From Escherichia coli phage Wa28, in the sequence record LC788710.1: a stretch of DNA of 64,000 bases; one strand, given 5' to 3'. The notes under the pieces were generated by a model. That model was given only the letters and a program-made list of their open reading frames with translations, was not told the origin of the DNA and ran no database searches. Below, piece after piece: positions 1 to 64,000 of the stretch. A program made the position numbers and the translations under genes. How positions within the stretch are numbered: position 1 is the first letter of the stretch; each line of letters starts with the position of its first letter.

Positions 1-270
1 CTTATAGGTTTTCTTCTTGACTTTATCCAGCATCGTTTCAAGAACATTGAGAGGCAACTTCTGACCTTCAATATTCACGCCAAGCTCTTCCATTAGCATG
101 GTATTTAAGTCAATACGAGTAAGTTTCTTGCCCTTGCTAGACATACGAATTCCCGCCTTTTTCTCAAGTTTTGCACGCTCTGGTGAATCGAGGTCACGTA
201 ATGCGATGTTCAATTCATACGGAGCCATATTGTAATGGTTAGCCATCTGAGTATAGTAACGATCTGACAT
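1..270 (-). CDS. hypothetical protein, N-terminal part only (gene runs past window start)
   Basis: Open frame on minus strand starting at ATG 268-270 (MSDRYYTQMANHYNMAPYEL...), GAGGAG SD upstream, promoter module just upstream; not in ORF track because truncated. Confidence 0.4.
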   Translation of the reverse strand, partial: MSDRYYTQMANHYNMAPYELNIALRDLDSPERAKLEKKAGIRMSSKGKKLTRIDLNTMLMEELGVNIEGQKLPLNVLETMLDKVKKKTYK

Positions 271-303
271 TTGTGAAACTCCTCTGATTCAATTTATATA
301 AAT

Positions 304-332
304 ATTATATAAAAATTTCAGCGGAAAGTCAA
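304..332 (-). promoter_or_regulatory. sigma70-type early promoter (-35 TTGACT, 17 bp spacer, -10 TATAAT)
   Basis: Reverse complement of 304-332 gives TTGACT-N17-TATAAT followed by conserved ATTTATATAAATTG start region. Confidence 0.6.
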
Positions 333-345
333 CTACTTTTTTATA

Positions 346-762
346 TTAGTGTGCTTGATGTGGGAATCTCTTCCTAACTAAGTACATAGTTATTGGATAT
401 ATTGAATACATAAGTATAGGGGAGAAAAGGGTGAAATAAGCCGTGACTCCCCCAGCTAACATTAGTGGTATCAATGCTAGAGTAAGGGCCATAAGAATCA
501 TACCGAATGAGACAGCCAGGGCTACTGTGATGCAGTTCTCTAACTCCATCCAAAGCCAACAATATTTCGTATTCCTCTGGCAGTTGCATTTGCAAACGCC
601 GAATGTGCCCATAATTATATACTCTAGCCCATGAACGACTTTCTTTAATGTATCATTTTGGGTAACTAGTGCGACAACAGTGAGAATTATCATTAAGATG
701 AAAATTACTAGGCTTATTTTCCATATTCCTAGTAATATCATGGTGAATAGTTCTGCAAACAT
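346..762 (-). CDS. small integral membrane protein (several predicted TM helices), downstream of endolysin
   Basis: ORF track 138 aa; hydrophobic stretches ILLGIWKISLVIFILMIILTVVALV and others. Confidence 0.5.
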   Translation of the reverse strand: MFAELFTMILLGIWKISLVIFILMIILTVVALVTQNDTLKKVVHGLEYIIMGTFGVCKCNCQRNTKYCWLWMELENCITVALAVSFGMILMALTLALIPLMLAGGVTAYFTLFSPILMYSIYPITMYLVRKRFPHQAH

Positions 763-837
763 GGCTTTCTCCTATCATTAAGTTTTTAAAGCCCCCTTTG
801 CTTTAAAAGGCGGGAATTACCCCGCCTTGATTTATTA

Positions 838-1251
838 TCAGACTAATTCTACGTGACCACCGTCGTAAGTACCACGATCGATCTCATCATGATAATCACC
901 AGAACTATTCCAGTCGGCACCAAAACGAAGTTTGACACCAAGTTCCTTACCGGCTTGTTCAAAAGCCTTCTTAACAGCCCAAAATGCTTCCAGATCTTTC
1001 CAATCAATCTTTCCATTAATATATGGTGCAAAATCGATAGCGTCTCCAGTTACATGCTTACTCTTGCTAGGGTCTTTCAAAAATGAAGTACCATTAGCAA
1101 TGTTTTGGGCACTTTGTGCTACTGTACGAATACCCTGTACGATTGTGAAATCATATGGAGATAATTCTAAAGCCCTACGAGCTACCTTTTGTAGCTCGGG
1201 CTTAACAGTTGCTAATTGTTTTTCGCTATTTTTACCAAATTTAAAACTCAT
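838..1251 (-). CDS. lys: endolysin, L-alanyl-D-glutamate peptidase (M15 family zinc peptidase)
   Basis: 137 aa; motifs HVTGDAIDF and DGGHVEL typical of M15 peptidases; size and position match T5 endolysin. Confidence 0.75.
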   Translation of the reverse strand: MSFKFGKNSEKQLATVKPELQKVARRALELSPYDFTIVQGIRTVAQSAQNIANGTSFLKDPSKSKHVTGDAIDFAPYINGKIDWKDLEAFWAVKKAFEQAGKELGVKLRFGADWNSSGDYHDEIDRGTYDGGHVELV

Positions 1252-1904
1252 ATAGATCTACCTAATGATCTCCGTTGTGGGGAACAGAGCTTTGCTAAGT
1301 ACTCATTAAATTGTTCCGAATCAGCTGTATCTACGGGTTTATCCTTCCATGCAATACCTATGTATCCAGCATAGATATTATTTAGGTTGAAATATGGACA
1401 AGTGTAGACGTAATTAAAAGTAATGTTCTTAAATGCTGGTATATTTGACCCTGTATATTTATTTACTTTTACACTTAAATCCGCAGCGTAGTTAAAGCCT
1501 TCCAGGTGACGTCTATAAAGTTCAGACGTCTTATTTACTGCTTTATCGGCCAAGTCAGCCCTATCCAATTGCGCATTGCTTTCCCATGCAATAATGTTTG
1601 AATAATCATTTATAGCATCTGGTTTATACTTTACTACAAAAACGGCATCCGCACCAGTCTGGGAGAAAAGAACCATACTCTTTTCTCGTGCTACATTAGG
1701 AAAGTTATCTATCCTTTGGGTTTGAACATCCTGTAAAACCGAAGACGTGGAGAAAGTCTTTAAAAATGACATCACCTCGCTAGTGTTACTTACAAACAAG
1801 AAAATAATGACAGCAACTAAGATAGTTAGCAGACGTTTTAGTAGTGAAGCTGGATCTTTCGCTTCTTGTAGCAGTATCGTTAATAGTTGTATAAACTTTT
1901 CCAC
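1248..1904 (-). CDS. holin-like membrane protein immediately upstream of endolysin
   Basis: 218 aa, N-terminal TM helix (LLTILVAVIIFLFVSN), 4-nt overlap with endolysin start. Confidence 0.5.
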   Translation of the reverse strand: MEKFIQLLTILLQEAKDPASLLKRLLTILVAVIIFLFVSNTSEVMSFLKTFSTSSVLQDVQTQRIDNFPNVAREKSMVLFSQTGADAVFVVKYKPDAINDYSNIIAWESNAQLDRADLADKAVNKTSELYRRHLEGFNYAADLSVKVNKYTGSNIPAFKNITFNYVYTCPYFNLNNIYAGYIGIAWKDKPVDTADSEQFNEYLAKLCSPQRRSLGRSI

Positions 1905-2014
1905 TTGTAACCTCCTCTAACCACTACCATTATACTAATTCTAGAGTAAAATTACAATGTGTTTTTTAAGATCACTTCTGGAGCACAATTTTTTGTCGTT
2001 GTCAAGAAGAATTT

Positions 2015-2050
2015 TAGGCAAAAGAAAAGCCAGAGTCGTTAAACTCTGGC
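2015..2050 (-). terminator. rho-independent terminator (minus strand)
   Basis: Inverted repeat GCCAGAGT..ACTCTGGC followed on minus strand by T-rich run. Confidence 0.5.
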
Positions 2051-2060
2051 TTAAAACTAC

Positions 2061-2660
2061 TTACACTTCTCCATGTTCTTCTGGATGCGGGGCTTGAGCT
2101 TTACTACACTGCTCTTTACGATAATTCGCCAAAATTTCAATACGCTTATTGATTTCTTTGCTGTTGAGATAGATATTCTTATTCTCTTTTACCATGTCCT
2201 CGATTTCGTCGACAGAGAAGAACGGAAAGTAAATATCTAGCATCATATCTTCTACAAACTGGTTGTAGGATTCATATGCTTTCTTGATTTCTTGACCTTT
2301 CTCGCAGAATCCGCCAGAGAACGTATGTCCCATAAGCGTAGCATGTGGATGTACAACCCAACCGTGGCAAGATAGGAAGATTGTGCAGTAAGCAGAAGCA
2401 CTAGGACCGAGTAGGTGTCCAATAACAGTTCCACGACAGTTAGCGATTAGGTTAGATAGTTGTGCAGCAGTATCAACGTAACCACCCGGCCCATTAATCA
2501 TCAGATTAATTTCATCATCTTCACCAGCCTGCATCAGTATCATGGATAGGTCACGATACTCATCCGGTGAGCCTAATTCTTCATCAAAGAAAAAGGTATA
2601 TTCGTTAGATTGGCGAACAGTGTGAAACAGGTTAGTCTTTTCTTCTTTCTTGTTAGTCAT
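2061..2660 (-). CDS. ClpP-like serine protease
   Basis: 199 aa; ClpP-like core (MINGPGGYVDTAAQL ... GHTFSGG). Confidence 0.6.
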   Translation of the reverse strand: MTNKKEEKTNLFHTVRQSNEYTFFFDEELGSPDEYRDLSMILMQAGEDDEINLMINGPGGYVDTAAQLSNLIANCRGTVIGHLLGPSASAYCTIFLSCHGWVVHPHATLMGHTFSGGFCEKGQEIKKAYESYNQFVEDMMLDIYFPFFSVDEIEDMVKENKNIYLNSKEINKRIEILANYRKEQCSKAQAPHPEEHGEV

Positions 2661-2672
2661 AGTGATCCTTAA

Positions 2673-3425
2673 TTATCCAACTAGTGGTTCTAGCTCTAAG
2701 TCACAGAAGTGGTACACATCGGTACGAAGTGCATCAAGTCCGTTGAAGGTATTCTCAAATTTATGAGAAATATATTTTTCAGGAATACCGCTTTCAGACG
2801 GATGATCTGTCTCGATGCGATACTTATTAGTAATACCAGATTCAACCTTAATAAGCATGGAATCCATATCTAGAGTATTGGTTTCCATGATTAGTTCTCC
2901 CTCATTGGGGAAACGCACATCGGTAACGATTGCGACGTCTGGGTCGTCTTTATCGATGGATTGCTCCAGAATTATGAGCCAAATGCGTTCATGCACCAGC
3001 TGCCTTCCTAACTCAGTACCTACAAGCTGTAGCATTTTTCTTGGGGAGATAAATACGCTATACAGCGCATCATCAGCTTGCCCAATTAACTGCTGAGGAT
3101 CAAGGTATTTTCCTTCAAATATCGGCCAAACGTACGAGAAGTCCTCAAACTTATCGATACCATACTTAAACCATACGTCTCTAGCTCGCTCCAATTGAGA
3201 TTGTGTGACTGTAAACCATTGGTCAATCTCTTTTCCCCTGCGCTCTCCCAGAAACTCTGGAGTTACCCCGAGGATTACGGATGCAAGTTCGTAAACGGGT
3301 TTAGCAAAACTGTAACGACGGGATAAACACGTTGGGAACGTGTCATTACACCAGTCAATCATTAATTCTGCAACGGTATCTTTTCCCGCACCAGCCTCAC
3401 CATGTAAACCGACTAATACTGACAT
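2673..3425 (-). CDS. dnk: deoxynucleoside monophosphate kinase
   Basis: 250 aa; P-loop GLHGEAGAGKDT at N-terminus; typical position in T5-like phages. Confidence 0.7.
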   Translation of the reverse strand: MSVLVGLHGEAGAGKDTVAELMIDWCNDTFPTCLSRRYSFAKPVYELASVILGVTPEFLGERRGKEIDQWFTVTQSQLERARDVWFKYGIDKFEDFSYVWPIFEGKYLDPQQLIGQADDALYSVFISPRKMLQLVGTELGRQLVHERIWLIILEQSIDKDDPDVAIVTDVRFPNEGELIMETNTLDMDSMLIKVESGITNKYRIETDHPSESGIPEKYISHKFENTFNGLDALRTDVYHFCDLELEPLVG

Positions 3426-3778
3426 TAATCTTTCCTATTTGTAATGGGTGGATAGTAAACTAAGCAACGTTTTTCTTGTAAATCTTGACGATAGAAGCAA
3501 ACCATACCAGTCAGTCGTGAAATGTAAGAGTAAACTGCTTCCTCGCATTTTGCTTTTGCATTCCAATCTTTGTAAGGTACAACAACTACTACGCCATCTT
3601 CGCCATTCGTAGCTAATTTCTTTTCGAATTTGAAATCAAAGCTACACGGCTGAAGTCCTTTAGGCCAGTCAACATGGGCTTGCTTTAACTCATGTGAAGG
3701 CTCTGGTTTTATTTCTTCTGCACAGCCTGTGATTGTGATTGCGGCTGCGAGCAGTACTCCAAGTTTCCAGTTAAGCAT
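3425..3778 (-). CDS. lipoprotein, candidate outer-membrane spanin (Rz1-like)
   Basis: Signal peptide with lipobox LAAAITITG-C; overlaps 3' end of the upstream TM/coiled-coil ORF out of frame. Confidence 0.5.
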   Translation of the reverse strand: MLNWKLGVLLAAAITITGCAEEIKPEPSHELKQAHVDWPKGLQPCSFDFKFEKKLATNGEDGVVVVVPYKDWNAKAKCEEAVYSYISRLTGMVCFYRQDLQEKRCLVYYPPITNRKD

Positions 3779-4158
3779 GCTAATCTTTCCTCGAACTCCT
3801 TACTCTGCTTTTTAGCAATTAATGTAACCAATCCAGGCTTTGCAGCTATAATGTCTTGACGACTAAGTGCTTTATCAAGCTGACTAATTTTCTTGTCTAG
3901 ATCTGCTTGGGAAACATTATTCATTGTGAAATACTGATTCATACGAGTTTCACGAAGTTCACTTTCAGCTTTCACATTATTAAGGGAAGTCTCTAGGGAC
4001 GTAATCTTTTTAGTAGCTACTGCAAGATCACCTGCTAGAGTCTCAACCTTATTTACTAAGTGATAAGCACCGAATCCGATACCTATCGCAAGACCAGCTC
4101 CCAGGATATACCACTTACCTTGCCATATTCCTGAAAGAAGTTTTTGTATCAAATCCAT
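3709..4158 (-). CDS. membrane-anchored coiled-coil protein, candidate inner-membrane spanin (Rz-like)
   Basis: 149 aa; N-terminal TM (YILGAGLAIGIGFGAYHLV) then charged helical region. Confidence 0.5.
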   Translation of the reverse strand: MDLIQKLLSGIWQGKWYILGAGLAIGIGFGAYHLVNKVETLAGDLAVATKKITSLETSLNNVKAESELRETRMNQYFTMNNVSQADLDKKISQLDKALSRQDIIAAKPGLVTLIAKKQSKEFEERLACLTGNLEYCSQPQSQSQAVQKK

Positions 4159-4813
4159 GTGCTGCTAACCTGTCTTTATCTGATACGGTAATCATATCAG
4201 GCTCACCAGTTCCTAGTACACCGAAGATATACTGTTCGAGAACTTGGTGTAAACGGTATAAGTTACTTTCAATTTCCTGCCACGGAATACCTGACTGGTG
4301 GAAACGAATGTTTGTCTGAATTACGAAGTTACGAACATCATCGTTATCGTTCTTCTTAATACCTTTCACATATGCAATTGGTACGCGCAGTTCAGATAAG
4401 ATACGTTCTGCTTTAGGTTTTGCTTCAACCAACATATCTCGCATGGTTTCACGAACATCACCACGATTCTTGTCTAGTAAGTAAGAACGGGCATGTAATC
4501 CCATTTCTTCCATTTTATCAAATACAGCATCGATGTTGAACGTTTTGAAACTGAATGCCGGATGCCAGCAGGACAGCTCATGTAACCAGTAAACTTCACC
4601 TGCAATAAACAGCGGATTTACTGAGTATTCGAAATCACCACGGAAGGATAAGGAACCTTCACGAAACACCTGACGATTATGAACAATATTCTTTTCTACA
4701 TCGTCGGTTACTTTTACTCGCAGCTCTTCAGTTTTACGCTCCCAGACACGATCTGGATCAAATAAACTATTCTGCAAATCGTATACATCATTGAACTTTG
4801 AAATGATTCTCAT
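4115..4813 (-). CDS. hypothetical protein
   Basis: ORF track 232 aa, consistent strand and spacing. Confidence 0.5.
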   Translation of the reverse strand: MRIISKFNDVYDLQNSLFDPDRVWERKTEELRVKVTDDVEKNIVHNRQVFREGSLSFRGDFEYSVNPLFIAGEVYWLHELSCWHPAFSFKTFNIDAVFDKMEEMGLHARSYLLDKNRGDVRETMRDMLVEAKPKAERILSELRVPIAYVKGIKKNDNDDVRNFVIQTNIRFHQSGIPWQEIESNLYRLHQVLEQYIFGVLGTGEPDMITVSDKDRLAAHGFDTKTSFRNMAR

Positions 4814-4958
4814 AAATTATCCTTTTGCCTCAATCTATAAACATATTATACAATACTTGTGGCATCTGAGCAACTGAAATTTTATTACAAAAATAGCCCA
4901 GTCGCAAAATTGCAGGCTGGGCTTTGTCATTATTATTCTTGCTAGGAGGTGATTATCA

Positions 4959-5348
4959 TCACTCTTGTTTACTTAATTCTCTAGCACGACGTAGCGATCC
5001 AGCGGTTCTCCATAGTTTAATGTCGTCAACAACTTCTTTGTAGGGAGCAATAGTAAGACCTAGCGGCCCCGCTACCAACAGTCCAAAGAAACCAATTACA
5101 CGCATGTAAAGCAAGCATTCTTTGGGAGTCATTGACTGGACAGCCTGTCTTTCCTCAGCACTGTCGAACTCGTGTTCTCGATCGTCTAAACGTAGGTACT
5201 TAATAAACCATTCAGCAGAATATTCATCCAGATGACGAATAACTGCAATAGCATAGCCTAAACCAATAATAAACCATGCTGCTACAATGAATAAAATAAA
5301 GCTCATGATATCTCCAGTTAAAGTTGAGGTCAGCGACCAACTCACCAC
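4959..5348 (-). CDS. hypothetical membrane protein
   Basis: 129 aa with two hydrophobic helices. Confidence 0.5.
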   Translation of the reverse strand: MVSWSLTSTLTGDIMSFILFIVAAWFIIGLGYAIAVIRHLDEYSAEWFIKYLRLDDREHEFDSAEERQAVQSMTPKECLLYMRVIGFFGLLVAGPLGLTIAPYKEVVDDIKLWRTAGSLRRARELSKQE

Positions 5349-5423
5349 TTACCGCACTAAAGGGGCACGACTCCCTTATCCGTAACAGTTGCAGGTGACG
5401 CAACTCGGTCCTACGCGAGTTCT

Positions 5424-5708
5424 TTACTTGCTCTGCATTTCAGCGCGAAACTTTTTCATCTTACGAGTTTTACGGAAGAAGAAGTAAGTAGCTACTGGCC
5501 CGAACAAGGTGTCCATGATAAGCATACCTGACATAATGAATTTGAACATCTTTTCATCGTCAAATTCTGCTAATTCTGGTGGACGATATTTGTTTATAAC
5601 ATAAAGAATAACATCTTTATTTTTAGAGATATACAGATCATCAATCAGGCTGTAAATCGCGACAACTGCACCAATAACAAACCACAAAGCAAATGGAGAG
5701 ATAATCAT
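5424..5708 (-). CDS. hypothetical membrane protein
   Basis: 94 aa, hydrophobic N-terminus, 4-nt overlap with upstream gene. Confidence 0.5.
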   Translation of the reverse strand: MIISPFALWFVIGAVVAIYSLIDDLYISKNKDVILYVINKYRPPELAEFDDEKMFKFIMSGMLIMDTLFGPVATYFFFRKTRKMKKFRAEMQSK

Positions 5709-5998
5709 TTAAGATCCTTTTCATCAATTAGAATAGTAACAAACAATGGTACACAACCTGGGCACAAATCTTTACCAAACTTTTCCATCACATCCCAAAG
5801 TGGTAAAGTAATCACACCATTCTTAACTCTAGAATCTGTATACTCAGCTATTCGTTTATTTGCAAAATCAGTAGCTAAATCTGAGTTATGCTCGTAGCTA
5901 TAATCAGTCCAGAATTTAACATGATCCTTTCTAAGATATTCTAGCACAGCATCAGTTGCTGGAATCTGTACTAGACTGTTGAGATTTAGCTCTTTCAC
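5705..5998 (-). CDS. hypothetical protein
   Basis: ORF track 97 aa. Confidence 0.45.
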   Translation of the reverse strand: MKELNLNSLVQIPATDAVLEYLRKDHVKFWTDYSYEHNSDLATDFANKRIAEYTDSRVKNGVITLPLWDVMEKFGKDLCPGCVPLFVTILIDEKDLK

Positions 5999-6449
5999 GT
6001 TCTTCTCTCCGACGTTTGCGTTCTTTCATCATGTAAGCTGCTACAACTTCATGGTAGTAGTCGTTAATGTTACCTTCAGGCAAGAAATGCTTAATCGTTT
6101 CTAGCTGGCAGACAACACGGTAAAGATGTTTATTTGGTAAACATAATTTCATGCCCATAACAAATCCAGAGAAGCCTGGAACACTGAACATGGGTTGGGC
6201 TTCTACGTTGCCCTCTGGATTGATACTAAGTTCAATCGAGATGCCCATTTTCATGCTATAAAGCTGACAGCCTTCACCATTGCCAAATCTTGACCAAACA
6301 GTGAAGTCCTCATCTATCTGATCTTGGATTTCTTCGACTGCATGTTTAATTCTAGGGTCTAAATTACTCATCTTCACCTTCAAAGCCGCAGTCATAACGG
6401 CAAGTAAAAGAATCAGAACTATTAGTACGTTGAGTAGTGATTTCACCAC
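5952..6449 (-). CDS. hypothetical protein (N-terminal TM, basic C-terminus)
   Basis: ORF track 165 aa. Confidence 0.45.
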   Translation of the reverse strand: MVKSLLNVLIVLILLLAVMTAALKVKMSNLDPRIKHAVEEIQDQIDEDFTVWSRFGNGEGCQLYSMKMGISIELSINPEGNVEAQPMFSVPGFSGFVMGMKLCLPNKHLYRVVCQLETIKHFLPEGNINDYYHEVVAAYMMKERKRRREERERAKSQQSSTDSSN

Positions 6450-6663
6450 GTTTACTAACAGTAATAGCCGGAGTAGAGAAGTTTTTATTAGTATAGATTT
6501 CTACTTTGCCATTACGTTCTTTAACATCACGTACTTTACCATATTCGGTGGTAATGCCGTTCTGCTGAACTTTAACATTACCATTTTTCATAGAAACTTT
6601 GGTAGATGCCAGAGAACCGAAACTAACTGCTGAAATTACCAGAGCAATAATAAACTTATTCAT
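6364..6663 (-). CDS. small secreted protein (signal peptide); start moved to internal Met
   Basis: ATG at 6661-6663 with GAGGAAG SD; MNKFIIALVISAVSFGSLA signal peptide. Confidence 0.5.
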   Translation of the reverse strand: MNKFIIALVISAVSFGSLASTKVSMKNGNVKVQQNGITTEYGKVRDVKERNGKVEIYTNKNFSTPAITVSKRGEITTQRTNSSDSFTCRYDCGFEGEDE

Positions 6664-6937
6664 CAGGATCTTCCTCATTACAGTCACGGCATACATCATA
6701 ATCGTTGTAAGAATGTTCGTGCGCTTCACACCACCAGCCACATTCGTCACACAGAAAGATTTCGGTCTTTTCAATGGCTTGGCCTAGTAATTCGTAGGCT
6801 TCATCATGTGTAATCTTCAGGCTACAAACATCAGCTACTTGTTGAACAATCAGACTCCCTACTTTGTGGTAGGACATGCAGGTTCCTTGTGCATCATGCT
6901 CAAGGACGTGGATAGCACAGTCTAAGCGATTTTTCAT
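6656..6937 (-). CDS. cysteine-rich small protein (possible zinc-binding)
   Basis: 93 aa; CDECGWWCEAHEH...CRDCNEED; promoter plus SD directly upstream. Confidence 0.5.
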   Translation of the reverse strand: MKNRLDCAIHVLEHDAQGTCMSYHKVGSLIVQQVADVCSLKITHDEAYELLGQAIEKTEIFLCDECGWWCEAHEHSYNDYDVCRDCNEEDPDE

Positions 6938-6967
6938 TTCAAAGCCCTCTCATCAATTTATATAAAT

Positions 6968-6996
6968 ATTATATCAAAAGGAGAGGGTTTTAGCAA
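6968..6996 (-). promoter_or_regulatory. early promoter (-35 TTGCTA, 17 bp, -10 TATAAT)
   Basis: Reverse complement gives TTGCTA-N17-TATAAT then ATTTATATAAATTGATGAGAGG and ATG. Confidence 0.7.
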
Positions 6997-7013
6997 ATGA
7001 ATTATTTACGAAA

Positions 7014-7409
7014 TTAGTCGTAAACCCACCATAACCCACGCTTACGCAGGTCATGATCACGGTTATAGTCATAATTTTCTGGATCTTTCAGTACACGGTG
7101 AAGTTCGCGACGGCTTCCCTGACGAACCATTTTGTTAGAATGCCACTTAACACTTCTGCTAATAGAATCCCACCAGTGTCCATCTTTCTTCTCGTTACGG
7201 ATGATATTTTCCTGAATCTCCTTCTCAATTTCATCCCAAGTTTTAGCCCATGCTTCATTGGAGCGAACTTGATAATATTTCCACTGCTTACCATCCCTAT
7301 CCGTGTAGATATACGGAATACGGATATTAGTGCTATGAAAATTATAAGTAGAACGATGTGCAGCACGCCAGTGACGATCACCAGATTGTTTACGGTATGT
7401 ACGGCTCAT
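7014..7409 (-). CDS. hypothetical basic Trp-rich protein
   Basis: ORF track 131 aa. Confidence 0.45.
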   Translation of the reverse strand: MSRTYRKQSGDRHWRAAHRSTYNFHSTNIRIPYIYTDRDGKQWKYYQVRSNEAWAKTWDEIEKEIQENIIRNEKKDGHWWDSISRSVKWHSNKMVRQGSRRELHRVLKDPENYDYNRDHDLRKRGLWWVYD

Positions 7410-7467
7410 ATTACCTCCATTAAGTCTTTTAAATTAACTTAATGTGGGCGAACTTCAAAATATAACA

Positions 7468-7653
7468 TCAGTAATCTCCGTTGTCGTTGTATACTACCCC
7501 ACTGCTGGGGAGTTCTTCTACTGTCACATTTTCGAATTCTATAGAACTTCTATGGTTTCTAGCCAGTTCGATTGCTTCTTCCGCAGTTTCTGCAACGACA
7601 ATAGCTGTACCACCTAACCACAGACCTCTATAGCTCACTTTAAAAATTTTCAT
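7468..7653 (-). CDS. hypothetical small protein
   Basis: ORF track 61 aa. Confidence 0.4.
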   Translation of the reverse strand: MKIFKVSYRGLWLGGTAIVVAETAEEAIELARNHRSSIEFENVTVEELPSSGVVYNDNGDY

Positions 7654-7717
7654 TTCGAAAATCCTATATACAAGAAAACCCCAGACTACTTATTCAATAG
7701 CTGGGGTTTGTTATTAA

Positions 7718-8017
7718 TTAGATAATTTCTACAATATCCTGAGTTACAAAACCGTCGAATTCATCAGAGATACCACCTGTAAAGGTGATGCCCATAATCA
7801 TTGCATCCATCTTTTTAATCTCCGAGATTTTCATGCCTGCTTTACTATTCTTATAGTATTTGCGAGGATTCCCACACATCCAACAAGAACAGATGCAAGG
7901 AGTGGTAGTGATAATGCCTAACCGCTTAGGACTTTCTTCATGTGGGAAGACTGTCCAATACTTTTTGCGATTGTTTTTCACACGTTGCCGGTGATGGCGT
8001 CTTAATGCTCGATCCAC
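7718..8017 (-). CDS. hypothetical protein with Cys cluster
   Basis: 99 aa; CICSCWMCGNPRK. Confidence 0.45.
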   Translation of the reverse strand: MDRALRRHHRQRVKNNRKKYWTVFPHEESPKRLGIITTTPCICSCWMCGNPRKYYKNSKAGMKISEIKKMDAMIMGITFTGGISDEFDGFVTQDIVEII

Positions 8018-8098
8018 ACATTTCTCCTAAAACTTGGGAGATAAATGGAGTTTGCTCGACTACCTTGCGTAGTTGGTAGAAATCGTACCCAAACCCCA

Positions 8099-8467
8099 TT
8101 ACATCGCCTGAGTAAATGTACGACTAATAACGTCGTTCTGTTGTTCACGCGTCAATGCGTTAAATCGAACAGCATAGCCAGAGACACGGATGGTCAACTG
8201 AGGATATTTTTCAGGATGTTTCTGTGCATCCAAAAGCTGATCACGGCTTAACACATTGACATTTAGGTGCTGACCACCCTCGACTTGAGGAACCACTTCC
8301 ACATCTACAATGCGAAAGGCCTCAGGGTCAAAGTGAGGTGTGATACCTTCTAGATCTTCGACTAGAACTTTCTGTTTAAGTTCACCATCTTTAGAATATA
8401 GTTGAATGATCTGATTGTTATGAACAATGTTAATTACGCCAGACTTAAGACTTTGATATGCTTTCAT
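8099..8467 (-). CDS. autonomous glycyl radical cofactor (GrcA/YfiD-like)
   Basis: 122 aa; C-terminal [12 protein letters not shown]...[31 protein letters not shown] closely resembles the GrcA/pyruvate formate-lyase glycyl radical domain. Confidence 0.8.
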
Positions 8468-8832
8468 TAGATCTCCCTGATGTTAGAATTTGGCTCAGCT
8501 TTTTGTTAACCCAGAAGCAAGATAAAAACTGGAAGGCAGGCTTGCTTATTAAGTGAATACCCGATAATCGCTCGTAGTCCGGCTTGTGGATTGATAGTCC
8601 CATTCAGTTTAATAAGCACAGGAGCTTTGATTTTAACGTTGCGATCTTCCAGGTCTGTTGCAACTACGTGATTGCTCACGCTAAGACAATGGCTATCTAA
8701 AGTCTTAGCTTCTACATTTATACTCCTGGATAGCATGGAGTTGCAGTCTACTTCCTGCTGTCACGCCCGGCCATTTATAGAATGTGGACTCTCTTCTCAG
8801 CAGGATCTGGTACAATGACCTGATCCTCTGTT

Positions 8833-8908
8833 TGGTAGTTAGTAGTGGATTTGAACCACTGTAGTCGCTCCGTATGAAGGAGGTGCATAACCACTCTGCC
8901 AACTAACT
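8833..8908 (-). tRNA. tRNA-Met (anticodon CAT), manual call
   Basis: GTTCAAATCC T-arm, perfect 7-bp acceptor stem, encoded CCA, anticodon loop TTCATAC. Confidence 0.6.
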
Positions 8909-8914
8909 ATAATT

Positions 8915-8990
8915 TGGTACTCCGACTTGGGATCGAACCAAGATTTGACGATTATCGGTCGCCTGTTCTAACCGTTTGAACTATCGGAGC
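8915..8990 (-). tRNA. tRNA-Ile (anticodon GAT), manual call
   Basis: GGTTCGATCC T-arm, acceptor pairing, CCA end, anticodon loop CCGATAA. Confidence 0.6.
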
Positions 8991-8991
8991 A

Positions 8992-9285
8992 TTACATCAT
9001 TTCGTCTAAGTAAGAAGTATACTGGTATTTAGCTTCTCCAGTTTTATCTACTTCGACTTCTGTTCTAGGTACTTTTCGTACCAGACCGTGAATCATCTTG
9101 TACTGAATAGACTTAGATGGTTCGTGATCTTTTGGAAATACTTGTTTAACCGTTACTACTTTGAAGCCTTCACGAGGTGTTAGCACAACAACTTGATCAC
9201 CTTCTTTTATTTTCCAAGACTCAGGAAATTCGTAAGTGTAGCGTTGACCACCCGTTTGGAACACGACAGAAAGATAACGTTTCAT
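8992..9285 (-). CDS. hypothetical protein
   Basis: ORF track 97 aa; promoter module upstream. Confidence 0.5.
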   Translation of the reverse strand: MKRYLSVVFQTGGQRYTYEFPESWKIKEGDQVVVLTPREGFKVVTVKQVFPKDHEPSKSIQYKMIHGLVRKVPRTEVEVDKTGEAKYQYTSYLDEMM

Positions 9286-9315
9286 TTGGTTTCCCTCTCA
9301 TTAATTTATGTAAAT

Positions 9316-9344
9316 ATTATAACAAGAAATAAGAGAGAAGGCAA
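9316..9344 (-). promoter_or_regulatory. early promoter (-35 TTGCCT, -10 TATAAT)
   Basis: Conserved promoter module, reverse complement. Confidence 0.6.
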
Positions 9345-9359
9345 ATGAATTTTTAAATT

Positions 9360-9434
9360 TGGTGCTCCCACCAGGAATCGAACCCGGTTCAGATGCTTAC
9401 AAGGCAACTGCATCGCCAGCAATGCTTTAGGAGC
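9360..9434 (-). tRNA. tRNA-Thr (anticodon TGT), manual call
   Basis: GGTTCGATTCC T-arm, acceptor pairing with one G-U, CCA end. Confidence 0.55.
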
Positions 9435-9601
9435 AATAAACCCGTTATTTCAACGGAATTTCTTTTTCAAATACAGGAGACTTATCAGACATTACTGTCA
9501 TAGCCAACTGCTGTAGAAATTCGAATGAGAGTTTTAAACGTTCTTCACCCAACTCAACCTCAACACACTTCATTTGCTTATCAACCTTTAGCTTTAGATT
9601 A

Positions 9602-9823
9602 TCAGCCCTCTTCGGGTTCTCTTTGCTCAGCTATTGCTAGCCAGTCTGGTAAAAGAAACTTAGTACGAAATTCTTCATATGTTTCTTCTGGATGAAAGCT
9701 ATAGCCTTGCTTTTCATCATTTAATAAAACCGAACCGTCTTCCTGTTCATAAGCTCGGTATGTTTCACCAATAATTAAAACTCGTCTATTGGGGTTTTTA
9801 TTACGAAACTCAAAAACGTCCAT
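9602..9823 (-). CDS. hypothetical small protein
   Basis: ORF track 73 aa. Confidence 0.4.
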   Translation of the reverse strand: MDVFEFRNKNPNRRVLIIGETYRAYEQEDGSVLLNDEKQGYSFHPEETYEEFRTKFLLPDWLAIAEQREPEEG

Positions 9824-9838
9824 AACGTTTCCTTAAGT

Positions 9839-9913
9839 TGGTGCGGGATACGAGAGTCGAACTCGTGTCTACTGGTTGGAAGCCAGTTATTCTAGCCACT
9901 GAACTAATCACGC
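9839..9913 (-). tRNA. tRNA-Gly (anticodon TCC), manual call
   Basis: GAGTTCGACTC T-arm, CCA end, anticodon loop CTTCCAA. Confidence 0.55.
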
Positions 9914-9919
9914 ATAAAT

Positions 9920-9995
9920 TGGCTGGAGAAGGAGGAATCGAACCTACCATTAACGGAGTCAAAGGCCGTTGTGCTAACCGTTACACTACTCTCCA
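9920..9995 (-). tRNA. tRNA-Gln (anticodon TTG), manual call
   Basis: U1-A72 and discriminator G as in bacterial tRNA-Gln; loop CTTTGAC. Confidence 0.55.
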
Positions 9996-10001
9996 AGTAT
10001 T

Positions 10002-10077
10002 TGGCTGGGATGCCACGGATCGAACGTGGAACCTTCGGAGTCAGAGGCCGACGATCTGCCAATTGATCTACATCCCA
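10002..10077 (-). tRNA. tRNA-Gln (anticodon CTG), manual call
   Basis: U1-A72, discriminator G, loop CTCTGAC. Confidence 0.55.
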
Positions 10078-10084
10078 ATAATTT

Positions 10085-10285
10085 TTATTCTACAGGAACC
10101 GTGGCAATTGGATCTGGTTCTTCTAGACGTTTACCATTATGGTCAACACGAATAATACCACAACCTTCACAGATTACAACAGCACCATAGCCTTCTTTAA
10201 CTTCGGCTTCTGTAATCAGACCAGAAAGATCACCAGTATCTTTGCCCCACATATCGATAGAGCATTCTTTGCAGAAATCAGCCAT
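10085..10285 (-). CDS. hypothetical Cys-rich small protein
   Basis: 66 aa; CKEC...CEGC. Confidence 0.4.
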   Translation of the reverse strand: MADFCKECSIDMWGKDTGDLSGLITEAEVKEGYGAVVICEGCGIIRVDHNGKRLEEPDPIATVPVE

Positions 10286-10309
10286 ATTTTAGTTCCTGTA
10301 TAAGTTAAT

Positions 10310-10384
10310 TGGTGCATCCTCAGGGAATCGAACCCCGATCGTAAAGTTCGTAGCTTTACATTCTTTCCGTTGAAATAAGGACGC
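10310..10384 (-). tRNA. tRNA-Arg (anticodon ACG), manual call
   Basis: GGTTCGATTCCC T-arm, anticodon stem-loop GTAAAG-CTACGAA-CTTTAC. Confidence 0.55.
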
Positions 10385-10389
10385 ATATT

Positions 10390-10465
10390 TGGGGTGGCTA
10401 GTGGAATTCGAATCCACATAGGCCTGATTCACAATCAGGATCATTAACCAATTATGATATAGCCA
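10390..10465 (-). tRNA. tRNA-His (anticodon GTG), manual call
   Basis: Discriminator C, loop TTGTGAA, GGATTCGAATTCC T-arm. Confidence 0.6.
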
Positions 10466-10469
10466 CAAT

Positions 10470-10847
10470 TGAATACTATTAGGGGATGATCAGTCCTCCA
10501 TTTGGCCGTCTAAGGTACCAAAGTTAGTCATTCTGCGCACAGGTTTTTCTCCTGATTCTTTATTGCGAATGCTCTCTAATAATACTCAATTGTGGCGGCT
10601 CTCCGAAACTCTTCTACTCTAGCCTTAGCAGCTTACTCCCGAACGCATGTCGGGAAAGTCTTACTAAGAACATCAAATAGCACCGTTACACTTTGAGCCA
10701 TTAATGTATCAAGAAGCAGAAGGACTTGAACCTTCACGAGATAGACCATTTATCTCAGCCTCGTTTTCGGGTATCTTATGAGGAGTGGATGTTCCCCTTA
10801 CGCCCTTTAGGAAGCCCCGTCTACCGATTCCGGCATACTTCAAGATT
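10470..10847 (-). other. ORF-free segment inside tRNA cluster with T-arm-like motif; candidate degenerate tRNAs or small RNAs
   Basis: No ORF of 60 aa or more on the transcribed strand; GAAGGTTCAAGTCCTTC motif (reverse complement near 10720) without an obvious acceptor partner. Confidence 0.3.
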
Positions 10848-10937
10848 TGGCAGAAGATAATGGAGTCGAACCATCACCGTATCACTACAGCGGGCCGGTT
10901 TTCAAGACCGGTTACGTACCACTACGTCCTATCTTCT
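10848..10937 (-). tRNA. tRNA-Ser (anticodon TGA), class II, manual call
   Basis: Long variable arm, anticodon stem-loop CCGGT-CTTGAAA-ACCGG, CCA end. Confidence 0.55.
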
Positions 10938-11164
10938 AGTATTTGTTCTACTTCTTTTCGAAGATCTTCTGGATTATCATGATAGGTTGTTTGCCATACA
11001 TAAATAACTCCAGTATCACATGCTTTATCAAATATTTCTCGCTCAGGAAGTTTCATGCCCATTGCGTACTTGATATGAAACTCTAAAGCTTGCTTACTAG
11101 GGAATGTATGACGCAAGAAAAACTTATCATTAACTAAATCCAACATCATAATCTTGACTTTCAT
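10922..11164 (-). CDS. hypothetical protein
   Basis: ORF track 80 aa; 3' end overlaps the called tRNA 5' end. Confidence 0.4.
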   Translation of the reverse strand: MKVKIMMLDLVNDKFFLRHTFPSKQALEFHIKYAMGMKLPEREIFDKACDTGVIYVWQTTYHDNPEDLRKEVEQILEDRT

Positions 11165-11185
11165 TTATATTCCCTATTAGTTGTT

Positions 11186-11278
11186 TGGCGGAAGAAGAGA
11201 GATTCGAACTCTCAAGCCTGCTTTAACAAGTCAGCCACTTTCCAAGCGGTTTTCGTCACCTAATCGATTTGCTCTTCC
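11186..11278 (-). tRNA. tRNA-Ser (anticodon GGA?), class II, manual call
   Basis: GAGTTCGAATCTC T-arm, long variable region, loop TTGGAAA. Confidence 0.45.
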
Positions 11279-11452
11279 GTAGATCTCAGGATTAAATCAT
11301 AAACTTCATTAGCAGATACTGGAAGTATGAGATTATACATCTTTTGGTCATACCTCTGACCATACTCTATAAACACATACTCTTTAGTTAATGTATTAAC
11401 AGCTAACCAGATATCAGTTATAGGAGTTTTCATCATGAGTTAATCCAATGTT

Positions 11453-11533
11453 TGGTAGGGATGGAGGGACTCGAACCCACACCCGAAGACTAGAACCTAA
11501 ATCTAGCGCGTCTGCCAATTTCGCCACATCCCC
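11453..11533 (-). tRNA. tRNA-Leu (anticodon TAG), manual call
   Basis: Anticodon stem-loop CTAGA-TTTAGGT-TCTAG, extended variable arm, CCA end. Confidence 0.55.
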
Positions 11534-11540
11534 ATTTTAT

Positions 11541-11759
11541 TTAGTTAGAAATAAATAGTAACCCTGCAACAATGGAACCTATGCCACTGAATACCATTAT
11601 CAGCATAGCTTCTAAGCTGATAAAGCGGACGTTATATGGAGCGCCCCAAGAATAATCAGTAAAGAAAGTTTTCTTTTCTTTAGCTAAATCTTTAATAGTT
11701 CTAAAATAGATAGCTAGTGCTAAAGCTACAAGAACTACAGAGGCTGCTAAGAATACCAT
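11541..11759 (-). CDS. small membrane protein
   Basis: 72 aa, two hydrophobic helices. Confidence 0.45.
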   Translation of the reverse strand: MVFLAASVVLVALALAIYFRTIKDLAKEKKTFFTDYSWGAPYNVRFISLEAMLIMVFSGIGSIVAGLLFISN

Positions 11760-11778
11760 ATTATTTCCTTAATTTGTT

Positions 11779-11854
11779 TGGTGGAGTCACTCAGAATTGA
11801 ACTGAGTTCCACTGCTTGCAAGGCAGTAAGTTTAACCAAATAACCTATGACCCC
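11779..11854 (-). tRNA. tRNA-Ala (anticodon TGC), manual call
   Basis: G3-U70 pair, anticodon stem-loop ACTGC-CTTGCAA-GCAGT, CCA end. Confidence 0.6.
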
Positions 11855-11859
11855 GAATT

Positions 11860-11938
11860 TGGTGGAGAATAAGAGATTCGAACTCTTCTGATATCCTCGG
11901 TGCAAGCGAGGTGTCCACTCCAAGCAGACCCATTCCCC
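11860..11938 (-). tRNA. second tRNA-Ala-like gene (anticodon TGC), slightly longer, manual call
   Basis: G3-U70, anticodon stem-loop CCTCG-CTTGCAC-CGAGG; D-arm not resolved. Confidence 0.45.
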
Positions 11939-12200
11939 AAAATCTTTAAGTTTACTAAGGCTATTAGCTCGGTGTGCGTATTACCCTCAGACATTAGCCA
12001 GTAGAGGATAACCGCTCTTCACAAACCCGATACACTATTCAGTTGCCGCTGAATCTAGTGGACTAATCTAGAACTTATTGCAAAGTATCCCCCGCCATTA
12101 AGGGTCTACTTGCAATTGTGCTTTTTGGCAGCCAGTCCTAGGTCGAGCTAATACCTTAGTGAACTTTGATGAGGATTTCTCCTCATCAATTTATATAAAT

Positions 12201-12229
12201 ATTATAACAAGAAATTAAGCATCAAGCAA
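12201..12229 (-). promoter_or_regulatory. early promoter (-35 TTGCTT, -10 TATAAT) driving downstream noncoding leader and tRNAs
   Basis: Conserved module; overlaps stop of upstream ORF. Confidence 0.6.
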
Positions 12230-12581
12230 GTACATTTTTAGCGATTTCTTGTATTTCCTTAACGTCACTAACGAAAAGGTAATCAGAGCTTCCAGAGTGC
12301 ATACTCTGCATAACCACACCATCCTCTGGTGCATCTTCTTTCAAAGTAATACCTAACCAGAACTCGGCAAAACTAGGTGTTACCTCACCTTGACTTGCCT
12401 TGAATACATCGGCTTCTGTGATCTCCTGACCAGTAGAGAGTCCCATGTACGGTACGTTCAGATCAATATCTTTGTAAAACTCAGCTAGATCTTGTTCGAA
12501 GTCCCAACCTTTAGAGATAGCGAACTCCATTGTTACATGACCGAAATAGCCTTGAACCTTGCTTGATAATTGCATTTGCAA
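12222..12581 (-). CDS. hypothetical protein
   Basis: ORF track 119 aa. Confidence 0.5.
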   Translation of the reverse strand: MQMQLSSKVQGYFGHVTMEFAISKGWDFEQDLAEFYKDIDLNVPYMGLSTGQEITEADVFKASQGEVTPSFAEFWLGITLKEDAPEDGVVMQSMHSGSSDYLFVSDVKEIQEIAKNVLA

Positions 12582-12600
12582 TTCCTTATTTTGAGTTAAT

Positions 12601-12674
12601 TGGTACTCGGTGATAGAATCGAACTATCGCAACCGCCGTGTAAAGACGGGGTTCTCCCATTAAACTAACCGAGC
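12601..12674 (-). tRNA. tRNA with atypical anticodon arm (identity undetermined), manual call
   Basis: T-arm GTTCGATTC and acceptor pairing present; anticodon hairpin CCGT-CTTTAC-ACGG appears to have a 6-nt loop. Confidence 0.4.
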
Positions 12675-12678
12675 AATT

Positions 12679-12756
12679 TGGTGGATTGCCTGGGATTCGA
12701 ACCCAGAACTGACGGATTAAAGGTCCGCTACTCTTATCCGGTTGAGCTAGCAATCC
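12679..12756 (-). tRNA. tRNA-Lys (anticodon TTT?), manual call
   Basis: GGGTTCGAATCCC T-arm, loop CCTTTAA (C at position 33 is unusual). Confidence 0.5.
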
Positions 12757-13220
12757 AATTTTTCTACTAATAATTTAAAAGCATCTAGTACAGGTACTTC
12801 AAACCATTCCCCGGATACTCTGTAGTCTTTGAGAAGATTATGTAACTCTTTCTCCGTACGTCTTTTATCTGACGAAAATCTGAAATGGTGTAGCTTGTAG
12901 TCTCTATTAGGTGAATAGGTTTGATAACTTGCTAACCTCTCATTTACATCTATAGTCATACCTATTTTATACATGCCTGGCCATGCGGGATTACCGATTA
13001 CATATACAAAACCTTCCGTTATAGGTATTTTATGTTCTCTTTTGTATTTTAAGAGATTTAAAGCTGCCATTCGATAACAGAATTTAAATTCTGAAGTTTT
13101 TAACTTACCCTCTTTACCAGAAATTTCATTATATTTGCTCATATAAGCTCTTATAAGCTTATCATCTATAATAAAATTATCAGGAAGGTTTAAGGCAGCT
13201 AAAACTTTATTAATTAGCAT
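12747..13220 (-). CDS. T5orf172-domain protein (GIY-YIG-like putative homing endonuclease)
   Basis: 157 aa; motif FVYVIGNPAWPGMYKIGMTIDVNERLASYQ. Confidence 0.6.
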   Translation of the reverse strand: MLINKVLAALNLPDNFIIDDKLIRAYMSKYNEISGKEGKLKTSEFKFCYRMAALNLLKYKREHKIPITEGFVYVIGNPAWPGMYKIGMTIDVNERLASYQTYSPNRDYKLHHFRFSSDKRRTEKELHNLLKDYRVSGEWFEVPVLDAFKLLVEKLDC

Positions 13221-13374
13221 AAACTTCCTTAATAGAGTAGACTTTCAAGTAAGGATGATTAATACCAAATTCCGCCATTACTTCATTTTCATCTTTACCA
13301 TAATGGGCTAGTGGATACTTCTTACGATCTTTACTAGAACGTAAATCACTTACTTTTAAACGAAATAATTTCAT
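13210..13374 (-). CDS. small ORF (54 aa) missed by ORF track
   Basis: ATG at 13372-13374 with AAGGA SD; ends overlapping start of downstream gene. Confidence 0.35.
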   Translation of the reverse strand: MKLFRLKVSDLRSSKDRKKYPLAHYGKDENEVMAEFGINHPYLKVYSIKEVYAN

Positions 13375-13395
13375 TTCGAAATCCTTCTATTAAAT

Positions 13396-13472
13396 TGGAA
13401 GCGGGTGCAGGAATCGAACCTACCTCTTTCTAGCTTATGAGACTAGCGATCTCTACCAGAGATCTAACCCGC
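13396..13472 (-). tRNA. tRNA with CAT anticodon (Met/fMet candidate), manual call
   Basis: Loop CTCATAA; apparent mismatch at acceptor pair 1:72, which suggests initiator-like. Confidence 0.5.
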
Positions 13473-13479
13473 AATTGTT

Positions 13480-13557
13480 TGGTCTCCGTGGGAGGATTTG
13501 AACCCCCGACCCTATCGCCCCAAACGAAACGCTCTAGCCAAACTGAGCTACACGGAG
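13480..13557 (-). tRNA. tRNA-Pro (anticodon TGG), manual call
   Basis: GGGGGTTCAAATCCTCC T-arm, loop TTTGGGG, CCA end. Confidence 0.55.
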
Positions 13558-13589
13558 AATATTCTTTGTTAACTCACTTTATAAAATAT

Positions 13590-13618
13590 ATTATACAGAG
13601 AATTAAGCTAAATAGCAA
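13590..13618 (-). promoter_or_regulatory. early promoter (-35 TTGCTA, -10 TATAAT) upstream of tRNA-Pro and the CAT tRNA
   Basis: Conserved module. Confidence 0.6.
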
Positions 13619-13872
13619 CTACATTTTTTAATAAATTTACTTATTGCGTAGGCCACCTGGAGGGTTCAAGCCCCACGGCTGACAAAGAAGTTTGCGAGAC
13701 TTCTCTTAAACGCCAGAATAGACCCGCCGATCTATCGGAACCTACTCAATAAGTAAACTTTCGTTTACCTACACCTACCTGGTCGGGAGGATTTTCAGCG
13801 ACTAGAACCGGCCGGAAACTCATCGCCTTGTTTATCTAGGAGTCCGTTCTCTAGGAAGCAGAAACCTAAATT

Positions 13873-13946
13873 TGGTGCGGTCGGAGGGAATCGAACCCTC
13901 AACTTCTGGTTGGCAACCAAAAATTATACCTTTTAACTACGAACGC
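13873..13946 (-). tRNA. tRNA-Gly (anticodon GCC), manual call
   Basis: GAGGGTTCGATTCCCTC T-arm, loop TTGCCAA. Confidence 0.55.
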
Positions 13947-14159
13947 ATAATAAGTCAATCTAGGCAGGACTTGAACCTGCTATCACTTGTGCGGATTTAC
14001 GAGAACCATTCTTTCACTCGAATCGAACGAGCTTCTACCCTCGGCAAGCTGGTGTCCCCTCTCCACCACGCTAGAATGATAATTAGTGCCTGCTCCTTTG
14101 AATCAAGAAGTCCACCCCGGACTTTGGGTCTTTGCAGTACATCACGCTGCTCTGATGTT
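13947..14159 (-). other. ORF-free segment with two T-arm-like motifs; candidate degenerate tRNAs or small RNAs
   Basis: GCAGGTTCAAGTCCTGC and CTCGTTCGATTCGAG (reverse complement) without clean acceptor partners. Confidence 0.3.
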
Positions 14160-14236
14160 TGGTACACCCACTAGGACTTGAACCTAGAACCTACCGCTTA
14201 AGAGGCGGTAGCTCTAACCAATTGAGCTATGGATGT
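14160..14236 (-). tRNA. tRNA-Lys (anticodon CTT?), manual call
   Basis: CTAGGTTCAAGTCCTAG T-arm, anticodon stem-loop ACCGC-CTCTTAA-GCGGT. Confidence 0.5.
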
Positions 14237-14242
14237 ATAATT

Positions 14243-14317
14243 TGGCGGTACTAAGGGTAATCGAAACCCTACCTCTCCCGTGACAGGGGAGTATCCTAAC
14301 CGTTAGACTATAGTACC
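14243..14317 (-). tRNA. tRNA-Asp (anticodon GTC), manual call
   Basis: Discriminator G, anticodon stem-loop CTCCC-CTGTCAC-GGGAG. Confidence 0.6.
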
Positions 14318-14889
14318 TTTAACTTTTTAAGTTCTTTAGGATTGCCTCCTAAAGAAGTGTATCTTTTACGCAACCCATTATCTGAATAACTTAACTTTCT
14401 CCCTGCACCTGACCAGCCTAGCTCTCTTACTGTAACCTCGATTATTTCTTTAGTTATAGAGATATCTTTTGGTTTATGTGAAGAGCACTCCTGACATTTT
14501 TCAGCTTTTAAAGAAATAGCTTTACCACAATCCTTACAACAATTATCATGGTTTAGTTTACTAAATCCTTTATCTTTTAAAGTCTTTTCTAGATGCTGCT
14601 CTTTTGTGAGCACTTGTAAGTTATTAAGACCCCAATAAGTAATGTCTGTGTTAATATGGTCAACTTCTAGTTCAGAGTCTAGACTTGGTAATTTCTTAAA
14701 TGCACATGCTAAAATCCTATGTACACCGGTATTTCTCTGTTGACCATTTTTATGGAGACGTATAGATAAGTATCCGTAATTACTGGTTATTTGGGTTAGT
14801 ATTTTGTTTGATTTGATACTAAATACTAACCCATCCAAACTTACTAAGTACTCCTCAAACCCTGGAATGGGTAAGGATATTCCGTGCAT
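14308..14889 (-). CDS. HNH homing endonuclease
   Basis: 193 aa; GYLSIRL...VHRILACAF...EVDHINTDITYWGLNNLQVLT, C-terminal Cys cluster. Confidence 0.65.
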   Translation of the reverse strand: MHGISLPIPGFEEYLVSLDGLVFSIKSNKILTQITSNYGYLSIRLHKNGQQRNTGVHRILACAFKKLPSLDSELEVDHINTDITYWGLNNLQVLTKEQHLEKTLKDKGFSKLNHDNCCKDCGKAISLKAEKCQECSSHKPKDISITKEIIEVTVRELGWSGAGRKLSYSDNGLRKRYTSLGGNPKELKKLKVL

Positions 14890-14892
14890 AAT

Positions 14893-15078
14893 TTACTCAG
14901 TTTTGAGTTTTTCGATAGCTTCCTCAACCTCTTTTAGAGCTTCACGACGCTCTACTTGACCTTGAAGTTCTTCAAGAAGTTCAGCTTTCAGAGCCTTAAT
15001 AATATTACCACGAACCTTAATATTATTAATCAGATTATCACGATCAGCTTCTAGTCGAGCAATTGCACGAGTTGTCAT
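14893..15078 (-). CDS. small coiled-coil protein
   Basis: ORF track 61 aa. Confidence 0.4.
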   Translation of the reverse strand: MTTRAIARLEADRDNLINNIKVRGNIIKALKAELLEELQGQVERREALKEVEEAIEKLKTE

Positions 15079-15181
15079 ATCTATTTCCTCAGTTGTTAAT
15101 GAAAAATGGTATCTGTGACTGAATTCGATATCAGCAATGATAGCTGGTTGGCTACCGGTTTACTTAACTCTACACAGAATA

Positions 15182-15264
15182 TGGCGGGCCGTGTAGGATT
15201 CGAACCTACGTTGTCTTTCGACATGGATTAACAGTCCACCGCCAAACCGCTTGGCTAACGACCC
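15182..15264 (-). tRNA. tRNA, anticodon read as GTT (Asn?) but with long variable region; manual call
   Basis: Perfect T-arm GTAGGTTCGAATCCTAC, acceptor pairing, CCA end, loop CTGTTAA, 13-nt variable region. Confidence 0.45.
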
Positions 15265-15271
15265 TAAAATT

Positions 15272-15347
15272 TGGACGACCGCATGAGATTCGAACTCACA
15301 TAAGGAGGTTTTGCAGGCCTCCGCCTAAGCCATTCAGCCAACGGTCG
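15272..15347 (-). tRNA. tRNA-Cys (anticodon GCA), manual call
   Basis: Anticodon stem-loop GGAGG-(C)CTGCAAA(A)-CCTCC; GAGTTCGAATCTC T-arm. Confidence 0.5.
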
Positions 15348-15525
15348 ATTTATCTTGCTTTTCGAGATTAGTAAACTCTAGATCTTTAGAATGTCCTATA
15401 GATCTAGCATAATAGCCATCTCCAGCATCGTAGCCTGATTTACCGCACTCACACATCTTAAACTCTCTATAATGAGTGAAAATATGTTCAGAACCACAAC
15501 ACTTAAATTTAACTAACATTTTCAT
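15334..15525 (-). CDS. small Cys-rich protein
   Basis: 63 aa; CCGSEH...CECGKSGYD. Confidence 0.4.
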   Translation of the reverse strand: MKMLVKFKCCGSEHIFTHYREFKMCECGKSGYDAGDGYYARSIGHSKDLEFTNLEKQDKSTVG

Positions 15526-15764
15526 TTAACACGCTCCGGTAAATCTTCGAGTTTATATTGAGTAGCCACATTAGCAGCATCTAGTAACAAACCCATATGT
15601 TTAAGAATCCTAGTGATAGCCTCGCCTTCTGCTTCTTCTACAAAAGTGCGTAGTTGAATGAAGTCAATACCCCCATCCATACCAGAGAAAATGTTTAGTA
15701 AGCGAAGCATTACCAGCTTACGTTCTTTCAATTCTTGTTCTGTCATGTTGCTTCTCCAGTTCAA
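15522..15764 (-). CDS. hypothetical protein
   Basis: ORF track 80 aa; promoter module upstream. Confidence 0.45.
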   Translation of the reverse strand: MNWRSNMTEQELKERKLVMLRLLNIFSGMDGGIDFIQLRTFVEEAEGEAITRILKHMGLLLDAANVATQYKLEDLPERVK

Positions 15765-15775
15765 TTTATGTAATA

Positions 15776-15804
15776 ATTATACAGAACTTTAAGCGGTTAA
15801 GCAA
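15776..15804 (-). promoter_or_regulatory. early promoter (-35 TTGCTT, -10 TATAAT)
   Basis: Conserved module. Confidence 0.6.
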
Positions 15805-16075
15805 CTACATTTTTTAAGAATTTGATGCCTTTCTTTTTCTTCTTATATTTCCACGTTAACGGGTTCTGTCGATTATGAACGCTTGAGATCTTTGTCTCGT
15901 CAAAGTTCTTCAAAACCATGTAATCACAGGCCAACTGTTCTAGTGGGATGTGATCTCCATCAAAAGCATAAACATAAGGCTGTTGACTAGCACGATAATG
16001 ATAGACTTTGTTAATTCTGCGTTTCAGTGACTTATCCGCACAGTAAATAAAGAAGTTTTCAGGATGCATCAGCAT
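15797..16075 (-). CDS. hypothetical protein
   Basis: ORF track 92 aa. Confidence 0.4.
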   Translation of the reverse strand: MLMHPENFFIYCADKSLKRRINKVYHYRASQQPYVYAFDGDHIPLEQLACDYMVLKNFDETKISSVHNRQNPLTWKYKKKKKGIKFLKNVVA

Positions 16076-16086
16076 CTCCTTAAAAT

Positions 16087-16161
16087 TGGTGCACCCTGTT
16101 CGTATCGAACGAACCTCTCAAGCTCTTCAGGCAAGCGCTAATCCATCTCAGCTAAAGGTGC
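16087..16161 (-). tRNA. tRNA, anticodon not resolved by eye
   Basis: GTTCGTATCGAAC T-arm with 5-bp stem, acceptor pairing, CCA end. Confidence 0.4.
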
Positions 16162-16167
16162 AAATAT

Positions 16168-16243
16168 TGGCAAACCTACTAGGACTCGAACCTAGACCGT
16201 ACGGTTTTGGAGACCGACATGCTGTCCAGTAACACTCTAGGAA
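16168..16243 (-). tRNA. tRNA-Trp (anticodon CCA?), manual call
   Basis: CTAGGTTCGAGTCCTAG T-arm, loop CTCCAAA; acceptor has 2 mismatches. Confidence 0.4.
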
Positions 16244-16252
16244 TGCAGAAAT

Positions 16253-16329
16253 TGGCGTCCTGTGCGGGGATCGAACCCGCAAACCCCACCTTGAAAGGGT
16301 GGTGACTTTACCAGTTTGTCTAACAGGAC
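16253..16329 (-). tRNA. tRNA-Glu (anticodon TTC), manual call
   Basis: Discriminator G, anticodon stem-loop CCACC-CTTTCAA-GGTGG, GCGGGTTCGATCCCCGC T-arm. Confidence 0.6.
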
Positions 16330-16811
16330 TTAAATTGTTTATTGGATAGATTGTTAAACTCGGAAAGTATGTCGTCTACACTTCTGTCTAACACTACCCA
16401 TTCATTAAGCCGTTCAGGAAAGCTATTATGAAGCATTTTCTCCGCTTCTCTAGCATTAAACCAAAATGACCAATGTATTAACTTATAATCACGTAAGGGA
16501 GAATAAGTTTGGTAATTTCCTAATCTTGTTTTAGGATCAGAAGACATACCAATTTTTACATAGTTATCCCACGCTGGGTTAGTTATTGCATAAATAAAAC
16601 CACAGCTGGATTTTTCTCCAATACTTTTGTTATACTTGATAAAAGATAGGGCAGATAACTTCAAGCTATATCGACGATTACTATCGCGACCAAAGTTAGC
16701 TGTACCAAATGTGAGGCTTTCTAATATTAGATCTTTGTTTATATCGGCGGGTGAACCCAACTGTATAATACCTCTATTTGCAGCTTCTTGAATTATCCGA
16801 TCAATATACAT
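16320..16811 (-). CDS. T5orf172-domain protein (GIY-YIG-like), paralog of 12747-13220
   Basis: 163 aa; GFIYAITNPAWDNYVKIGMSSDPKTRLGNYQTYSP. Confidence 0.6.
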   Translation of the reverse strand: MYIDRIIQEAANRGIIQLGSPADINKDLILESLTFGTANFGRDSNRRYSLKLSALSFIKYNKSIGEKSSCGFIYAITNPAWDNYVKIGMSSDPKTRLGNYQTYSPLRDYKLIHWSFWFNAREAEKMLHNSFPERLNEWVVLDRSVDDILSEFNNLSNKQFKSC

Positions 16812-16829
16812 ATCCTTTACCTTTAATTT

Positions 16830-16917
16830 GGTGGGCGTTAATGGAGTCGAACCACTCGAGTCGCAATGACCAGGGATTTACAATCCCCTCCGCTACCACT
16901 TACGGAATAAACGCCCA
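16830..16917 (-). tRNA. tRNA-Tyr (anticodon GTA), class II, manual call
   Basis: Anticodon stem-loop GGGGA-TTGTAAA-TCCCT, long variable arm, CCA end. Confidence 0.6.
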
Positions 16918-17045
16918 TATTTAGAAGTATTCAAATACTTGTTTAAACACTTTTAAATATGTTTTCCAAATTAGATATCTATTATATCAAGTTTTGAAGG
17001 ACTGAGCAAGTCAAATTTTAAAGAACTTGCTCAGTGCTACATCAG

Positions 17046-17321
17046 TTACTCGAAGCTAGGAGTGACGCTCAGTTTGAATGGAAGCTCGAACACTTCTTCA
17101 TAATCATCATTGAGCGTAATTACACGACCTTCTAGCTTAGTCATGGTGATTTCGATATCAGCCCTTGCATCAGGAGCCATACCAGCTTCCACACATTTAG
17201 CTTTAACTTCCGGCAGAAGTTCTACGTCGTAGAAATAAAGCCATTCAATCTCACCTTCCCAGCCACCCCAGGATTTACAAACAGCACTTTCAACACCAGT
17301 TGCAGTAACACGTTTTGACAT
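17046..17321 (-). CDS. hypothetical protein
   Basis: ORF track 91 aa; promoter upstream. Confidence 0.45.
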   Translation of the reverse strand: MSKRVTATGVESAVCKSWGGWEGEIEWLYFYDVELLPEVKAKCVEAGMAPDARADIEITMTKLEGRVITLNDDYEEVFELPFKLSVTPSFE

Positions 17322-17351
17322 TCGTTAACTCCTTCATCAATTTATATAACT

Positions 17352-17381
17352 ATTATAACAGAAATCTTAAGTAAAAAGCAA
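17352..17381 (-). promoter_or_regulatory. early promoter (-35 TTGCTT, -10 TATAAT)
   Basis: Conserved module. Confidence 0.6.
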
Positions 17382-17411
17382 GTACATTTTTAAAATTTCT
17401 GCTTGGAGGAG

Positions 17412-17684
17412 TTAAACTCCTGATTCTTCAGCCAGATCAAGCCCAACCAACGTGATTGCCATAATAGCCGCGCCATGTTCTTTCTCCCCTAGCTCTTTGG
17501 CTTGAGCGAGAATATTGAGGAATTGCTTTTGAAAATCTGCAACTTCTTCTGTCATGCCTGCTTCAGCAATAATTCCTTTAAGCATAAAGCGTTGTGCCGT
17601 AATTTCAGGATTAGCCATTTGTTTTCTCCAGTTATTTAGAATGTAAGCCAAACTTAGGATCATAGCGATCGTAAGTCGTACCAT
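17412..17684 (-). CDS. hypothetical protein
   Basis: ORF track 90 aa. Confidence 0.45.
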   Translation of the reverse strand: MVRLTIAMILSLAYILNNWRKQMANPEITAQRFMLKGIIAEAGMTEEVADFQKQFLNILAQAKELGEKEHGAAIMAITLVGLDLAEESGV

Positions 17685-17769
17685 TAGTTGAAGCCTTAAT
17701 GCTATGGAAACGACAGTACATAAATTTACGTAGTGCTTTCTTAATAGCTTTCATTTTATTTCCTTAATT

Positions 17770-17846
17770 TGGTAGGGGTGGTGGGATTCGAACCCACAAA
17801 ACCTGAATTTTAAGTCCAGTACCTATGCCAATTCGATTACACCCCC
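17770..17846 (-). tRNA. tRNA with anticodon read as TAA but class I length (Leu-UAA? or misread Phe); manual call
   Basis: GTGGGTTCGAATCCCAC T-arm, anticodon stem-loop CTGGA-CTTAAAA-TTCAG, CCA end. Confidence 0.45.
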
Positions 17847-17854
17847 ATGTAATC

Positions 17855-18208
17855 TTAGCGAATCTCTAAACCCTGGAAATATCGAGGGAATGGAGAGCCA
17901 ACTTCAAAATTGATGCCCCAATTAAGTTCAACGAGTTCAGATTTATTAAGATCTAGGCCATTACCTTCAAAGATATAGCCGTAAACCGCAGGAAACATAG
18001 CTGCTAGATCTTCCATATCGGAATGAGCATTGTGTTCTTCACGGAACTGCTCAAACTCTTCAAAGAACTTTTCTAGGAAGAACTCAGGTACGATGAACGT
18101 TACCACATCAGTAGAATCATCGGTACGATACACCGTAGCTTGGAACAAGCCAACACCTAAAAGGTTTATTGCCGGAGTAGTAAAAATATCCATCTTAGCC
18201 TCGCTCAA
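17855..18208 (-). CDS. hypothetical acidic protein
   Basis: ORF track 117 aa. Confidence 0.45.
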   Translation of the reverse strand: MSEAKMDIFTTPAINLLGVGLFQATVYRTDDSTDVVTFIVPEFFLEKFFEEFEQFREEHNAHSDMEDLAAMFPAVYGYIFEGNGLDLNKSELVELNWGINFEVGSPFPRYFQGLEIR

Positions 18209-18380
18209 TGTCTAGACAAATTGCATATTCAGGGTTGATACCAGTACCTTTACATGTAGGACATTCCCATTCTCTACAGAAAATACCCCCCGGTTCTGCA
18301 TCATCCTGCCTACCACCACCATGACAGTCCTTACACCGACATTCTTCTAATGCTTTCTTCATTTCATAGAATCTAGACAT
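18195..18380 (-). CDS. small zinc-ribbon-like protein
   Basis: 61 aa; CKDCHGGG...CPTCKG. Confidence 0.4.
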   Translation of the reverse strand: MSRFYEMKKALEECRCKDCHGGGRQDDAEPGGIFCREWECPTCKGTGINPEYAICLDIERG

Positions 18381-18397
18381 ATAGTCTCCTGGTTAAT

Positions 18398-18475
18398 TGG
18401 TGGCTCCCGGAGGATTCGAACCTACCTACCTTTCGCTTATGAGGCGACGGCTCATACCAAATGAGCTTGAGAACC
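18398..18475 (-). tRNA. tRNA with CAT anticodon (Met or Ile2/lysidine candidate), manual call
   Basis: D-arm GCTC-ATTTGGTAT-GAGC, loop CTCATAA, acceptor GGTTCTC/GGGAGCC with G-U pairs. Confidence 0.5.
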
Positions 18476-18480
18476 AAATT

Positions 18481-18574
18481 TGGAGGAAGATGCCAGACTC
18501 GAACTGGCACACCGTGTCTCCACAGCTACTGGCTGTTTAGCAAACAGCTCCCTTACCTTTAGGGTTAATCTTCC
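18481..18574 (-). tRNA. tRNA-Ser (anticodon GCT), class II, manual call
   Basis: Anticodon stem-loop GCTGT-TTGCTAA-ACAGC, long variable arm, CCA end. Confidence 0.55.
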
Positions 18575-18588
18575 GAATTTATGAATAT

Positions 18589-18617
18589 ATTATACAGAAA
18601 ATTTCGGCATTAAGCAA
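18589..18617 (-). promoter_or_regulatory. early promoter immediately upstream of tRNA-Ser(GCT)
   Basis: Conserved module (-35 TTGCTT, -10 TATAAT). Confidence 0.6.
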
Positions 18618-18625
18618 GTGAAATT

Positions 18626-18922
18626 TTACTGAACACTGCACTGATACACTTGTTTGATACGTGTCACTGACTTCTTAGTTGGATTGATAGAAGAACCTTG
18701 CCACCAACGTGACTCTGAGCTAAGAACAGCGCCAGGAACAGCCTGCTCTTTTGGCAGAACAATATCAAAACACTGTTCACCCATATTATCTTTAATGTGT
18801 GACCAAATATCCAAAGTAAATCGTTCTAACTTATTACAAACCTGAACTTGACAAAGTTCCTGTTGCGGAGCAGCAAATACAGAAGTAGATACTAGAGCCA
18901 ATGCAAGTACAATGCGTTTCAT
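18626..18922 (-). CDS. secreted Cys-containing protein (signal peptide)
   Basis: 98 aa; MKRIVLALALVSTSVFAAP. Confidence 0.5.
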   Translation of the reverse strand: MKRIVLALALVSTSVFAAPQQELCQVQVCNKLERFTLDIWSHIKDNMGEQCFDIVLPKEQAVPGAVLSSESRWWQGSSINPTKKSVTRIKQVYQCSVQ

Positions 18923-18952
18923 GTTTGATTCCTCTCTCGAATTTATAAATAT

Positions 18953-18981
18953 ATTATACAGAAATTTTCTATATTAAGCAA
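18953..18981 (-). promoter_or_regulatory. early promoter
   Basis: Conserved module. Confidence 0.6.
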
Positions 18982-19028
18982 GTGAAAATTTCTGTATAAT
19001 AGCCCTCGCTTAGAGGGCTATAACTACT

Positions 19029-19721
19029 TTATTTGTTAACGCGTACAAAGTATCCTTTATAAGCTCCAAGAATAGAGTTGCCTAAGAATACTAGCCACAT
19101 TGCTAGGATTGCGTAAGATGCACCTGTAGATTGAGCAGTTACAAGCCAAATGTACACAGTACCAATGTTAATAGCAATCCAAATCAGCCATTGTTCAGCA
19201 TATTGTTTGACCATAAGCCACATAGCAATCACACTACCAACCGCAGTAAATGCATCCAACATTGGGAATGGATCAGCCGTAGTAGCAAGGAAACTACCAT
19301 AACCTAACGTGGCTACTGCTAAAATCCCTAGAGTCAGCAAAGCTTGAGCTTTTGTCAGAACTTTAGTTGGAACATCCGGTAGATTACTTGGCTTATTTTT
19401 ATGCCACAAGTACATTCCGTAGAACTGCATAGGAACGTAGTACAATAGGTTTAGTGCTGCGTTACCATAAAGATCAGCATTTAGAGCTGTAATACCGTAG
19501 GTCAGAACACCTACCAAACCCCAGACATAGTTGGAAACACGTCCTTTTGCAACCAGAATAACACAAACCACATTGGTTATTGCAGTAGCCCAATCTAGAG
19601 CTGTACCATTATAGTTTGCTAAACTAATGAAGACAACCGCTATGAACAGCCACAGATATTCCAGAGGTTTCCAGTTTTTAAAGTCATTTACGAGATAGTT
19701 AGTCATATTAAAACTCTCCAA
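19029..19721 (-). CDS. pnuC: nicotinamide riboside transporter PnuC-like
   Basis: 230 aa polytopic membrane protein with PnuC-like Trp/Tyr-rich helices (WKPLEYLW..., MQFYGMYLW). Confidence 0.7.
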   Translation of the reverse strand: MESFNMTNYLVNDFKNWKPLEYLWLFIAVVFISLANYNGTALDWATAITNVVCVILVAKGRVSNYVWGLVGVLTYGITALNADLYGNAALNLLYYVPMQFYGMYLWHKNKPSNLPDVPTKVLTKAQALLTLGILAVATLGYGSFLATTADPFPMLDAFTAVGSVIAMWLMVKQYAEQWLIWIAINIGTVYIWLVTAQSTGASYAILAMWLVFLGNSILGAYKGYFVRVNK

Positions 19722-20781
19722 CGTTAAAGTGATGAATCAGCCAGTCTACTGCGTTTACTGCTTCGTCCATACGAACTTTGTAGTCCGGAGAGTCGATGTA
19801 AACAGTACGCCCTTCAGGGAACTGATTTGGAAATTCTTTCTTCATCTGCTCGAACAGTTCAGAAGTAATTGAACGATCGGAGTTAATACGTAAACCATCA
19901 TCTACCCACTTGACAGTAGGCGCTAGAACAATTACTAAATCGTAATGTTCTTCTTTTGCAATTGCTGTAACCACAGGGTTCTTACTATGTTCATAAAGTC
20001 TGTGGTAGAACTCAGTAATAAAAGCATTTGTATCCACAAACATGATCTTATTTGCAGTACGTTCTGCTTCAAACTCTAGCTCTTTGTGTCTGAACGCAAT
20101 TTTACTATAGTCTTCGCTGGTAAGCAGATTTTCGTTACCAACTAGATCAACTTCACAATACGTTCGGCCATATTCTTCTACCCACGAAGTGTTGTATAGC
20201 TTCGCAAGGTATTTTGTTAAAGTAGTCTTTCCTGAGCTTTCAGTCCCAATGATTACAACCTTACGCACGTAATCTTTACGAGCTACGCTAGGAAGAAACT
20301 CCCAATACTTCATAAGATCATTACGAATCATTGTAGCTGAGATTGGAACACGAGTCCGATCAGAATCTACAATATAATGACCAAACTTCGGCAGATATTT
20401 CTTATATTCTGCATCATAGTCTAGTTCGCTAGAGAAAATGGTGATCTCAGGCAAATGTCCGTAATTTTCATTAAGGATTCTAGCATATTCCGGCCAACCA
20501 TTCGGATATTCAGGAATATCATCTTCAATAATGTACTCTACCGAAATGTGCTCAATATCCGCGTAAGTTTGTTCTAACCAACGAAGTCGATTCTTTAACT
20601 GTAATACTTCCTGATCACGAGTGTTCTGCTTATCCAGCCAACGATTATCATGACTAACTACAACAATAACTCGTTCACACATAGTTGCTGCTGTGTTTAT
20701 TAGGTTAATATGACCACGCGTTAATGGCGCGAACTTACCAATTACTAGACCAGTCTTAATCATATTTGATTCCTCTCTCAA
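19708..20781 (-). CDS. NadR-like bifunctional NMN adenylyltransferase / ribosylnicotinamide kinase
   Basis: 357 aa; nucleotidyltransferase motif GKFAPLTRGHINLI; Walker A IIGTESSGKTTL in C-terminal kinase-like domain. Confidence 0.7.
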   Translation of the reverse strand: MREESNMIKTGLVIGKFAPLTRGHINLINTAATMCERVIVVVSHDNRWLDKQNTRDQEVLQLKNRLRWLEQTYADIEHISVEYIIEDDIPEYPNGWPEYARILNENYGHLPEITIFSSELDYDAEYKKYLPKFGHYIVDSDRTRVPISATMIRNDLMKYWEFLPSVARKDYVRKVVIIGTESSGKTTLTKYLAKLYNTSWVEEYGRTYCEVDLVGNENLLTSEDYSKIAFRHKELEFEAERTANKIMFVDTNAFITEFYHRLYEHSKNPVVTAIAKEEHYDLVIVLAPTVKWVDDGLRINSDRSITSELFEQMKKEFPNQFPEGRTVYIDSPDYKVRMDEAVNAVDWLIHHFNVGEF

Positions 20782-20793
20782 ATTTATAAATAT

Positions 20794-20822
20794 ATTATAC
20801 AGAGAATTTAGCGTTCAAGCAA
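20794..20822 (-). promoter_or_regulatory. early promoter upstream of NadR-like gene
   Basis: Conserved module. Confidence 0.6.
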
Positions 20823-20969
20823 TCGAATTTTTAAACTTTTTAGTGGAAAAATCTCAAGGCATTTAGTGGTAGCACGTTGTTGCTACAATAATAGTATATG
20901 ATTCTAAAGAATTAAAGAATTAAATACTAAAGACCTTAGTTGAATAACTTATGGGCTTTTCTTTTGCCT

Positions 20970-21009
20970 TAAATACAGAAAAGCCCGCGCTCTCGGAGGA
21001 AACGCGGGC
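20970..21009 (-). terminator. rho-independent terminator (tandem hairpins)
   Basis: GCCCGCG...CGCGGGC hairpin followed on minus strand by TTTTCTGTATTT. Confidence 0.55.
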
Positions 21010-21034
21010 TTGGTTCGAAGATTACGTGTAACTA

Positions 21035-21979
21035 TTACTTGTTACGCATATCCATGATCATTTGACCATCGTAGCCAGTACCAACAACAGTCTGCGGTAC
21101 ACCACCTTGGTATTTTTCAGCACGAAGCATTTCAACTTCCAGCTGCTTCCAACGAATCATTTCAGGAGTAATGGTACGTTGCAGCGCGGCGTTAGCTTCA
21201 GCTTCTTTCTTAGCTGCGTACAGTTTAGCATCTGCGTCACGTTCGTTAGCTACTGCCATGTTTTCACGAGCAGAACGATCAGCTTCAGCTTGCTTAACTT
21301 TCTGCTGTGCTTCTTGTTCAACACGAGCCAATTCAGCTTTAGCGGCGTTAACTTGTTCTTCACGAACTTTTGTGTTTTGTACCTGTTCCATGATTACAGG
21401 TGGCAGAGTAATATCCTGAAGGAATACTTGCTTAACCGTGTAACCATAAGGACGCGCGTACTCTTCTACTTCTTGCTGAATAGCAGTTTGCAGTTGAGCC
21501 TGAATCTTAGCGTCGAACAGATCTTGTGCTTTTGGTACAGACTTACCAAACTCACGAATCGTAGATAGCATCTTCTCTTCAACGTACTTGTTCAGAGCTT
21601 GATCCTGAGTACCTGCGTTAACACGGTTCATAGGAGCTTTAGCACCATCAAACTGCAACATAACGGTAATGTCAACAGTGGACTTAAACTTATCCTGGCT
21701 AGGAACCTGGAGTTTATCCAGTTTCATAGAAATATCTTTCGTACTAAAAGTATCAAAAGAGGCGAATGGGTTGACAATATGGAACCCCGGCAATACAGGA
21801 TTAGGACTAACTTTACCCAGGAAAGTCTGAGTTTTAACCGTACCGTCCTGAACAACTGTATAGGAATTGAGAGCCAGAATAAGAGCGCCAAGACCAACTA
21901 CAGCACCAACACCCCAACGTTTAATAGTACGAATTACTTTTTGATCGGAAGTCAGTTCTTTAGTGTTTTTAGTAAACAT
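21035..21979 (-). CDS. SPFH/band-7 (prohibitin/HflK-like) membrane protein
   Basis: 314 aa; N-terminal TM, SPFH-like core and long Ala/Glu/Gln-rich coiled coil. Confidence 0.6.
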   Translation of the reverse strand: MFTKNTKELTSDQKVIRTIKRWGVGAVVGLGALILALNSYTVVQDGTVKTQTFLGKVSPNPVLPGFHIVNPFASFDTFSTKDISMKLDKLQVPSQDKFKSTVDITVMLQFDGAKAPMNRVNAGTQDQALNKYVEEKMLSTIREFGKSVPKAQDLFDAKIQAQLQTAIQQEVEEYARPYGYTVKQVFLQDITLPPVIMEQVQNTKVREEQVNAAKAELARVEQEAQQKVKQAEADRSARENMAVANERDADAKLYAAKKEAEANAALQRTITPEMIRWKQLEVEMLRAEKYQGGVPQTVVGTGYDGQMIMDMRNK

Positions 21980-21990
21980 ATATTTCCTTA

Positions 21991-22191
21991 TTATTTAGAA
22001 GAGTTAGCTACTACAGTTACTTTAGTTGCAGAAATAAACAGGCTAGCATCCACAGCAAATTCAGGAGCTTTGATATCTCCGTTATGAAATATGACTATAC
22101 CGGAGACTACTTCAAATGCTAGCGCTGTAACATCGGTGGTATTTACTTGTGAATGTTCACCTACTACTTTTACTATATATCGTGTTTTCAC
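21991..22191 (-). CDS. hypothetical small protein
   Basis: ORF track 66 aa. Confidence 0.35.
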   Translation of the reverse strand: MKTRYIVKVVGEHSQVNTTDVTALAFEVVSGIVIFHNGDIKAPEFAVDASLFISATKVTVVANSSK

Positions 22192-22217
22192 TTTATTTTC
22201 CTAGCAGTTAATAAAAT

Positions 22218-22292
22218 TGGCCGAGGTGACAGGATTCGAACCTGCATAAAGGAATTTAGAAGACTCCTGCCTATCCCTTAGACTACACCCCG
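22218..22292 (-). tRNA. tRNA-Arg (anticodon TCT), manual call
   Basis: CAGGTTCGAATCCTG T-arm, anticodon stem-loop GGAGT-CTTCTAA-ATTCC, CCA end. Confidence 0.55.
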
Positions 22293-22299
22293 TTTAGGT

Positions 22300-23130
22300 A
22301 TTTTTAAGAACTCTTATAAAAGCTCTTAAAGATACCAGACGGTAGGTAGGGTCAGCCCCCTCAGATTAAGCTCTGCAGCCCTTCCGTCAGACAATATCTT
22401 CCAGTTTAAGTCAGGGTGACTTTGTGGTTATGTTCTCCGTATGTGAAGAACTCGGTTAGGCTTAGGTCATGACTCCCAGCCTACTGCTGCCGCTCAACAG
22501 GAATTATCGCGAATTACCTGTACTATTGGGCACCATTAGTGACATCTCTCATGTCAGCGTTTCCCACTCTCATATTCACGCGGTCTGTTAGAATCGCACC
22601 TCCGATTTTCGATGCGAAGCTGGATGCCTAGTCTCAGGTTAAACGGGGCACACACTAGGCAGTGATCCCGAGTTCCGAGTTTGGTTGAGGCCGTCAGGTT
22701 TCCTCGTGGTTTAGCTGTTTCGATTCTAACCTAATACTGATCAGGTGGCGTACCTCCTGAACCGTCATAGTATGTACTCCAGCAGCGAATGCTTATCCGG
22801 TATAAGCCCGAGTTATCTGATTCTTTCCGACCGCAGGATTCGAACCTGCATCTTCCACCAGTTACGGTTTGATATTACCGTTTATACTAGGACGGCAGTG
22901 TTATCACATAAGTCAGTTCGACACCCCACTAACATAAACTAGAGAAGAGTTTACGAGATTTCGGGACAGCTCCCGAGTTTTCCGCAGATTTTCAGTTCCC
23001 TATCAATAGCAATAAGCGTTAGCTCGTAGCCTCTCTCAGAGTACTTACTAGTCTCCAACTCACCGACTCTATTCAGTGGAATAGCTATCCTAGTAGGAAT
23101 CACTAAACTCACTCAGCGTAATCGGCTCGC
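22300..23130 (-). ncRNA. ~0.8 kb promoter-driven region without ORFs; candidate structured noncoding RNA(s) with a tRNA-like T-arm element
   Basis: No minus-strand ORF of 60 aa or more; early promoter at 23152-23180 points into it; GCAGGTTCGAATCCTGC element near 22826-22850; locally higher GC. Confidence 0.35.
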
Positions 23131-23151
23131 TGTTCTCTAATTTATGAATCT

Positions 23152-23180
23152 ATTATACAGAATTTTGAGGCGTTTAGCAA
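23152..23180 (-). promoter_or_regulatory. early promoter directed into the noncoding region
   Basis: Conserved module (-35 TTGCTA, 17 bp, -10 TATAAT). Confidence 0.6.
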
Positions 23181-23188
23181 ATCAATTT

Positions 23189-23632
23189 TTAATTAAATTC
23201 GCCAGCAACCTGAGCAGCAATGCCACCGTCGTAACGACCAGGAAACTCTTCCTTAATCGCTTTCATCAGCATACCTTTTGTAATCCCAGGGTTCAACTTA
23301 ACTAATTCTGCAAAGTATTTGCGAATCTCAGAATCAGATAACTGAGGCGGCAGATACTGTTGTAGCCATTTGTTCAGTATATACTCATACTGAGCAGACT
23401 GCAAGCTATAATTATCAAGGTCTTGACCGTGAAGTTTAGCTTTCGTCTGATTAATGCTTTTCAGTTGAGCTTTTAGATAAGATACAAACTGTTCAGAAGT
23501 AATGAAGTCTTTATCAACACGCTGAAGATCTCCGATTATGGTCTGGTAGCTTTTAGCTACTTCTTTATCAGAACCATCAACCTTAGATTCCTGCAAAGCC
23601 CTACGCAAAACATCTAGAATATTCTCTTCCAT
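23189..23632 (-). CDS. GatB/YqeY-domain protein
   Basis: 147 aa; overall similarity to YqeY family, C-terminal GGIAAQVAGEF. Confidence 0.5.
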   Translation of the reverse strand: MEENILDVLRRALQESKVDGSDKEVAKSYQTIIGDLQRVDKDFITSEQFVSYLKAQLKSINQTKAKLHGQDLDNYSLQSAQYEYILNKWLQQYLPPQLSDSEIRKYFAELVKLNPGITKGMLMKAIKEEFPGRYDGGIAAQVAGEFN

Positions 23633-23802
23633 TATTTAATTCCCAGTGCTTGGTTAAAAGATTGTTCTGTCATAACTGCCGAGACTTTAGCGAAATCAAA
23701 CTTCTTAGGGTTTGTAGTAATTTCAGCAACGTTAGTAGTTTTAACTGTTTTCGTAGTACGGATACCACGAGTATTAACACCAATAATTACAACTGATTTC
23801 AT
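23632..23802 (-). CDS. small ORF (56 aa) missed by ORF track
   Basis: ATG at 23800-23802 with GAGAGG SD; stop overlaps ATG of downstream gene. Confidence 0.35.
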   Translation of the reverse strand: MKSVVIIGVNTRGIRTTKTVKTTNVAEITTNPKKFDFAKVSAVMTEQSFNQALGIK

Positions 23803-23833
23803 ATTTCGCTTCCTCTCATTAATTTATGAAAGT

Positions 23834-23862
23834 ATTATACAGAAATTTAAGGCTTTAAGCAA
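23834..23862 (-). promoter_or_regulatory. early promoter
   Basis: Conserved module. Confidence 0.6.
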
Positions 23863-23870
23863 TCGAATTT

Positions 23871-24338
23871 TTAAGTTTTCTTAACCACAGGCTTGTAGAA
23901 CGTATGGCCTTGAATCTTCGTTGTTTTCTTAAACTTCTTTGTCCAGTACGGTTTATCTTTACCACTATGGAAGTATAACGCTCCATGTGTTGGATCTTGT
24001 GGTAAATCAACGTAGTATATCACTCTAGCTAAATTCTTAGCAACTTGCCAAGCCTCATCGGTTTTATCAACTTTTGGTCTCTTGGCCACCCAAGAGAACT
24101 GGTTAGACTGATATACTACTTTACAGTAAGAATCAGGAAAAGTACCAGAGTTAACACGGTTTTTAGTAACCTGTGCAACTGCGATCATTCCTTTAGTGCC
24201 CTCACCTCGTGCTTCGAAGTAGATATTTTTTGCAATGCAATCAATCTGCTTTGAGTCGTAGGTCGCATGACTATTGAAGCTATAGGTTAGGGCAGCTATT
24301 AAAAGCAAAGCTGCCTTCATTTTATTTACTCCGGCCAA
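23871..24338 (-). CDS. secreted SleB-like cell wall hydrolase domain protein
   Basis: 155 aa; signal peptide; NIYFEARGEGTKGMIAVAQVTKNRV...FPDSYCKVVYQSNQFSW. Confidence 0.6.
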   Translation of the reverse strand: MAGVNKMKAALLLIAALTYSFNSHATYDSKQIDCIAKNIYFEARGEGTKGMIAVAQVTKNRVNSGTFPDSYCKVVYQSNQFSWVAKRPKVDKTDEAWQVAKNLARVIYYVDLPQDPTHGALYFHSGKDKPYWTKKFKKTTKIQGHTFYKPVVKKT

Positions 24339-24643
24339 TCGTACTCAATACGATTAGGGCTTTCTTGATACCCTTCGTCTAAGAGATCATTACGCATGGT
24401 CTCTTTAGCTACTGGGTTCGAGGTTACTAGTACCACTTTCTTGGGTCTCTGACCAAATTCTAGGAGTAAACGAAGAATTTGATAACCTTCCATACCATCT
24501 ACAGCCAGATCGTTATCCATATAAACGAAATGACCTGTGGTATCGGTTTTATTCAGAAACTCAACAGCGGCTTCGGGGGTTCGAATGATAATGTCCATTC
24601 CATGAAGGTTACGCACATCATCAATCAGAATATGAAAAATCAT
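24326..24643 (-). CDS. hypothetical protein
   Basis: ORF track 105 aa. Confidence 0.45.
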   Translation of the reverse strand: MIFHILIDDVRNLHGMDIIIRTPEAAVEFLNKTDTTGHFVYMDNDLAVDGMEGYQILRLLLEFGQRPKKVVLVTSNPVAKETMRNDLLDEGYQESPNRIEYDWPE

Positions 24644-24673
24644 AATAGCCTCGTCTCATCAATTTAAAAATAT

Positions 24674-24702
24674 ATTATACAGAAAACTAAACTAATTAGC
24701 AA
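24674..24702 (-). promoter_or_regulatory. early promoter
   Basis: Conserved module. Confidence 0.6.
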
Positions 24703-25082
24703 ATACATTTTTAAATTGAGAGACTAGTAAACCGATAAACAGCCTAGAGGCGCCACAGGCCATATCTTATGAGCCATGTACCTTTGATCTAGGGTTTGAA
24801 TCATCAACGAATACTTTGCATCTTTTAGCTTTAGAAGGTTAGAAGTTTGAGTGCTTTTAACTTTTCAGCTTTCATACTTGAGCGTTGATCTTTGAAGTTG
24901 TGTTGGTACTACCAACGACCGTTTTTACAGTTCAGCTTAAGAGGCTGGTGTAATAAACATAATCTCCAATAGATTATACTTTATAGTATGGTCAGCGGTC
25001 TTATTTAACCTCGTATTTCAACCGCTGCTGCGAGGTAAGATGCTTGGGCTTTCGTCTACCGATTTACTAGTCTTTTAAATTA

Positions 25083-25721
25083 TTACTCTACTTCGATAAA
25101 AGTAGAGGCGTTGGACTCAGATAGAACAAAGTCAACGTTAGTTGCAAAGTCCTGGTACTCTTCGTCGTGTTGCTTGATCAGCTTTTCCAGCCCCAGCGGA
25201 TCGATCAGGAACGGAGTGTTCTTGAGTTCCAGCAGGTTAAGCTGCATCTTAACTTCATCCTCGGAAGTCTTCTTGTCGCGGGTAGCCATGGTATCCTGCA
25301 AACGCTCATACTTAGCATCAAACTGAGCTTTCTGAGTGTTAAACTTAACAGTAGCAGCATGGAACTGCTTACGCATGTTAGCCAGCAACTGAGCTTTGAG
25401 TTCCATAGAACGCTTAGCTTCGATTGCTTCCGCAACAGTCATAGAGCGCGAACCGATCTCTACAACAGTTTCAGCATTGCTCTTGATCAGCGCAGCTTTC
25501 AGACGATCACGCTGGGACATCATATCCAGCAGAGACTGGAAATCAGTCTTAATACGGGTAGACAGAGCATCTACTTCGATTGCAGCGCCAACGACAACTT
25601 GGTTCTTGTCCTTACCTTCACCAACAGCGATCAAAAGCTGTTGTTCAGTAGCTTTACGGATTTTAGCTTCCAGAGACTTGATAGTTGCCAGAGCACGAGT
25701 TTTAGAGATACGAGTAGTCAT
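25083..25721 (-). CDS. hypothetical coiled-coil protein
   Basis: ORF track 212 aa. Confidence 0.5.
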   Translation of the reverse strand: MTTRISKTRALATIKSLEAKIRKATEQQLLIAVGEGKDKNQVVVGAAIEVDALSTRIKTDFQSLLDMMSQRDRLKAALIKSNAETVVEIGSRSMTVAEAIEAKRSMELKAQLLANMRKQFHAATVKFNTQKAQFDAKYERLQDTMATRDKKTSEDEVKMQLNLLELKNTPFLIDPLGLEKLIKQHDEEYQDFATNVDFVLSESNASTFIEVE

Positions 25722-25774
25722 TATTTGCTTCCTTATATGAAGTTTGAGATTTGAATTTGTTTAAAAACGGCCTA

Positions 25775-25957
25775 TTACAGACCGATTGCCAGCATAGTGT
25801 GCAGAACAGTATCAGAACTGTTATCAATATTCGGATTGGCGCGATTCAGTACATTAAAGATTTTCTGGATGCCGGACTGACGTTCAGCCATACGACGCAG
25901 ACCCAGGTTACGTTTTGCTACTTTACCATTTTTACGGACGTTTTTAGATACTGGCAT
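25775..25957 (-). CDS. small basic protein
   Basis: 60 aa; AAGGAAA SD upstream. Confidence 0.4.
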   Translation of the reverse strand: MPVSKNVRKNGKVAKRNLGLRRMAERQSGIQKIFNVLNRANPNIDNSSDTVLHTMLAIGL

Positions 25958-25997
25958 AATTGTTTTCCTTTTGTTGTTCTCTCAAATTTATGAATAT

Positions 25998-26026
25998 ATT
26001 ATACAGAATTTTGGAGCTGAAAGCAA
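25998..26026 (-). promoter_or_regulatory. early promoter
   Basis: Conserved module. Confidence 0.6.
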
Positions 26027-26027
26027 A

Positions 26028-26729
26028 TCAAATTTTGATTTTTTCGATCATGACGGCTACACAATAACTTTCAACTAAAGCATCGAATGCTGGATCATGC
26101 TTCACAGGATAGATTCCATAACGAATGGTGTCCATCTTTTCCATTTTAGCTTTTGCCCAGCTAGCACCTTCGGCTTCTAGATCTTTATAGCTATAACCAG
26201 CTTGCATCCACTGATTACGGAAAGATCGAACGTTACCTAAGTTCCAGAATTTCCACGGAACTATTTCTTCATGGGTTCCGGCATGGAACGTATTTGCAGA
26301 GTAGATTGTCATATCAAACTCTGGGCCATTGCCGTAGTACAGAGCATTATCTCCTAGAGACAATTCCATAATGTTCTGAGCCATAGAGAAGGCAGCATAA
26401 TTAGAGCCTACGTCATTAGTGCAGTGATGCTTACCATCACGGAAGGCAATCAGTTTAGGATTACGACCATTTAGAGCCTCCATAATATGGAGCGCAGATG
26501 GACTGTTTTTAGCTTGATCCATCCAGAATGCAATAGTAGAGGCAGTTACCTTAGCACCCGCATTAAGCTGATCTTGAACGTCTAGAGTAACGAATACCAG
26601 ATCAGGATCTTTATCAATTCCGTGCATCGCTACAAAAGCGAAAGAAGGCATTGCAATATGAGTAGTACCGCAATTTCCTGGAGTACCTAGAGATTCAATG
26701 TCCAGCATACCAAAGGGCTTGAATTTCAT
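26028..26729 (-). CDS. hypothetical protein, possibly DEDD-type exonuclease-like
   Basis: 233 aa; N-terminal FGMLDIESLG resembles Exo I motif; weak. Confidence 0.4.
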   Translation of the reverse strand: MKFKPFGMLDIESLGTPGNCGTTHIAMPSFAFVAMHGIDKDPDLVFVTLDVQDQLNAGAKVTASTIAFWMDQAKNSPSALHIMEALNGRNPKLIAFRDGKHHCTNDVGSNYAAFSMAQNIMELSLGDNALYYGNGPEFDMTIYSANTFHAGTHEEIVPWKFWNLGNVRSFRNQWMQAGYSYKDLEAEGASWAKAKMEKMDTIRYGIYPVKHDPAFDALVESYCVAVMIEKIKI

Positions 26730-26759
26730 AATTATGTCCTTTATTGTTGTAGAAAACTA

Positions 26760-26972
26760 TTAAAGAGCTGTCTCTTTAATAGACTCCCACTGTTTGGGGT
26801 CTTTCAGAGGAAGTTCCTCTTCTTCAAACAGGTCTGTTCCATTTTCACTAACATCCCAGTTTTCTTCCATGATTTCTTCTAGAAGCTCATGTTTAGAAAG
26901 ACGAGTGTAGTCTCTAGCAGACTTGTGAGTGCTAGCACGGTTAAAATCATTCTTTGCAACGAAGTTACGCAT
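26760..26972 (-). CDS. hypothetical small protein
   Basis: ORF track 70 aa. Confidence 0.4.
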   Translation of the reverse strand: MRNFVAKNDFNRASTHKSARDYTRLSKHELLEEIMEENWDVSENGTDLFEEEELPLKDPKQWESIKETAL

Positions 26973-26974
26973 AG

Positions 26975-27004
26975 TTTCTCCAAATAAGAGGGGCTTTCGC
27001 CCCC
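26975..27004 (-). terminator. rho-independent terminator
   Basis: AGGGGC-TTTC-GCCCCT hairpin followed on minus strand by T-rich tract. Confidence 0.5.
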
Positions 27005-27013
27005 TGATTTAAA

Positions 27014-27229
27014 TTACTTGCCCAGCAGTTTAAGGATATTTTCCTTAATAGTTTGAGCAGATTTTTCACTCTTATTGGTTTCAGCCAGTTTCAGAGCGAG
27101 TTCTTCCTGCTGTTTCTGAATATCAGCAGCAGTTTTCTGGTCAGCTTCAATACGAGCTTGAAGTTCATCAGTAATAGTGGTAAAGGAAGCAACGATTTCA
27201 GTAACGGAACGTGGTTTCTTAGAGAACAT
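27014..27229 (-). CDS. small coiled-coil protein
   Basis: ORF track 71 aa. Confidence 0.4.
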   Translation of the reverse strand: MFSKKPRSVTEIVASFTTITDELQARIEADQKTAADIQKQQEELALKLAETNKSEKSAQTIKENILKLLGK

Positions 27230-27290
27230 AAAAATATCCTTAATTAGTCAGAGAAAGAGTTAGTATATGGGGCTTTCGCCCCATCAATCA

Positions 27291-27815
27291 TTACTTCGCT
27301 TTACGCTTACGAGCAGGTTTAGTGGATTTAGTGGATTTACGATCAGAAGCACCAGTAAACTTAATACCGATACCATAGCACAGAGCGCGAACGTTGTCAC
27401 GGCTATACTCTACCCCGAAGATATTCGGTTTAACGGAGCCAAACTGTCCACGGGATTCACGCATTACGTCAGCCATTGGCTTACGCTTCTGATTGACTGC
27501 TTTTTCGTAATCTTTCAGAGCCATACCGTTGCGGGCGAACATCTCAGCACCTCCGTTAAAGCTCAGAGTTACCGGTACAGACTTATGACCTTCACCCTTG
27601 ATGAACACAACCTGCTTAGCAGTTGCGCGAGTGGAGTTCTTAGCCTTCGGCTTCTGACGAATCGGAGCCGGAGACTTCAGAGCAGTCTGAGCCTGAGCAT
27701 CGCTAGGATGCTTACGCAGATGACGTTCCAGACGAGCCTTACGATTGGCTTCGGTCTGAGCGAAAGTTTTAACTGCCGGAGCTGCCTGAGTTTTTGCGTT
27801 TTTCTGCTTAGCCAT
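27291..27815 (-). CDS. hypothetical basic protein
   Basis: 174 aa; Lys/Arg-rich termini. Confidence 0.5.
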   Translation of the reverse strand: MAKQKNAKTQAAPAVKTFAQTEANRKARLERHLRKHPSDAQAQTALKSPAPIRQKPKAKNSTRATAKQVVFIKGEGHKSVPVTLSFNGGAEMFARNGMALKDYEKAVNQKRKPMADVMRESRGQFGSVKPNIFGVEYSRDNVRALCYGIGIKFTGASDRKSTKSTKPARKRKAK

Positions 27816-27853
27816 TATTTGTTTTCCTTTTTGTTGATCAATTTATGAGATAT

Positions 27854-27882
27854 ATTATACTAAATTTTGAAGCGTTTAGCAA
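27854..27882 (-). promoter_or_regulatory. early promoter
   Basis: Conserved module. Confidence 0.6.
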
Positions 27883-27898
27883 ATGAATTTTTTAAAAA

Positions 27899-28177
27899 TT
27901 ATCTGCCGATCATCTTAGCTTGTTCCTCACTGGAAACGTATTGATAACCACCCTTGTTATACGCAGGAGCAGTACACAGTTTCTTACGCTCAATTTCTTC
28001 TTGAGCTTTGCGTTCCCTTTCGGCTAACTCTTCATCTAGGTAAACTAGACGTTGCTCCGGAGGTGGTGGAAGCCTAGTTTCTGGCTCACCAATATTTGCC
28101 TTTCTGATCTGACGCGGAGATTGTGCGCGTTTTCTCAAAGGTTTAAATCCTAATGAATTTGAGTTGTAAATTCGCAT
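27899..28177 (-). CDS. hypothetical protein
   Basis: ORF track 92 aa. Confidence 0.45.
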   Translation of the reverse strand: MRIYNSNSLGFKPLRKRAQSPRQIRKANIGEPETRLPPPPEQRLVYLDEELAERERKAQEEIERKKLCTAPAYNKGGYQYVSSEEQAKMIGR

Positions 28178-28204
28178 AAAGCCCTCCTCACTTTCAATAC
28201 GAAT

Positions 28205-28233
28205 ATTATACTAAATTCGAGGGCTTTAAGCAA
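28205..28233 (-). promoter_or_regulatory. early promoter
   Basis: Conserved module. Confidence 0.6.
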
Positions 28234-28253
28234 GTGAATTTTTAATTTATTTA

Positions 28254-28742
28254 TTACATCTCAGCAAGTTCTTGCTCAGTAATTACAGTATTGCATAGAG
28301 CATCAACTTCTTCATTACCACGAATACCTGAGTGACCTTTAACCTTAACAAAGGTTGGATTGGTATCATGGAAGTTAATGTACTGTTGGGTTAGTTTAAA
28401 TGCTTCTTGCCAGAGTTCTAGATTAAGAGGGGTTTCACCATCTCCCTTCTTCCAGCCTTTCTTCTGCCAAGACCACATCCAGCTTTCCATACCATTTTTG
28501 CAGTAAGCAGAATCAGTGTAGATAATTACTGGACGATTATCTTTCTTAGTAGACCAACGAAGAACTTCTACAATTGCAGTAAGTTCCATTTCGTTATTAG
28601 TAGTTTTAGGGCTGAAGCCAGATTTAGAGCCAATACGATCATCATTATCATTATAGACAACGAATCCCCACGCACCTAAACCAGGATTGCCTTTACATGC
28701 ACCATCTGTATATATGTGGAAAACCGACATTATTTGCTCCAA
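28254..28742 (-). CDS. rnh: ribonuclease H (RNase HI-like)
   Basis: 162 aa; IYTDGACKGNPG ... MELTAIVEVL ... IYTDSAYC ... KGHSGIRGNEEVD. Confidence 0.8.
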   Translation of the reverse strand: MEQIMSVFHIYTDGACKGNPGLGAWGFVVYNDNDDRIGSKSGFSPKTTNNEMELTAIVEVLRWSTKKDNRPVIIYTDSAYCKNGMESWMWSWQKKGWKKGDGETPLNLELWQEAFKLTQQYINFHDTNPTFVKVKGHSGIRGNEEVDALCNTVITEQELAEM

Positions 28743-28999
28743 TCAATTTCAAGCCAAAAACCTTCACGCTGTTCATACTTAGCTTCTACAACATAACCTA
28801 GTTTGCTAAGTTTTTGCATGACGCTATTTCTAGCGTTTTCTGAGTATTCAGTTAATCCCTGGATGTGACAATTAAATTCTTTATCTTTAATAGCTTTGTC
28901 AATCTCTACGGCAATAAGTGATTCTAGGTCAATTACTTCCTTTTTAATGCTAGCAATAGTATTTTGTTTTGCTTCTAAAGCAGATAAAAGAATAGACAT
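28730..28999 (-). CDS. hypothetical protein
   Basis: ORF track 89 aa. Confidence 0.45.
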   Translation of the reverse strand: MSILLSALEAKQNTIASIKKEVIDLESLIAVEIDKAIKDKEFNCHIQGLTEYSENARNSVMQKLSKLGYVVEAKYEQREGFWLEIDWSK

Positions 29000-29001
29000 A
29001 T

Positions 29002-29580
29002 TTATTCTCCAATTACTAAAATATCATGTTGAGAAGATACACCACACATATAATCTGCACAATGCGTAAAAGCCAGATCAATGATTTCAAATATATCATC
29101 TACATCTAAATCTGTGGCTCGACAATCCGCAATAGCTAAACCTGTACGAATACTGGAAAGTACATCTTCTCCTCCACAGCCTACACCGGCATATTCAACT
29201 TCTAGAATAGAAGCATTAGATTGGAAAATAAAGATTCTTCCTTTGTAGAGCATAATAAATTGTCCCAGATTAGGTTCAGCATATTTTTCATTTTTCTTTT
29301 CGCCAAAATCTTTCTGGTTAAACATATCACGTAATTTAGGTACTATTTCCGTATATAAATATTTATCATCAGAAATATCTGCTAAACGTGGTGGTACAGT
29401 AAAGCTATGCTCTAGTAATTGTCCCATGTAGAAGGAACTAGTGTATCCGAAGCACAAATCATCAGAGATTTTGAATACTTTCGGATTTTTAACCAGCAGT
29501 TTCGTATAGCCATTAGAACCCATACGATCACCGGCTAAGTATACTTTATCTTTATATTTAAATGCTACTATGGCTGTCAT
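29002..29580 (-). CDS. hypothetical protein, possibly HslV/proteasome-like Ntn hydrolase
   Basis: 192 aa; MTAIVAF...YLAGD...GVGCGG resembles HslV Thr2 / GD / GSGG pattern; weak. Confidence 0.4.
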   Translation of the reverse strand: MTAIVAFKYKDKVYLAGDRMGSNGYTKLLVKNPKVFKISDDLCFGYTSSFYMGQLLEHSFTVPPRLADISDDKYLYTEIVPKLRDMFNQKDFGEKKNEKYAEPNLGQFIMLYKGRIFIFQSNASILEVEYAGVGCGGEDVLSSIRTGLAIADCRATDLDVDDIFEIIDLAFTHCADYMCGVSSQHDILVIGE

Positions 29581-29610
29581 TATTAAATCCTTCTGTCAAA
29601 TTAGAAGTAT

Positions 29611-29639
29611 ATTATATTTGAATTTCACTCAGTAAGCAA
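29611..29639 (-). promoter_or_regulatory. early promoter
   Basis: Conserved module. Confidence 0.6.
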
Positions 29640-29678
29640 ATGAAATTTAAATATAATAGCCCCGAAGGGCTATTTGAA

Positions 29679-30032
29679 TTAGATTATAATCAAGATTATT
29701 AGGGCGTATGTCAGATAATGCAGTAACTGATCAAATCCTAAAGCTATCCAAAACTTAGCATCGCTTATAGCGTATTTACAGCGTTGTGCTTTCCAATAAT
29801 CTATAATAAAGTGTAGAATTAATTCCATAATAGCTAAAGCTATAGACATTCCTGGTGATGTGAATAGGATTAGAATTGCAAATGTTAATCCAGCATGTAC
29901 TAGCGAATGGGTTAATAATGGAAGTTTCCACCCTATTTTATGCGTCTTTCTTAGCATATATGGTGTTTGGAGTGGATAATCGGCCATAAAATGTTTTAGA
30001 AAGAATATGACAAATAATAGTATAATTAACAT
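29679..30032 (-). CDS. small membrane protein
   Basis: 117 aa, three hydrophobic helices. Confidence 0.45.
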   Translation of the reverse strand: MLIILLFVIFFLKHFMADYPLQTPYMLRKTHKIGWKLPLLTHSLVHAGLTFAILILFTSPGMSIALAIMELILHFIIDYWKAQRCKYAISDAKFWIALGFDQLLHYLTYALIILIII

Positions 30033-30035
30033 ATG

Positions 30036-30890
30036 TTACACCGTAAATGGATATGCAATAGCAGGATGGTGTTCATAGCCACGAACAGTAAAATCATCCT
30101 TACTTACCCACGTTAATACATCATCCAAAGTTCTAATATTTGGATTGATTTCTAAAGTAGGAGGTGCAAAAGGTTCACGATCGAATTGCTTGTGCTCCAT
30201 CAGAACATTATACTGATCTTCATAGATATGAAGATTAATAATCTTTTGACGAGCAATACCTGGCTTAAGACCTGTAATCTGTGCCATAATAGCTAGAAGT
30301 GCATAGCATTGCACCATATTAAATACTTGGCCCAGCAAGAAATCATTAGACCTCTGGAAAGAGTTTAGGTATAGTGTATCACCTAAAATAGAGAATTGAT
30401 GGGTATGCATACACGGACGTAGGCATCCTTTACGAAATTCCCCAGGGTTCCAAAAAGTTAAAATTTCTCCACGATCGTCAATCCCTCTTTTCAAATTATG
30501 ATAGACTTTGGCTAACTGATCAAATACCATACCATCAGAATTAGTCCAATGACGTCCTTGAACACCATAGACTCGTCCCATATCATCCTCGCCTTTACGG
30601 AATGGATTACCTAGCCAGGCAATATTTTCATTTGCATTAGCATTCCATGTATTAACACCAATAGCGCGGAATTGTGCTGCTGAGTCGTACCCACGGAGAT
30701 ATCCGATCATTTCCATTATTGCTTGTTTAGCAAATGCTTTACGAGTAGTTACTAGCGGCAGTTCTCCTGCTCCTACGTTAAAGGTAAAGTCTGCATCAAT
30801 AATGGTTAGGCAACGAACCCCTGTTCTAGGATTCGTTACCCATACACCCTCTTCAAGAATACGTTTTCCAGTTTCAATATATTGCTTCAT
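30036..30890 (-). CDS. thyA: thymidylate synthase
   Basis: 284 aa; active-site region [11 protein letters not shown] and overall ThyA-like sequence. Confidence 0.85.
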
Positions 30891-31417
30891 TTAAATATCA
30901 CCAATTCTTGTAAGAATGAAAGCGTTTTATCTGCATTCTGTCCTGCTACATAATCCATTCTAGTTGCCATTGAATTAGTTAAAGTAATGTGATGATGCAG
31001 ATGTACATCAGCAGATAATGGTGTAGCTGAAGTAATAGTAGAGATATACGCCATATCTAGATGATTTTTGACATACATTTCAAGAAGCAGAGTTGCTCCC
31101 CCTAATACTACAGTTACTTCTTCCTTGAGGAAATCAGGTAGACTGTATCCAATGTTACTTATGCGTGTGGCTGATCCTACAGAGTTAGGTAGTGGTCTAT
31201 TTGCATAAATAAATAGGTCAGAATCTCCTAGTATTCTTTTTTGCAGAGTCTCAGGGAAGGCTAACCAAGTTCCTGCACCTACAATAATATTATCAGGTGC
31301 TAGAGAATCCAAAGTAGTATAGAAGATATCTAGTTCTTCTTTGAAAGAACCCCAGGGGAGCTTACCATTGAGGCCGAACTCCCCATTCGGCCCAGTTGCA
31401 TAGATTGCTGCTATCAT
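30887..31417 (-). CDS. dihydrofolate reductase
   Basis: 176 aa; N-terminal [22 protein letters not shown] typical of DHFR; adjacent to thyA. Confidence 0.7.
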
Positions 31418-32562
31418 TAGAACATGCCCTCAAATTCGTTACCCAGATCTTTCAGGGTATCAGCAGAAGTTTCAGTTACCTGACCCACACGATATGCTGC
31501 ACCAATCTGGATTTCTTGTGGGGCAGGCTGTAAGGAAGTAGTATCCAGCCAGTTCATAATCCACGGAATAGGGTTCTTAGTAATTACAGGTAAGTGGCTT
31601 GGCCATTCTACACCAATGTGCATAAATGCGTTACGTCCTACAAAGTAAAGGTATTCTTCAAGCAGTTCTGCATTCAAACCAATCAGACTACGGCCTTTAA
31701 AGATAAAGTGACCCCATTCAATCTCAGTTTTCAGAGTTTTCAGGAGTTGTGCTGGTGCTTTAGCTAATGCTTCATCTACCAGATCTTTATCAAACTGCTG
31801 GAACATAATCTGGATGATAGCTTTAGACATTTGAGTATGCAGAGCTTCATCTTTAGCGATTAATTGCAGGTTCTTAGCAATACCTTGCAGAATATCGTTC
31901 TCTGCTAGAGCAAAGGTACATGCAAAAGATGCGTAGAACTGCATTGCTTCCAGACCGTAGATTGCAAAGTAAGCATCTAACAGCTTAGCCTGAGTTTCAC
32001 GTTTAACTTCAGGGAACTCAGTTTCTGGATAAGTATTATCACCACGATGATCACGTACTGCAAGGAAATACTGACCTAACAGATACAATTCATCAAACAG
32101 TTCAACAGAATCTGCGATACGTGCAAATGCTTCTTGGTTTTTAGTTACAGAATCAATAAATTCTGCTGGGTCAGTCAGAACGTTACGAATAATGTTACTA
32201 TACGCACGGCTATGTAGATCTTCGAAGTAGCTCCACTGCTTGAGCATACCTTCCAATTCAGGACGGCTTACAAGTGGCATAATAGCTGCCTCAGGAGCAC
32301 GACTAATGAAAGAATCTGTTTGAACCTGCCAAGCTAAGTTCAGCAGAGTGATTTCTTGTATTTCTCTTGGAAGATTAGGCCATTGCTTTTTGTCACTTTC
32401 TAGACTGATTTCAGTTTCAGTCCAAAACTGGCTCCTCTGTAATAGTGCGAGTCGTTCTAGCTCTGGATGAGCAACACGAACATAGTCTGCTACTCCCAGG
32501 GCATCTCCGAGAAATAGCTCTTCAGAATCAGGATTCCAGTTCAGATTTAGTAAGGTTGTCAT
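31417..32562 (-). CDS. nrdB: ribonucleotide reductase class Ia beta subunit
   Basis: 381 aa; NrdB-like length and ferritin-like helical pattern; adjacent to nrdA. Confidence 0.8.
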   Translation of the reverse strand: MTTLLNLNWNPDSEELFLGDALGVADYVRVAHPELERLALLQRSQFWTETEISLESDKKQWPNLPREIQEITLLNLAWQVQTDSFISRAPEAAIMPLVSRPELEGMLKQWSYFEDLHSRAYSNIIRNVLTDPAEFIDSVTKNQEAFARIADSVELFDELYLLGQYFLAVRDHRGDNTYPETEFPEVKRETQAKLLDAYFAIYGLEAMQFYASFACTFALAENDILQGIAKNLQLIAKDEALHTQMSKAIIQIMFQQFDKDLVDEALAKAPAQLLKTLKTEIEWGHFIFKGRSLIGLNAELLEEYLYFVGRNAFMHIGVEWPSHLPVITKNPIPWIMNWLDTTSLQPAPQEIQIGAAYRVGQVTETSADTLKDLGNEFEGMF

Positions 32563-32565
32563 TAA

Positions 32566-33084
32566 TTATTCTCCATTATTAGCGTATTCGCCATGAAATT
32601 CTTTAAGTTTAATATCTCTATGTTCTAGAGCTTTTTCTAGAGGCATTGCGGAAGATCTGTAAACAGTACCGTTGTGTGTTATCCTAACCCTCCAGTTTCC
32701 TGAACTAAGAGGCTCTAGGTTTTTATGTCCATGGGTATTGTTTTTACCGGCTCCCCTATTTTGGGCATTACCAGCATCGGTTGATTCTCGTAGATTTAAA
32801 GGATGGTTATTAAGTTTATTTGTATCTTTATGGTCTACTGTCTTAGTTGGGTAATATCCATAATAGAGACAGAAGATTACTACATGATTTCTTAATTCCC
32901 ATCTATAACCTTCCACGTTAAGTCGGAAGCATAGGTAGCCATTTCCATTGACGGCTCCTACAGGTTTTCCAGCAAATCTAGTATTAAATCCACCTTTATT
33001 AGTCTCTCTTGGCTTCCAATAGAGAGTATCTTCTCTGAGTTCTAGATATTTCTCTAGAAATTCTTTTGTTAGTTGAGGTTTCAC
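32566..33084 (-). CDS. HNH homing endonuclease (freestanding, between nrdB and nrdA)
   Basis: 172 aa; GYLCFRL...VDHKDTNKLNNHPLNLR plus AP2-like C-terminal region. Confidence 0.65.
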   Translation of the reverse strand: MKPQLTKEFLEKYLELREDTLYWKPRETNKGGFNTRFAGKPVGAVNGNGYLCFRLNVEGYRWELRNHVVIFCLYYGYYPTKTVDHKDTNKLNNHPLNLRESTDAGNAQNRGAGKNNTHGHKNLEPLSSGNWRVRITHNGTVYRSSAMPLEKALEHRDIKLKEFHGEYANNGE

Positions 33085-33108
33085 AGTATATCTCCTTAAT
33101 ATAGAGAT

Positions 33109-33137
33109 ATTATAGCAAATCTGGTAGCGATTAGCAA
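33109..33137 (-). promoter_or_regulatory. early promoter
   Basis: Conserved module (-35 TTGCTA, -10 TATAAT). Confidence 0.6.
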
Positions 33138-33183
33138 GTAAAATTTCAAAGAAAAAGGAGACCCGAAGATCTCCTTGTTTTTA

Positions 33184-35514
33184 TTATAGGTTACAACCAC
33201 CGGATGCACAACCTGCTGCTTCTTCACCAGCTCCACCACCATTTTCAGTGTTGAAGTTAGCGTAGTACCAAGTTTTCCAACCATACTTAACAGCAGTCAT
33301 GAAGTCACGAACTACTACTGGGCCAGGAATAATTTCATTCTCAAACTTGGTGTAGTCATAGTACATATTCGTACTTATAGACTGACTGAAGAATTTCTGC
33401 ATGGTTGCTACCCATTTGATCCACTCGATACGATCTACATCATAAGCCAGTTTATAGCTCATTAATGTATCCCAATCAGTTGCACCTGGAGCAATTGCAA
33501 TTACTTTATTCACTGCACTACCCTTGATAGATACAATCTTACGAGGCGGTTCAATAGAGTTAGTAACACCTAGCAGTACAGAGGAACTTTCACCCGGCAT
33601 CTGAGCAGTCAGAACGGAGTTACGCATACCATATTTCAGGATATCTGCACGCAGAGATTCCCAATCCATTTCTAGATCAACAGTTACCAGTTCATCAACA
33701 GTTTTCTTGTACGTGTCGATTACCAGAGTCCCTTTGGATGGCTTAGTACGATTAAACCAGTCACATGCACCTTGTTCTTTAGCCAGACGTACAGAGGCTT
33801 TGTGCAGGAAGTAGGACAGCTTCTCAGCTTCACGGTGAATCCAGTTACGGGCTTCAACACCTTCATAAGCCAAACCTTCTGCTGCCATTGCACCTGCTGC
33901 ATTCATCAGACCAATACCAACGTTACGACGTTTCTTAGCCGTGTATTCCATGGTTGGGAATGGATAATCCTGAATCTCGATGATTGTATCAACGAATTTC
34001 AGAAGGATGTAGCAAGTTTTCTCCCATTCAGCCAGAGATTCCATGCGACCTAGTACAACACCACCTAAGTTACACAGAGATACTTCACCAATGTCCTCTG
34101 GACGCATATCGTCTAACTGATCTTGGGTCTTATACAGTTCCGTAATGTGATGGAATGGACGGGTTGGCTGAGTAATTTCAACACAAAGGTTGGTCATACG
34201 AATCGGGTCAAGGAAGTTACCATGACGGTTAGATTCACCAATGTGATGAGCATACATACGCCCTGTTTCCATACGGATACGTAACCAAGTATCTAGGATT
34301 TCTTTTGCAGAGATTCTAGGAGCTGCTGGAATTGTTTTTCCTTCGTGGTCGATCTTTGTAAGAGATGCCACACGTTTCTCCGCTGCCACGTAGATTTCTT
34401 CAAACTTAGCCTCATCTTCATCATAAAACGCTTCATGAACTTCTGGTGCGTAGAAGTAGGACATTAGCGTAATATCTTCGTTTTTCAGGTAACGTTTTAA
34501 CAGAAGGTTGTTAAAGCTCAGAGAGTAATCCATTTTATCGATTTTATTCTCGTCTGTAGCACGTTGTTGTTTAACCTGCATCAATTGAATGATTTCAGGA
34601 TCGAAGTATGGATAAGACACAGTAGCAGAACCGCCACGGGTTTGCTGAGTGTTAGCTTTTACTGAACGGTCAATGTGTCGATAATATGGCAGTTTTCCGG
34701 AATGCGGGAATGCCCCATTTCGCACCGGATCAGCAATTGATCGGCTTTCAAGATGATACCCGATTCCCGCTCGGGCTGCGACCATTTTGAAGACGATATG
34801 CTCGGCTGTGTCGATTGAATCGAGGGTATCAGTACTATCAACAAGACAACAAGAAGCAAAACCGCGGTCGCTGCTCCTAAGACCCACGAGAGGTGGAGTC
34901 GGCACGTTGATTTTATGGAGTGACATTGCGTTGTAGAGGTCGATTGCATCGAGAATTGTCCAGTTAGGTTGAGATAACATCGCCATTGCCATACCCATAT
35001 AGGCAAACTGCGGGGTTTCATAAATTTCACCAGTTGCAATATTACGACGAGAATACTTGTCGAAGAACTGTTTCAGTCCACCACTGGTGAATAAACGATC
35101 ACGATCATGATCAATAACTTGGTTCAGAGCGTCAAACTGATCATCGCTAATCCATGCACTCATGTCTTCCCAAGCGCCTGCACGAACCATATGATCGTGG
35201 AAGAAACGCAGAGAAGGAGGTTCAAAGGAATCATATAGGCGTTTACGCATCTGCGCAAGACGTAATTCCTTTGCTACAGTATCATATGCTGGGTTGTCTT
35301 TGATAAGACCTTCAGCGGCTTTAATTAACACATCTTGGAGTGTATCGGAGTCTACAACACCTTTGGGTAGATTTTTCAGGGCAGCCATAACTACGGCAGA
35401 CCAACTTACGTCAGTATCTTTACATGCCCATGCAGCCCAATCATTGAGTTTTTCAGGAGCAAAGTCCTGAACAGTACCGTCACGTTTAATTACTTTTTCG
35501 ATGCGATGGCTCAT
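33184..35514 (-). CDS. nrdA: ribonucleotide reductase class Ia alpha subunit; start moved to second Met
   Basis: Strong similarity to NrdA including FASCCLVDSTDTLDSI active-site region; ATG at 35512-35514 with AAGGAAA SD; track start at 35574 lies inside the promoter. Confidence 0.85.
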   Translation of the reverse strand: MSHRIEKVIKRDGTVQDFAPEKLNDWAAWACKDTDVSWSAVVMAALKNLPKGVVDSDTLQDVLIKAAEGLIKDNPAYDTVAKELRLAQMRKRLYDSFEPPSLRFFHDHMVRAGAWEDMSAWISDDQFDALNQVIDHDRDRLFTSGGLKQFFDKYSRRNIATGEIYETPQFAYMGMAMAMLSQPNWTILDAIDLYNAMSLHKINVPTPPLVGLRSSDRGFASCCLVDSTDTLDSIDTAEHIVFKMVAARAGIGYHLESRSIADPVRNGAFPHSGKLPYYRHIDRSVKANTQQTRGGSATVSYPYFDPEIIQLMQVKQQRATDENKIDKMDYSLSFNNLLLKRYLKNEDITLMSYFYAPEVHEAFYDEDEAKFEEIYVAAEKRVASLTKIDHEGKTIPAAPRISAKEILDTWLRIRMETGRMYAHHIGESNRHGNFLDPIRMTNLCVEITQPTRPFHHITELYKTQDQLDDMRPEDIGEVSLCNLGGVVLGRMESLAEWEKTCYILLKFVDTIIEIQDYPFPTMEYTAKKRRNVGIGLMNAAGAMAAEGLAYEGVEARNWIHREAEKLSYFLHKASVRLAKEQGACDWFNRTKPSKGTLVIDTYKKTVDELVTVDLEMDWESLRADILKYGMRNSVLTAQMPGESSSVLLGVTNSIEPPRKIVSIKGSAVNKVIAIAPGATDWDTLMSYKLAYDVDRIEWIKWVATMQKFFSQSISTNMYYDYTKFENEIIPGPVVVRDFMTAVKYGWKTWYYANFNTENGGGAGEEAAGCASGGCNL

Positions 35515-35550
35515 TTGGCTTTCCTTTTTGTAGTTATCAGGATTTAGGAA

Positions 35551-35579
35551 ATATTCTACTTTGTTTTGGGTCATTTTGC
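35551..35579 (-). promoter_or_regulatory. nrdA promoter (-35 TTGCAA, 17 bp, -10 TAGAAT)
   Basis: Reverse complement gives TTGCAA-N17-TAGAAT. Confidence 0.5.
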
Positions 35580-35589
35580 AAGTACAATT

Positions 35590-35630
35590 TTACAGATAAA
35601 AAGAGCCCGGATATTTTCATACCCAGGCTC
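35590..35630 (-). terminator. rho-independent terminator
   Basis: GAGCCCGG...CCAGGCTC hairpin followed on minus strand by CTTTTTATCTG. Confidence 0.5.
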
Positions 35631-35637
35631 GTCTGTC

Positions 35638-35880
35638 TTACCATTTAAGTTTATCGGTCATATCAGTTAGTTTCTGTCGTATTTCCTTAGCCATAAGAAT
35701 GTCTATAGAAGTACTCAGTTCATTATAGTTGAAAGGCCGATTTGGATTAGAGGCTACAATTTTCCACGCTAGGGTAGTCTTAGGACTTTCTTCTCCTTCC
35801 TTACGTGTAATCATATTAGCAGCACTCAATGAAGTACGGTGGATCTTAGTTTTGCGGTGCAGATGTACGACGTTTTCCAT
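35638..35880 (-). CDS. hypothetical protein
   Basis: ORF track 80 aa. Confidence 0.4.
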   Translation of the reverse strand: MENVVHLHRKTKIHRTSLSAANMITRKEGEESPKTTLAWKIVASNPNRPFNYNELSTSIDILMAKEIRQKLTDMTDKLKW

Positions 35881-35881
35881 A

Positions 35882-36643
35882 TTACACCTTCCCCATATCC
35901 TTAAAGATATCGTAGAATGCTTTAGACTCTGGTGAGCGAACGTTGTCGATCAGTTCGATCATAGAGAAAGGAGAGTTTTCGTACTTCTCATAGACTTCCA
36001 TAAGAAGTGCTAGACCTGAATCACCCTTGATGTCTTTCTGAGCTATATCTCCACAGATAATTAGACGACAATCTTGTCCGACACGAGTCAAGAGACAGAT
36101 CATTGCTTCAACGGAGATATTCTGAGCTTCATCGACAATTACATAGGAGTTGTTGAAAGTTCGGCCACGGGCATGTTCGATAGCCAGGAATTTAATTTTC
36201 TGACGTTCGACATATCCTTTGTAGGCGTGATCACCGATTGCCCATTTCATGCCATCGGCTATTGGTTCCAACCAAGGCTCTAGCTTTTCTGCCAGATCAC
36301 CTGGGAGCATACCAAGAGATTTACCTAGAGGTTCGTTTGGACGCACGAGGATCACTTGCTCAATATCTGAGTGAATGTCTACGAGTTCCTGAGCTGCAAG
36401 AACGGATGGAATAAAGGTTTTACCAGTACCTGGCTCACCAATACCCACAGTCACTGTGTTGTTCTTGATCATATTGATATATGATTTTTGCTCACGGTTT
36501 TTACCAACTAGGGATTTAGCAACTGGATTGGCGTAATCACCAGAGAAATCTGCTTGAATTACGTTACTCTCGTACTTGTTGCCACGCTTTCTTGAACCAT
36601 TGCGGTTCTCTCTTTTTTGACGTGCTTTTCCCATAAATAACAC
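35882..36643 (-). CDS. phoH: PhoH-like ATPase
   Basis: 253 aa; Walker A GEPGTGKT and Walker B VIVDEAQN. Confidence 0.8.
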   Translation of the reverse strand: MLFMGKARQKRENRNGSRKRGNKYESNVIQADFSGDYANPVAKSLVGKNREQKSYINMIKNNTVTVGIGEPGTGKTFIPSVLAAQELVDIHSDIEQVILVRPNEPLGKSLGMLPGDLAEKLEPWLEPIADGMKWAIGDHAYKGYVERQKIKFLAIEHARGRTFNNSYVIVDEAQNISVEAMICLLTRVGQDCRLIICGDIAQKDIKGDSGLALLMEVYEKYENSPFSMIELIDNVRSPESKAFYDIFKDMGKV

Positions 36644-36707
36644 TCCTATAGTGTACTTCGCTAACAGAGGATCAACAAAAAGATCTTGTTTATCAACTTA
36701 CAAATAT

Positions 36708-36736
36708 ATTATACCAATATATGCGGGAGAAAGCAA
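36708..36736 (-). promoter_or_regulatory. early promoter for phoH (minus-strand side of divergent region)
   Basis: Conserved module. Confidence 0.6.
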
Positions 36737-36928
36737 CTACAATTTTAAATAAGCCTATGATATTGCATTTAAATAAAAAATTTGCTTGCTTTTATTGGGA
36801 GATGTATGGTACTAGATAATCATTTTATATCGCGTACACGGGTGCGTGATTATACTATTTTTAGTAGAGGTTGGCAAATAAAATTTTTTGACTCAGATCA
36901 ATTTACAGAATGTTATAGTAAAATATTG

Positions 36929-36957
36929 TTGACATCCGCCTTCGAATGAGTTATAAT
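36929..36957 (+). promoter_or_regulatory. consensus sigma70 promoter for nrdD (TTGACA-17bp-TATAAT)
   Basis: TTGACA at 36929-36934, TATAAT at 36952-36957, AGGAGGG SD before ATG 36987. Confidence 0.7.
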
Positions 36958-36986
36958 AGTAGTCTTAGTTAGAGAAGGAGGGTATA

Positions 36987-38861
36987 ATGAATCGCAATGA
37001 AGAACTAAAGTATAAAGGAATGCAGTCCTTGATTCGAAACTGCAAAGAAATTATCGAAGGTTCAGCAGATGAAGAGCTGCTGTTTAATAATGCCAATAAG
37101 CCCTCAGAACGTTTCCCTACACAAAGGGATATGCTTGCAGGGGAATTGAGTAAATATCTGATTCTGGAAGAAATGCCGATCCAGATTCGAAATGCTCACA
37201 TGATTGGTGATATTCACTTCCATGATGCTGATTACGCTGCGTTAGGTATGACTAACTGTTGCCTGGTTGCTTTGGAAGATATGTTGAAGAATGGTATGAA
37301 GGTTGGTAATGCTGAAATCAGTACGCCAAACTCTATCACTACTGCGGCTGCTATTACAGCTCAGATTATCACTCAGGTTAGCTCACACCAATATGGTGGT
37401 ACTTCTGTAGACCGATTAGATGAAGTATTGGCTCCTTATGTTCGTAAGTCTTATGATAAGAATCATGCGTTTGCAAAACGTTGGACTAAGGATGAAGCCA
37501 AAGCATCTGTAATGGCTACGGAAATGACTGAGAAAGAAGTTTACGATGCCTGCCAGGGTCTAGAGTACGAAATCAATACGATGTTCAACTCTAATGGTCA
37601 GAGTCCATTTATTACCTTTGGTTTCGGTTTAGGAACTTCTTGGGAAGCACGTCTTGTACAGAAAGCAATCTTAGAAGTGCGTATGGATGGTTTGGGTATC
37701 AATAAACGTACTGCTATCTTCCCTAAACTGGTATTTGTTCTACGTGACGGCGTAAACATGAAACCTGGCGATGTTAACTATGATATCAAGAAGTTAGCTA
37801 TGAAGTGTACTGCTGAACGTATGTATCCGGACTATATCAGCTATGATAAGGTTGTAGAAGTTACGGGGGACTACAAAGTCTCTATGGGCTGTCGTTCATT
37901 CCTGGCTGCTGCGGAAGATGGTGAAACTTCTGGTCGTAACAACTTAGGCGTTGTTTCCGTAAACCTTCCTCGAATCGCTATCGAAGCGGAAGGAAATATT
38001 GATCTATTCTTCGATCTGCTTGAGCTGCGTGTGGATACCGCGTTAAAAGCATTGGAGTGGAGGGTTGATCGCTTAAAATACATTCAAGCTAAAGCTGCGC
38101 CCATCCTCTATATGTCAGGAGCCTTTGGATTACGTCTGGGGCCAGATGAATATGTATTTGATCATTTCTACAAGCGTGCTTCTGTATCCCTAGGATATAT
38201 TGGCTGCCACGAAATGTTGCAGCTCATGTTTGGTAAAGATGTAGATACAATGTCTGAGTCTTGTATCAAGTTCGTTCAACGTGTGCTACAATACATGCGT
38301 GATCGTGCTGATCAGAAGAAGGAAGAGACTCAATTAGGGTATAGTCTGTATGCTACACCATCTGAATCTCTATGTGATCGCTTCTGTCGCCTAGACCGTG
38401 AGTATTTCCCAGAGCATGAAGATATTCTGGCTAAAGGATATTACACTAATTCCCATCACCTTGATGTAGAACGTAAGGTTGCTCCAAATGTGAAGTTTGA
38501 TTATGAGTCTAACTTTACTCCTATTGCTTCTGGTGGGTGCATTTCCTATGTGGAATTACCTGATATGAAACGATTCCCTGATGCATTGGAATGGGTTATT
38601 AACTATGCTGCAAGTAAAGTTCATTACTTCGGTATTAATACTCCAGTAGACTCTTGTGGGGAATGCGGGTTCTTGGGTGAAACTATAGCTTCTGAGGATG
38701 GTTTCAAATGTCCAATTTGTGGCAATCATGATCCTGAGACTCTTGAGGTAACTCGTCGAGTTTGTGGATATCTTGGAAATCCAGGTGCTCGTCCGTTTAA
38801 CCCAGGTAAACAACATGAGGTTATGGGTCGAGTGAAACATCAAGACATTCGCGCTAAATAA
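36987..38861 (+). CDS. nrdD: anaerobic ribonucleoside-triphosphate reductase (class III)
   Basis: 624 aa; C-terminal CPICGNHD zinc site and RRVCGYLG glycyl radical motif. Confidence 0.85.
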   Translation: MNRNEELKYKGMQSLIRNCKEIIEGSADEELLFNNANKPSERFPTQRDMLAGELSKYLILEEMPIQIRNAHMIGDIHFHDADYAALGMTNCCLVALEDMLKNGMKVGNAEISTPNSITTAAAITAQIITQVSSHQYGGTSVDRLDEVLAPYVRKSYDKNHAFAKRWTKDEAKASVMATEMTEKEVYDACQGLEYEINTMFNSNGQSPFITFGFGLGTSWEARLVQKAILEVRMDGLGINKRTAIFPKLVFVLRDGVNMKPGDVNYDIKKLAMKCTAERMYPDYISYDKVVEVTGDYKVSMGCRSFLAAAEDGETSGRNNLGVVSVNLPRIAIEAEGNIDLFFDLLELRVDTALKALEWRVDRLKYIQAKAAPILYMSGAFGLRLGPDEYVFDHFYKRASVSLGYIGCHEMLQLMFGKDVDTMSESCIKFVQRVLQYMRDRADQKKEETQLGYSLYATPSESLCDRFCRLDREYFPEHEDILAKGYYTNSHHLDVERKVAPNVKFDYESNFTPIASGGCISYVELPDMKRFPDALEWVINYAASKVHYFGINTPVDSCGECGFLGETIASEDGFKCPICGNHDPETLEVTRRVCGYLGNPGARPFNPGKQHEVMGRVKHQDIRAK

Positions 38862-38867
38862 TGAATC

Positions 38868-38899
38868 AGCCAGGTTGCTAGTCGACCTGGCTTTTATTT
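38868..38899 (+). terminator. rho-independent terminator
   Basis: GCCAGGT..ACCTGGC hairpin then TTTTATTTT. Confidence 0.6.
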
Positions 38900-38902
38900 T
38901 AT

Positions 38903-38931
38903 TTGCTTTCGAGCTAAAACTTATGTATAAT
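38903..38931 (+). promoter_or_regulatory. early promoter (TTGCTT-17bp-TATAAT)
   Basis: Followed by conserved ATTTATAAATTTGAGAGGAG and ATG. Confidence 0.65.
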
Positions 38932-38959
38932 TGATTTATAAATTTGAGAGGAGAAAGCT

Positions 38960-39241
38960 ATGAGCGAATTGCTTCCGAAAGTAGATGTTTCCCATCTTGT
39001 AGAGCCTAGTGAAGAACGTAAGGCTCTAGATTGGTTGGGCGGATTTGATTATCGTCGTGTTGTTGCAACATGGAATGATAAGAAAGTTAAGAAGTTTCGG
39101 GTACATTATGTAGGTAAAGACAAGTGGCTCTGGATTGATTATGAAGAATCGAAGGGGTCTACTAAGGCTGTGAAAATTTATCGTATGTATGGGTATTATT
39201 ATGCTCACTGTGATAAGAATGAATTTACAGTACAGAACTAA
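38960..39241 (+). CDS. hypothetical protein
   Basis: ORF track 93 aa. Confidence 0.5.
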   Translation: MSELLPKVDVSHLVEPSEERKALDWLGGFDYRRVVATWNDKKVKKFRVHYVGKDKWLWIDYEESKGSTKAVKIYRMYGYYYAHCDKNEFTVQN

Positions 39242-39250
39242 GGAACAAGA

Positions 39251-39454
39251 ATGAAAAACGTAAAACATCTTAAATATCGCTTAATTTACAACGGACGTAT
39301 GGAAACAGAAGATCTAGCTCAGCTAGCGATCAATTCAGATGAAGTTACAGTTCGTGCTTTGTCCATCGAGAAGCTGCGTGCTTCTTACGAAAATCGTATT
39401 ATGGAATTGGAGGAAAAACTTTATGGACTTCTTGAATCAGAATCTAAAAAGTAA
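39251..39454 (+). CDS. hypothetical small protein
   Basis: ORF track 67 aa. Confidence 0.45.
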   Translation: MKNVKHLKYRLIYNGRMETEDLAQLAINSDEVTVRALSIEKLRASYENRIMELEEKLYGLLESESKK

Positions 39455-39617
39455 TTTAGAAAATATGCTTATGGAGCAGTGGAATGCTGGGTATAATGCT
39501 GGAGTAGCTACCTGTATTGCTGGTTTGGATATGCTTATTAAGCAAGAGAAGGTTCGCCCAGAAGAAGCAATTCTGCTCCAAAATATCATCGAAGGATTCA
39601 AGCAAGGAATCGTATAA
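39423..39617 (+). CDS. hypothetical small protein (start uncertain; track gives 39339)
   Basis: In-frame ATG at 39423 limits overlap with upstream ORF. Confidence 0.35.
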   Translation: MDFLNQNLKSNLENMLMEQWNAGYNAGVATCIAGLDMLIKQEKVRPEEAILLQNIIEGFKQGIV

Positions 39618-40468
39618 TGCGTAGACTAATCGTTGTTAGTGGTGCAGGTTTGAGTGTAGATAGTGGTGTTCGTGCTTTCCGTACTGATACTGCTAGTGGG
39701 AAATCCTTATGGGATGAGTACGATCTAGAGGAAGTATGTAGCTTGCCTAACTTTGAAGCTGGCTTCCGTCGCTTCTGTGGTGAAGATGATCCTAACTACT
39801 TCAGTGCTCGTTTCCCTGGCATTGATGAAGATGGTAACGATCTGTATCTCAAGACTCATGAGTTCTACAACATGCGTCGTCAGGAATTACAGACTGTTGA
39901 GCCTAACATTGCCCATCTGCGAATTGCAGAATGGTTCCAGCGTTATGGTGCGGATAGCGTGAAGAACTTCACTACTAACGTTGATGACCTTCTGGAACGT
40001 GCTGGTATCCCTCGTGATGAAATCATTCACGCTCACGGGTACTTGAAAGAGGTGATCTATCGTCAGGGTCGCAACCAAATCATTGAAGATGTTGGGTATA
40101 CTGCGATTGCCCCTGAGGATTACGAATGGGTAAAACCAAACGTAACATTCTTTGGTGAGACGGCTCCGTGGTATATGGGTCAGATTAACCTGTTTGATAC
40201 ACTTACTAGCAATGATATGGTTATTGTAGTAGGTTGTAGCAACCAAGTAATCGACTTCAACTGGGAGCTATTTCCTGCTGTATGTCGTGGAACTAAGATG
40301 ATGGTTGTTAACCCACAAGTTCGTTATGACGAACAGCTTGAGTATGAGAAACGTGGTGTTACTGTATGGCGTGCTGGAGCTGCCGAAGTTTTTGGTAATA
40401 AACACTTTATTGATCAAGTTGAAGCTTTTATGGAGGGAAATATTTATGTCCCAGAAAAGCATGTGTGA
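39617..40468 (+). CDS. Sir2-family (sirtuin-like) NAD-dependent protein
   Basis: 283 aa; N-terminal VVSGAGLSVDSGVRAFRT matches the sirtuin GAGIS...G...FR NAD-binding motif. Confidence 0.6.
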   Translation: MRRLIVVSGAGLSVDSGVRAFRTDTASGKSLWDEYDLEEVCSLPNFEAGFRRFCGEDDPNYFSARFPGIDEDGNDLYLKTHEFYNMRRQELQTVEPNIAHLRIAEWFQRYGADSVKNFTTNVDDLLERAGIPRDEIIHAHGYLKEVIYRQGRNQIIEDVGYTAIAPEDYEWVKPNVTFFGETAPWYMGQINLFDTLTSNDMVIVVGCSNQVIDFNWELFPAVCRGTKMMVVNPQVRYDEQLEYEKRGVTVWRAGAAEVFGNKHFIDQVEAFMEGNIYVPEKHV

Positions 40469-40628
40469 TCTTTTAGTATGGCCAGACGGTAGTTGGTGCT
40501 ACCGTTTCGAATTTGCTACTGATGACTTCTCATGGAAGAGTGATGATTTCTGCGTTATCTATGAGGATACAGCAGAATGGAAAGAGTTCCTTATTAAGGA
40601 GGGAGAATATGGTGAAGAAGATTTTTAA
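40446..40628 (+). CDS. hypothetical small protein
   Basis: ATG at 40446 with GGAGGG SD; 60 aa. Confidence 0.3.
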   Translation: MSQKSMCDLLVWPDGSWCYRFEFATDDFSWKSDDFCVIYEDTAEWKEFLIKEGEYGEEDF

Positions 40629-40794
40629 GGGTATCTGGAAAGGTCTAGTATGGTTTGTTAACCTAATCGGTATGATTACCATTTATTCTCTGTTCCTATC
40701 TGTTATGTGGGGTAAAGGTGAGCTGAAGGTTCCAATTCCTTTTACTGATGAAGTTAAAGTCTGGACGTGGGATGCTACTGGTGGAAATAAGTAA
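40609..40794 (+). CDS. small membrane protein
   Basis: ATG at 40609 with AAGGAGGG SD; hydrophobic helix. Confidence 0.35.
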   Translation: MVKKIFKGIWKGLVWFVNLIGMITIYSLFLSVMWGKGELKVPIPFTDEVKVWTWDATGGNK

Positions 40795-41287
40795 TACTCC
40801 TATAATTTTTCTGGATATTGATGGAGTGCTCAATTCGAGCATCTCTCACCATCATGCTCCAGATAGTGAAAAGCTATTCTTTGGTAGTGATTGGGTTTAT
40901 AAGCCCTTACTCCAGGCTTTTCAGAACTTCCTTAAACCTTCTCCAATAATGATTGTTGGGGTATCTTCGTGGTTTTCTGTACGAAACGAGATGGAGAACG
41001 TCCAGATTATGACCGGACTCGGTTTGATCGATCGTTTTCTTGGTACTACAGATTTTACTGGAGGTGGTTTATATCGAGGTAATTCTGTCTTACGTTTCGT
41101 AGAAAAACATAAGCTCAAGCATTGGTGCGTCCTAGATGATGCTGGTGCTATGATGTACCAATTTCCTACTGTTATTGTAAATGGCAGGAATGGAATAAAC
41201 CTTCAAGATTTAAATGCTATAAGCTATATGCTGGAATTTAGTCCAGATCTTGAAATGTGTAAGGCTCTTCAGAAACTTAAGGTATAA
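40772..41287 (+). CDS. HAD-superfamily phosphatase-like protein (start uncertain; track gives 40748)
   Basis: N-terminal IIFLDIDGVLN matches HAD motif I (DxDG). Confidence 0.5.
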   Translation: MLLVEISNTPIIFLDIDGVLNSSISHHHAPDSEKLFFGSDWVYKPLLQAFQNFLKPSPIMIVGVSSWFSVRNEMENVQIMTGLGLIDRFLGTTDFTGGGLYRGNSVLRFVEKHKLKHWCVLDDAGAMMYQFPTVIVNGRNGINLQDLNAISYMLEFSPDLEMCKALQKLKV

Positions 41288-41289
41288 GC

Positions 41290-41718
41290 ATGTTCAATAA
41301 TATTTTCATGAAAGAGGTAAATCCTATGCTCCTCAACTTCTGGCGTTCTCTCCCTAATGGTATGTACAATGAAACCATCAATCTGCTTAAGATTTGGTGT
41401 GAGAATAACGATATCTTCCTGTCTTTTAAAGGCCCACTAGAGGAAGCTCCGTGTATTGGAGTTAGCGTGGATTTAGGGGAGGGAGTAGAAGAAATTGTAG
41501 ACTGGAAAGAACTCGATGAAATGGGTCTGGTTTTTGCCTTGAACCATAAGCTGTTTATGCCTGCAAATCACCGTCTTATTGTAAACTATCGCACTGGTGA
41601 AGCTCCTGCTTTCCAGGTAAATGAACGTGAGGGCTGGTCATATTCGCCCGAAGAAGTAAATGAGGGGATTCAGAAACTTCGTCGTTTCGGGTATATGATC
41701 CCAGGTTTAACTGCTTAA
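41290..41718 (+). CDS. hypothetical acidic protein (paralog A)
   Basis: 142 aa; shares WxELxxMGLxxALN ... GE(A/S)P ... PGL pattern with the next ORF. Confidence 0.5.
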   Translation: MFNNIFMKEVNPMLLNFWRSLPNGMYNETINLLKIWCENNDIFLSFKGPLEEAPCIGVSVDLGEGVEEIVDWKELDEMGLVFALNHKLFMPANHRLIVNYRTGEAPAFQVNEREGWSYSPEEVNEGIQKLRRFGYMIPGLTA

Positions 41719-41727
41719 GGAGGCAGA

Positions 41728-42123
41728 ATGGAACAAGTATTTTGGCGTCAGATAGATCCTAGTTTGGTAGAGCGTGCTGAAGGGCTCCTTGCACGTTGGT
41801 GGGGGGTTGACAAGGTTAGTGTAACATTTCCGTTTACTTCTGTAACAGACCCTAGTGTAGGTGTCTTTGTGGACGAAGATGAAGATGATGGTTGGGAAGC
41901 TGACTGGAATGAATTGTCCAGTATGGGCTTGATTGTTGCCCTCAACTTCTCTATATTCCACCCACGTGGTTTAGCTATTACACGTGATCCCGAAACCGGT
42001 GAATCCCCTTATCTTTTGCAAGTAGAAGATGATATTTGGGAGTACACCGAAGATATTCTCGAAGAAGCTAAAGGTCAATTAAATCGCATTGGGATCTATG
42101 TTCCAGGCCTAAATGATGATTGA
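41728..42123 (+). CDS. hypothetical acidic protein (paralog B)
   Basis: 131 aa; tandem paralog of 41290-41718. Confidence 0.5.
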   Translation: MEQVFWRQIDPSLVERAEGLLARWWGVDKVSVTFPFTSVTDPSVGVFVDEDEDDGWEADWNELSSMGLIVALNFSIFHPRGLAITRDPETGESPYLLQVEDDIWEYTEDILEEAKGQLNRIGIYVPGLNDD

Positions 42124-42146
42124 TTTTCATTAGTCCAATCCTGATT

Positions 42147-42170
42147 ACCGAGTCATTTTGGCTCGGTTTT
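42147..42170 (+). terminator. rho-independent terminator
   Basis: CCGAGTCATTTTGGCTCGG then TTTT. Confidence 0.6.
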
Positions 42171-42214
42171 CTCTGTGCTCAAAGACACTGATAGCACCTT
42201 CGGAAAAATTTTAC

Positions 42215-42243
42215 TTGCAGGATGGTCAAAATCTTGATATAAT
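42215..42243 (+). promoter_or_regulatory. promoter with extended -10 (TTGCAG-17bp-TGATATAAT)
   Basis: Followed by conserved ATTTATATTGAATTGAGAG start region. Confidence 0.55.
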
Positions 42244-42739
42244 ATTTATATTGAATTGAGAGACATTAGTAAAAATTGATTTTGCTAATTTTTCTTGTTT
42301 ACAATCCGCAATACGGAACAGTTAGGCTGCCCCATTAAGGGTTGTTTTAACTATTACTAGTGTTTATACTGCATTAGTTAATTATCAATTAAGTGATCTG
42401 CGTACCCTGAATTCGGAAAGGTAAATCCAAACCGTGCATATTTAGCTCGTTATATAGGCAGAGCTTTATATGGGGGTGCGAACGAAAAGAGCAGCGAATG
42501 GTGACACGTCCAGTAGCCACCTACCAATAGGATAGTGAGGGCAATCAGAATCGGCTTAGCGGCCAATGACCTAGGTTCTGATCTGGATAAGAGTTAAGAG
42601 AGCGCAGCACTGAGGTATGATAACTTATTCATACTGCTTGATGATGATTAATGTTTGTGTAAATGGTAGTAATAGTTGTTCTATTCTTTTGAATAGTCCT
42701 AAAGAAAGATATTCGAATAACCAACATAGGAGTATTGTT

Positions 42740-45529
42740 GTGTTCTCAATCCTACAAGGTCACGCAGGATTTTCCAGAGATAAAGCTACTGGCATCTGGA
42801 AAGAGATCAAAGTGGAAGATTACACCTTTGCAAAGCGATTCTCTAAAGAGCATCCAGAAGGTAAACCAGCTTCCATGCCCTTCAAATTTGATGTACTTGA
42901 AGAACTTGACCCGCAAAACCTTGCTGAAATGTTACCTATCATGCGTCGTCTTACCAAAGACCCGCATATTGTAGCTATTCGTGGTAAATGTTTAGCTCCA
43001 AAAGATAATGTGCGTCGTACCAGAGGAAACTTTAACGTATCCAATCCTAGTCATATTATTGCTATGGACGTGGACGGTATTGTAGATACTGGTGGCTATG
43101 ACAAGTTTAATCTTGTTGGCATGGCACGTCATATTATTAAGATGTTGAATAGTATTAGTGAGGATATGTTTCCTCTTGATGCAGGGTTTATTGCTCATGC
43201 ATCGTCTTCGGCTGGCCTAAAACCAGGTATCCGAATGCACTTAATGCTAGAATCTAATGTCAAGGTAACGCAGGGACAATTAAAATTCTTATTTACATCC
43301 ATCAATGACAGTAGTAAGCAAAAGTATGGCTTTGATATTGCTGACTTAGCTTATTATTCTTCTGTTCAGCTTCACTATTTCGCAGATCCCTTATTTGATG
43401 ATGGTATAGTCGATCCGTTTAAAGCGGAGAATAAACCACGTCTTGTGTATGTTAAGGGTTCGAAAGTGAATCTACCCAATAACCTAGTTGACTTTGAAAC
43501 AACTAGAGGTGAGTTTAAAGAAGAATTCTACTCCTTACTTGACCAAATTAAAGGCAAGAAGGCTGCATCTGATAAAGTGGAAGAAACCATCAGCGAACTA
43601 GAAGAAGCTGAGGATGGGGTGTACCTGCGTATTATTCCAAAACTTTACCACAGAGCGTTAGAAGATGGTGTTGACTTTACATGGTTAGAACGTGAGATTA
43701 AACCAGCTTTATCTGAATATATTGCAACTAAAGATAATAGTCGTAATATTCAAGATTACTTTAATAACGGTCGTAAGCAGGCTCTCAAAGCCTTTGTAAA
43801 TAACTCCAAACGTGAGATTCCACCCAACTTAAAAGGTGTACCATTAAAACGTCTGGACACAGATTCTCCACCAGAAGTTCCATACCTGAAAATTAATATT
43901 GTACCACCAAAAGGACATTTAACATTTGTTAAGGCAAGTCTTGGTACGGGTAAAACTACAGCAGTAACTAAGTGGCTAGATGCAGGTGTTCTTCCAGGAA
44001 ACTTTATTGCAATCACAAATACTAGGGCACTTGTATCTTCTAACGCGAAGAAATTCGGTGCTGGTCAGTATGATAAGTCAGTTGATATGCTGAACTTCAA
44101 ACGTGGTGCCATTGATCGTATGTCTTCAACTATTCACTCTATCCATAAGTTCAAGAGCTTTGTGGGTCAGATTGATACGATCTTTATTGATGAATGTGAC
44201 GCAGTAATGAATGATCTGTTATTCGCTCCGGTTGTTAAAAATCGTCGTGAATGTATTCAGGTTCTTCGTGATATCCTTATTACTGCTAAAACTGTTATCT
44301 TATCCGATGGTGATATTAGTGCAGAAACGATTGAAGCCTATGGTTCTTTGATTGATTTTGATAAACCAGTCGCATTTTATAATCACCACCGTAAAATGCT
44401 GGCGAAAGCTCATGCTTATGAATTCCCTGATGAATCCAGTATTTGGGTTGCACTTCAAACATCTTTAGAGATGGGGGGGAAATCAATCCTAGTATCTGAC
44501 TGTGGCCCGGATGAACTGAATGAGAAGGGAATGGCATTACGTCGTAATACTGGTGCGTTAGTTAAAGAAATTCACTCAAACTCTACGTCTGATGTAGATA
44601 TCCGACGTATTCTGGATTATACAACTAATGAGCTAATTGATCAACAGATTGATTGTTTATTATGTAGTCCATCTGTAACGAGTGGTGTTGACTTTAACTA
44701 TTTTGATAACGTATTCGTAATCACTAGAACCTCAAACCAAGCGCCAAACATGCGTTTTCAAGCAATCAGGCGCGACCGTGGTGCTCAGAACATTTATTAT
44801 TTTATTGATAAATCTACGAGTGGATTTTCTGCGGGTTCCGAGCAATATAATATTGACGAAGGTTGGATTGAGTTAGCCCAACAACTGTACGCACGTCGTC
44901 GTGAGCTGGAATCTAGAAACTATACCAGTACTTTGCGGTATTATCTTCTCGATCAAGGTGCAACTATTGATATTTTCAGTGAAAGCTGGGGAACTATCGA
45001 AGGTGCAGGCAAAGAGTATACAGAAGAGCGAATCAAAGCTATTTTGCACTCAACTCCTGAATATTGCGCACCACGTCATGCAGACGCATATGAAGCTAAA
45101 TTGCTTCTGGTTCGCTATTATCATCTGGATTCTATCAAAGATGTAACAATGGAACATGTTGAACAGTATATCAAGGATAAACCGAATGATCGAGCTGCAT
45201 TTTTCCACAAGATGCACGACATGTTCTGGGAAGATATTAAAAAGTGTTCAAACGTAACAATCAAACCGTTTATCGAAGCTCTTAAGAATAAGAAGAAGGA
45301 TTTCTTCCTTAAGACAGGTCAGAGCGCTAACCCAAAATATGCTCGTATGTATCTTGGCATGATGGGTATCGGTAAAGATCTGGATACGGAAAAGATTGTG
45401 GACTGGTACAGAACTTACTGTAAGATCGAATGTATGCCGATTCCAGTTAAGTTTATGACAGACGAAGAACGTCAGATGCACGAGGAAGCTCTTGCTGAAT
45501 TGGGAGCTAGAAATGACAGTGAAGAATAA
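42740..45529 (+). CDS. large P-loop NTPase, putative replication helicase/initiator-like protein; start moved to GTG
   Basis: Walker A SLGTGKTT and Walker B IFIDECD; GTG at 42740 with AGGAG SD 7 nt upstream. Confidence 0.6.
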   Translation: MFSILQGHAGFSRDKATGIWKEIKVEDYTFAKRFSKEHPEGKPASMPFKFDVLEELDPQNLAEMLPIMRRLTKDPHIVAIRGKCLAPKDNVRRTRGNFNVSNPSHIIAMDVDGIVDTGGYDKFNLVGMARHIIKMLNSISEDMFPLDAGFIAHASSSAGLKPGIRMHLMLESNVKVTQGQLKFLFTSINDSSKQKYGFDIADLAYYSSVQLHYFADPLFDDGIVDPFKAENKPRLVYVKGSKVNLPNNLVDFETTRGEFKEEFYSLLDQIKGKKAASDKVEETISELEEAEDGVYLRIIPKLYHRALEDGVDFTWLEREIKPALSEYIATKDNSRNIQDYFNNGRKQALKAFVNNSKREIPPNLKGVPLKRLDTDSPPEVPYLKINIVPPKGHLTFVKASLGTGKTTAVTKWLDAGVLPGNFIAITNTRALVSSNAKKFGAGQYDKSVDMLNFKRGAIDRMSSTIHSIHKFKSFVGQIDTIFIDECDAVMNDLLFAPVVKNRRECIQVLRDILITAKTVILSDGDISAETIEAYGSLIDFDKPVAFYNHHRKMLAKAHAYEFPDESSIWVALQTSLEMGGKSILVSDCGPDELNEKGMALRRNTGALVKEIHSNSTSDVDIRRILDYTTNELIDQQIDCLLCSPSVTSGVDFNYFDNVFVITRTSNQAPNMRFQAIRRDRGAQNIYYFIDKSTSGFSAGSEQYNIDEGWIELAQQLYARRRELESRNYTSTLRYYLLDQGATIDIFSESWGTIEGAGKEYTEERIKAILHSTPEYCAPRHADAYEAKLLLVRYYHLDSIKDVTMEHVEQYIKDKPNDRAAFFHKMHDMFWEDIKKCSNVTIKPFIEALKNKKKDFFLKTGQSANPKYARMYLGMMGIGKDLDTEKIVDWYRTYCKIECMPIPVKFMTDEERQMHEEALAELGARNDSEE

Positions 45530-45746
45530 AAAGTGGGAAACAAGGAAGTTTCCAGTAAAAGAACGTAAAACTTCTGTTTACGATACTGCGGAGAAACTAT
45601 GTAGGGTTGTACCACCTCGTCTCGCTGGCATCCCTAATGTCTCCATATGGTTACTTAAACAACGGAAGACTCGTGTGTCTCTTCGCATTGGCTTTGAGTT
45701 AGATAAAGTCTATGCTGAACTTGCTTCTTTGCTCAAAGAATCATAA
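45513..45746 (+). CDS. hypothetical small basic protein
   Basis: ATG at 45513 with GGGAG SD. Confidence 0.4.
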   Translation: MTVKNKKWETRKFPVKERKTSVYDTAEKLCRVVPPRLAGIPNVSIWLLKQRKTRVSLRIGFELDKVYAELASLLKES

Positions 45747-45755
45747 AAATTTTAT

Positions 45756-45784
45756 TTGCTTTCAGGAAAAATTTTCTGTATAAT
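45756..45784 (+). promoter_or_regulatory. T5 PN25-type strong early promoter
   Basis: TCATAAAAAATTTATTTGCTTTCAGGAAAATTTTTCTGTATAATAGATTCATAAATTTGAGAGAGGAG matches the PN25 sequence as I recall it. Confidence 0.85.
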
Positions 45785-45815
45785 AGATTCATAAATTTGA
45801 GAGAGGAGTTTAAAT

Positions 45816-46520
45816 ATGGCTGGTTCTCGTAGAAAGAAACTTATCCATGAAATCCCTGATGAAACCTTTAAAAAGGTTATTGAACATCTGGAGAATGGTG
45901 GTACTAAGAAAGCAGCATGTGAGATGCTCGGTGTTTCTTCTAACCCAACTATGGAACGAATGATCGAGGAATGGAGAGATCGTCAGGTTCAAGTTGCGGA
46001 AATGAAAAAGAAGAAGCGCGGAACACTAATTGAAGGTGTTGAGCTTGCAAACGTAATTGAACAGTATCTTTCTGGTGATTCTTTTGAAGAAATCGCAGAT
46101 CGTAACTATCGTTCTGTAGCGATGATTAAATCTGTTCTGGAACGTTATGGTGCTCTGCTTCGTTTAAACGATATTGTTGATCCATTGAATCCTCCATTGA
46201 TTCCTGATGATGCAATGGCAGAAGAATTTGAAGTTGGAGAACTTGTTTGGGTTCCCGGCTACCAGTGTATTGGTGAAATCAAGAAAGCAATGACTAACCC
46301 AGTTGGCTGCTACCGTGTTTGGTTGTTATCAGAAGGTAAACAACAGAACGTTCATTATATGCACTACGAATTAGCTTCTGTTAAACATCTGGAAAAGCTG
46401 GGAGTTAATGTTAAAGCTCTGGGCTTTAAATGGAGCCGTGAAGAAGTTATCACGTTGGTTAATGAAGCTGTTAAAGCCGCCCTGAAACTCGATAAAGAGA
46501 AAGGAAAACGTCGTGAGTAA
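45816..46520 (+). CDS. hypothetical protein, possible HTH DNA-binding N-terminus
   Basis: 234 aa directly downstream of PN25-type promoter. Confidence 0.55.
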   Translation: MAGSRRKKLIHEIPDETFKKVIEHLENGGTKKAACEMLGVSSNPTMERMIEEWRDRQVQVAEMKKKKRGTLIEGVELANVIEQYLSGDSFEEIADRNYRSVAMIKSVLERYGALLRLNDIVDPLNPPLIPDDAMAEEFEVGELVWVPGYQCIGEIKKAMTNPVGCYRVWLLSEGKQQNVHYMHYELASVKHLEKLGVNVKALGFKWSREEVITLVNEAVKAALKLDKEKGKRRE

Positions 46521-46746
46521 ACTAACTGATCTGTTAAAAGCTGGAGACGTGAAATATCTCCAGCGAGATAGCTGGAAGAACACCCGAGACTTTACATTCT
46601 TGTTAAAATTTGATGTAGATAGTGACACTGTTAAGCTATATGAGTGGCCTAGTATACACTGCGTACGCCCGATAGTAACAGTAGTTAATCTTAGTCTAGA
46701 AGAAGCTCTGGCCGACGATTGGGAGATCGTTGAACTAGATGTGTAG
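46513..46746 (+). CDS. hypothetical small protein
   Basis: ORF track 77 aa. Confidence 0.45.
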   Translation: MSKLTDLLKAGDVKYLQRDSWKNTRDFTFLLKFDVDSDTVKLYEWPSIHCVRPIVTVVNLSLEEALADDWEIVELDV

Positions 46747-46766
46747 CAGTTACTGAAAAATTTCAG

Positions 46767-46795
46767 TTGCTTAATCCTGTAATTCTTGATATAAT
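46767..46795 (+). promoter_or_regulatory. early promoter (TTGCTT-17bp-TATAAT)
   Basis: Sequence. Confidence 0.6.
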
Positions 46796-46853
46796 ATTCT
46801 CATAGTTTGAAAGAACTATTCTGTTTAATTCTTAATTAAGGAAATCGAAAAAT

Positions 46854-47264
46854 ATGACTACTCCAACTCAGTGGACTGATGAACTGTTCGAAAAAATGTC
46901 TTCCGACTACGTTGCTCGTATGGAGCAATTCCCAGAAGACGAGCGTCCGGGCGTTAGCATGGAAATTGTTAGCGAAATTGCTCAGGAAAATGGTGTAACT
47001 CCGAACGGTTTCCGTATGAAGCTGACCAAAGCAGGTCTGTATATCAAGAAAGCTGCTGGCTCTACTTCTAAATCAAGCGCATCTACTGGAGAAAAAGCTT
47101 CTGGTGGTTCTCGTACTTCCAAAGCTCAGGCTCACTCCGATCTTCGCTCTGCATTCTCTGATGCTGGCTTAGCACCGGACTTCCTGGACGACGCAATCAT
47201 CGACAAGCTGACCGGTAAAGCAGCTGCTCATCTGGCAGAAGCTATCCGAGCTATCACTAAGTAA
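46854..47264 (+). CDS. hypothetical protein with high-expression-like codon usage
   Basis: 136 aa; strong bias to CTG/GGT/CGT/GCT codons. Confidence 0.55.
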   Translation: MTTPTQWTDELFEKMSSDYVARMEQFPEDERPGVSMEIVSEIAQENGVTPNGFRMKLTKAGLYIKKAAGSTSKSSASTGEKASGGSRTSKAQAHSDLRSAFSDAGLAPDFLDDAIIDKLTGKAAAHLAEAIRAITK

Positions 47265-47300
47265 TTCTTAGATAAATCCACCAACACAAGGAATACAGTT

Positions 47301-47597
47301 ATGAATAAAGCTGAAATTATTGCTCAATGCGAAAAATTTGGTGAGTTTTATCTTCATTACGAAAAACTTCGTCAGAAAGGAACCACGTACCTTCAGGGTA
47401 CGATGGAGTTTGATCCAGCTCAGGATAAATACCTGGCTGAGCGTATTAAACGTGAGCGCATCCGTAAGCCGAAAGAAGATGAAATCCTCGTTTTCTCTCG
47501 TACTAACGATAGCTTCCGTTTCATTCCTGTTGCGAAAGTTCGCCGTGTGACGAGCCTCCAGTCAGAGTTAGATCGTGCTTCTCCAGTAGGCCGATAA
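47301..47597 (+). CDS. hypothetical protein
   Basis: ORF track 98 aa. Confidence 0.5.
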   Translation: MNKAEIIAQCEKFGEFYLHYEKLRQKGTTYLQGTMEFDPAQDKYLAERIKRERIRKPKEDEILVFSRTNDSFRFIPVAKVRRVTSLQSELDRASPVGR

Positions 47598-47607
47598 GAA
47601 ACCAATT

Positions 47608-47629
47608 AGCCCCTATATGGGGCTTTTTG
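47608..47629 (+). terminator. rho-independent terminator
   Basis: AGCCCC-TATAT-GGGGCT then TTTTTG. Confidence 0.6.
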
Positions 47630-47647
47630 TGTATTTGGGATATGTAA

Positions 47648-47956
47648 ATGAGCGATCAGGTAAATCAAAACTATGAAGGACACATTGACGACCAGTCCAT
47701 CATGCTTTGGGAGAAGGACGGGGAACAAGTAAGACTAACCGTATCTGAATTTCGTGGGAATCTATACATGGGAATTCGTTACTGGCTCCAAGATATTACT
47801 GGAGAGTGGTTTCCAACGAAATCCGGCTTCTCTTTTCCTTATACCCTAGAAACTACATCACAGCTATTTTACGCTTTTACGCAAATCCTCAGTGAATCCG
47901 AGGTCTTGCATGAAATACAGAAACGAGCTGAAGAACTCAAAGCCAAGAATGCCTAG
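47648..47956 (+). CDS. hypothetical protein
   Basis: ORF track 102 aa. Confidence 0.5.
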   Translation: MSDQVNQNYEGHIDDQSIMLWEKDGEQVRLTVSEFRGNLYMGIRYWLQDITGEWFPTKSGFSFPYTLETTSQLFYAFTQILSESEVLHEIQKRAEELKAKNA

Positions 47957-47970
47957 TTCTTGGCTTTTTC
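47943..47970 (+). terminator. rho-independent terminator
   Basis: CCAAGAA..TTCTTGG hairpin then CTTTTTCTTT. Confidence 0.55.
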
Positions 47971-47983
47971 TTTATAAATGTAC

Positions 47984-48012
47984 TTGCTTTCGACTCAGTT
48001 TTGTTATATAAT
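47984..48012 (+). promoter_or_regulatory. early promoter (TTGCTT-17bp-TATAAT)
   Basis: Followed by ATTTATATAAATTGATGAGAG and ATG 48044. Confidence 0.65.
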
Positions 48013-48043
48013 ATTTATATAAATTGATGAGAGATATAAATAA

Positions 48044-49015
48044 ATGACTAATGTAAAAGAATTTATTAAACGCTGTCAAGAAGCATATTATCAAGGTATG
48101 TCTTTAATCTCTGACGAAGAATATGATCGTCTGATTAAAAGATTCCCACTAGAGGAAGAAATCGGACCGAAAGGTGATATTCCTCATTTGTATCGTATGT
48201 ATTCTTTGCAGAAAGTCTATTACGGTCGCGGTGATAAAGCTCCATTCAATCCATTAGGTCAGGTTGAAACTGATAAGTTAGATGGTTGTGCGATTTCTCT
48301 ATTATATATTAATGGTGAATTTGTTCAAGCGTTAACTCGTGGTAACGGTATTCTAGGGAATGATGTAACGCATAATGTTAAAATGCTGAACATCCCCAAA
48401 ACTATTTCCCAAAAAGTACCAACTCAAATCACTGGTGAAGTTCTCATTACTAAAGAAGTAGAGAACAAACGTAACTACGCTTCGGGTGCTATTAACCTGA
48501 AAGACAGCGATGATTTCATCCAACGTATTGGTGAAGGTGGTTTAATCTTCGTTGCATACGGTATCCAGTGTTCAGCGGAAACAGTCGGTATTACAGAAGC
48601 CTATTTAAAAGATATGCTTTGGCTAGAGAATGAGAACTTCTTGACAGTTGTTAATGTTCGTTCCTTCTTTAAATGGATTCCGACAGATGGTAAAGTTGTT
48701 CGCATTAACGACAACAATAAATTCTTCCGTGAAGGTTGGACTAATAAATTTCCTCGTGGTGCATTTGCTATTAAAGAGGATGAAGAAGGCGAAATTACCA
48801 CACTTGTTAAAGTTGAATGGCAAGTAGGGGCTTCTGGTAAAGTAACTCCAGTTGGTTATTTCGAACCGGTGATTATTGATGATGCCACAATCGTTAAAGC
48901 AACTCTTAATAACGTTGATTATATTAACGCTCTCGATTTAGAGATCGGTTGCCAGATTCGAGTGATTCGTGCTGGTGGTGTAATCCCTTGTATAGTAGAG
49001 CGAGTATACGACTAA
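48044..49015 (+). CDS. ligA: NAD-dependent DNA ligase, N-terminal (adenylation/OB) part
   Basis: 323 aa; adenylation motif KLDGCAISLLY and LigA-like domain order. Confidence 0.75.
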   Translation: MTNVKEFIKRCQEAYYQGMSLISDEEYDRLIKRFPLEEEIGPKGDIPHLYRMYSLQKVYYGRGDKAPFNPLGQVETDKLDGCAISLLYINGEFVQALTRGNGILGNDVTHNVKMLNIPKTISQKVPTQITGEVLITKEVENKRNYASGAINLKDSDDFIQRIGEGGLIFVAYGIQCSAETVGITEAYLKDMLWLENENFLTVVNVRSFFKWIPTDGKVVRINDNNKFFREGWTNKFPRGAFAIKEDEEGEITTLVKVEWQVGASGKVTPVGYFEPVIIDDATIVKATLNNVDYINALDLEIGCQIRVIRAGGVIPCIVERVYD

Positions 49016-49158
49016 TTCGTAACCCTTTGCTACCCGTTTACCATGTCGGAATTATAAAGTGGTTATTGACATTTTCGCCGCTTAGGTATATACTATTATC
49101 ATTCAGTTGAGGGATAGAAAGTTATGGCGAGGGTAAGCAAAGTTAGTTAAAATTGTAG

Positions 49159-49188
49159 TTGCTAAATGCTTAAATACTTGCTATAATA
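49159..49188 (+). promoter_or_regulatory. early promoter between the two ligase ORFs
   Basis: TTGCTA ... TATAAT then ATTTATATAAATTGATAAGGAAG. Confidence 0.6.
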
Positions 49189-49214
49189 TTTATATAAATT
49201 GATAAGGAAGAAAT

Positions 49215-49997
49215 TTGATGAAAATCGAAATTCCAACACAATGTCCCTCTTGTGGTTCTAAGCTAGATCTTGTCAACGGGCAATTATTCTGTAGGAATAA
49301 GTCCAACTGTCCAGCGCAATCAAGTAAGTTAATCGAGAACTTCTGCACAAAAATGAAGTTAAAGGGCTTTGGCCCGAAAACTATTGAGAAACTGGAGCTG
49401 ACTAAGATCTCAGAACTGTTTTACCTGACCGAAGAAGATTTGGTCGGAGCTGTGGGTAGCAAGGTTGCCACTAAATTGATTAGCGAGTTAAATACTAAGG
49501 TTCGCGGAGACATTGACTTTGGTTCAGTTCTCGGTTCTTTAGGAATTCCTCTTATTGGAGAGGTTGCAGCAAAGAAACTGTCCCAAAATTGCACTAGCTT
49601 CCACGATGTGAAGGCTGACGGCAAGGCTGGAGAAAATTACAAAACCTGGCTAAATTCCCCACAAGGCAAGGATGTTATTGAATTACCGTGGAAATTCTCA
49701 ACTGGTATCCGAGGTGCTAAAGCTGACATCATCATTACAGATGATTTAGTTGCCCAGCCAAATGGAATCACGGTCTGTATTACCGGATCTTTGCAATATT
49801 TTGCAAATCGAACGGATGCAACAAACTATTTAGAAAGTCTAGGGTATACGGTTAAGAAGTCCGTTACCAAAGACGTCAAATACCTAATCTGTGAGGATGA
49901 ATCAAAACGTTCTTCCTCATCTTATAAGAAAGCCGAAACGAATGGGATAGAAATCCTGTCGATTAAAGAACTATTGGAGAAAAATAATAATGTCTAA
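49215..49997 (+). CDS. NAD-dependent DNA ligase, C-terminal (Zn-finger/HhH/BRCT) part
   Basis: 260 aa; CPSCGSKLDLVNGQLFCRNKSNCPAQ zinc finger like LigA; BRCT-like C-terminus. Confidence 0.75.
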   Translation: MMKIEIPTQCPSCGSKLDLVNGQLFCRNKSNCPAQSSKLIENFCTKMKLKGFGPKTIEKLELTKISELFYLTEEDLVGAVGSKVATKLISELNTKVRGDIDFGSVLGSLGIPLIGEVAAKKLSQNCTSFHDVKADGKAGENYKTWLNSPQGKDVIELPWKFSTGIRGAKADIIITDDLVAQPNGITVCITGSLQYFANRTDATNYLESLGYTVKKSVTKDVKYLICEDESKRSSSSYKKAETNGIEILSIKELLEKNNNV

Positions 49998-50757
49998 ACT
50001 GAACTGGAACGTAGAAGGTGTAACCGAGTCTCTGAAAGCAAAAGCCACTGCTCTGGGTGTTGCTGTAATCTCTCAAGAACAAGTAGCTGCTATCGCTGCT
50101 GAACTGGCTACCGAGACTGGTAAAGACGTTACCGCTCGCTCTGTTGGCTCTAAGCTGCGTAAAGAAGGTTTCGAAGTACAGAAAGCTAACGAAGTACAGA
50201 AATCCCCGTGGACTCCTGAGCAGGAAGCTGAACTGGTTGATTTCCTGAACGCTCATGCGGGTCAGTATACTTACGCTGAAATCGCTGCTGCTGTAGCTGG
50301 TGGTCAGTTCGGTGCTAAGCAGGTTCAGGGTAAGATCCTGAGTCTGGAAATGACTGCTTCTGTTAAGCCAACCGAAAAAGCTGCTGCTGTTCGTTCCTTC
50401 ACTCCTGACGAAGAAACTGATTTCGTTAATCAGGTTGTTGCTGGTGCTACTATTGAAGCTATCGCTGCTCACTTCGGTCGCAATATTAAGCAGATCCGTG
50501 GTAAAGCTCTGAGTCTGCTTCGTGAAGGTCGTATCGCTGCTATGCCGGTACAGGAAACTTCAAGTGCTAAAACTCGTGAAGATCTGTTAGAAGGTCTGGA
50601 TCTGGCTAACATGACTGTTGCTGAGATCGCTGAGAAAACTGGTAAGTCTGAGCGCGGTGTTAAATCTATGCTGTCTCGTCGTGGTCTGGTTGCTAAGGAC
50701 TATGATGGTGCCGCTAAGCGTGCTAAACTGGATGCAAAAGCTGCGGCTGCTGAATAA
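49990..50757 (+). CDS. hypothetical protein with four internal repeats, high-expression-like codon usage
   Basis: 255 aa; repeated ~50-aa units with AEIA...G...GK.LS.. pattern. Confidence 0.55.
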   Translation: MSKLNWNVEGVTESLKAKATALGVAVISQEQVAAIAAELATETGKDVTARSVGSKLRKEGFEVQKANEVQKSPWTPEQEAELVDFLNAHAGQYTYAEIAAAVAGGQFGAKQVQGKILSLEMTASVKPTEKAAAVRSFTPDEETDFVNQVVAGATIEAIAAHFGRNIKQIRGKALSLLREGRIAAMPVQETSSAKTREDLLEGLDLANMTVAEIAEKTGKSERGVKSMLSRRGLVAKDYDGAAKRAKLDAKAAAAE

Positions 50758-50773
50758 TCTGGTAAATTAAACC

Positions 50774-50808
50774 TAAGGGGAGGGGGCTATGCTCCTTCCC
50801 CTTTTTGC
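50774..50808 (+). terminator. rho-independent terminator
   Basis: AAGGGGAGGGGG..CTCCTTCCCCTT hairpin then TTTTTGC. Confidence 0.6.
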
Positions 50809-50839
50809 ATTTAGAAGGCACGAAAGCGTGCAAAGGAGA

Positions 50840-52312
50840 ATGACCTTGTTTAACGTGCAAGCTGTAGTGTTGAAGATGCTTCTCGCTTCTGAACAGAAGC
50901 AAATAGCATTGGAAACATTCTCAAAACTGCATAAAGATCATTTTAATGACGCTTTCTCCTCAATTTACCAAGCCGTCCAGAATTATTATAAGAAATATAA
51001 CGCAATGCCGTCCATTGACGCACTGATGCTTGAGGCCAATAGGAACGCCCGCCTTTCTCAAGCTCTTGTCGTCTTAGCTAACACTCAAATTCCAGAAGTG
51101 AGCATGGAACAGGCGCTTGAAGTCCTAGAAGCCGAATATACACAGGATCTATTCCTGAAACTTCTAGAAACAGACGTGCTTCAAGATTTAACAATGCTGG
51201 ATCAGGGAGAAATTCTCAACCGAGTTGCCTCCCTTCACTTAAAATTAGAAGAGAAAGTAACGAATACTGGAAAGGTATTCAACGCAGACACAATGCGTAT
51301 TTTCCAGAGAGAAGAAGATACCAAACTGAACTTGATCGCTCTTGGTATTTGTAATGAGTTCGACGCTCAAATTGGTTTAGCTCGCACAGAAACGTTACTG
51401 CTTGGTGGTTGGCGTGGTACTGGTAAATCCATTATCTGTTCAAACATACAGGTTCAGCAATATTTGAATGGAGACATTGCTCCATATTTCTCAATTGAGA
51501 TGAAAGAGCACGAAGTGTTTAGACGTAATCTGGCTATGTTAGCTGGAGTATCTGCATTAGCAATGCGTAACAACACTCTTGAAGGTGCTGCTCTGTTGAG
51601 ATTAGCCAGAACTAGGGCTAGGATGTTTAATGGTGGTGAAGAGCTTTTCGATAACTTCGTTAAGCAATACACTATGGCTAAAATGAGTGACTTCTATGAT
51701 ATGGAAAGTAAACTCCTTGAAGGCTATGAGCTTCACACTCCTATGATCATCGTTTACGATCCTGAACTGTCTATTACGACGGTTGACGTAGAATTAAATA
51801 AACTAGTTGCTAAGTATGGTGATAAGGTTACTGTAGCTCTTCTAGACTATATTAACCAAACAAGACTTCCAGATTCAAAGACCATTGATATGTATGACTG
51901 GAAAGAACAGATGGTTGTTAGTTCATCTTTCAAATCTATCTGCCAGAAACATAACGTGGCTGGTGTTGCCCCTTACCAGATTGACCAAGATGGTAGAACG
52001 CGTATGTCTAAAGGGATTCTTGATTCCGCAGATATGGCTGCTAATCTTAATGCTGCAAAAGCTGATAACGGTCAAGGTGCTATTATGTTTGACTTCGTTA
52101 AGACTCGTTCCTCTGATAGTGTGAAGTTTATGCCTAAGATGAACTGGGAAACTCTACGAATGGATAACACTACCAACCTAGCAATGGAAGATATTGCGCA
52201 AATGGAAGCTGAGTTCGTTATTCCAATTGAAAAGGATAAACCAACTCAACCTAAACGTGCTAAGAAAGACAAAGTTGAAAATTCAACAGGTGAACAGGCC
52301 AGCGATATATGA
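50840..52312 (+). CDS. DnaB-like replicative helicase (RecA-fold ATPase); start uncertain
   Basis: Walker A GGWRGTGKS; track start 50789 lies inside the terminator hairpin, so a later in-frame start is likelier. Confidence 0.6.
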   Translation: MTLFNVQAVVLKMLLASEQKQIALETFSKLHKDHFNDAFSSIYQAVQNYYKKYNAMPSIDALMLEANRNARLSQALVVLANTQIPEVSMEQALEVLEAEYTQDLFLKLLETDVLQDLTMLDQGEILNRVASLHLKLEEKVTNTGKVFNADTMRIFQREEDTKLNLIALGICNEFDAQIGLARTETLLLGGWRGTGKSIICSNIQVQQYLNGDIAPYFSIEMKEHEVFRRNLAMLAGVSALAMRNNTLEGAALLRLARTRARMFNGGEELFDNFVKQYTMAKMSDFYDMESKLLEGYELHTPMIIVYDPELSITTVDVELNKLVAKYGDKVTVALLDYINQTRLPDSKTIDMYDWKEQMVVSSSFKSICQKHNVAGVAPYQIDQDGRTRMSKGILDSADMAANLNAAKADNGQGAIMFDFVKTRSSDSVKFMPKMNWETLRMDNTTNLAMEDIAQMEAEFVIPIEKDKPTQPKRAKKDKVENSTGEQASDI

Positions 52313-53199
52313 GTAGAATAACAGAACTACTTGATCTGAAAGGCATTGAATACAAAGACACAGGTGGGGACATCCTCATCTGTTGTCTCAATCCAGATCA
52401 TGATGATAAACACCCAAGTTTGCGTATTGATCCTGAATCAGGTATTATGCATTGCTTGAGCTGTGGCTTCGGTAGAGGAATACCGAGCATTTACCATTAT
52501 TTTAATGAGACTCAGTACAGACAGTCACCAAGATTGTCACAAGTACGTAAAAAGATTTCAGAGATTAGGAATGGATCTACGAATCTTGCAATTCCTGAAT
52601 CTGCTTACCTTTTCGAAGGTGATTTCCGAGGTATCAGTTCTAAGACCTTGAAGAAATATTTTGCTTTCCAACATCAAGCAGATTGGGAAGGCAGAATTGT
52701 ATTCCCAATAACAGATGCTGTTGGACGCAATATCCTATTCTTGGGACGTTCTATAAACAGTTCTGCCCCTCCTAAATACTTAGTAAAACCAAAACAAGTT
52801 TCACCACCGATTTTCCCTGTACGATATAATACACCAGTCCTTGTTCTAGTTGAAGGTATCTTTGATATGTTGAATCTAGAAGATAATGGTGTGGATTATG
52901 CTTCTTGCTGCTTTGGTACGCATCAGTTCACCTCTGATAATATTGCAGATAAGTTCAGTCCTTACATTATTGCTGGAGTAAGAGTAGTTGTTATCTTACT
53001 AGATAACGATGCTTCTGGTAATAAAGCTGCACAAGCATTGGCGAAGCTAATTCGTACAAAAACGCGTTTAACACCTGTAGTTGGTAACTTCCTTCTTCCA
53101 GAAGGTAAAGACCCAGGTGATTTAAATAAAGAAGAGATCGATATGTTGGCTCAACGTATTGAAATTTTAGTTGCCGAATCGCTAAAAGATTTGGTATAA
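52309..53199 (+). CDS. DNA primase (zinc-binding plus TOPRIM-like)
   Basis: 296 aa; N-terminal CLNPDHDDKHPS...HCLSCG zinc motif. Confidence 0.7.
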   Translation: MSRITELLDLKGIEYKDTGGDILICCLNPDHDDKHPSLRIDPESGIMHCLSCGFGRGIPSIYHYFNETQYRQSPRLSQVRKKISEIRNGSTNLAIPESAYLFEGDFRGISSKTLKKYFAFQHQADWEGRIVFPITDAVGRNILFLGRSINSSAPPKYLVKPKQVSPPIFPVRYNTPVLVLVEGIFDMLNLEDNGVDYASCCFGTHQFTSDNIADKFSPYIIAGVRVVVILLDNDASGNKAAQALAKLIRTKTRLTPVVGNFLLPEGKDPGDLNKEEIDMLAQRIEILVAESLKDLV

Positions 53200-53200
53200 T
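53171..53200 (+). promoter_or_regulatory. promoter with extended -10 (TGGTATAAT) overlapping primase stop
   Basis: TTGCCG ... TGGTATAAT; followed by a 9-bp hairpin and SD AAAGGAGA. Confidence 0.5.
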
Positions 53201-53261
53201 ATATTGGTAAGTTAGAGAAGAAACACTGAAGTTATACTTACTTACCAAAAGGAGACTAAAT

Positions 53262-55829
53262 TTGAAAATTGCAGTAGTTGATAAAGCTCTAAATAATACT
53301 CGTTATGATAAACACTTCCAGCTTTACGGTGAGGAAGTTGATGTATTCCATATGTGTAACGAGAAGTTATCTGGTCGTTTGCTGAAAAAGCATATTACAA
53401 TCGGAACTCCAGATAACCCGTTCGATCCGAACGATTACGATTTTGTTGTACTAGTTGGTGCTGAACCTTTCCTGTATTTTGCAGGTAAGAAAGGTATCGG
53501 TGATTATACTGGTAAACGTGTAGAGCATGGCGGTTATGCCAACTGGATTGCAAGTATTAGTCCAGCTCAGCTACACTTTAAGCCTGAAATGAAACCGGTC
53601 TTTGAAGCAACTGTAGAAAGTATTCACGACATTATTAATGGTCGTGAGAAGATTGCAAAAGCCGGTGATTATCGTCCTATTACTGATCCAGATGAAGCTG
53701 AAGAATACATCAAGATGGTGTATAACATGGTTATAGGACCTATCGCATTCGACTCCGAAACCTCAGCTCTGTATGCTCGTGATGGTTATCTTCTAGGTGT
53801 TTCTATGTCTCACCAAGAGTATCAGGGTGTCTATATTGACTCTGACAGCATCACCGAAGTAGCTGTACATTATCTCCAGAAAATTCTGGATAGCAAGAAT
53901 CATCAGATCGTTTTTCATAACTTGAAGTTCGATATGCACTTTTACTCCTATCATCTAGGACTTTCCTTCGAGAAAGCACATAAAGAGCGTAGACTTCATG
54001 ATACCATGTTACAACACTATGTTCTCGATGAACGTCGTGGTACTCACGGCTTGAAATCTCTGGCTATGAAGTATACTGACATGGGCGATTACGACTTTGA
54101 ACTGGATAAGTTCAAGGATGATTATTGCAAAGCACATAAGATCAAGAAAGAAGATTTCAGCTATGATCTGATTCCATTTGATATTATGTGGCCTTATGCT
54201 GCAAAAGATACCGATGCTACTCTGCGTCTGCATAACTTCTTCTTACCGAAAATTGAGAAGAATGAAAAACTTCGCAGTCTATACTATGATGTTCTGATGC
54301 CTGGTTGCGTATTCCTGCAACGTGTTGAAGATCGTGGTGTACCAATTTCTGTTGATCGCTTGAAAGAAGCTCAGTATCAGTTAACTCACAACCTGAACAA
54401 GGCTCGTGAAAAGCTGTATACTTATCCAGAAGTCGTTCAGCTAGAGAAAGATCAGAACGAAGCATTTAACCCGAACTCTGTTAAGCAACTTCGTGTTCTT
54501 CTGTTTGATTATGTTGGTCTGACTCCAACTGGTAAACTGACAGATACAGGTGCAGATTCTACAAACGCAGAAGCTCTGAATGAATTGGCTACTCAGCACC
54601 CGATTGCGAAAACTCTGCTAGAGATTCGTAAGCTGACTAAGCTGATCTCTACTTATGTTGAGAAAATTCTTCTGAGCATCGATGCAGATGGTTGCATTCG
54701 TACCGGTTTCCACGAACACATGACTACTTCTGGTCGTCTGAGTTCTTCTGGTAAGCTAAACCTGCAACAGTTACCACGTGATGAATCTATTATTAAGGGT
54801 TGTGTAGTAGCTCCCCCTGGATATCGTGTAATCGCATGGGACTTAACAACTGCGGAAGTTTATTACGCTGCTGTGCTGTCTGGTGACAGAAACATGCAAC
54901 AAGTATTTATCAACATGAAGAATGAGCCTGATAAATACCCTGACTTCCACTCAAACATCGCACACATGGTATTTAAACTGACCTGTGAACCACGTGATGT
55001 TAAGAAGCTGTTCCCAGCTCTGCGTCAGGCTGCTAAGGCAATTACCTTCGGTATTCTGTATGGTTCTGGCCCAGCTAAAGTAGCTCATTCTGTTAACGAA
55101 GCTCTTCTGGAACAGGCTGCTAAGACAGGCGAACCGTTTGTTGAATGTACCGTTGCAGATGCGAAGGACTATATCGAAACTTACTTCGGTCAGTTCCCTC
55201 AGCTTAAGCGTTGGATTGATAAGTGCCACGATCAGATTAAGAACTTTGGATTCATCTATAGTCACTTTGGTCGTAAGCGTCGTCTGCACAATATCCACTC
55301 CGAAGATCGCGGTGTTCAGGGTGAAGAAATCCGTTCTGGATTTAACGCAATCATTCAGTCTGCATCTTCTGATAGCCTGTTGTTAGGTGCTATTGATGCG
55401 GATGAGGAAATCCTGTCCCTGGGTCTAGGAAAAGAGATGAAGATCGTCATGTTGGTTCACGACTCCGTGGTTGCTATTGTACGTGAAGATCTGATTGATC
55501 AATATAACGAGATTCTGATTCGTAACATCCAGAAGGATCGTGGTATTAGTATCCCTGGCTGCCCAATCGGTATTGATTCTGATTCTGAGAAAGGTGGTTC
55601 TCGTGACTACTCTTGTGGTAAGATGAAGAAACAGCACCCATCAATCGCTTGTATTGATGATGATGAGTATACTCGTTATGTTAAGGGTGTATTACTCGAT
55701 GCAGATTTCGAGTATAAGAAGTTAGCTGCAATGGATAAAGAGCATCCAGACCACAGCAAGTACAAGGATGATAAGTTTATTGCTGTATGTAAAGATCTGG
55801 ATAATGTGAAAAGGATTTTAGGTGCTTGA
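53262..55829 (+). CDS. DNA polymerase, family A (T5-type), TTG start
   Basis: 855 aa; Pol A motif B RQAAKAITFGILYGSG; 3'-5' exonuclease region; matches size of T5 DNA polymerase. Confidence 0.9.
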   Translation: MKIAVVDKALNNTRYDKHFQLYGEEVDVFHMCNEKLSGRLLKKHITIGTPDNPFDPNDYDFVVLVGAEPFLYFAGKKGIGDYTGKRVEHGGYANWIASISPAQLHFKPEMKPVFEATVESIHDIINGREKIAKAGDYRPITDPDEAEEYIKMVYNMVIGPIAFDSETSALYARDGYLLGVSMSHQEYQGVYIDSDSITEVAVHYLQKILDSKNHQIVFHNLKFDMHFYSYHLGLSFEKAHKERRLHDTMLQHYVLDERRGTHGLKSLAMKYTDMGDYDFELDKFKDDYCKAHKIKKEDFSYDLIPFDIMWPYAAKDTDATLRLHNFFLPKIEKNEKLRSLYYDVLMPGCVFLQRVEDRGVPISVDRLKEAQYQLTHNLNKAREKLYTYPEVVQLEKDQNEAFNPNSVKQLRVLLFDYVGLTPTGKLTDTGADSTNAEALNELATQHPIAKTLLEIRKLTKLISTYVEKILLSIDADGCIRTGFHEHMTTSGRLSSSGKLNLQQLPRDESIIKGCVVAPPGYRVIAWDLTTAEVYYAAVLSGDRNMQQVFINMKNEPDKYPDFHSNIAHMVFKLTCEPRDVKKLFPALRQAAKAITFGILYGSGPAKVAHSVNEALLEQAAKTGEPFVECTVADAKDYIETYFGQFPQLKRWIDKCHDQIKNFGFIYSHFGRKRRLHNIHSEDRGVQGEEIRSGFNAIIQSASSDSLLLGAIDADEEILSLGLGKEMKIVMLVHDSVVAIVREDLIDQYNEILIRNIQKDRGISIPGCPIGIDSDSEKGGSRDYSCGKMKKQHPSIACIDDDEYTRYVKGVLLDADFEYKKLAAMDKEHPDHSKYKDDKFIAVCKDLDNVKRILGA

Positions 55830-56319
55830 TTTCAAATTGCCCGTATATGCTTTACGGGCGTTTGTATCAATTGAGCAGGAAGGTGATTATTCCGTAACTA
55901 CAACAAGATATAATAAATATGTGCTAGATAACAGGGAGTTGCCTGGCACATTCTCTCAACGTAGGTTAGCCTTATTTGAGAAGCGGAAAGAATTACCTTA
56001 TAAGCTCTATCCTATTCGTGGTAGAATATCAATGTTGTCCCAATTAGTTGGGTCAAAGCGTAGCCAGTTCATAGATTCTGATGGAAATCTCATTAACTGG
56101 AAGAAAACTACGTTCTATGATGTTATCACGTCTAAAGTTCTGCATTCTGCAAGAATTTATAATGGAAAGTATCAATGCTATGTGGCTAAAGTCCCGTATC
56201 CATTCGTGCTATCCTATGTTCCAGCTTATATAAGCTATATTCTGGTAAATAATAGCCCTGTTATTTACCAAGTCCATCAAGAGGAGCCTGAAATTCCTAG
56301 ACTTAGAATAAAATTATGA
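55822..56319 (+). CDS. hypothetical protein
   Basis: ORF track 165 aa. Confidence 0.5.
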   Translation: MLDFKLPVYALRAFVSIEQEGDYSVTTTRYNKYVLDNRELPGTFSQRRLALFEKRKELPYKLYPIRGRISMLSQLVGSKRSQFIDSDGNLINWKKTTFYDVITSKVLHSARIYNGKYQCYVAKVPYPFVLSYVPAYISYILVNNSPVIYQVHQEEPEIPRLRIKL

Positions 56320-57668
56320 AGGTCATTATATCTAATAAAGCCTATTTCAAGCCCGATGATGAACTCTGGGATTATTGTAGTAAGCAAACCACTTATCACA
56401 TAGAGACAATGACTAGTAAATACCCTATTATGTATAAGAATAGTGGTGTTGTTGCTAAAGAGATTAAGTGGATTCCCATTACGCGTCTGGATTTGCTAGA
56501 TGCTAAGGGAGTAAAATACGAATTAGTTGATAAACGCACGTTAGCTCCTGTAGAAATACCAGAACCTCAGTTCAAGCTACGTGAAGAAGATCAGCTTCCT
56601 ATATATGAAGAGTGCGATGATACCTGTATTATTAATGGTAAGCCTGGATTTGGTAAAACTATCCTAGCTCTAGCTCTTGCATATAAGTTTGGCCAGAAAA
56701 CTCTGGTAATCTGTACCAACACATCCATTCGTGAAATGTGGGCTGCAGAAGTTCGTAAATGGTTTGGATTCGAGCCGGGTATTATAGGTTCTGGGAAGTA
56801 TAATATTGATCCACCAATAGTGGTCAGTAATATACAAACAGTGAACAAACATGCGAATAATCTTTCTAAGGTGTTCGGTACTGTTATAGTTGATGAAGTA
56901 CACCACTGTGTAGCTACAACTTTCACTAATTTCCTAGAGATCTCGTGTGCTCGCTACAAGATTGGTTTATCAGGTACGTTAAAGCGTAAAGACGGCCTAC
57001 AAGTTATGTTCAAAGATTTCTTTGGATATAAGATCTTTAGTCCGCCTGTTAATAACACTGTTCCACCCACAATCCATAGGTACTCCGTGCCTGTTGAGTT
57101 ATCAGGAAACCAGAACGTACCGTGGGCATTACGTGCTAACGATGTGTATAATCATCCTGAATATCGAGAGACTATTATAAATCTAGCTCATTTATATGTG
57201 TCCATGGGGCATAAGGTTCTCTTTGTAAGTGATAGAACAGAACTAATTCAAACAATACTAGAAGCTCTCGCACAACGTGGTGTTACAACCTATGAGATTA
57301 TAGGTGCAACTCCTTTGGATGATCGATTGAGAATCCAGAAAGATGTAGCGGAGGGCGGACCTTGTGTACTTGCAGCAGCTCAGAGTATCTTCTCAGAAGG
57401 TATTTCTCTTAACGAGCTATCTTGTTTAATAATGGGAAGTCTCATTAATAATGAATCTCTCATAGAACAGCTAGCAGGTCGCGTTCAACGTATTGTTGAC
57501 GGAAAACTAGATCCGATTGTTGTAGATTTAATTATGAAAGGAGGTACTGGTTTAAGACAGGCTTCTGGACGTATGGCCGTGTATCGCAATAATGCATGGA
57601 AAACTATTACTATGACTCCGGAGAAAGCAGTACAATTAGCTAAAATTGCATTTGGCAACTGCTCATAA
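56316..57668 (+). CDS. SF2 DEAD/DEAH-box helicase
   Basis: 450 aa; Walker A GKPGFGKT and Walker B VIVDEVHH. Confidence 0.75.
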   Translation: MKVIISNKAYFKPDDELWDYCSKQTTYHIETMTSKYPIMYKNSGVVAKEIKWIPITRLDLLDAKGVKYELVDKRTLAPVEIPEPQFKLREEDQLPIYEECDDTCIINGKPGFGKTILALALAYKFGQKTLVICTNTSIREMWAAEVRKWFGFEPGIIGSGKYNIDPPIVVSNIQTVNKHANNLSKVFGTVIVDEVHHCVATTFTNFLEISCARYKIGLSGTLKRKDGLQVMFKDFFGYKIFSPPVNNTVPPTIHRYSVPVELSGNQNVPWALRANDVYNHPEYRETIINLAHLYVSMGHKVLFVSDRTELIQTILEALAQRGVTTYEIIGATPLDDRLRIQKDVAEGGPCVLAAAQSIFSEGISLNELSCLIMGSLINNESLIEQLAGRVQRIVDGKLDPIVVDLIMKGGTGLRQASGRMAVYRNNAWKTITMTPEKAVQLAKIAFGNCS

Positions 57669-57680
57669 TTATTGTATAAT
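57652..57680 (+). promoter_or_regulatory. early promoter (first of tandem pair)
   Basis: TTGGCA-17bp-TATAAT then ATACACATAAATTTGAGAGAG. Confidence 0.55.
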
Positions 57681-57751
57681 ATACACATAAATTTGAGAGA
57701 GAAAGTTTCGGATTGATAAGAAAGTCCGAAGCAGAAAAATAAAAATTGTAC

Positions 57752-57781
57752 TTGTCAAATCCTCCCGATTTAATGTATAAT
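57752..57781 (+). promoter_or_regulatory. early promoter (second of tandem pair)
   Basis: TTGTCA-18bp-TATAAT then ATATACATAAATTGATGAGAG and ATG 57809. Confidence 0.6.
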
Positions 57782-57808
57782 ATATACATAAATTGATGAG
57801 AGACAAAA

Positions 57809-58171
57809 ATGAAATTCTTTGATTACGAGAGAATTTACCTCTTAGCTAAAGGAAACTCCGACCTGATTGTCAAGCTATTTAATAGAATGCTTGCAGAGCC
57901 TGATGCTCACCAACTACTGGTCGGTTCTTCATTCATCTTGAATGAATCAACTATTGTTGATAACCCTTACAAATTGTCTAATAGACAACTGGCAGAATAT
58001 CTAGGAATTCTAAGTCTACGAAATTATGCCGAATATAAGTTTACAAACGATCCGAGTTTGGACATGCAATATGTTCCCGTATGGATACCACGTTCTGTAA
58101 TCGACACTAACCCACTAATTGCAATCAATAAATCGAAGATAATCTTTAAAGAGGAAATAAAATATGGCTAA
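57809..58171 (+). CDS. hypothetical protein
   Basis: ORF track 120 aa. Confidence 0.5.
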   Translation: MKFFDYERIYLLAKGNSDLIVKLFNRMLAEPDAHQLLVGSSFILNESTIVDNPYKLSNRQLAEYLGILSLRNYAEYKFTNDPSLDMQYVPVWIPRSVIDTNPLIAINKSKIIFKEEIKYG

Positions 58172-58937
58172 GTCTTGGGGCGAAACTACTGGCGGTTCTA
58201 ACGATAAAATCGACTTCCTGAAATTCAACAACGGTGTAACTCGTGTTCGTATCGTTTCTGGTGTTCTTCCACGTTATGTATACTGGCTGACTAACAAAGA
58301 TGGTAATGCAGCTCCGTTTGAGTGCCTGCGTTTCAACCGTACTAAAGAGAGCTTCGTTCGCGGTAAAGCTGACCCGATTCACGAAATGGGTTTCTTCGAG
58401 AAAGAGCTGGACAAAGATGGTAATCGTGTTCCGCTGAAACCGAAGAAAAACTACATCGCTTTCGTTATCGACCGTTCTGATAACAAACTGAAAGTTATGG
58501 AAGTTAAAGCTACGATCCTGAAAGGCATCCAGTCTATCATGAAGCAGCTTGAACTGGCAGATCCATTCGATATCGATATTTCTATCGAGAAGAAAGGTAA
58601 AGGCTTCGATACTGAGTACGATGTACAGCAGATCGCAGCAATGCAGTTCCAGATGAAACTGAAAGATCCTACCAGTGCTGAGTCTAAACTGCACGCCGCT
58701 GATGTTGATATCCTCGGTGAAGCTATGTGTGATGATACTGGTGAGTTCATCAAGTTCGAAAAAGTTCCTTCTCTGGAAGAAACCTACCCGGTTCCGTCCT
58801 ATGAAGAGCAGAAAGAAGCTATTCTCGCCTTCATGGAAGGTCGTGAGAAGCAAGAAGGCGGTGACGCTAAGTCTGGTGGAGATGCTGGTTCTCAGAAAGG
58901 CATCGACGCTGAAGCTGCTAGCGATCTGGACGACTAA
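58164..58937 (+). CDS. hypothetical protein with acidic C-terminal tail (possible ssDNA-binding protein), high-expression-like codon usage
   Basis: 257 aa; C-terminal GIDAEAASDLDD tail; sits inside the replication gene block. Confidence 0.45.
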   Translation: MAKSWGETTGGSNDKIDFLKFNNGVTRVRIVSGVLPRYVYWLTNKDGNAAPFECLRFNRTKESFVRGKADPIHEMGFFEKELDKDGNRVPLKPKKNYIAFVIDRSDNKLKVMEVKATILKGIQSIMKQLELADPFDIDISIEKKGKGFDTEYDVQQIAAMQFQMKLKDPTSAESKLHAADVDILGEAMCDDTGEFIKFEKVPSLEETYPVPSYEEQKEAILAFMEGREKQEGGDAKSGGDAGSQKGIDAEAASDLDD

Positions 58938-58944
58938 TAAACCA

Positions 58945-58971
58945 AGGGGAGCTACGGCTCCCTTTCTTTTT
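58945..58971 (+). terminator. rho-independent terminator
   Basis: GGGGAGC-TACG-GCTCCC then TTTCTTTTT. Confidence 0.6.
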
Positions 58972-58976
58972 AACTT

Positions 58977-59954
58977 ATGAGAATACTATTTAGTGCTGAT
59001 CATCATATCAAATTAGGACAAGATAAAGTTCCAAAGGAATGGCAGAAGCGTCGCTTCCTGATGCTAGGAGAACGGTTAAATGACATATTCCATAATCATA
59101 ACTGTGATCTGCATATTGCTGGTGGTGATATTCTTGATGTTGCCGACCCATCGTCGGAAGAAATAGAACTTCTTGAACAGTTCATGTCAAGACTTGACCA
59201 TCCAGGCAAGATCTTCACAGGGAACCATGAAATGTTAACTAAAACTATTTCATGTCTGTATCACTATGCAGGAGTTATTAATAAAGTAACAAACGGAAAT
59301 TGGGAAGTCATTACTAAACCATATCGTTCTCCTGAATTTGATATTGTCCCTTATGATGAGATCCACAAACCAAAGTGGAAACCATCTGAGTCAAAACTAT
59401 GTTTCACGCATGTTCGTGGTGAAATCCCTCCACATGTAAAACCAGAGATTGATCTAACGAGGTATAACTGTTATGACACTGTAATTGCTGGCGATTTACA
59501 TTCTTATACTAATAGTCAAACTGTTGGTTCTACTAGACTTCTTTATCCAGGATCTCCATTAACTACATCGTTCCACAGAGAACGCACAAAAGGTACAAAT
59601 GGTTGTTTTATCATTGATACCGACACATTAAAAGTAGAATGGATTGAACTTGGTGACTTACCACAGCTGATTCGTAAAACAATCGGAGTTGGTGAGGAAA
59701 TGGAGCCTAGTGACTATGACCGTGTAATTTATGAAGTCACTGGTGACGTCGTTCAGTTAAAGTCTATTAAAGATTCCGATCTCCTAGATAAAAAGATTAA
59801 CCATCGAGTTACTAAAGATGCTAAGTTAAATCTTGTCGATCTTGATATGTTAGGCGAGCTTGAGCTTTACTTCCGTGAAGTTGAAAAGCTGTCTCAAGGC
59901 GACATTGATAGAATCTTAGCTAGAGCTGCTAAATATGTCAAAGATTACAATTAA
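58977..59954 (+). CDS. SbcD/Mre11-like metallophosphatase nuclease
   Basis: 325 aa; MRILFSADHH, GDILD, GNHE metallophosphoesterase motifs. Confidence 0.75.
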   Translation: MRILFSADHHIKLGQDKVPKEWQKRRFLMLGERLNDIFHNHNCDLHIAGGDILDVADPSSEEIELLEQFMSRLDHPGKIFTGNHEMLTKTISCLYHYAGVINKVTNGNWEVITKPYRSPEFDIVPYDEIHKPKWKPSESKLCFTHVRGEIPPHVKPEIDLTRYNCYDTVIAGDLHSYTNSQTVGSTRLLYPGSPLTTSFHRERTKGTNGCFIIDTDTLKVEWIELGDLPQLIRKTIGVGEEMEPSDYDRVIYEVTGDVVQLKSIKDSDLLDKKINHRVTKDAKLNLVDLDMLGELELYFREVEKLSQGDIDRILARAAKYVKDYN

Positions 59955-61773
59955 GACACTAAAATTCAGCAACGTCATGTCTTACGGTAAGGATATCGTA
60001 ATTCATTTCGATAAGAATCCAGTTACTCAGTTAATTGGAGGAAATGGTCTAGGGAAGTCCACTATTGCTACTGTTATTGAGGAATTGTTTTATAACAAGA
60101 ACTCACGTGGTATCAAGAAGGACGCCCTATTCTCTTGGGGTTCTCCGAAGAAAGAGTATGATATGCACGCTTACTTCTCGAAAGATGAAGATGAGTATGA
60201 ATTGCATAAAGTAGTTAAATCAACTGCTAAGGTTACGCTGATTAAGAACGGGGAAGATATCAGTGGGCACACAGCAACTCAAACGTACAAGATGATTGAA
60301 GAGATTATGGGTGGTGACTTCCAAACATTCACTAAACTGATCTATCAATCTGTTGGTTCCAATCTAGACTTCCTCAAAGCAACTGATGCAACACGTAAAG
60401 CTTTTCTTGTTAATCTGTTCAATCAGGAACAGTATAAAGAGATGTCAGAAACTATTAAGGCTGATCGTAAAGAAGTGGCAAGTACGTTAAGTAACTTGCA
60501 AGGCCAGATGGCCGTAATTACGAAGATCCTCAATGGAAAAGGTAATCTCGGAAGTTTACAAGAACCAGTTGAAGTTCCAGAGTTTGATGAAGAACCGTTA
60601 GCACAAGAACTTACTGAATCGAAAATTAAGGCGGCATTAGCCAAGTCACAAGAGGCTAATATTACTAAACTCCGTAATTTGGACAAAGCTGTACAAGTTG
60701 CCGAACAATCTTTCGAGCCTTTCAAAAATTTCCCTGCGCCCACTGACCAATCTGAAGAGATCTCAAGTGTTACGCGTGACCTAACGATCGTTACCTCACG
60801 TGCGGGAGAAGTCAAGAAACGTTATCAGAAGTTCAAGCAAGAGGCTTCAAATACTGAATGTCCTACTTGTGGCACTCACCTTGATACAACTGCTGCTCAA
60901 AAAGCCATGGATATGGCTAGAACAGAATATGATCCTCTGTTTAAAGAGAAACAATCTCTTGAAGCTACATTGGAGCAGTTGAAGAAAGAACAAGTCGAGT
61001 ACACTGCGTATACTAGAGCTAAGGATGCTTTGGATAAGGCAGTAGCAGCTAGAGACGAATTCAAAAATTCAATGAGTGATGCTTCTTTTGAAGAACTCAA
61101 TGTGCAAATCCTACAGGTGCAAATCCGACAATTAGAACAGGAAATCGCAGATGGACGTTCTAAAGTTGCAATTGCCAAAGAACATAATGCAAATGTCGAA
61201 TTAGCCAATGCAAAGTATAAAGCGAAACTAGAACAGATTGAGAAAGCTGAGGCAGAAATGTCTGAGATAACGTCCAAACTGGAAGGAGTATCAGAAGCTG
61301 TTGCTGATCTTGATATTCTGATCGCTGCATTGAAAAATCTGGTAGGATATAAACTAGAGCATAGTGTGAAAGTATTTGAGGAATTAATTAATAAATATCT
61401 TTCTATTATGACTGGTGGTAAGTTCGCACTTGGATTTGAACTTGATGAAACTAAATTACAAGTAGTAATCTTCAATGATGGAAATCGTACTAGTATGGAG
61501 AACTGCTCCACTGGTCAGCAAAGTAGAATTAATTTAGCAACTCTGTTAGCTATTCGAATGCTGTTAACATCTATCAGCAAAGTTAATATTAATCTTCTGT
61601 TCCTTGACGAAGTTATTAGCTTTATTGATACGAAAGGACTTGATACTCTCGTTGAATTATTAAATGAGGAAGATAGTCTAAACTCTATCATTGTTTCTCA
61701 TGGGCATACGCATCCATTAGCCCATAAGATTACTGTCAAAAAAGATGCAGAAGGATTTTCCTACTTAGAATAA
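59935..61773 (+). CDS. SbcC/Rad50-like ATPase
   Basis: 612 aa; Walker A GGNGLGKST, central coiled coil with CPTCG hook, C-terminal LLFLDEV. Confidence 0.75.
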   Translation: MSKITIKTLKFSNVMSYGKDIVIHFDKNPVTQLIGGNGLGKSTIATVIEELFYNKNSRGIKKDALFSWGSPKKEYDMHAYFSKDEDEYELHKVVKSTAKVTLIKNGEDISGHTATQTYKMIEEIMGGDFQTFTKLIYQSVGSNLDFLKATDATRKAFLVNLFNQEQYKEMSETIKADRKEVASTLSNLQGQMAVITKILNGKGNLGSLQEPVEVPEFDEEPLAQELTESKIKAALAKSQEANITKLRNLDKAVQVAEQSFEPFKNFPAPTDQSEEISSVTRDLTIVTSRAGEVKKRYQKFKQEASNTECPTCGTHLDTTAAQKAMDMARTEYDPLFKEKQSLEATLEQLKKEQVEYTAYTRAKDALDKAVAARDEFKNSMSDASFEELNVQILQVQIRQLEQEIADGRSKVAIAKEHNANVELANAKYKAKLEQIEKAEAEMSEITSKLEGVSEAVADLDILIAALKNLVGYKLEHSVKVFEELINKYLSIMTGGKFALGFELDETKLQVVIFNDGNRTSMENCSTGQQSRINLATLLAIRMLLTSISKVNINLLFLDEVISFIDTKGLDTLVELLNEEDSLNSIIVSHGHTHPLAHKITVKKDAEGFSYLE

Positions 61774-61776
61774 AAC

Positions 61777-62259
61777 ATGGCCGTAGATAGTAGAGAGAAA
61801 GGTAAACGTGGTGAATATCAGGTAAGAGATATACTGCGTGAACGTACAGGTCTTGAGTGGGAACGTGTTCCAGGCTCTGGTGCTTTTGGCCAGAGCCATG
61901 GACTGAAGGGTGACATCTACCTCCCACCACAAAGCGGACACATTAGTAAATACTGCTTCGAAGTTAAGTGGTATAAAGATGATAACATATCAAGTAATTT
62001 ATTTAACGTTGGTGAATCCACTCTAGAGAAGTGGTGGCAGCAGTGTTCCCGTGAAGGTGAACAGATGAACTCCAAACCAGCCTTAATATTCAAGAAAGAC
62101 AGAGGACAGTGGTTAATTGCTTTGGATAGCTCAGACCCGATGGTTGACAACTTAATGAGTCGTACCCATATGGTGTTAAATAAGAAAGACATGGAAATCG
62201 TAATAGGGTTATTCGAACCGTGGTTACATCACGCATCTGTTGAGGACTTAATTAAATAA
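61777..62259 (+). CDS. putative PD-(D/E)xK nuclease, Hjc-like Holliday junction resolvase
   Basis: 160 aa; GKRGE...GSG...GDIY...EVK pattern. Confidence 0.45.
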   Translation: MAVDSREKGKRGEYQVRDILRERTGLEWERVPGSGAFGQSHGLKGDIYLPPQSGHISKYCFEVKWYKDDNISSNLFNVGESTLEKWWQQCSREGEQMNSKPALIFKKDRGQWLIALDSSDPMVDNLMSRTHMVLNKKDMEIVIGLFEPWLHHASVEDLIK

Positions 62260-63134
62260 TGAGTAAATCCTGGGGAAAATTTATTGAAGAGGAAGAAGCT
62301 GAGCTGGCTTCTCGTCGCAACCTAATGATTGTTGACGGAACTAACTTAGGCTTCCGCTTTAAGCATAATAACAGTAAGAAACCTTTTGCTTCTAGTTATG
62401 TATCAACGATTCAATCTTTAGCGAAATCTTACTCTGCTAGAACTACGATCGTCCTTGGTGATAAAGGTAAGTCTGTGTTCCGTCTTGAACATCTTCCTGA
62501 TTATAAAGGCAATCGTGATGAAAAGTATGCACAACGTACAGAAGAAGAGAAAGCTCTAGATGAGCAGTTCTTTGAGTATCTTCGTGACGCTTTCGAGTTG
62601 TGTGAAACTACATTTCCAACCTTCACTATTCGCGGTGTAGAAGCAGATGATATGGCAGCTTATATTGTTAAGCTCATTGGTCACTTATATGATCACGTTT
62701 GGCTGATCTCTACTGATGGTGACTGGGATACTTTATTAACTGATCGAGTTTCTCGCTTCTCCTTTACCACACGTCGTGAATACCATCTTCGTGATATGTA
62801 TGAACACCATAACGTTGATGATGTTGACCAGTTTATCTCTCTGAAAGCAATCATGGGAGATCTTGGTGATAACATTCGTGGTGTTGAGGGCATTGGTGCA
62901 AAACGTGGTTATAATATTATACGTGAATTTGGTAATGTTCTGGATATTATTGATCAACTCCCGTTGCCTGGGAAACAGAAATATATACAGAATCTGAACG
63001 CATCGGAGGAGTTGCTTTTCCGAAACTTGATTCTGGTTGATTTACCGACCTATTGTGTAGATGCTATTGCTGCTGTAGGTCAAGACGTATTAGATAAGTT
63101 TACGAAAGATATTTTGGAGATCGCAGGACAATGA
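62259..63134 (+). CDS. flap endonuclease / 5'-3' exonuclease
   Basis: 291 aa; N-terminal MIVDGTNLGFRF and FEN-like acidic motifs; matches T5 5'-exonuclease in size. Confidence 0.85.
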   Translation: MSKSWGKFIEEEEAELASRRNLMIVDGTNLGFRFKHNNSKKPFASSYVSTIQSLAKSYSARTTIVLGDKGKSVFRLEHLPDYKGNRDEKYAQRTEEEKALDEQFFEYLRDAFELCETTFPTFTIRGVEADDMAAYIVKLIGHLYDHVWLISTDGDWDTLLTDRVSRFSFTTRREYHLRDMYEHHNVDDVDQFISLKAIMGDLGDNIRGVEGIGAKRGYNIIREFGNVLDIIDQLPLPGKQKYIQNLNASEELLFRNLILVDLPTYCVDAIAAVGQDVLDKFTKDILEIAGQ

Positions 63135-63577
63135 TTAAAATTAAACTAACTCATCCAGATTGCATGCCGAAGATTGGTTCTGATGATGCCGCAGGTATGG
63201 ATCTGCGCGCATTCTTCGGTACTAACCTTGCAGCAGATTTACGTGCTATTGCACCAGGCAAATCCCTTATGATTGACACCGGTGTCGCGGTGGAAATTCC
63301 GCGAGGTTGGTTTGGTTTGGTAGTTCCTCGCAGCTCTTTAGGTAAGCGTAAACTGATGATCGCAAACACCGCAGGAGTGATCGACTCAGACTACCGTGGT
63401 ACTATTAAGATGAACCTTTATAACTACGGTTCTGAAATGCAAACTCTGGAGAATTTCGAGAGACTTTGTCAGCTAGTGGTACTACCACACTATTCAACCC
63501 ATCATTTTGAAATCGTTGACGAACTAGAGGAGACTGATCGTGGAGAAGGCGGCTTTGGAAGCTCAGGAAGTAAATAA
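63131..63577 (+). CDS. dut: dUTP diphosphatase
   Basis: 148 aa; AAGMDLRA, IANTAGVIDSDYRGTI, GEGGFGSSG dUTPase motifs. Confidence 0.85.
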   Translation: MIKIKLTHPDCMPKIGSDDAAGMDLRAFFGTNLAADLRAIAPGKSLMIDTGVAVEIPRGWFGLVVPRSSLGKRKLMIANTAGVIDSDYRGTIKMNLYNYGSEMQTLENFERLCQLVVLPHYSTHHFEIVDELEETDRGEGGFGSSGSK

Positions 63578-63806
63578 TTTTGCTGATCCTAATATGGTAG
63601 GGGTAGATGTAGACCAACCTAATTTTTGCAAGATTGATATTAAATACGTTGAACCTGAGAAAATAGTATTGAGGGTTGATGTATCTGGTGTAGTAGAACA
63701 GTGGGATGAAGAAGGATTTATCGCACTTTGCACTGAATCTCAAGATCATATGCTTAAAGCCATGCTAGCAGTATATAACTTAGGTAGTATTGCAGGTAGT
63801 AGATAA
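63540..63806 (+). CDS. hypothetical small protein
   Basis: ORF track 88 aa, overlaps dut end. Confidence 0.4.
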   Translation: MEKAALEAQEVNNFADPNMVGVDVDQPNFCKIDIKYVEPEKIVLRVDVSGVVEQWDEEGFIALCTESQDHMLKAMLAVYNLGSIAGSR

Positions 63807-63812
63807 TAATAA

Positions 63813-63848
63813 ACCCCAGTGGACAATCCACTGGGGTTTTCTCTTATT
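63813..63848. terminator. bidirectional rho-independent terminator
   Basis: CCCCAGTGG-ACAAT-CCACTGGGG with T-runs on both strands. Confidence 0.65.
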
Positions 63849-63889
63849 TAGTAAGGAGTTGTTTTACTAATTCCTTTATTTTATTAATC

Positions 63890-63914
63890 TTTTTTTTTTT
63901 TTTTTTTTTTTTTT
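63890..63914. repeat. homopolymeric T25 tract
   Basis: 25 consecutive T residues. Confidence 0.95.
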
Positions 63915-63938
63915 GAGAGGGTGCAAAACGAACCTCTT

Positions 63939-63966
63939 GCATTTTGCATTTTGCATTTTGCGTTTT
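63939..63966. repeat. tandem heptamer repeat (GCATTTT x3 plus GCGTTTT)
   Basis: gcattttgcattttgcattttgcgtttt. Confidence 0.9.
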
Positions 63967-64000
63967 CATATTGTACATAAGAACAGCCTAAGAATCAGCG

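What the first reader, a model, noticed from the sequence alone, without database searches (positions are those of the whole stretch)
48044..49997. NAD-dependent DNA ligase encoded as two ORFs separated by ~200 bp containing a full promoter
The adenylation/OB part (48044-49015) and the Zn-finger/HhH/BRCT part (49215-49997) are separate reading frames. The gap contains a canonical early promoter and SD, so the C-terminal part can be made on its own. Either the ligase works as two subunits or the split is a regulated processing or sequencing feature.
Basis: seen in the sequence. Interest (0 to 1): 0.45.

Follow-up and report, generated by a model that had tools for sequence, protein, structure and literature searches.

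The report
Known two-subunit T5-type phage DNA ligase
This is the split NAD-dependent DNA ligase (ligA plus ligB) already described in phage T5 and its relatives, with two annotated T5 early promoters between the halves, so it is real but ordinary.

Summary
The window is a T5-like phage, 99.9% identical to Phage NBSal002 (Epseptimavirus, Demerecviridae).

- **The two genes.** ligA (48044-49015, 323 aa) carries domain Ia, the adenylation domain and the OB fold. ligB carries the Zn finger, HhH and BRCT domains. Its start is more likely the ATG at 49218 than the TTG at 49215; it ends at 49997 (259 aa).
- **The spacer.** It is 202 bp, with stop codons in all three frames. It holds two sigma-70 promoters, not one. 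They align with the promoters annotated "P-K 28b" and "P-K 28a" in the T5 reference genome.
- **Already known.** T5 annotation names these genes ligA and ligB. [quoted passage not shown] PDB entries 9hu3 and 9i5i hold both chains of the Providencia phage PR1 homologue (E 2e-106 and 1e-79 to the window halves).
- **Ancient split.** The break is at the same OB|Zn-finger boundary in every relative examined. That includes 76 of 76 IMG/VR contigs with enough flank. The gap ranges from about 60 to 1140 bp, and unrelated genes sit in the longer ones.

A sequencing error, frameshift, intron or intein is excluded. Most likely LigA adenylates itself and LigB supplies the DNA clamp. ligB is also transcribed with D5 from its own promoters. 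Interest is low.

The parts
47939..47967 (+). Terminator-like hairpin (12 pairs, then a T-run) closing the upstream transcription unit, just before the ligA promoter
   Evidence: The T5 RefSeq promoter annotation maps immediately downstream of it, at window 47964-48038.
47984..48012 (+). ligA promoter, TTGCTT-17-TATAAT. Its -10 element and downstream 25 nt are repeated at the ligB promoter.
   Evidence: Read from the sequence. Direct repeat D1 links 48007-48031 to 49182-49206 at 96%. It lies inside the promoter feature annotated in T5 at L011 5285-5359, which maps to window 47964-48038. The scan missed it because TTGCTT matches TTGACA at only 3 of 6 positions.
48044..49015 (+). [quoted passage not shown]
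   Evidence: Pfam aden 3e-23 and OB 9e-22. PDB 9hu3_A at E 2.3e-106; the best stretch covers E. coli LigA (2owo) residues 284-390 and ends at query residue 320. 96% identical to T5 ligA, with K78, D80, G81, R99, E132, D215 and K244 invariant across 11 phage ligases.
49016..49217 (+). 202-bp non-coding spacer, closed in all three frames, 32% GC
   Evidence: No Rfam family, no tRNA, and no unusual RNA fold (z = -0.74). It differs from T5 at only a few positions.
49066..49094 (+). Promoter TTGACA-17-TATACT, corresponding to T5 promoter P-K 28b
   Evidence: 11 of 12 matches. It lies inside T5's feature 'promoter P-K 28b', L011 6367-6441, which maps to window 49046-49120. Both hexamers are conserved in Klebsiella phage P5010, although the flanks diverge.
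49159..49187 (+). Promoter TTGCTA-17-TATAAT with an extended TG, corresponding to T5 promoter P-K 28a. It is followed by the conserved early-promoter downstream block ATTTATATAAATTGAT.
   Evidence: It lies inside T5's feature 'promoter P-K 28a', L011 6460-6534, which maps to window 49139-49213. The 22-nt core is one of 9 copies in the window, against 0 expected.
49204..49210 (+). Shine-Dalgarno sequence AAGGAAG, 7 nt before the ligB ATG
   Evidence: Read from the sequence. It is conserved in T5 and in Klebsiella phage P5010.
49218..49997 (+). ligB: DNA-binding subunit (four-Cys Zn finger, HhH region, BRCT), 259 aa
   Evidence: Pfam BRCT 4.5e-8 and HHH_2 2e-4. PDB 9hu3_B at E 1.1e-79; residue 3 aligns with E. 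coli LigA residue 402. TIGR00575 profile positions 388-651.
49990..50757 (+). D5 DNA-binding protein gene. Its ATG overlaps the ligB stop (ATGTCTAA), so the two are probably co-transcribed and translationally coupled.
   Evidence: T5 annotates D5 (T5.118) at the homologous position.
50775..50803 (+). Strong terminator-like hairpin (13 pairs, 8 of them G-C, then a T-run) after D5. It is the likely end of the ligB-D5 transcription unit.

Best explanation
This is the T5-type two-subunit NAD-dependent DNA ligase.

- **Shown.** One ancestral LigA-type ligase is encoded as two genes, broken exactly at the linker between the OB fold and the Zn finger. The break is inherited across Demerecviridae and a large set of environmental relatives.
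- **Inferred from family biochemistry and the deposited two-chain structure.** LigA (domain Ia, NTase, OB) reacts with NAD+ to form the lysyl-AMP intermediate at K78. LigB (Zn finger, HhH, BRCT) binds LigA non-covalently and supplies the DNA-binding clamp needed to engage a nick. Together they seal Okazaki fragments and nicks during phage replication.
- **Inferred transcription.** ligA has its own early promoter, and no terminator follows it, so its transcript can read into ligB. The spacer adds two further early promoters (T5's P-K 28b and P-K 28a) that drive ligB together with the overlapping D5 gene, up to the hairpin at 50775-50803. The spacer is therefore best read as an ordinary intergenic promoter region at the head of the ligB-D5 unit. 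It is not a processing signal.
For: **Identity.** The locus is 99.9% identical to Phage NBSal002 (Epseptimavirus). Its proteins are 96% identical to T5 ligA (T5.116) and ligB (T5.117).

**Domains.**. The two halves tile TIGR00575: the ligA match ends at profile position 378 and ligB covers 388-651. The ligA match ends at E. coli LigA residue 390 and the ligB match begins at residue 402.

**Catalytic residues.** The catalytic motif residues are invariant across 11 phage ligases.

**Solved structure.** PDB 9hu3 and 9i5i hold chain A 'DNA ligase (NAD(+))' and chain B 'DNA ligase subunit B' in the same entries. They match the window halves at E 2e-106 and 1e-79. Chain B is 100% identical to LigB of Providencia phage PR1.

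**Same split everywhere.**
- Klebsiella P5010, gap about 200 bp.
- Providencia PR1, gap about 190 bp.
- Proteus Stubb, 801 bp with a NADAR gene.
- Vibrio pVp-1, X1 and D23, gaps of 449-1135 bp containing genes.
- 76 of 76 IMG/VR loci with enough flank are split and none is fused.
- Only distant phage ligases, at most 33% identical, are single ORFs of 634-668 aa.

**Promoters.**

**Literature.**
[quoted passage not shown] It also shows that a ligase truncated after the OB fold still adenylates itself.
- PMC3632103 lists ligA and ligB as subunits.
- PMC4319617 describes 'A and B subunits'.
Against: - No biochemical paper on the T5-type enzyme, and no primary citation for 9hu3, was found in the held library. 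Joint activity and the subunit interface therefore rest on the existence of the two-chain PDB entries and on family knowledge. I read no activity data.
- Neither half reaches the NCBIfam LigA equivalog cut-off (173 and 106 bits against 444). These are divergent, shortened ligase halves.
- Promoter use in this particular phage is inferred from sequence identity to T5's annotated promoters. It was not measured.
- Read-through from ligA into ligB is inferred only from the absence of a terminator-like site in the spacer.
Confidence: 0.92

Rival explanations
1. Artefact or pseudogene: a single ligase gene broken by a sequencing or assembly error, or by a recent disabling mutation or insertion in this phage.
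For: None specific. It is only the general prior that a split domain architecture can come from frameshift errors.
Against: - About 430 independent phage records match at least 80% of the locus, and every related locus inspected carries the same two-ORF layout.
- The spacer is 202 bp in T5 and the Epseptimavirus genomes and 191-199 bp in Klebsiella and Providencia relatives.
- All three frames of the spacer carry several stops, so no single indel restores one ORF.
- Both halves are under obvious purifying selection, with 36-99% identity across 80 loci and intact motifs.
- Both chains of a homologue were expressed and solved.
Confidence: 0.01
2. The two ORFs are rejoined after transcription or translation, by a group I or II intron, translational bypass or programmed frameshift, or a split intein, to give one full-length ligase.
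For: Phages do carry introns, inteins and one known translational bypass (T4 gene 60; my own knowledge). The halves also abut cleanly at a domain boundary.
Against: - No Rfam intron or any other family matches in 47500-50500 at E up to 1.
- The spacer RNA folds no better than shuffles (z = -0.74).
- The spacer is made of two promoters plus a Shine-Dalgarno sequence and an ATG.
- In relatives the spacer is replaced by 60-1140 bp of unrelated sequence, including whole genes. That is incompatible with a conserved splicing or bypass element.
- LigA ends 2-4 residues after the OB fold and LigB begins 8 residues before the first Zn-finger cysteine. This leaves no room for the roughly 100 and 35 residues of intein halves.
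- The PDB entries contain two separate chains, of 339 and 248 aa.
Confidence: 0.01
3. LigA and LigB have become functionally independent. LigA acts alone as a minimal ligase. LigB, made with D5 from its own strong promoters, serves mainly as a separate DNA- or nick-binding or recruitment factor.
For: - ligB has its own tandem promoters and is coupled to D5 rather than to ligA.
- In several relatives unrelated genes lie between the two.
- An OB-terminated NAD ligase fragment still adenylates itself.
Against: - ligA and ligB co-occur, in the same order and on the same strand, in every locus with enough flank (76 of 76).
- Both chains are deposited together in 9hu3 and 9i5i.
- In single-chain LigA enzymes the Zn-finger and HhH domains are needed for nick binding and sealing (my own knowledge of the E. 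coli LigA mutational literature; not tested here).
Confidence: 0.05

Closest known systems
Bacteriophage T5 ligA/ligB (T5.116/T5.117, NC_005859), with promoters P-K 28b and P-K 28a between them
   Same: Same genes, order, split point, 202-bp spacer and both promoters. The proteins are 96% identical and the spacer differs at only a few positions.
   Different: Only strain-level differences. The window belongs to Epseptimavirus rather than Tequintavirus. In T5, the window has no counterpart to the HNH endonuclease genes hegI and hegJ annotated nearby (not examined further).
Providencia phage PR1/PSTCR5 two-chain NAD-dependent DNA ligase, PDB 9hu3 and 9i5i
   Same: Homologous subunits A and B with the same domain content and boundaries. 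E values are 2e-106 and 1e-79, and tblastn identity is about 55% for both halves. The genomic spacer is about 190 bp with an annotated promoter.
   Different: It comes from another genus (Priunavirus). Its record annotates a terminator right after ligA, and none was detected in the window's spacer. I could not read the primary paper.
Single-chain bacterial LigA (for example E. coli LigA, PDB 2owo) and single-chain phage NAD ligases (Klebsiella phage Miami, Aeromonas phage PhAER-1)
   Same: Same domain order: Ia, NTase, OB, Zn finger, HhH, BRCT. The same catalytic motifs are present.
   Different: They are one polypeptide of 634-671 aa. The T5 type is cut at the OB|Zn-finger linker, lacks about 8 linker positions, and has a shortened NTase and HhH region. 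Identity is at most 33%.
Phage 'genes in pieces': T4 topoisomerase gp39/gp60, and Aeromonas phage Aeh1 NrdA split by the mobE homing endonuclease (my own knowledge)
   Same: An enzyme that is normally one chain is encoded by two adjacent genes, and the products reassemble non-covalently. In some relatives, nuclease-like genes (T5orf172 domain) lie between the pieces.
   Different: No endonuclease gene or remnant is present in this window's spacer. The split is ancient and family-wide rather than a recent insertion. An origin by mobile-element insertion is only a conjecture.

Membership tests
NAD-dependent DNA ligase (LigA family) | Nucleotidyltransferase domain with the motif I lysine (KxDG) and the other catalytic motifs | tested here: met
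   Pfam DNA_ligase_aden, 83 bits against a cut-off of 27. K78-L-D-G, TRGNG (R99), GEV (E132), DG (D215) and K244 are invariant in an alignment with fused phage ligases.
NAD-dependent DNA ligase (LigA family) | N-terminal domain Ia with the NMN-binding residues that give NAD+ specificity (E. coli Y22, H23, D32, Y35, D36) | tested here: met
   The sequence AYYQGMSLISDEEYD carries Y15, Y16, D24, Y27 and D28. Y15, Y27 and D28 are invariant and Y16 nearly so. The correspondence to E. coli numbering comes from my own knowledge; H23 is replaced by Tyr.
NAD-dependent DNA ligase (LigA family) | OB-fold domain after the NTase domain | tested here: met
   Pfam DNA_ligase_OB, 77 bits against a cut-off of 32.9, residues 252-321.
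NAD-dependent DNA ligase (LigA family) | Four-cysteine Zn finger, HhH region and C-terminal BRCT | tested here: met
   LigB carries C9, C12, C25 and C31. BRCT scores 33.7 bits against a cut-off of 21.3. HHH_2 scores only 21.7 against 27. The whole protein aligns to TIGR00575 profile positions 388-651 and to 1dgs residues 400-653.
NAD-dependent DNA ligase (LigA family) | Scores above the curated equivalog cut-off as one protein | tested here: not met
   TIGR00575 gives 173 bits (LigA half) and 106 bits (LigB half) against a cut-off of 444. The enzyme is split and divergent. It is therefore a LigA-family enzyme by domains and motifs, but not an 'equivalog' by NCBI's score.
T5-type (Demerecviridae) split ligase LigA/LigB | Break between the OB fold and the Zn finger, with ligA upstream of ligB on the same strand | tested here: met
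   All family members end LigA 2-4 residues after GVIPxIVE and start LigB at MxIxIPxxCPxCG. 76 of 76 IMG/VR loci and all GenBank relatives inspected are split the same way.
T5-type (Demerecviridae) split ligase LigA/LigB | The two polypeptides form one enzyme | not testable with these tools
   It is supported indirectly. PDB 9hu3 and 9i5i contain both chains of the Providencia phage homologue. No activity data could be read.
T5 early promoters P-K 28b / P-K 28a | Positional and sequence correspondence with the promoters annotated in T5 | tested here: met
   The features at L011 6367-6441 and 6460-6534 map onto window 49046-49120 and 49139-49213. The sequence is identical over both hexamer pairs.
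Group I/II intron, intein or recoding site (considered) | A conserved RNA structure, an in-frame intein, or a conserved bypass element between the halves | tested here: not met
   There is no Rfam match and the fold z-score is -0.74. Stops occur in all frames, the spacer is not conserved across genera, and there are no spare residues at the junction.

The most novel reading that the evidence does not exclude
The split is kept because it uncouples the dosage and timing of the two halves. LigB would be made in excess with D5 from the tandem promoters P-K 28b/a. It could then act on its own as a nick-binding or recruitment protein, for example to control which of the programmed single-strand nicks in T5 DNA are sealed, and form active ligase only where LigA is present. 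The spacer would also serve as a tolerated landing site for accessory genes. NADAR, SET, thioredoxin, radical SAM and T5orf172 nuclease-like genes occupy it in relatives.
Probability: 0.08. Interest if true: 0.45.

Novelty: already known. Interest (0 to 1): 0.1.

Why it matters
It matters little as a discovery. The split ligase has been in the T5 genome annotation since the 2005 genome paper. It is annotated as subunits A and B in many T5-like phage genomes, and a homologue has been solved as a two-chain structure.

The remaining value is modest. The comparison here shows that the break point is invariant across a very wide clade, including many uncultured marine and environmental phages, while the spacer varies from about 60 to 1140 bp and collects unrelated genes. 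This makes the locus a clean natural example of a stably maintained 'gene in pieces'. It also gives a convenient system for asking why a covalent OB-to-Zn-finger link is dispensable in NAD-dependent ligases.

Tried and rejected
- **RNA families.** An Rfam scan of 47500-50500 at E up to 1 gave only two sub-threshold hits outside the spacer. One of them (SpF51) is simply the terminator hairpin at 47608-47624. No intron or sRNA family matched.
- **tRNA.** The tRNA scan found none.
- **RNA folding.** Folding the spacer gave z = -0.74, which is unremarkable.
- **Indels in relatives.** I checked whether they lie in the spacer. They do not. The extra 191-464 bp in Seafire, SP76, 26175II and similar genomes are small ORFs inserted upstream of ligA.
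- **Tiny ORF in the spacer.** The ORF ATGGCGAGGGTAAGCAAAGTTAGTTAA (49125-49151, 8 codons) loses its ATG in Klebsiella phage P5010, so I rejected it.
- **Literature.** Five searches for a paper on the split ligase structure or biochemistry found nothing beyond genome notes and PMC1684257. A search for the P-K28 promoter papers found nothing relevant. The T5 genome paper itself is not held.
- **Searches not run.** I did not run the large protein searches or structure prediction. PDB homologues at E of 1e-79 or better and 80 IMG/VR loci already answered the questions.

Full report
**What the window is.** The 2.2 kb around the finding is 99.9% identical to Phage NBSal002 (Epseptimavirus, Demerecviridae). 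It is 90-99% identical to more than 400 T5-like Salmonella and Escherichia phage genomes. [quoted passage not shown]

**Check of the observation.** The ORF list gives ligA at 48044-49015 (323 aa) and an ORF at 49215-49997.
- ligA matches Pfam DNA_ligase_aden (3e-23) and DNA_ligase_OB (9e-22).
- The second ORF matches BRCT (4.5e-8) and, weakly, HHH_2. It opens with a four-cysteine Zn-finger motif.
- Against NCBIfam's LigA model TIGR00575 (652 positions), the ligA match ends at position 378 and the second ORF covers positions 388-651.
- Against E. coli LigA (2owo), the ligA match ends at residue 390 and the second begins at residue 402.
- The halves therefore tile a complete LigA, with only about 8 linker positions missing between the OB fold and the Zn finger.
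- The spacer is 202 bp (49016-49217). The two genes are in different frames, every frame of the spacer contains several stops, and the ligB frame opens only 12 nt before its ATG.
GenBank annotations use it, and the solved homologue begins MKIQIPT.

**The spacer.** The consensus scan finds two promoters, TTGACA-17-TATACT (49066-49094) and TTGCTA-17-TATAAT (49159-49187). AAGGAAG lies 7 nt before the ATG.
- The scan is not significant for the region as a whole. The independent evidence is stronger.
- The T5 reference genome annotates 'promoter P-K 28b' and 'promoter P-K 28a' between ligA (T5.116) and ligB (T5.117).
- The window's spacer differs from T5's at only a few positions, so these features map to window 49046-49120 and 49139-49213.
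- Both hexamer pairs are also kept in Klebsiella phage P5010, whose flanks have diverged.
- The -10 element plus downstream block of P-K 28a (TATAATATTTATATAAATTGAT) is identical to that of the ligA promoter (48007-48028).
- The same block occurs 9 times in the window at up to 3 mismatches, against 0 expected. It is a recurrent promoter core; I take it to be the T5 early-promoter core.
- There is no Rfam family, no tRNA and no unusual RNA fold in the spacer.

**Transcription context.**
- A terminator-like hairpin (47939-47967) precedes the ligA promoter, TTGCTT-17-TATAAT at 47984-48012.
- No terminator-like site follows ligA.
- The ligB stop overlaps the D5 start (ATGTCTAA, 49990-49997).
- A strong terminator-like hairpin follows D5 at 50775-50803.
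- The simplest reading, which is an inference, is that ligA transcripts read through, while P-K 28b/a add transcription of a ligB-D5 unit.

**How old and how general is the split?** Every Demerecviridae genome inspected has it. In an alignment, every LigA ends 2-4 residues after GVIPxIVE and every LigB starts MxIxIPxxCPxCG.

| Phage | ligA-ligB gap | Genes in the gap |
|---|---|---|
| T5 | 202 bp | none |
| Klebsiella P5010 | about 200 bp | none |
| Providencia PR1 | about 190 bp | none |
| Proteus Stubb | 801 bp | NADAR-domain gene |
| Vibrio pVp-1 | 1135 bp | 73-aa ORF and a DprA-like gene |
| Vibrio X1 and D23 | 449-687 bp | two small ORFs each |

- A scan of IMG/VR with a LigB alignment returned 80 loci at 36-99% identity.
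- In 76 of them ligA lies upstream on the same strand, with its own stop. The other 4 are cut by contig ends. None is fused.
- The distance from the ligA stop to ligB ranges from 60 to 1140 bp.
- The longer gaps contain unrelated genes: SET domain, thioredoxin, radical SAM, 2OG-Fe(II) oxygenase, and two T5orf172-domain (GIY-YIG-like) proteins.
- Single-ORF phage NAD ligases (634-668 aa) appear only at 33% identity or less.
- The split therefore looks like one ancient event that has been kept ever since. The spacer content is free to vary.

**What is already known.**
[quoted passage not shown] It shows that an NAD ligase truncated after the OB fold still forms the enzyme-adenylate.
- PMC3632103 and PMC4319617 list the A and B subunits.
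- PDB entries 9hu3 and 9i5i each contain a 339-aa 'DNA ligase (NAD(+))' chain and a 248-aa 'DNA ligase subunit B' chain. They match the window's halves at E 2.3e-106 and 1.1e-79.
- Chain B is 100% identical to LigB of Providencia phage PR1/PSTCR5.
- I could not find the paper behind those entries in the held library.

**Mechanism.**
- Shown here: the two genes encode complementary, motif-complete halves of a LigA-type ligase. K78 in KLDG, R99, E132, D215 and K244 are invariant, and the domain Ia residues Y15, Y16, D24, Y27 and D28 are present.
- Inferred from family knowledge, from the truncation result in PMC1684257 and from the two-chain PDB entries: LigA adenylates itself with NAD+. LigB supplies the Zn-finger, HhH and BRCT DNA clamp through non-covalent association. 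The pair seals nicks during phage replication.

**Rivals.**
- A sequencing artefact or pseudogene is excluded by the conservation across hundreds of genomes and by the closed frames.
- Intron, intein, frameshift or bypass is excluded for four reasons: no RNA family matches, the spacer is not conserved across genera, the junction has no spare residues, and the PDB entries hold separate chains.
- Functional independence of LigB remains possible as an add-on, but nothing found here supports it directly.

**Verdict.** The feature is real and was correctly described, but it is already known. Interest is low.

Noticed in passing
window 288-309, 6952-6973, 9300-9321, 12185-12206, 17336-17357, 24658-24679 (all - strand); 48007-48028, 49182-49203, 57776-57797 (all + strand): A 22-nt block, TATAATATTTATATAAATTGAT (-10 hexamer plus downstream region), occurs 9 times at up to 3 mismatches, against 0 expected. 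The copies are on the - strand in the first 25 kb and on the + strand from 48 kb onward. This looks like a shared early-promoter core that marks two divergently transcribed gene blocks.
   Followed up: partly
window 47957-48043, compared with L002 643-843, L003 644-916 and L004 642-1109: Relatives carry one or two extra small ORFs (about 66 and 90 aa) between the PC4-like regulator gene and ligA. This window has none. The length differences among T5-like genomes at this locus lie here, not in the ligA-ligB spacer.
   Followed up: partly
L006 1692-2309 (Proteus phage Stubb): A NADAR-domain gene (Pfam 1.6e-31), from an NAD/ADP-ribose-related family, sits exactly between the two halves of the NAD-dependent ligase.
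   Followed up: no
L072 4559-4927 and L082 3399-4127 (IMG/VR contigs): In two environmental relatives the ligA-ligB gap holds T5orf172-domain (GIY-YIG-like) proteins. One has treble-clef Zn-finger repeats. The E values are weak (6e-4 and 3e-3). This hints that mobile nucleases use or used this junction. Other gaps hold SET, thioredoxin, radical SAM and 2OG-Fe(II) oxygenase genes.
   Followed up: partly
window 50775-50803: A 13-bp G+C-rich hairpin followed by a T-run lies after D5. It contains the ATG at 50789 that T5's annotation uses, at the homologous position, as the start of the D6 (DnaB-like helicase) gene. Either the hairpin masks that start codon, or the true D6 start lies further downstream.
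   Followed up: no
one search hit list (MG065642.1 'Campylobacter phage A148'; OR847284.1 'Listeria phage LM 4-11-1'): GenBank records labelled as Campylobacter and Listeria phages are 95-98% identical to this enterobacterial T5-like locus. Their host labels are probably wrong, or the records are contaminated.
   Followed up: no
window 47597-47628: The sub-threshold Rfam hit to SpF51 sRNA (26.5 bits against a gathering score of 50) coincides with a bidirectional terminator-like hairpin at 47608-47624. It is probably just a terminator.
   Followed up: no

What the first reader, a model, noticed from the sequence alone, without database searches (positions are those of the whole stretch)
53171..53264. 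DNA polymerase gene starts with TTG, behind a promoter that overlaps the primase stop and a 9-bp leader hairpin
An extended -10 (TGGTATAAT) overlaps the primase stop codon. The short leader folds into TTGGTAAGT...ACTTACCAA immediately 5' of the SD AAAGGAGA, and the polymerase starts at TTG. This combination suggests translational throttling or coupling of polymerase synthesis.
Basis: seen in the sequence. Interest (0 to 1): 0.4.

Follow-up and report, generated by a model that had tools for sequence, protein, structure and literature searches.

The report
Structured leader of T5-type polymerase gene
The DNA polymerase gene of this T5-like phage has its own known early promoter, a genuine TTG start codon and a short conserved RNA stem-loop just before the ribosome-binding site; only the stem-loop's conservation is new, and its function is untested.

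Summary
The window is a T5-like Epseptimavirus whose closest relative is Salmonella phage BSP22A.

- **Promoter:** it is real but already known. The T5 GenBank record annotates it, and a 2020 primer-extension study detected early "Ppol" transcripts. It is one of 11 copies in the window of the T5 early-promoter signature, against 0.05 expected by chance.
- **TTG start:** it is the annotated and comparatively supported start. Relatives carry ATG at the same codon. It is the only TTG among 100 annotated BSP22A genes.
- **Hairpin:** taken alone it is not statistically remarkable, but it is under selection. The 62-nt spacer varies at 8% of sites, against 59% of flanking third-codon positions. The stem keeps pairing through compensatory and G·U changes in Klebsiella, Eos, Proteus and Vibrio relatives. 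An inner 3-bp helix also covaries. Nothing in Rfam matches.
the predicted transcription start falls inside the 5' arm, so promoter-made RNA carries only 6–7 of the 9 pairs. The hairpin does not hide the ribosome-binding site.
- **Coupling:** translational coupling to primase is not supported.

The likeliest function is a leader element that tunes polymerase output, with weak UUG initiation, a poor standby site and a capped 5' end. This is inferred, not shown.

The parts
52309..53199 (+). DNA primase gene. Its last ~45 nt double as the pol promoter.
   Evidence: ORF; annotated as primase in BSP22A and T5. Only 3 of 15 third-codon positions vary in 53152-53196, against 13 of 17 in 53100-53151.
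53162..53170 (+). A/T-rich block AAATTTTAG just upstream of the -35 (UP-like element of T5 early promoters)
   Evidence: The same AAAATTnnA block precedes all 11 TGnTATAAT sites in the window. Its role as an UP element is taken from PMC7472727 Fig. S5 legend.
53171..53176 (+). -35 hexamer TTGCCG (TTGCTG in T5)
   Evidence: TTGC is shared by all 11 family members.
53192..53200 (+). Extended -10 TGGTATAAT. The primase stop TAA (53197-53199) lies inside it.
   Evidence: Invariant in 30 unique T5-like sequences. The orthologous T5 site is annotated as a promoter and was detected as Ppol.
53201..53205 (+). ATATT discriminator typical of T5 early promoters
   Evidence: Sequence. PMC7472727 states that all early T5 promoters carry ATATT here.
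53206..53207 (+). Predicted transcription start (G53206 or G53207). Inferred, not mapped here.
   Evidence: Positions 6-7 after the -10. In T5 PN25 the +1 is the 7th nucleotide after TATAAT.
53204..53212 (+). 5' arm of the leader stem (UUGGUAAGU)
53215..53239 (+). Conserved interior of the stem-loop. Contains AG/CU pairs (53216-17 with 53237-38), an inner helix AAC/GUU (53222-24 with 53231-33) and the apical loop ACUGAA (53225-30).
   Evidence: MFE. The inner helix is 100% paired with a C-G to U-A switch in 5 of 12 sequences. Loop residues are invariant from T5 to Proteus and Providencia phages.
53240..53248 (+). 3' arm of the leader stem (ACUUACCAA)
53249..53255 (+). Shine-Dalgarno AAGGAGA. 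AGGAG ends 7 nt before the start codon.
   Evidence: GGAG is conserved in all hairpin-bearing lineages, 1-5 nt after the stem.
53262..55829 (+). DNA polymerase gene (family A, 855 aa) with TTG start at 53262-53264
   Evidence: ATG occupies the same codon in Klebsiella, Eos and Vibrio relatives. An in-frame stop lies at 53208-10, with no ATG or GTG in between. Best PDB match is Klenow fragment, E = 2.8e-49.

Best explanation
The region is the dedicated expression module of the T5-type replicative DNA polymerase.

1. Promoter (shown by family membership and by published T5 data). A strong early-class sigma-70 promoter, 'Ppol', is packed into the last codons of primase. It has an UP-like A/T block, a -35 TTGC, an extended -10 and an ATATT discriminator. 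It gives pol its own transcript.

2. Stem-loop (structure shown by conservation and covariation; start site inferred). Transcription is predicted to start at G53206 or G53207, inside the 5' arm of a conserved irregular stem-loop of about 45 nt. In Ppol-made mRNA the very 5' end is therefore base-paired in a 6-7 bp version of the stem. Read-through RNA from upstream promoters carries the full 9-bp version as an intercistronic hairpin.

3. Initiation site (shown). The stem ends 1 nt before a good Shine-Dalgarno. The gene starts with UUG, the only UUG start among about 100 genes.

4. Mechanism (inferred). The module sets a moderate, robust polymerase output. The paired 5' end and the stem abutting the Shine-Dalgarno leave almost no single-stranded standby site. 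Together with UUG this keeps initiation frequency low per mRNA. The 5'-terminal helix also protects the mRNA from 5'-end-dependent decay. The hairpin does not work by hiding the ribosome-binding site.
For: Promoter:
- 11 copies of TTGC-N16-17-TGNTATAAT in the window against 0.05 expected. All are oriented with the local genes and share the AAAATT upstream block and an AT-rich discriminator.
- The orthologous T5 site is annotated as a promoter.
- Early Ppol transcripts were seen by primer extension, and early promoters share an ATATT discriminator (PMC7472727).
- Synonymous variation is suppressed across the promoter inside primase.
- A TATAAT promoter sits before pol across the family, even where the upstream gene differs.

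Start codon:
- TTG is annotated in BSP22A, T5 and Providencia PR1.
- ATG occupies the homologous codon in relatives, and residues 2-30 are conserved, including D7, K8 and Y15.
- TTG accounts for 1 of 100 annotated starts.

Hairpin:
- 5 of 62 spacer sites vary (pi 0.015), against 59% of flanking third-codon positions (pi 0.18).
- 86% of cells are paired, against 45% or less when the partner is slid. No shuffle of 500 reaches the observed paired fraction or covariation score, and five pairs show changes on both sides.
- G·U pairs occur only in the sense orientation.
- The inner helix is 100% paired with a C-G to U-A switch.
- The 5' arm begins 3-5 nt after the -10 in all eight lineages.
- The stem lies 1-5 nt from GGAG in all enterobacterial lineages.
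Against: - Neither the transcription start nor the effect on translation or stability has been measured for this sequence.
- Thermodynamic support is modest: z = -0.07 for the 96-nt region. Stem probability is only 0.02-0.14 if transcription starts at G53207, and it is low in the Proteus and Providencia versions.
- The outer pairs that covary (53204-06) lie at or upstream of the predicted start. That argues that at least part of the selection acts on read-through RNA, not on the Ppol transcript.
- The strong conservation of the loop sequence is more than a simple stabiliser or standby-site model needs. It hints at a sequence-specific partner.
- Closely related clades lack this hairpin (Pectobacterium DU_PP_V, Pogseptimavirus and many environmental relatives), so it is not essential for pol expression.
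Confidence: 0.5

Rival explanations
1. The stem-loop is a sequence-specific translational operator. A phage protein, possibly the polymerase itself as with T4 gp43, binds the conserved loop and helix next to the Shine-Dalgarno and competes with the ribosome, giving feedback control of pol synthesis.
For: - The hairpin lies directly 5' of the Shine-Dalgarno in all enterobacterial lineages.
- Loop residues (A..AG.AG.AA.A..GA..TT.TACT) are invariant from T5 to Proteus and Providencia phages while the outer stem changes sequence.
- The whole spacer is as constrained as non-synonymous sites.
- There is precedent: the T4/RB69 gp43 operator is a hairpin plus RBS-overlapping sequence (PMC3014915).
Against: - There are no binding data.
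- T5 pol is family A and unrelated to gp43.
- The first ~20 transcribed nt resemble other T5 early promoters, so part of the 'loop' conservation may be promoter-level.
- No second copy of the motif exists in the 64-kb window, so it is not a RegA-like regulon.
- Relatives with about 78% identical pol lack the element.
Confidence: 0.15
2. The element acts on read-through (helicase-primase-pol) transcripts as an intercistronic structure. It could be a processing or 3'-protective hairpin resembling T7 RNase III sites. It could also be a decayed descendant of the promoter-embedded intrinsic terminator seen at the same place in Vibrio relatives.
For: - The full 9-bp stem exists only in read-through RNA, with probability about 0.95-1.0.
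- The covarying outer pairs lie at or before the predicted start site.
- In Vibrio Demerecviridae the same position, 4-5 nt after the -10, carries a 13-bp hairpin plus T-run that scores as a terminator.
- Overall the element is an irregular helix of about 15 bp with internal loops.
Against: - No U-run follows the stem in the window or in any enterobacterial lineage, and one search lists no terminator here.
- The helix is shorter than typical RNase III substrates.
- This model does not explain the fixed 3-5 nt offset from the -10 or the fixed 1-5 nt offset from the Shine-Dalgarno.
Confidence: 0.15
3. The constraint is mainly at the DNA level. The sequence would be the downstream part of the promoter (initial transcribed region) and/or an operator for a phage DNA-binding protein that shuts Ppol off after about 30 min. 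On this view the inverted repeat is a pair of protein half-sites, not an RNA stem.
For: - Positions +1 to about +20 resemble other early promoters, for example 36708-36736(-): ATATTTGTAAGTTGATAAAC.
- Ppol transcripts disappear after 30 min.
- Half-site co-evolution can mimic covariation.
Against: - G·U-type changes keep RNA pairing but break DNA symmetry: U·G at columns 19-49 in 5 of 12 sequences, and G·U at columns 12-56 in the Klebsiella phage.
- They work only on the sense strand.
- The inner 3-bp helix also covaries.
- A half-site spacing of 36 bp centre to centre is atypical.
Confidence: 0.07
4. The hairpin is a chance inverted repeat with no function of its own.
For: - About 10 such 9-bp repeats are expected per 64 kb.
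- Fold z-score is -0.07.
Against: - Strong purifying selection on the spacer.
- Compensatory changes in several lineages.
- The same geometry in eight lineages.
Confidence: 0.03

Closest known systems
Bacteriophage T5 early promoters (PN25, PN26, PK28a/b family; 'Ppol' of Klimuk et al. 2020, PMC7472727)
   Same: - The architecture matches: A/T-rich upstream block, -35 TTGC(T), 17-18 nt spacer, TGnTATAAT and an ATATT discriminator.
- The orthologous T5 site differs at one position in the promoter (TTGCTG against TTGCCG).
- It is annotated in AY543070 and was detected by primer extension.
   Different: Most family members in the window have a short leader of about 28 nt, with the Shine-Dalgarno inside the conserved downstream region. 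Ppol has a 55-nt leader with an added 3' arm and a second, real Shine-Dalgarno.
T4/RB69 gene 43 (DNA polymerase) autogenous translational operator
   Same: A hairpin sits just upstream of the Shine-Dalgarno of a phage replicative polymerase gene, with a conserved loop sequence (for T4; here).
   Different: - The polymerase family is unrelated (A against B).
- The stem-loop is much larger (45 nt against 16-18 nt).
- There is no UAAC loop.
- No binding or repression data exist for T5.
T4 gene e / soc / 49 / I-TevI leaders (promoter lying in the 5' strand of an inhibitory hairpin)
   Same: The promoter's start site lies within or after the 5' arm. Promoter-made and read-through transcripts therefore differ in whether the complete helix can form.
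   Different: In T4 the helix sequesters the Shine-Dalgarno or AUG. Here both stay outside the helix and remain accessible in both transcript types.
5'-terminal stabilising stem-loops (E. coli ompA 5' UTR type; from my own knowledge of Emory, Bouvet and Belasco 1992)
   Same: The helix begins at or within a nucleotide of the predicted 5' end, and the offset from the -10 is conserved at 3-5 nt.
   Different: ompA-type protection does not need a conserved loop sequence. Stability here is marginal when the stem is truncated, -4 to -7 kcal/mol. The effect on half-life is unknown.
Promoter-embedded intrinsic terminator or attenuator before pol in Vibrio Demerecviridae (Thalassavirus and relatives)
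   Same: The position and offset from an extended -10 promoter are the same. The first transcribed bases are related: GGTAAnTnnGAGAAG.
   Different: The Vibrio version has a 13-bp stem, a tetraloop and a U-run, and lies about 45 nt from the Shine-Dalgarno. The window's version has no U-run and abuts the Shine-Dalgarno.

Membership tests
T5 early-class sigma-70 promoter | -35 TTGC(T)N, 16-18 nt spacer, extended -10 TGnTATAAT | tested here: met
   TTGCCG-18-TGGTATAAT at 53171-53200. It is one of 11 pattern matches against 0.05 expected.
T5 early-class sigma-70 promoter | A/T-rich UP-like block upstream of -35 and ATATT discriminator after -10 | tested here: met
   AAATTTTAG at 53162-70 and ATATT at 53201-05. 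The criterion comes from PMC7472727.
T5 early-class sigma-70 promoter | Transcripts start there in infected cells, with early kinetics | not testable with these tools
   Reported for the T5 orthologue (Ppol, primer extension). The exact +1 is in a figure that is not held as text. Nothing has been measured for this phage.
Non-AUG (UUG) initiation codon | No upstream in-frame AUG or GUG after the preceding stop; Shine-Dalgarno 5-9 nt upstream; conserved N-terminus begins at the next codon; relatives have AUG at the same codon | tested here: met
   In-frame stop at 53208-10. AGGAG lies 7 nt upstream. The KIAVVDK motif is conserved. ATG is at the same codon in Klebsiella, Eos and Vibrio phages.
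Non-AUG (UUG) initiation codon | Protein N-terminus verified | not testable with these tools
   No solved T5 pol structure exists. The 2004 JBC paper on cloned T5 pol is not held.
Conserved RNA secondary structure | Pairing kept through compensatory and wobble changes, better than slid or shuffled controls | tested here: met
   86% of cells paired against 45% or less when slid. No shuffle of 500 reaches the observed paired fraction or covariation score, and five pairs show both-side changes. The inner helix is 100% paired with C-G to U-A. Caveat: only 12 sequences, and the Proteus stem is offset by one column.
Conserved RNA secondary structure | Thermodynamic stability beyond that expected from composition | tested here: not met
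   z = -0.07. Stem probability ranges from 0.02 to 1.0 depending on the 5' end and lineage.
Intrinsic (Rho-independent) terminator | G+C-rich stem followed by a U-run | tested here: not met
   The stem is A/U-rich and is followed by AAAAGGAG. It is not listed. The feature is met at the orthologous place in Vibrio phages.
T4 gp43-type autogenous translational operator | Hairpin adjacent to or overlapping the RBS of the polymerase gene, with a conserved loop | tested here: met
   The stem ends 1 nt before the Shine-Dalgarno, and loop residues are invariant across genera.
T4 gp43-type autogenous translational operator | Specific binding by the polymerase and translational repression | not testable with these tools
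   This needs binding and reporter assays.
T4 gp43-type autogenous translational operator | Homology to the T4/RB69 operator (short stem, UAAC loop) and a family B polymerase | tested here: not met
   The element is a 45-nt irregular stem-loop with apical loop ACUGAA. The polymerase is family A (Klenow-like).
T4 gene e-type transcript-specific TIR sequestration | Promoter start lies within or after the 5' strand of the helix | tested here: inconclusive
   Predicted from the -10 spacing: the arm starts 4 nt after the -10, and +1 is expected at nt 6-7. The start has not been mapped.
T4 gene e-type transcript-specific TIR sequestration | [quoted passage not shown] | tested here: not met
   Unpaired probabilities in read-through RNA are 0.76 for the Shine-Dalgarno and 0.81 for the start codon, no lower than in promoter-made RNA.
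5'-terminal mRNA-stabilising stem-loop | Helix within 0-4 nt of the 5' end of the primary transcript | tested here: inconclusive
   True if +1 is G53206 or G53207. This depends on an unmapped start. The effect on half-life cannot be tested here.
Any Rfam family | Covariance-model match | tested here: not met
   Only three chance-level hits (E > 4), none over 53195-53264.

The most novel reading that the evidence does not exclude
The ~45-nt leader stem-loop, with its invariant loop residues, covarying inner helix and fixed position against the Shine-Dalgarno, could be a specific RNA operator. It would be bound by a T5 early protein, possibly the family-A polymerase itself. That would give autogenous translational control of a replicative polymerase in a lineage unrelated to T4 gp43, as a case of convergent evolution. 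In Vibrio relatives the same site would have been recast as a promoter-proximal attenuator.
Probability: 0.12. Interest if true: 0.6.

Novelty: new member of a known kind. Interest (0 to 1): 0.3.

Why it matters
- **What is already known.** T5 DNA polymerase is a widely used processive, strand-displacing enzyme, and T5 promoters are standard expression tools. The pol promoter and its TTG start are already in the record, so that part adds nothing new.
- **What is new.** The 62-nt pol leader is under purifying selection as strong as protein-coding constraint. It folds into a covarying stem-loop that spans the transcription start and abuts the ribosome-binding site. This motif is not in Rfam.
- **Possible significance.** If the element proves to control pol synthesis or mRNA fate, it would be one of very few post-transcriptional controls described for T5-like phages. 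It would also give a natural comparison with the T4 gp43 operator.
- **Practical points.**
  - Automated annotation can miss the TTG start and truncate pol by 30 residues, as happened in phage KookSpook.
  - Anyone re-using this region for expression should know that the start site lies inside the stem.

Tried and rejected
1. **Leader peptide (uORF) in the loop.** A [C/U]UG codon follows the purine-rich GAGAAG in T5, Klebsiella, Providencia and Proteus phages. The codon is ACG in Erwinia KEY and Pantoea AAS21, and the frame and stop are not conserved. Rejected.
2. **Translational coupling to primase.** The gap is 62 nt, and pol has its own promoter and Shine-Dalgarno. In L049 a 109-aa ORF is inserted between the two genes while the leader is unchanged. 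Rejected.
3. **T4 gene e-type sequestration of the RBS in read-through RNA.** The Shine-Dalgarno and start codon stay accessible. Rejected.
4. **Intrinsic terminator.** There is no U-run. Rejected for this phage; it holds only for Vibrio relatives.
5. **Known RNA family.** No Rfam hit.
6. **Repeated regulatory motif (regulon).** Covariance model R1 hits only once in the window with a meaningful score.
7. **Long-range pairing of the primase 3' end with the pol start in read-through RNA.** It appears in one MFE, but the start codon remains 0.81 unpaired. Not pursued.
8. **Literature proof of the protein N-terminus.** The JBC 2004 paper is not held. Text searches found nothing explicit. There is no PDB entry for T5 pol.
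9. **Published genome-wide start-site map for T5.** None found.
10. **Structure-aware realignment of the Proteus stem.** Infernal kept the sequence-driven register. The Proteus 7-bp stem GUUGGAU/AUCCAAC is therefore counted as 'broken', which makes those statistics conservative.

Full report
**Source and gene context.** Region 52309-54300 of the window is 100% identical to Salmonella phage BSP22A (KY787212; Demerecviridae, Markadamsvirinae, Epseptimavirus). It is 88-98% identical to about 440 other T5-like phages. The left part of the window is only 97.8% identical to BSP22A over 92% of its length, so the window comes from a close relative and not from that record. Local gene order is ligase B, D5, helicase, primase (52309-53199), DNA polymerase (53262-55829), a small ORF, then the D10 helicase. 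All are on the + strand, as in T5.

**Observation.**
- The -35 TTGCCG is at 53171-76, followed by an 18-nt spacer.
- The extended -10 TGGTATAAT is at 53192-53200, with the primase stop TAA (53197-99) inside the hexamer.
- The arms TTGGTAAGT (53204-12) and ACTTACCAA (53240-48) are perfectly complementary across a 27-nt interval.
- The Shine-Dalgarno AAGGAGA is at 53249-55.
- TTG is at 53262-64, opening an 855-aa ORF.

**Promoter.** A generic sigma-70 consensus match means little in this A/T-rich DNA: 43 sites against 30.8 expected over 12 kb. The site does, however, carry the specific signature of T5 early promoters.
- The pattern TTGC-N16-17-TGNTATAAT occurs 11 times in the window against 0.05 expected.
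- All copies point in the direction of the local genes.
- All are preceded by an AAAATT block and followed by an AT-rich discriminator.

The orthologous site in phage T5 is annotated as a promoter (AY543070 70987-71061). It differs at one base in the -35. Klimuk et al. 2020 (PMC7472727) detected early 'Ppol' transcripts by primer extension in infected cells. They also state that all early T5 promoters carry ATATT in the discriminator. The window has ATATT at 53201-05.

Within primase, synonymous variation collapses over the promoter. Only 3 of 15 third positions vary in 53152-53196, against 13 of 17 just upstream. A TATAAT promoter directly before pol recurs across the family. That includes Vibrio phages and distant environmental relatives, and cases where the upstream gene is an HNH endonuclease or an inserted ORF. 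The promoter is therefore real, but it is already known.

**Start codon.**
- The reading frame opens after TAA at 53208-10, and TTG at 53262 is the first canonical start.
- AGGAG lies 7 nt upstream.
- Residues 2-30 are conserved in homologues down to 41% identity, including D7, K8 and Y15.
- Klebsiella, Eos, Erwinia, Proteus and Vibrio relatives have ATG at or next to the same codon.
- All 30 unique T5-like sequences keep TTG.
- Providencia phage PR1 also uses TTG, three codons upstream, and it is annotated so.
- GenBank annotates TTG in BSP22A and T5.
- Among 100 annotated BSP22A CDS across this region, pol is the only TTG start (90 ATG, 9 GTG).
- One automated annotation (phage KookSpook) starts pol at ATG codon 31 instead, which illustrates the practical risk.

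I could not obtain direct N-terminal protein evidence.

**Hairpin: the single-sequence view.** A perfect 9-bp inverted repeat with a loop of 30 nt or less appears about 10 times per 64 kb in dinucleotide shuffles, or roughly 0.01 per 62-nt spacer. The 96-nt region folds no better than shuffles (z = -0.07). The single sequence is therefore weak evidence.

**Hairpin: comparative evidence.** In 30 unique T5-like sequences the 62-nt spacer has 5 variable sites (8%, pi 0.015). Flanking third-codon positions are 59% variable (pi about 0.18). The spacer is thus as constrained as first and second codon positions. Two of the five variants lie in stem positions:
- A53240G keeps pairing as U·G.
- T53204G breaks only the terminal pair.

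More distant lineages keep a stem at the same place with different sequence:

| Lineage | 5' arm / 3' arm | Note |
|---|---|---|
| Klebsiella phages | UGGGUAAGU / GCUUACCUA | |
| Eos | UCUGUAAGU / GCUUACAGA | two compensatory pairs |
| Erwinia and Pantoea | UUCGUAAGU / GCUUACUAA | one mismatch |
| Providencia | 6 + 2 bp | |
| Proteus | GUUGGAU / AUCCAAC | |
| Vibrio Thalassavirus | 13-bp stem | followed by a T-run |
| L205 | GGGUGACU / AGUCACCC | followed by a T-run |

On a 12-sequence alignment, 86% of cells pair, against 45% or less when the 3' partner is slid. No shuffle of 500 reaches the observed paired fraction or covariation score, and five of nine pairs show changes on both sides. This count is conservative, because the Proteus stem is offset by one column and scores as broken.

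G·U pairs are frequent and work only on the sense strand. That argues for RNA and against DNA half-sites.

The '27-nt loop' is not an open loop.
- Residues A..AG.AG.AA.A..GA..TT.TACT are invariant across genera.
- An inner helix (53222-24 with 53231-33) is 100% paired, switching from C-G to U-A in 5 of 12 sequences.

No Rfam family matches. A covariance model of the element finds only this one copy in the window. Some close clades lack the element, including Pectobacterium DU_PP_V and Pogseptimavirus. Many environmental relatives have leaders of about 25 nt and also lack it.

**Geometry and its consequences.** In all eight lineages the 5' arm starts 3-5 nt after the -10 hexamer. In T5 PN25 the +1 is the 7th nucleotide after TATAAT. 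The expected start here is G53206 or G53207, which is inside the arm.
- Ppol-made RNA therefore has only 6-7 of the 9 pairs.
- Predicted stem probability is about 0.85-0.93 from G53206, 0.02-0.14 from G53207, and about 0.95-1.0 in read-through RNA.
- The Shine-Dalgarno and start codon remain largely unpaired in all contexts, at 0.45-0.81. The hairpin does not act by occlusion.
- Several covarying pairs lie at or upstream of the predicted start. Either the start is unusually close to the -10, or selection also acts on read-through transcripts.

**Interpretation.** Three things are shown:
- an early promoter of a known family;
- a genuine and locally unique UUG start;
- a selectively maintained RNA stem-loop that spans the start site and abuts the Shine-Dalgarno.

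The function is inferred. The module likely sets polymerase output after transcription. A paired 5' end and a helix 1 nt from the Shine-Dalgarno leave little single-stranded standby site. UUG lowers initiation further. A 5'-terminal helix would also shield the mRNA from 5'-end-dependent decay. I give this 0.5.

The rivals are as follows:

| Rival explanation | Confidence | Main point |
|---|---|---|
| Sequence-specific translational operator, as with T4 gp43 | 0.15 | Favoured by the conserved loop |
| Intercistronic processing or stability element, or decayed terminator, acting on read-through RNA | 0.15 | Favoured by the outer-pair covariation and the Vibrio terminator-like homologue |
| DNA-level promoter or operator constraint | 0.07 | |
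| Chance | 0.03 | |

'Coupling' to primase does not.

**Novelty and score.** The promoter and the TTG start are already known. The conserved, covarying leader structure appears to be undescribed: there is no Rfam hit, and I found no mention in the literature searched. It is a new member of a familiar class, the cis-acting 5' leader hairpins. Interest is 0.3.

Noticed in passing
L037:1394-1455; L205:1378-1442; L316 (Vibrio phage Bennett) 317-365: In Vibrio Demerecviridae the extended -10 promoter before pol is followed 4-5 nt later by a 13-bp hairpin plus T-run that scores as an intrinsic terminator. The predicted start site lies inside the terminator's 5' arm, yet the stem is still predicted to form (0.86-1.0) in promoter-made RNA. 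This looks like a promoter-proximal attenuator or insulator.
   Followed up: partly
L049:1040-1500 (SKEH01000150.1) and L048: A 109-aa ORF is inserted between primase and pol, and homology breaks exactly at the -10 hexamers. The old promoter at the primase end now fronts the insert, and a second promoter (TTTGCT...TGATATAAT) with the unchanged leader fronts pol. This suggests cassette exchange at early-promoter sequences.
   Followed up: partly
L319 (Escherichia phage KookSpook PP925842) 338-495: Pol is annotated from ATG at codon 31, although the TTG start, Shine-Dalgarno and leader are intact. This is probably an automated mis-call that truncates the protein by 30 residues.
   Followed up: partly
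L048:1495-1503 (CYGL01000004.1): A one-base insertion turns the TTG start into TTAG. It is most likely an assembly error in a metagenomic contig.
   Followed up: no
window 36708-36736 (- strand) and downstream: Another early promoter (TGGTATAAT) has an initial transcribed region ATATTTGTAAGTTGATAAAC. This is very close to Ppol's ATATTGGTAAGTTAGAGAAG, so the 5' arm of the pol hairpin is built from generic early-promoter downstream sequence.
   Followed up: partly
window 12166-12189 (- strand): A perfect 9-bp hairpin, TTGATGAGG/CCTCATCAA, lies directly after another early promoter (12201-12229, - strand). Leader hairpins next to early promoters may be a recurring feature of this phage.
   Followed up: no
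window 53152-53199: The last ~45 nt of primase show suppressed synonymous variation (3 of 15 third positions, against 13 of 17 just upstream). This is a clear footprint of the overlapping promoter on a coding sequence.
   Followed up: yes
window 50775-50803: A strong terminator-like hairpin (13 bp, 8 G-C pairs, then a T-run) lies between D5 and the helicase gene. No good promoter match lies before helicase-primase, so read-through into primase and pol may be limited.
   Followed up: no
window 1-32000: The window is not collinear with BSP22A here: indels are present, and identity is 97.8% over 92% of the first 24 kb. The source is a related, apparently undeposited Epseptimavirus. This part also holds a large tRNA gene cluster in BSP22A.
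   Followed up: partly
L028:1440-1500; L036:1435-1500: The Pectobacterium DU_PP_V clade has about 78% pol identity but lacks the T5-type stem-loop. It shares a different small leader hairpin, AGCCCUGAUAGGC.
   Followed up: no
window 49066-49187: Two tandem early promoters (equivalents of T5 PK28b and PK28a) sit between the two halves of the split NAD-dependent ligase (ligA and ligB).
   Followed up: no

What the first reader, a model, noticed from the sequence alone, without database searches (positions are those of the whole stretch)
63890..63966. T25 homopolymer plus GCATTTT heptamer repeats just past a bidirectional terminator
A 25-nt oligo-T run, then a short hairpin (GAGAGG..CCTCTT), then three GCATTTT units and one GCGTTTT unit lie at the boundary after the dUTPase operon. 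Long homopolymers and short tandem repeats are prone to slippage and can mark replication origins, DNA bending sites or regulatory switches.
Basis: seen in the sequence. Interest (0 to 1): 0.45.

Follow-up and report, generated by a model that had tools for sequence, protein, structure and literature searches.

The report
Slippery T-run in tail-fibre gene debris
The 25-T run, small hairpin and GCATTTT repeats are real, but they lie in the decaying leftovers of two old genes between the early and late gene blocks of a T5-like Salmonella phage, and they vary freely between relatives, so this is most likely ordinary junk DNA rather than an origin or a switch.

Summary
In detail: T25 at 63890-63914, a weak hairpin at 63915-63938, and four heptamers at 63939-63966, just past the bidirectional terminator at 63811-63839.

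The window is a T5-like phage (Epseptimavirus, 99% identical to Salmonella phage BD13). The feature sits in a ~260-bp gap between the convergent early operon and the late tail-fibre gene, and this gap is gene debris.
- 63844-63889 (minus strand) is the fossil of the last 15 codons of an older tail-fibre gene.
- 63915 onward (minus strand) is a truncated fragment of a phrog_9288 gene with in-frame stops. That gene is intact just downstream of the tail-fibre genes of T1-like phages.
- The hairpin and heptamers are former codons of that gene. The T-run sits exactly at the junction of the two fossils.

In 18 related genomes the run is 4 to 25 T and the heptamers number 2 to 4. T5 itself lacks the whole segment. 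Outgroups show the run grew from AATCTTTTGTACTGAGAGG by point changes plus slippage. Several public assemblies break or garble here.

No promoter, second terminator or Rfam family is present. A sub-threshold PreQ1 riboswitch hit appears only where the poly-A exists.

Verdict: a recombination scar carrying hypermutable simple repeats. A function is unlikely, and interest is low.

The parts
63131..63577 (+). dUTPase gene, second-to-last gene of the early (+ strand) operon.
   Evidence: 148-aa ORF. It is annotated as dUTPase in BD13, faergetype, Seafire and T5.
63540..63806 (+). 88-aa hypothetical ORF (VOG3976 in relatives), the last gene of the early operon. It overlaps the end of dut.
   Evidence: ORF list. 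It is annotated as a CDS in faergetype and Seafire.
63811..63839 (.). Bidirectional intrinsic terminator separating the convergent early and late transcription units.
   Evidence: 13-pair stem with 7 G-C pairs, scoring on both strands. It is annotated as a terminator on both strands in Seafire and Seabear and on the + strand in T5. It is conserved in all relatives examined.
63844..63889 (-). Fossil of the last 15 codons plus stop (INKIKELVKQLLTK*) of an older tail-fibre gene whose stop once abutted the terminator.
   Evidence: 35 of 46 nt are identical to the real 3' end of the INF11 fibre gene and 34 of 46 to that of Seabear, at the same distance from the terminator. Seabear's gene ends QKQEIDELKKLVKQLIDK* and carries a Peptidase_S74 chaperone domain.
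63890..63914 (.). T25 homopolymer (A25 on the minus strand) at the junction of the two fossils. It is hypervariable between relatives.
   Evidence: Lengths of 4 to 25 were read in 18 genomes. The ancestral-like state in H8 is AATCTTTTGTACTGAGAGG.
63915..64000 (-). Truncated pseudogene fragment of a phrog_9288 gene, corresponding to residues about 148-202 of the 237-aa protein. It runs about 95 nt beyond the window end, up to the stop of the current tail-fibre gene (about 64103 by alignment with BD13).
   Evidence: blastn shows 80% identity over 133 nt to PHB07 gp23, plus the hairpin segment at 24 of 28. tblastn gives E = 9e-14 with two in-frame stops. PHB07 gp23 matches phrog_9288 at E = 1.7e-124. 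The gene order, tail fibre then phrog_9288, is the same as in PHB07 and grams.
63915..63938 (.). It lies inside the pseudogene, at the former codons ...QEVRFAPSQ.
   Evidence: The intact gene has TGAGACAGTGCAAAACGAGCCTCTTGCA, where the stem is not complementary. The stem is broken without compensation in Eps7 (GAAAGG), and a second stem position differs in GRNsp8 (CCTTTT).
63939..63966 (.). Heptamer array of 3 x GCATTTT plus GCGTTTT, an expansion inside former coding DNA.
   Evidence: The intact gene has GCAATTGCGCTTT with no array. There are 2 units in H8, gmork, PMBT26, Shivani, GRNsp8 and OSY-STA, 3 in fuchur, and 4 in the window and the BD13 group.

Best explanation
The feature is a recombination or deletion scar made of gene debris, with no dedicated function.

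The window comes from a T5-like Epseptimavirus. Between the terminator of the early operon and the stop codon of the current late tail-fibre gene lie about 260 bp left over from earlier swaps of the tail-fibre cassette. The first piece is the last 15 codons of an older tail-fibre gene. The second is a truncated, stop-riddled fragment of a phrog_9288 gene, which in T1-like phages sits just downstream of the tail fibre.

The T-run lies exactly at the joint between these two fossils. It began as a short T4-T5 stretch (AATCTTTTGTACTGAGAGG). Point changes made it pure, and replication slippage then lengthened it to different extents in different lineages. The heptamers are a tandem expansion of a proto-repeat in the dead gene's codons, and the hairpin is a chance by-product of two substitutions in those codons.

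Shown here: the homologies, the in-frame stops, the truncations, the length variation and the absence from T5. Inferred: that slippage is the mechanism and that the repeats are selectively neutral.
For: 1. Identity and context.
- The closest relative is Salmonella phage BD13 at 99%.
- The genes are convergent, with the tail-fibre stop about 190 bp past the T-run.

2. The left fossil.
- 35 of 46 and 34 of 46 nt are identical to the true 3' ends of the INF11 and Seabear fibre genes, which abut the same terminator.
- The peptide INKIKELVKQLLTK* compares with Seabear's ...IDELKKLVKQLIDK*.

3. The right fossil.
- The spacer matches coding genes of Drexlerviridae.
- blastn shows 80% identity over 133 nt, plus the hairpin segment.
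- tblastn gives E = 9e-14 with in-frame TAA and TAG where the intact gene has CAA and CAG.
- gmork, vaffelhjerte and SP_Thor keep nearly the whole gene but share the same stops.
- The family is phrog_9288. It is intact in many about 50-60-kb siphophages.

4. Variation.
- The T-run is 4, 4, 5, 5, 6, 7, 8, 11, 12, 13, 15, 15, 15, 17, 17, 18, 22 and 25 nt in the 18 genomes, and the heptamers number 2 to 4.
- T5 has an unrelated spacer.

5. Polarity.
- Outgroups on both sides (INF11 and Seabear on the left, PHB07 on the right) match the short H8-like state, not the long run.

6. No signals.
- No promoter-like site and no extra terminator were found.
- The DNA fold is not significant.
- No Rfam family reaches threshold.

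7. The run is troublesome to sequence.
- The SP76 record ends inside it.
- The rutana and bobsandoy assemblies are garbled exactly here.
Against: - The run reached more than 15 nt in two sub-lineages with different boundary states. The BD13 group keeps the left C, and gmork keeps the right CT. This fits a mutational bias but could also reflect selection for a long tract.
- The debris is retained at 83-100% identity in at least 177 phage records. I did not test whether that exceeds neutral expectation.
- Published lengths of long homopolymers are unreliable, so part of the variation may be sequencing error rather than biology.
- No expression, replication or fitness data were available.
Confidence: 0.85

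Rival explanations
1. The poly(dA:dT) tract and the repeats are a functional DNA element, such as a replication origin or DNA-unwinding element, a bend, or a barrier between the convergent transcription units.
For: It is the only long homopolymer in 64 kb. It is AT-rich (GC about 0.34 in this stretch). It lies at the early/late boundary. T5 is reported to have multiple internal origins that are not mapped to sequence (PMC3632103, citing Bourguignon 1976). Long runs arose in two sub-lineages.
Against: It is absent from T5 and only T4-T8 in seven relatives. The supposed iterons have a 7-bp period, vary from 2 to 4 copies, and are derived from codons. The cumulative GC skew is at a maximum here rather than a minimum, though this is confounded by gene orientation. 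No conserved non-coding block is distinct from the surrounding pseudogene.
Confidence: 0.04
2. On the minus strand, the hairpin plus A-run forms an RNA element in the 3' UTR of the late tail-fibre transcript. It could be a PreQ1-I-like aptamer or an encoded poly(A) tract that affects mRNA stability or readthrough of the terminator.
For: A sub-threshold Rfam hit to RF00522 PreQ1 lies at 63942-63900 on the minus strand, scoring 26.1 bits with E = 0.002. It matches GGUUCGU, CCCUCU and the A-rich tail. BD13 scores 24.5 bits and gmork 23.2 bits. An intrinsic terminator follows about 60 nt downstream on that strand.
Against: The score is far below the gathering threshold of 39 bits. The CUAAGG tail, which forms the P2 pairing and the Shine-Dalgarno sequence, is missing. 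No gene lies downstream on that strand. The hit is not reported (E up to 10) for H8, Shivani, Eps7 and PHB07, where the poly-A is short or the stem is altered. BD13 has U at the position aligned with the C next to the 3' stem, which is the ligand-pairing C from my memory of the B. subtilis aptamer. The sequence is former coding DNA whose stem is absent from the intact gene.
Confidence: 0.03
3. The debris is kept because it serves as a conserved homology arm that lets tail-fibre cassettes be exchanged by recombination between phages. The repeats themselves would still be incidental.
For: The same spacer flanks different upstream fibre genes: the 983-aa BD13 type and the gmork/vaffelhjerte type. 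BLAST homology of many relatives breaks at about 63851-63902. The fragment is shared with Drexlerviridae, where the same gene follows the fibre gene.
Against: This pattern is equally what passive hitch-hiking of flanking DNA would produce. No test of selection was made. It does not explain the T-run or the heptamers.
Confidence: 0.12
4. The long T-run is a sequencing or assembly artefact.
For: Assemblies break or are garbled here. Reported lengths form a near-continuous series from 11 to 25 among near-identical genomes.
Against: A run of at least 11 T appears at the same place in 11 independently sequenced genomes besides the window. Its existence is therefore real, and only the exact length is uncertain.
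Confidence: 0.03

Closest known systems
Gene remnants and mosaic-module junctions in tailed phages (debris left by tail-fibre cassette exchange)
   Same: There are truncated, stop-containing fragments of identifiable genes (the end of a Peptidase_S74-type fibre gene, and phrog_9288). They lie at the 3' flank of the host-range gene. The same flank is shared by phages carrying different fibre genes, and with another family, Drexlerviridae.
   Different: Two nested fossils are joined by a homopolymer that has grown to 25 nt. I found no paper describing this particular locus.
Simple-sequence repeats (homopolymers and microsatellites) born by point mutation plus replication slippage in unconstrained DNA
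   Same: There is a graded series from T4 to T25 and from 2 to 4 heptamers, with the ancestral state fixed by outgroups. It is the only run of 8 or more in 64 kb of otherwise densely coding DNA.
   Different: Unlike bacterial contingency loci, the repeat lies in neither an intact ORF nor a promoter spacer, so length changes have no obvious read-out.
PreQ1-I riboswitch aptamer (Rfam RF00522)
   Same: There is a 5-bp stem, AGAGG/CCUCU, with a loop starting UUCG and ending in C. It is followed by an A-rich tail.
   Different: The score is 26.1 bits against the 39-bit gathering threshold. There is no CUAAGG tail and no regulated gene. The element is made of former codons plus a recently grown poly-A, and no hit is reported in relatives with short runs.
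Spacer between the terminator and ltf in phage T5 (AY587007, 81730-81949)
   Same: It has the same position: after the conserved terminator that follows the dut operon, and before the convergent L-shaped tail-fibre gene.
   Different: The sequence is unrelated, with no T-run and no heptamers. It has a second annotated terminator next to the ltf stop.

Membership tests
Pseudogene fragment of phrog_9288 | Significant sequence similarity to intact family members | tested here: met
   blastn shows 80% identity over 133 nt, plus 24 of 28 over the hairpin segment. tblastn gives E = 9e-14 for BD13 and 7e-4 for the part inside the window. PHB07 gp23 matches phrog_9288 at E = 1.7e-124.
Pseudogene fragment of phrog_9288 | Reading frame disrupted or truncated | tested here: met
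   There are two in-frame stops (TAA and TAG where the intact gene has CAA and CAG). Only residues about 148-202 of 237 remain. The C-terminal 35 codons are replaced at the T-run.
Pseudogene fragment of phrog_9288 | Conserved gene order (immediately downstream of a tail-fibre gene, on the same strand) | tested here: met
   In PHB07 the order is gp22 fibre then gp23. In grams it is grams_61, annotated hypothetical but weakly similar to the BD13 fibre, then grams_60. The window and BD13 have the fibre gene followed by the fragment.
Fossil 3' end of a Peptidase_S74-type tail-fibre gene | Similarity to the true gene end at the same distance from the shared terminator | tested here: met
   35 of 46 nt match INF11 and 34 of 46 match Seabear. 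The H8 version matches at 40 of 56 and 39 of 56. The Seabear fibre carries PF13884 at E = 4e-13. The stretch is short, so the support is positional plus identity rather than an E-value.
Replication origin (DNA-unwinding element plus initiator-binding iterons) | Element conserved across related phages | tested here: not met
   It is absent from T5. The run is T4-T8 in seven relatives, and the heptamers vary from 2 to 4.
Replication origin (DNA-unwinding element plus initiator-binding iterons) | Replication initiates here | not testable with these tools
   T5 origins are known only from electron microscopy as multiple internal origins (PMC3632103). The GC skew is confounded by gene orientation.
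PreQ1-I riboswitch (RF00522) | Covariance-model score at or above the gathering threshold | tested here: not met
   26.1 bits against 39.
PreQ1-I riboswitch (RF00522) | 3' tail able to form P2 (CUAAGG), and a regulated downstream gene | tested here: not met
   The tail is pure A. Downstream on the minus strand lie only the fossil and the terminator, followed by the antisense of the early genes.
Intrinsic terminator | G+C-rich hairpin followed directly by a T-run on the transcribed strand | tested here: not met
   For the 63915-63938 hairpin, the T-run precedes it on the + strand and an A-run follows it on the minus strand. The scans report only the 63811-63839 terminator in this gap.
Sigma-70 promoter | -35 and -10 hexamers with 16-18 nt spacing | tested here: not met
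   There are 0 sites in 63000-64000. In BD13 6250-6750 the only site lies inside the fibre gene.
Phase-variable contingency locus | Repeat length varies between isolates | tested here: met
   The run is T4 to T25 in 18 genomes. Part of this may be sequencing error.
Phase-variable contingency locus | Repeat lies within an intact ORF or a promoter spacer, so that its length switches expression | tested here: not met
   The only ORF across it is a 44-aa poly-Lys artefact (63844..63978, minus strand) assembled from the two fossils. No promoter was found.

The most novel reading that the evidence does not exclude
The long A/T tract may be maintained or repeatedly selected, since it grew beyond 15 nt in two sub-lineages. 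It could be a functional element at the early/late boundary. One possibility is an encoded poly(A) stretch in the 3' UTR of the late tail-fibre mRNA that tunes its stability. Another is a DNA-level barrier or unwinding site between the convergent transcription units.
Probability: 0.05. Interest if true: 0.45.

Novelty: new member of a known kind. Interest (0 to 1): 0.13.

Why it matters
The scientific value is small.
- It documents step by step how a homopolymer and a microsatellite are born in phage junk DNA, with outgroups on both sides.
- It shows that the 3' flank of the host-range (lateral tail-fibre) gene of Epseptimaviruses is a layered record of past cassette swaps, including one gene shared with T1-like phages.

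The practical value is larger.
- The run is a recurrent breakpoint and source of garbage in public assemblies of these phages.
- It spawns spurious annotated ORFs with poly-Lys stretches.
- Anyone engineering the tail fibres of these phages should know that this flank is dispensable-looking debris with a tract that is hard to sequence.

Tried and rejected
- An IMG/VR scan with a 24-nt pattern from the terminator flank found only one contig, apparently phage H8. Relatives therefore had to be fetched one at a time from GenBank records.
- Rfam at permissive thresholds gave only sub-threshold hits. The His_leader, rimP and NsiR1 hits are all driven by the terminator hairpin. The PreQ1 hit was followed up and rejected.
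- Promoter and terminator scans found nothing new in the gap.
- The single-strand DNA fold of 63880-63990 is not better than shuffles.
- The RNA fold of the 306-nt minus-strand gap gives z = -4.5, but the stretch folded includes the 13-bp terminator stem.
- Pfam gives nothing for phrog_9288 proteins.
- Two literature searches found no paper on this locus and no sequence-level T5 origin.
- I considered whether 63844-63889 could instead be the C-terminal continuation of phrog_9288 (KINQVEQLV against KINKIKELV). I rejected this because blastn finds no nucleotide similarity there, whereas the fibre-gene ends match at 74-76% in the same position.
- I considered suppressor-tRNA readthrough of the shared in-frame stops. 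I rejected this because the stops are of different kinds (TAA and TAG) and the gene is also truncated at both ends and frameshifted in relatives.
- I considered T5 nick sites. The GCGC consensus, recalled from memory of Nichols and Donelson 1977, does not occur in 63840-64000.

Full report
**What is in the sequence**

- T25 lies at 63890-63914.
- GAGAGG, a 12-nt loop and CCTCTT lie at 63915-63938.
- Three GCATTTT units and one GCGTTTT lie at 63939-63966.

Tandem Repeats Finder reports the run (25 copies, 100% matches) and the 7-nt array (4.3 copies, 95% matches). The terminator at 63811-63839 has a 13-pair stem and scores on both strands. It follows dut (63131-63577) and an overlapping 88-aa ORF (63540-63806).

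T25 is the only homopolymer of 8 or more of any base in the whole 64-kb window. Only three tandem arrays in the window reach TRF score 50, and two of them are these. The repeats are therefore real and not chance.

The hairpin is weak. The minimum-free-energy DNA fold does not use it, and the region folds no better than shuffled sequence (z = -0.95).

**Where it is**

The last 500 bases are 99% identical to Salmonella phage BD13 and 94-99% identical to dozens of other Epseptimaviruses, which are T5-like phages of the family Demerecviridae.

In BD13, faergetype and Seafire, the early operon on the + strand runs D13, D14, flap endonuclease, dut and a small ORF, and ends at the terminator. The next gene is the late tail-fibre gene on the minus strand, whose stop lies about 190 bp beyond the T-run. 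By alignment with BD13, that stop would be at about window position 64103, just outside the window.

The feature therefore sits in a gap of about 260 bp between convergent transcription units.

**The left part of the gap is the fossil of an older tail-fibre gene**

In Seabear, INF11, Spc35, LVR16A and mar003J3, a minus-strand gene abuts the same terminator directly. It is annotated as tail fibre in four of these and as hypothetical in INF11.

The window's 63844-63889 is 35 of 46 nt identical to the 3' end of the INF11 gene and 34 of 46 to that of Seabear, at the same distance from the terminator. The phage H8 version matches at 40 of 56 and 39 of 56.

Translated on the minus strand, the window reads INKIKELVKQLLTK*, and Seabear's gene ends QKQEIDELKKLVKQLIDK*. 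Seabear's fibre carries a Peptidase_S74 intramolecular chaperone domain, as does the current BD13 fibre.

**The right part is a dead phrog_9288 gene**

A sensitive search with the spacer beyond the T-run (BD13 L001 6413-6600) gave two kinds of result. It found 177 records in all, mostly T5-like phages at 83-100% identity. It also hit annotated protein-coding genes of unrelated ~50-kb T1-like phages (Drexlerviridae) at 73-80% identity.

In PHB07 and grams, that gene encodes a 237-aa or 233-aa hypothetical protein and lies immediately downstream of the tail-fibre gene on the same strand. It belongs to phrog_9288 (E = 1.7e-124) and has no Pfam domain.

blastn aligns BD13 to PHB07 at 80% over 133 nt. 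The hairpin segment aligns separately, TGAGAGGATGCAAAACGAACCTCTTGCA against TGAGACAGTGCAAAACGAGCCTCTTGCA.

tblastn on the minus strand gives E = 9e-14. BD13's VQSVTEKYCCETSLNIDYPSNATRVLLC*QFADS*AVLMYNMKTQNAKCKMQEVRFASSQ aligns to residues 148-202 of the intact protein, with two in-frame stops. These are TAA and TAG where the intact gene has CAA and CAG (sequences).

Only about 55 of the 237 codons remain. The N-terminal 147 codons are replaced by the end of the current fibre gene, and the C-terminal 35 are cut off at the T-run.

gmork, vaffelhjerte and SP_Thor keep almost the full length but share the same stops, with extra frameshifts. The gene was therefore already dead in their common ancestor. 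Intact copies are widespread in Drexlerviridae, Nonagvirus-like phages, Yersinia phage PY100 and Edwardsiella phage eiAU.

**What the three elements are**

The hairpin and heptamers are former codons.
- *Hairpin.* In the intact gene the would-be stem is GAGACA...CCTCTT, which is not complementary. The hairpin is thus a by-product of two substitutions. The stem is broken without compensation in Eps7 (GAAAGG), and a second stem position differs in GRNsp8 (CCTTTT).
- *Heptamers.* The intact gene has GCAATTGCGCTTT. H8, gmork, PMBT26, Shivani, GRNsp8 and OSY-STA have two units, fuchur has three, and the window and the BD13 group have four.
- *T-run.* It sits exactly at the joint of the two fossils. 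In H8 and rutana the joint reads AATCTTTTGTACTGAGAGG.

The longest T-run at the joint, read directly in 18 genomes:

| Run length | Genomes |
|---|---|
| 4 | H8, rutana |
| 5 | Shivani, SP_Thor |
| 6 | GRNsp8 |
| 7 | vaffelhjerte |
| 8 | PMBT26 |
| 11 | Eps7 |
| 12 | OSY-STA |
| 13 | Seafire |
| 15 | faergetype, fuchur, bobsandoy |
| 17 | SuperGirl, gmork |
| 18 | 1-29 |
| 22 | BD13 |
| 25 | the window |

Outgroups on both sides agree with the short state. The real fibre genes read ...ATCAATTTCTTGCTTTTG on the left, and the intact phrog_9288 gene reads ...CGCCTGAGACAG on the right. The long run is therefore derived. It became pure through point changes and then lengthened.

The BD13 group keeps the left-hand C, and the gmork group keeps the right-hand CT. 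Long runs therefore arose at least twice.

T5 itself has an unrelated spacer with no run and a second terminator next to ltf.

**Tests of functional readings**

- No sigma-70-like promoter and no additional terminator occur in the gap.
- The cumulative GC skew peaks at the gap, as expected where genes converge. This is not the minimum seen at bacterial origins, although the test is confounded by gene orientation.
- The literature available here describes T5 origins only as multiple internal origins seen by electron microscopy (PMC3632103). I found no paper on this locus.

The one intriguing result was a sub-threshold Rfam hit. The minus-strand hairpin plus A-run scores 26.1 bits against the PreQ1-I aptamer, whose gathering threshold is 39, with E = 0.002 for this small search.

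I reject this hit as a look-alike for five reasons.
- It lacks the CUAAGG tail that forms P2 and the ribosome-binding site.
- No gene follows it on that strand.
- It is assembled from former codons plus a recently grown poly-A.
- BD13 has U at the position aligned with the C next to the 3' stem. From my memory of the B. subtilis aptamer, that is the ligand-pairing C.
- Nothing is reported for H8, Shivani, Eps7 or PHB07, where the poly-A is short or the stem is altered, while gmork with T17 scores 23.2 bits.

**Artefact aspects**

A run of at least 11 T is present in 11 other independently sequenced genomes, so it exists. Its exact length is doubtful.
- The SP76 GenBank record ends inside the run.
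- The rutana and bobsandoy records contain degenerate duplicated copies with poly-C and poly-A runs exactly here.

Some of the length variation may therefore be technical.

**Conclusion**

The best-supported reading (confidence about 0.85) is a recombination scar at the 3' flank of the host-range gene. It consists of two nested gene fossils joined by a homopolymer, and slippage has inflated both the homopolymer and a microsatellite inside the dead gene.

Two doubts remain: the run expanded in parallel in two sub-lineages, and the debris is retained in many genomes. Both are compatible with mutational bias and hitch-hiking, but neither has been proved neutral.

I rate the novelty as a new member of a known kind, and the interest as low.

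Noticed in passing
L015 2363..3076 (-) (PHB07 gp23); L016 2360..3061 (-) (grams_60); pseudogene copies at L005 1616-2212 (-), L026 691-1326 (+) and L027 697-1400 (+): phrog_9288 is a conserved protein of about 235 aa with unknown function. It has a Gly-rich N-terminus, a CCCE motif and a C-terminal PTPPTPPTGCCGC. It sits just downstream of the tail-fibre genes of Drexlerviridae, Nonagvirus-like phages, PY100 and eiAU. One BASEL phage labels it 'putative sugar-binding protein'. Every T5-like copy I examined is dead and shares the same stop codons.
   Followed up: partly
L006 1490-1760 (rutana, MT074468); L007 1200-1300 (bobsandoy, NC_092683): These public assemblies contain degenerate duplicated copies of the terminator-to-heptamer stretch, with long poly-C and poly-A runs. 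This looks like low-quality read ends assembled at the homopolymer. It is deposited as genome sequence, and part of it is annotated as repeat_region.
   Followed up: partly
L025 (SP76, NC_103216, 111380-111639) and positions 26-517 of the same record: The SP76 record ends inside the T-run, and its two ends both contain the hairpin, heptamer and spacer stretch. The contig was therefore broken at the homopolymer and the overlap was not trimmed.
   Followed up: yes
window 63844..63978 (-); BD13_46 (L001 6345..6476, -); SuperGirl bas29_0022 and bas29_0021 (L019 645..749 and 799..924, -): Small ORFs across the debris are annotated as genes in several records, including a 43-44-aa ORF with a poly-Lys stretch encoded by the A-run. 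SuperGirl labels two such fragments 'tail fiber protein'. These are fossil fragments, not genes.
   Followed up: yes
window about 63851-63902: BLAST homology of many relatives with other fibre genes (Spc35, Seabear, INF11, LVR16A, smaug, TrudiGerster and others) stops within this 50-nt span. The fossil and T-run thus mark the boundary of the exchangeable tail-fibre module.
   Followed up: partly
L001 6601..9552 (-) residues 433-618 against L015 3904-4629: The middle of the BD13-type tail fibre is 47-49% identical in protein to the PHB07 (Drexlerviridae) tail fibre, gp22. This hints that fibre segments, and not only the downstream gene, are shared between the two phage families.
   Followed up: no
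window 61102-61130: A 15-nt unit (GTGCAAATCCGACAG) is present in 1.9 tandem copies inside the D13 (SbcC-like) gene. It is the only other tandem array in the window with TRF score of 50 or more.
   Followed up: no
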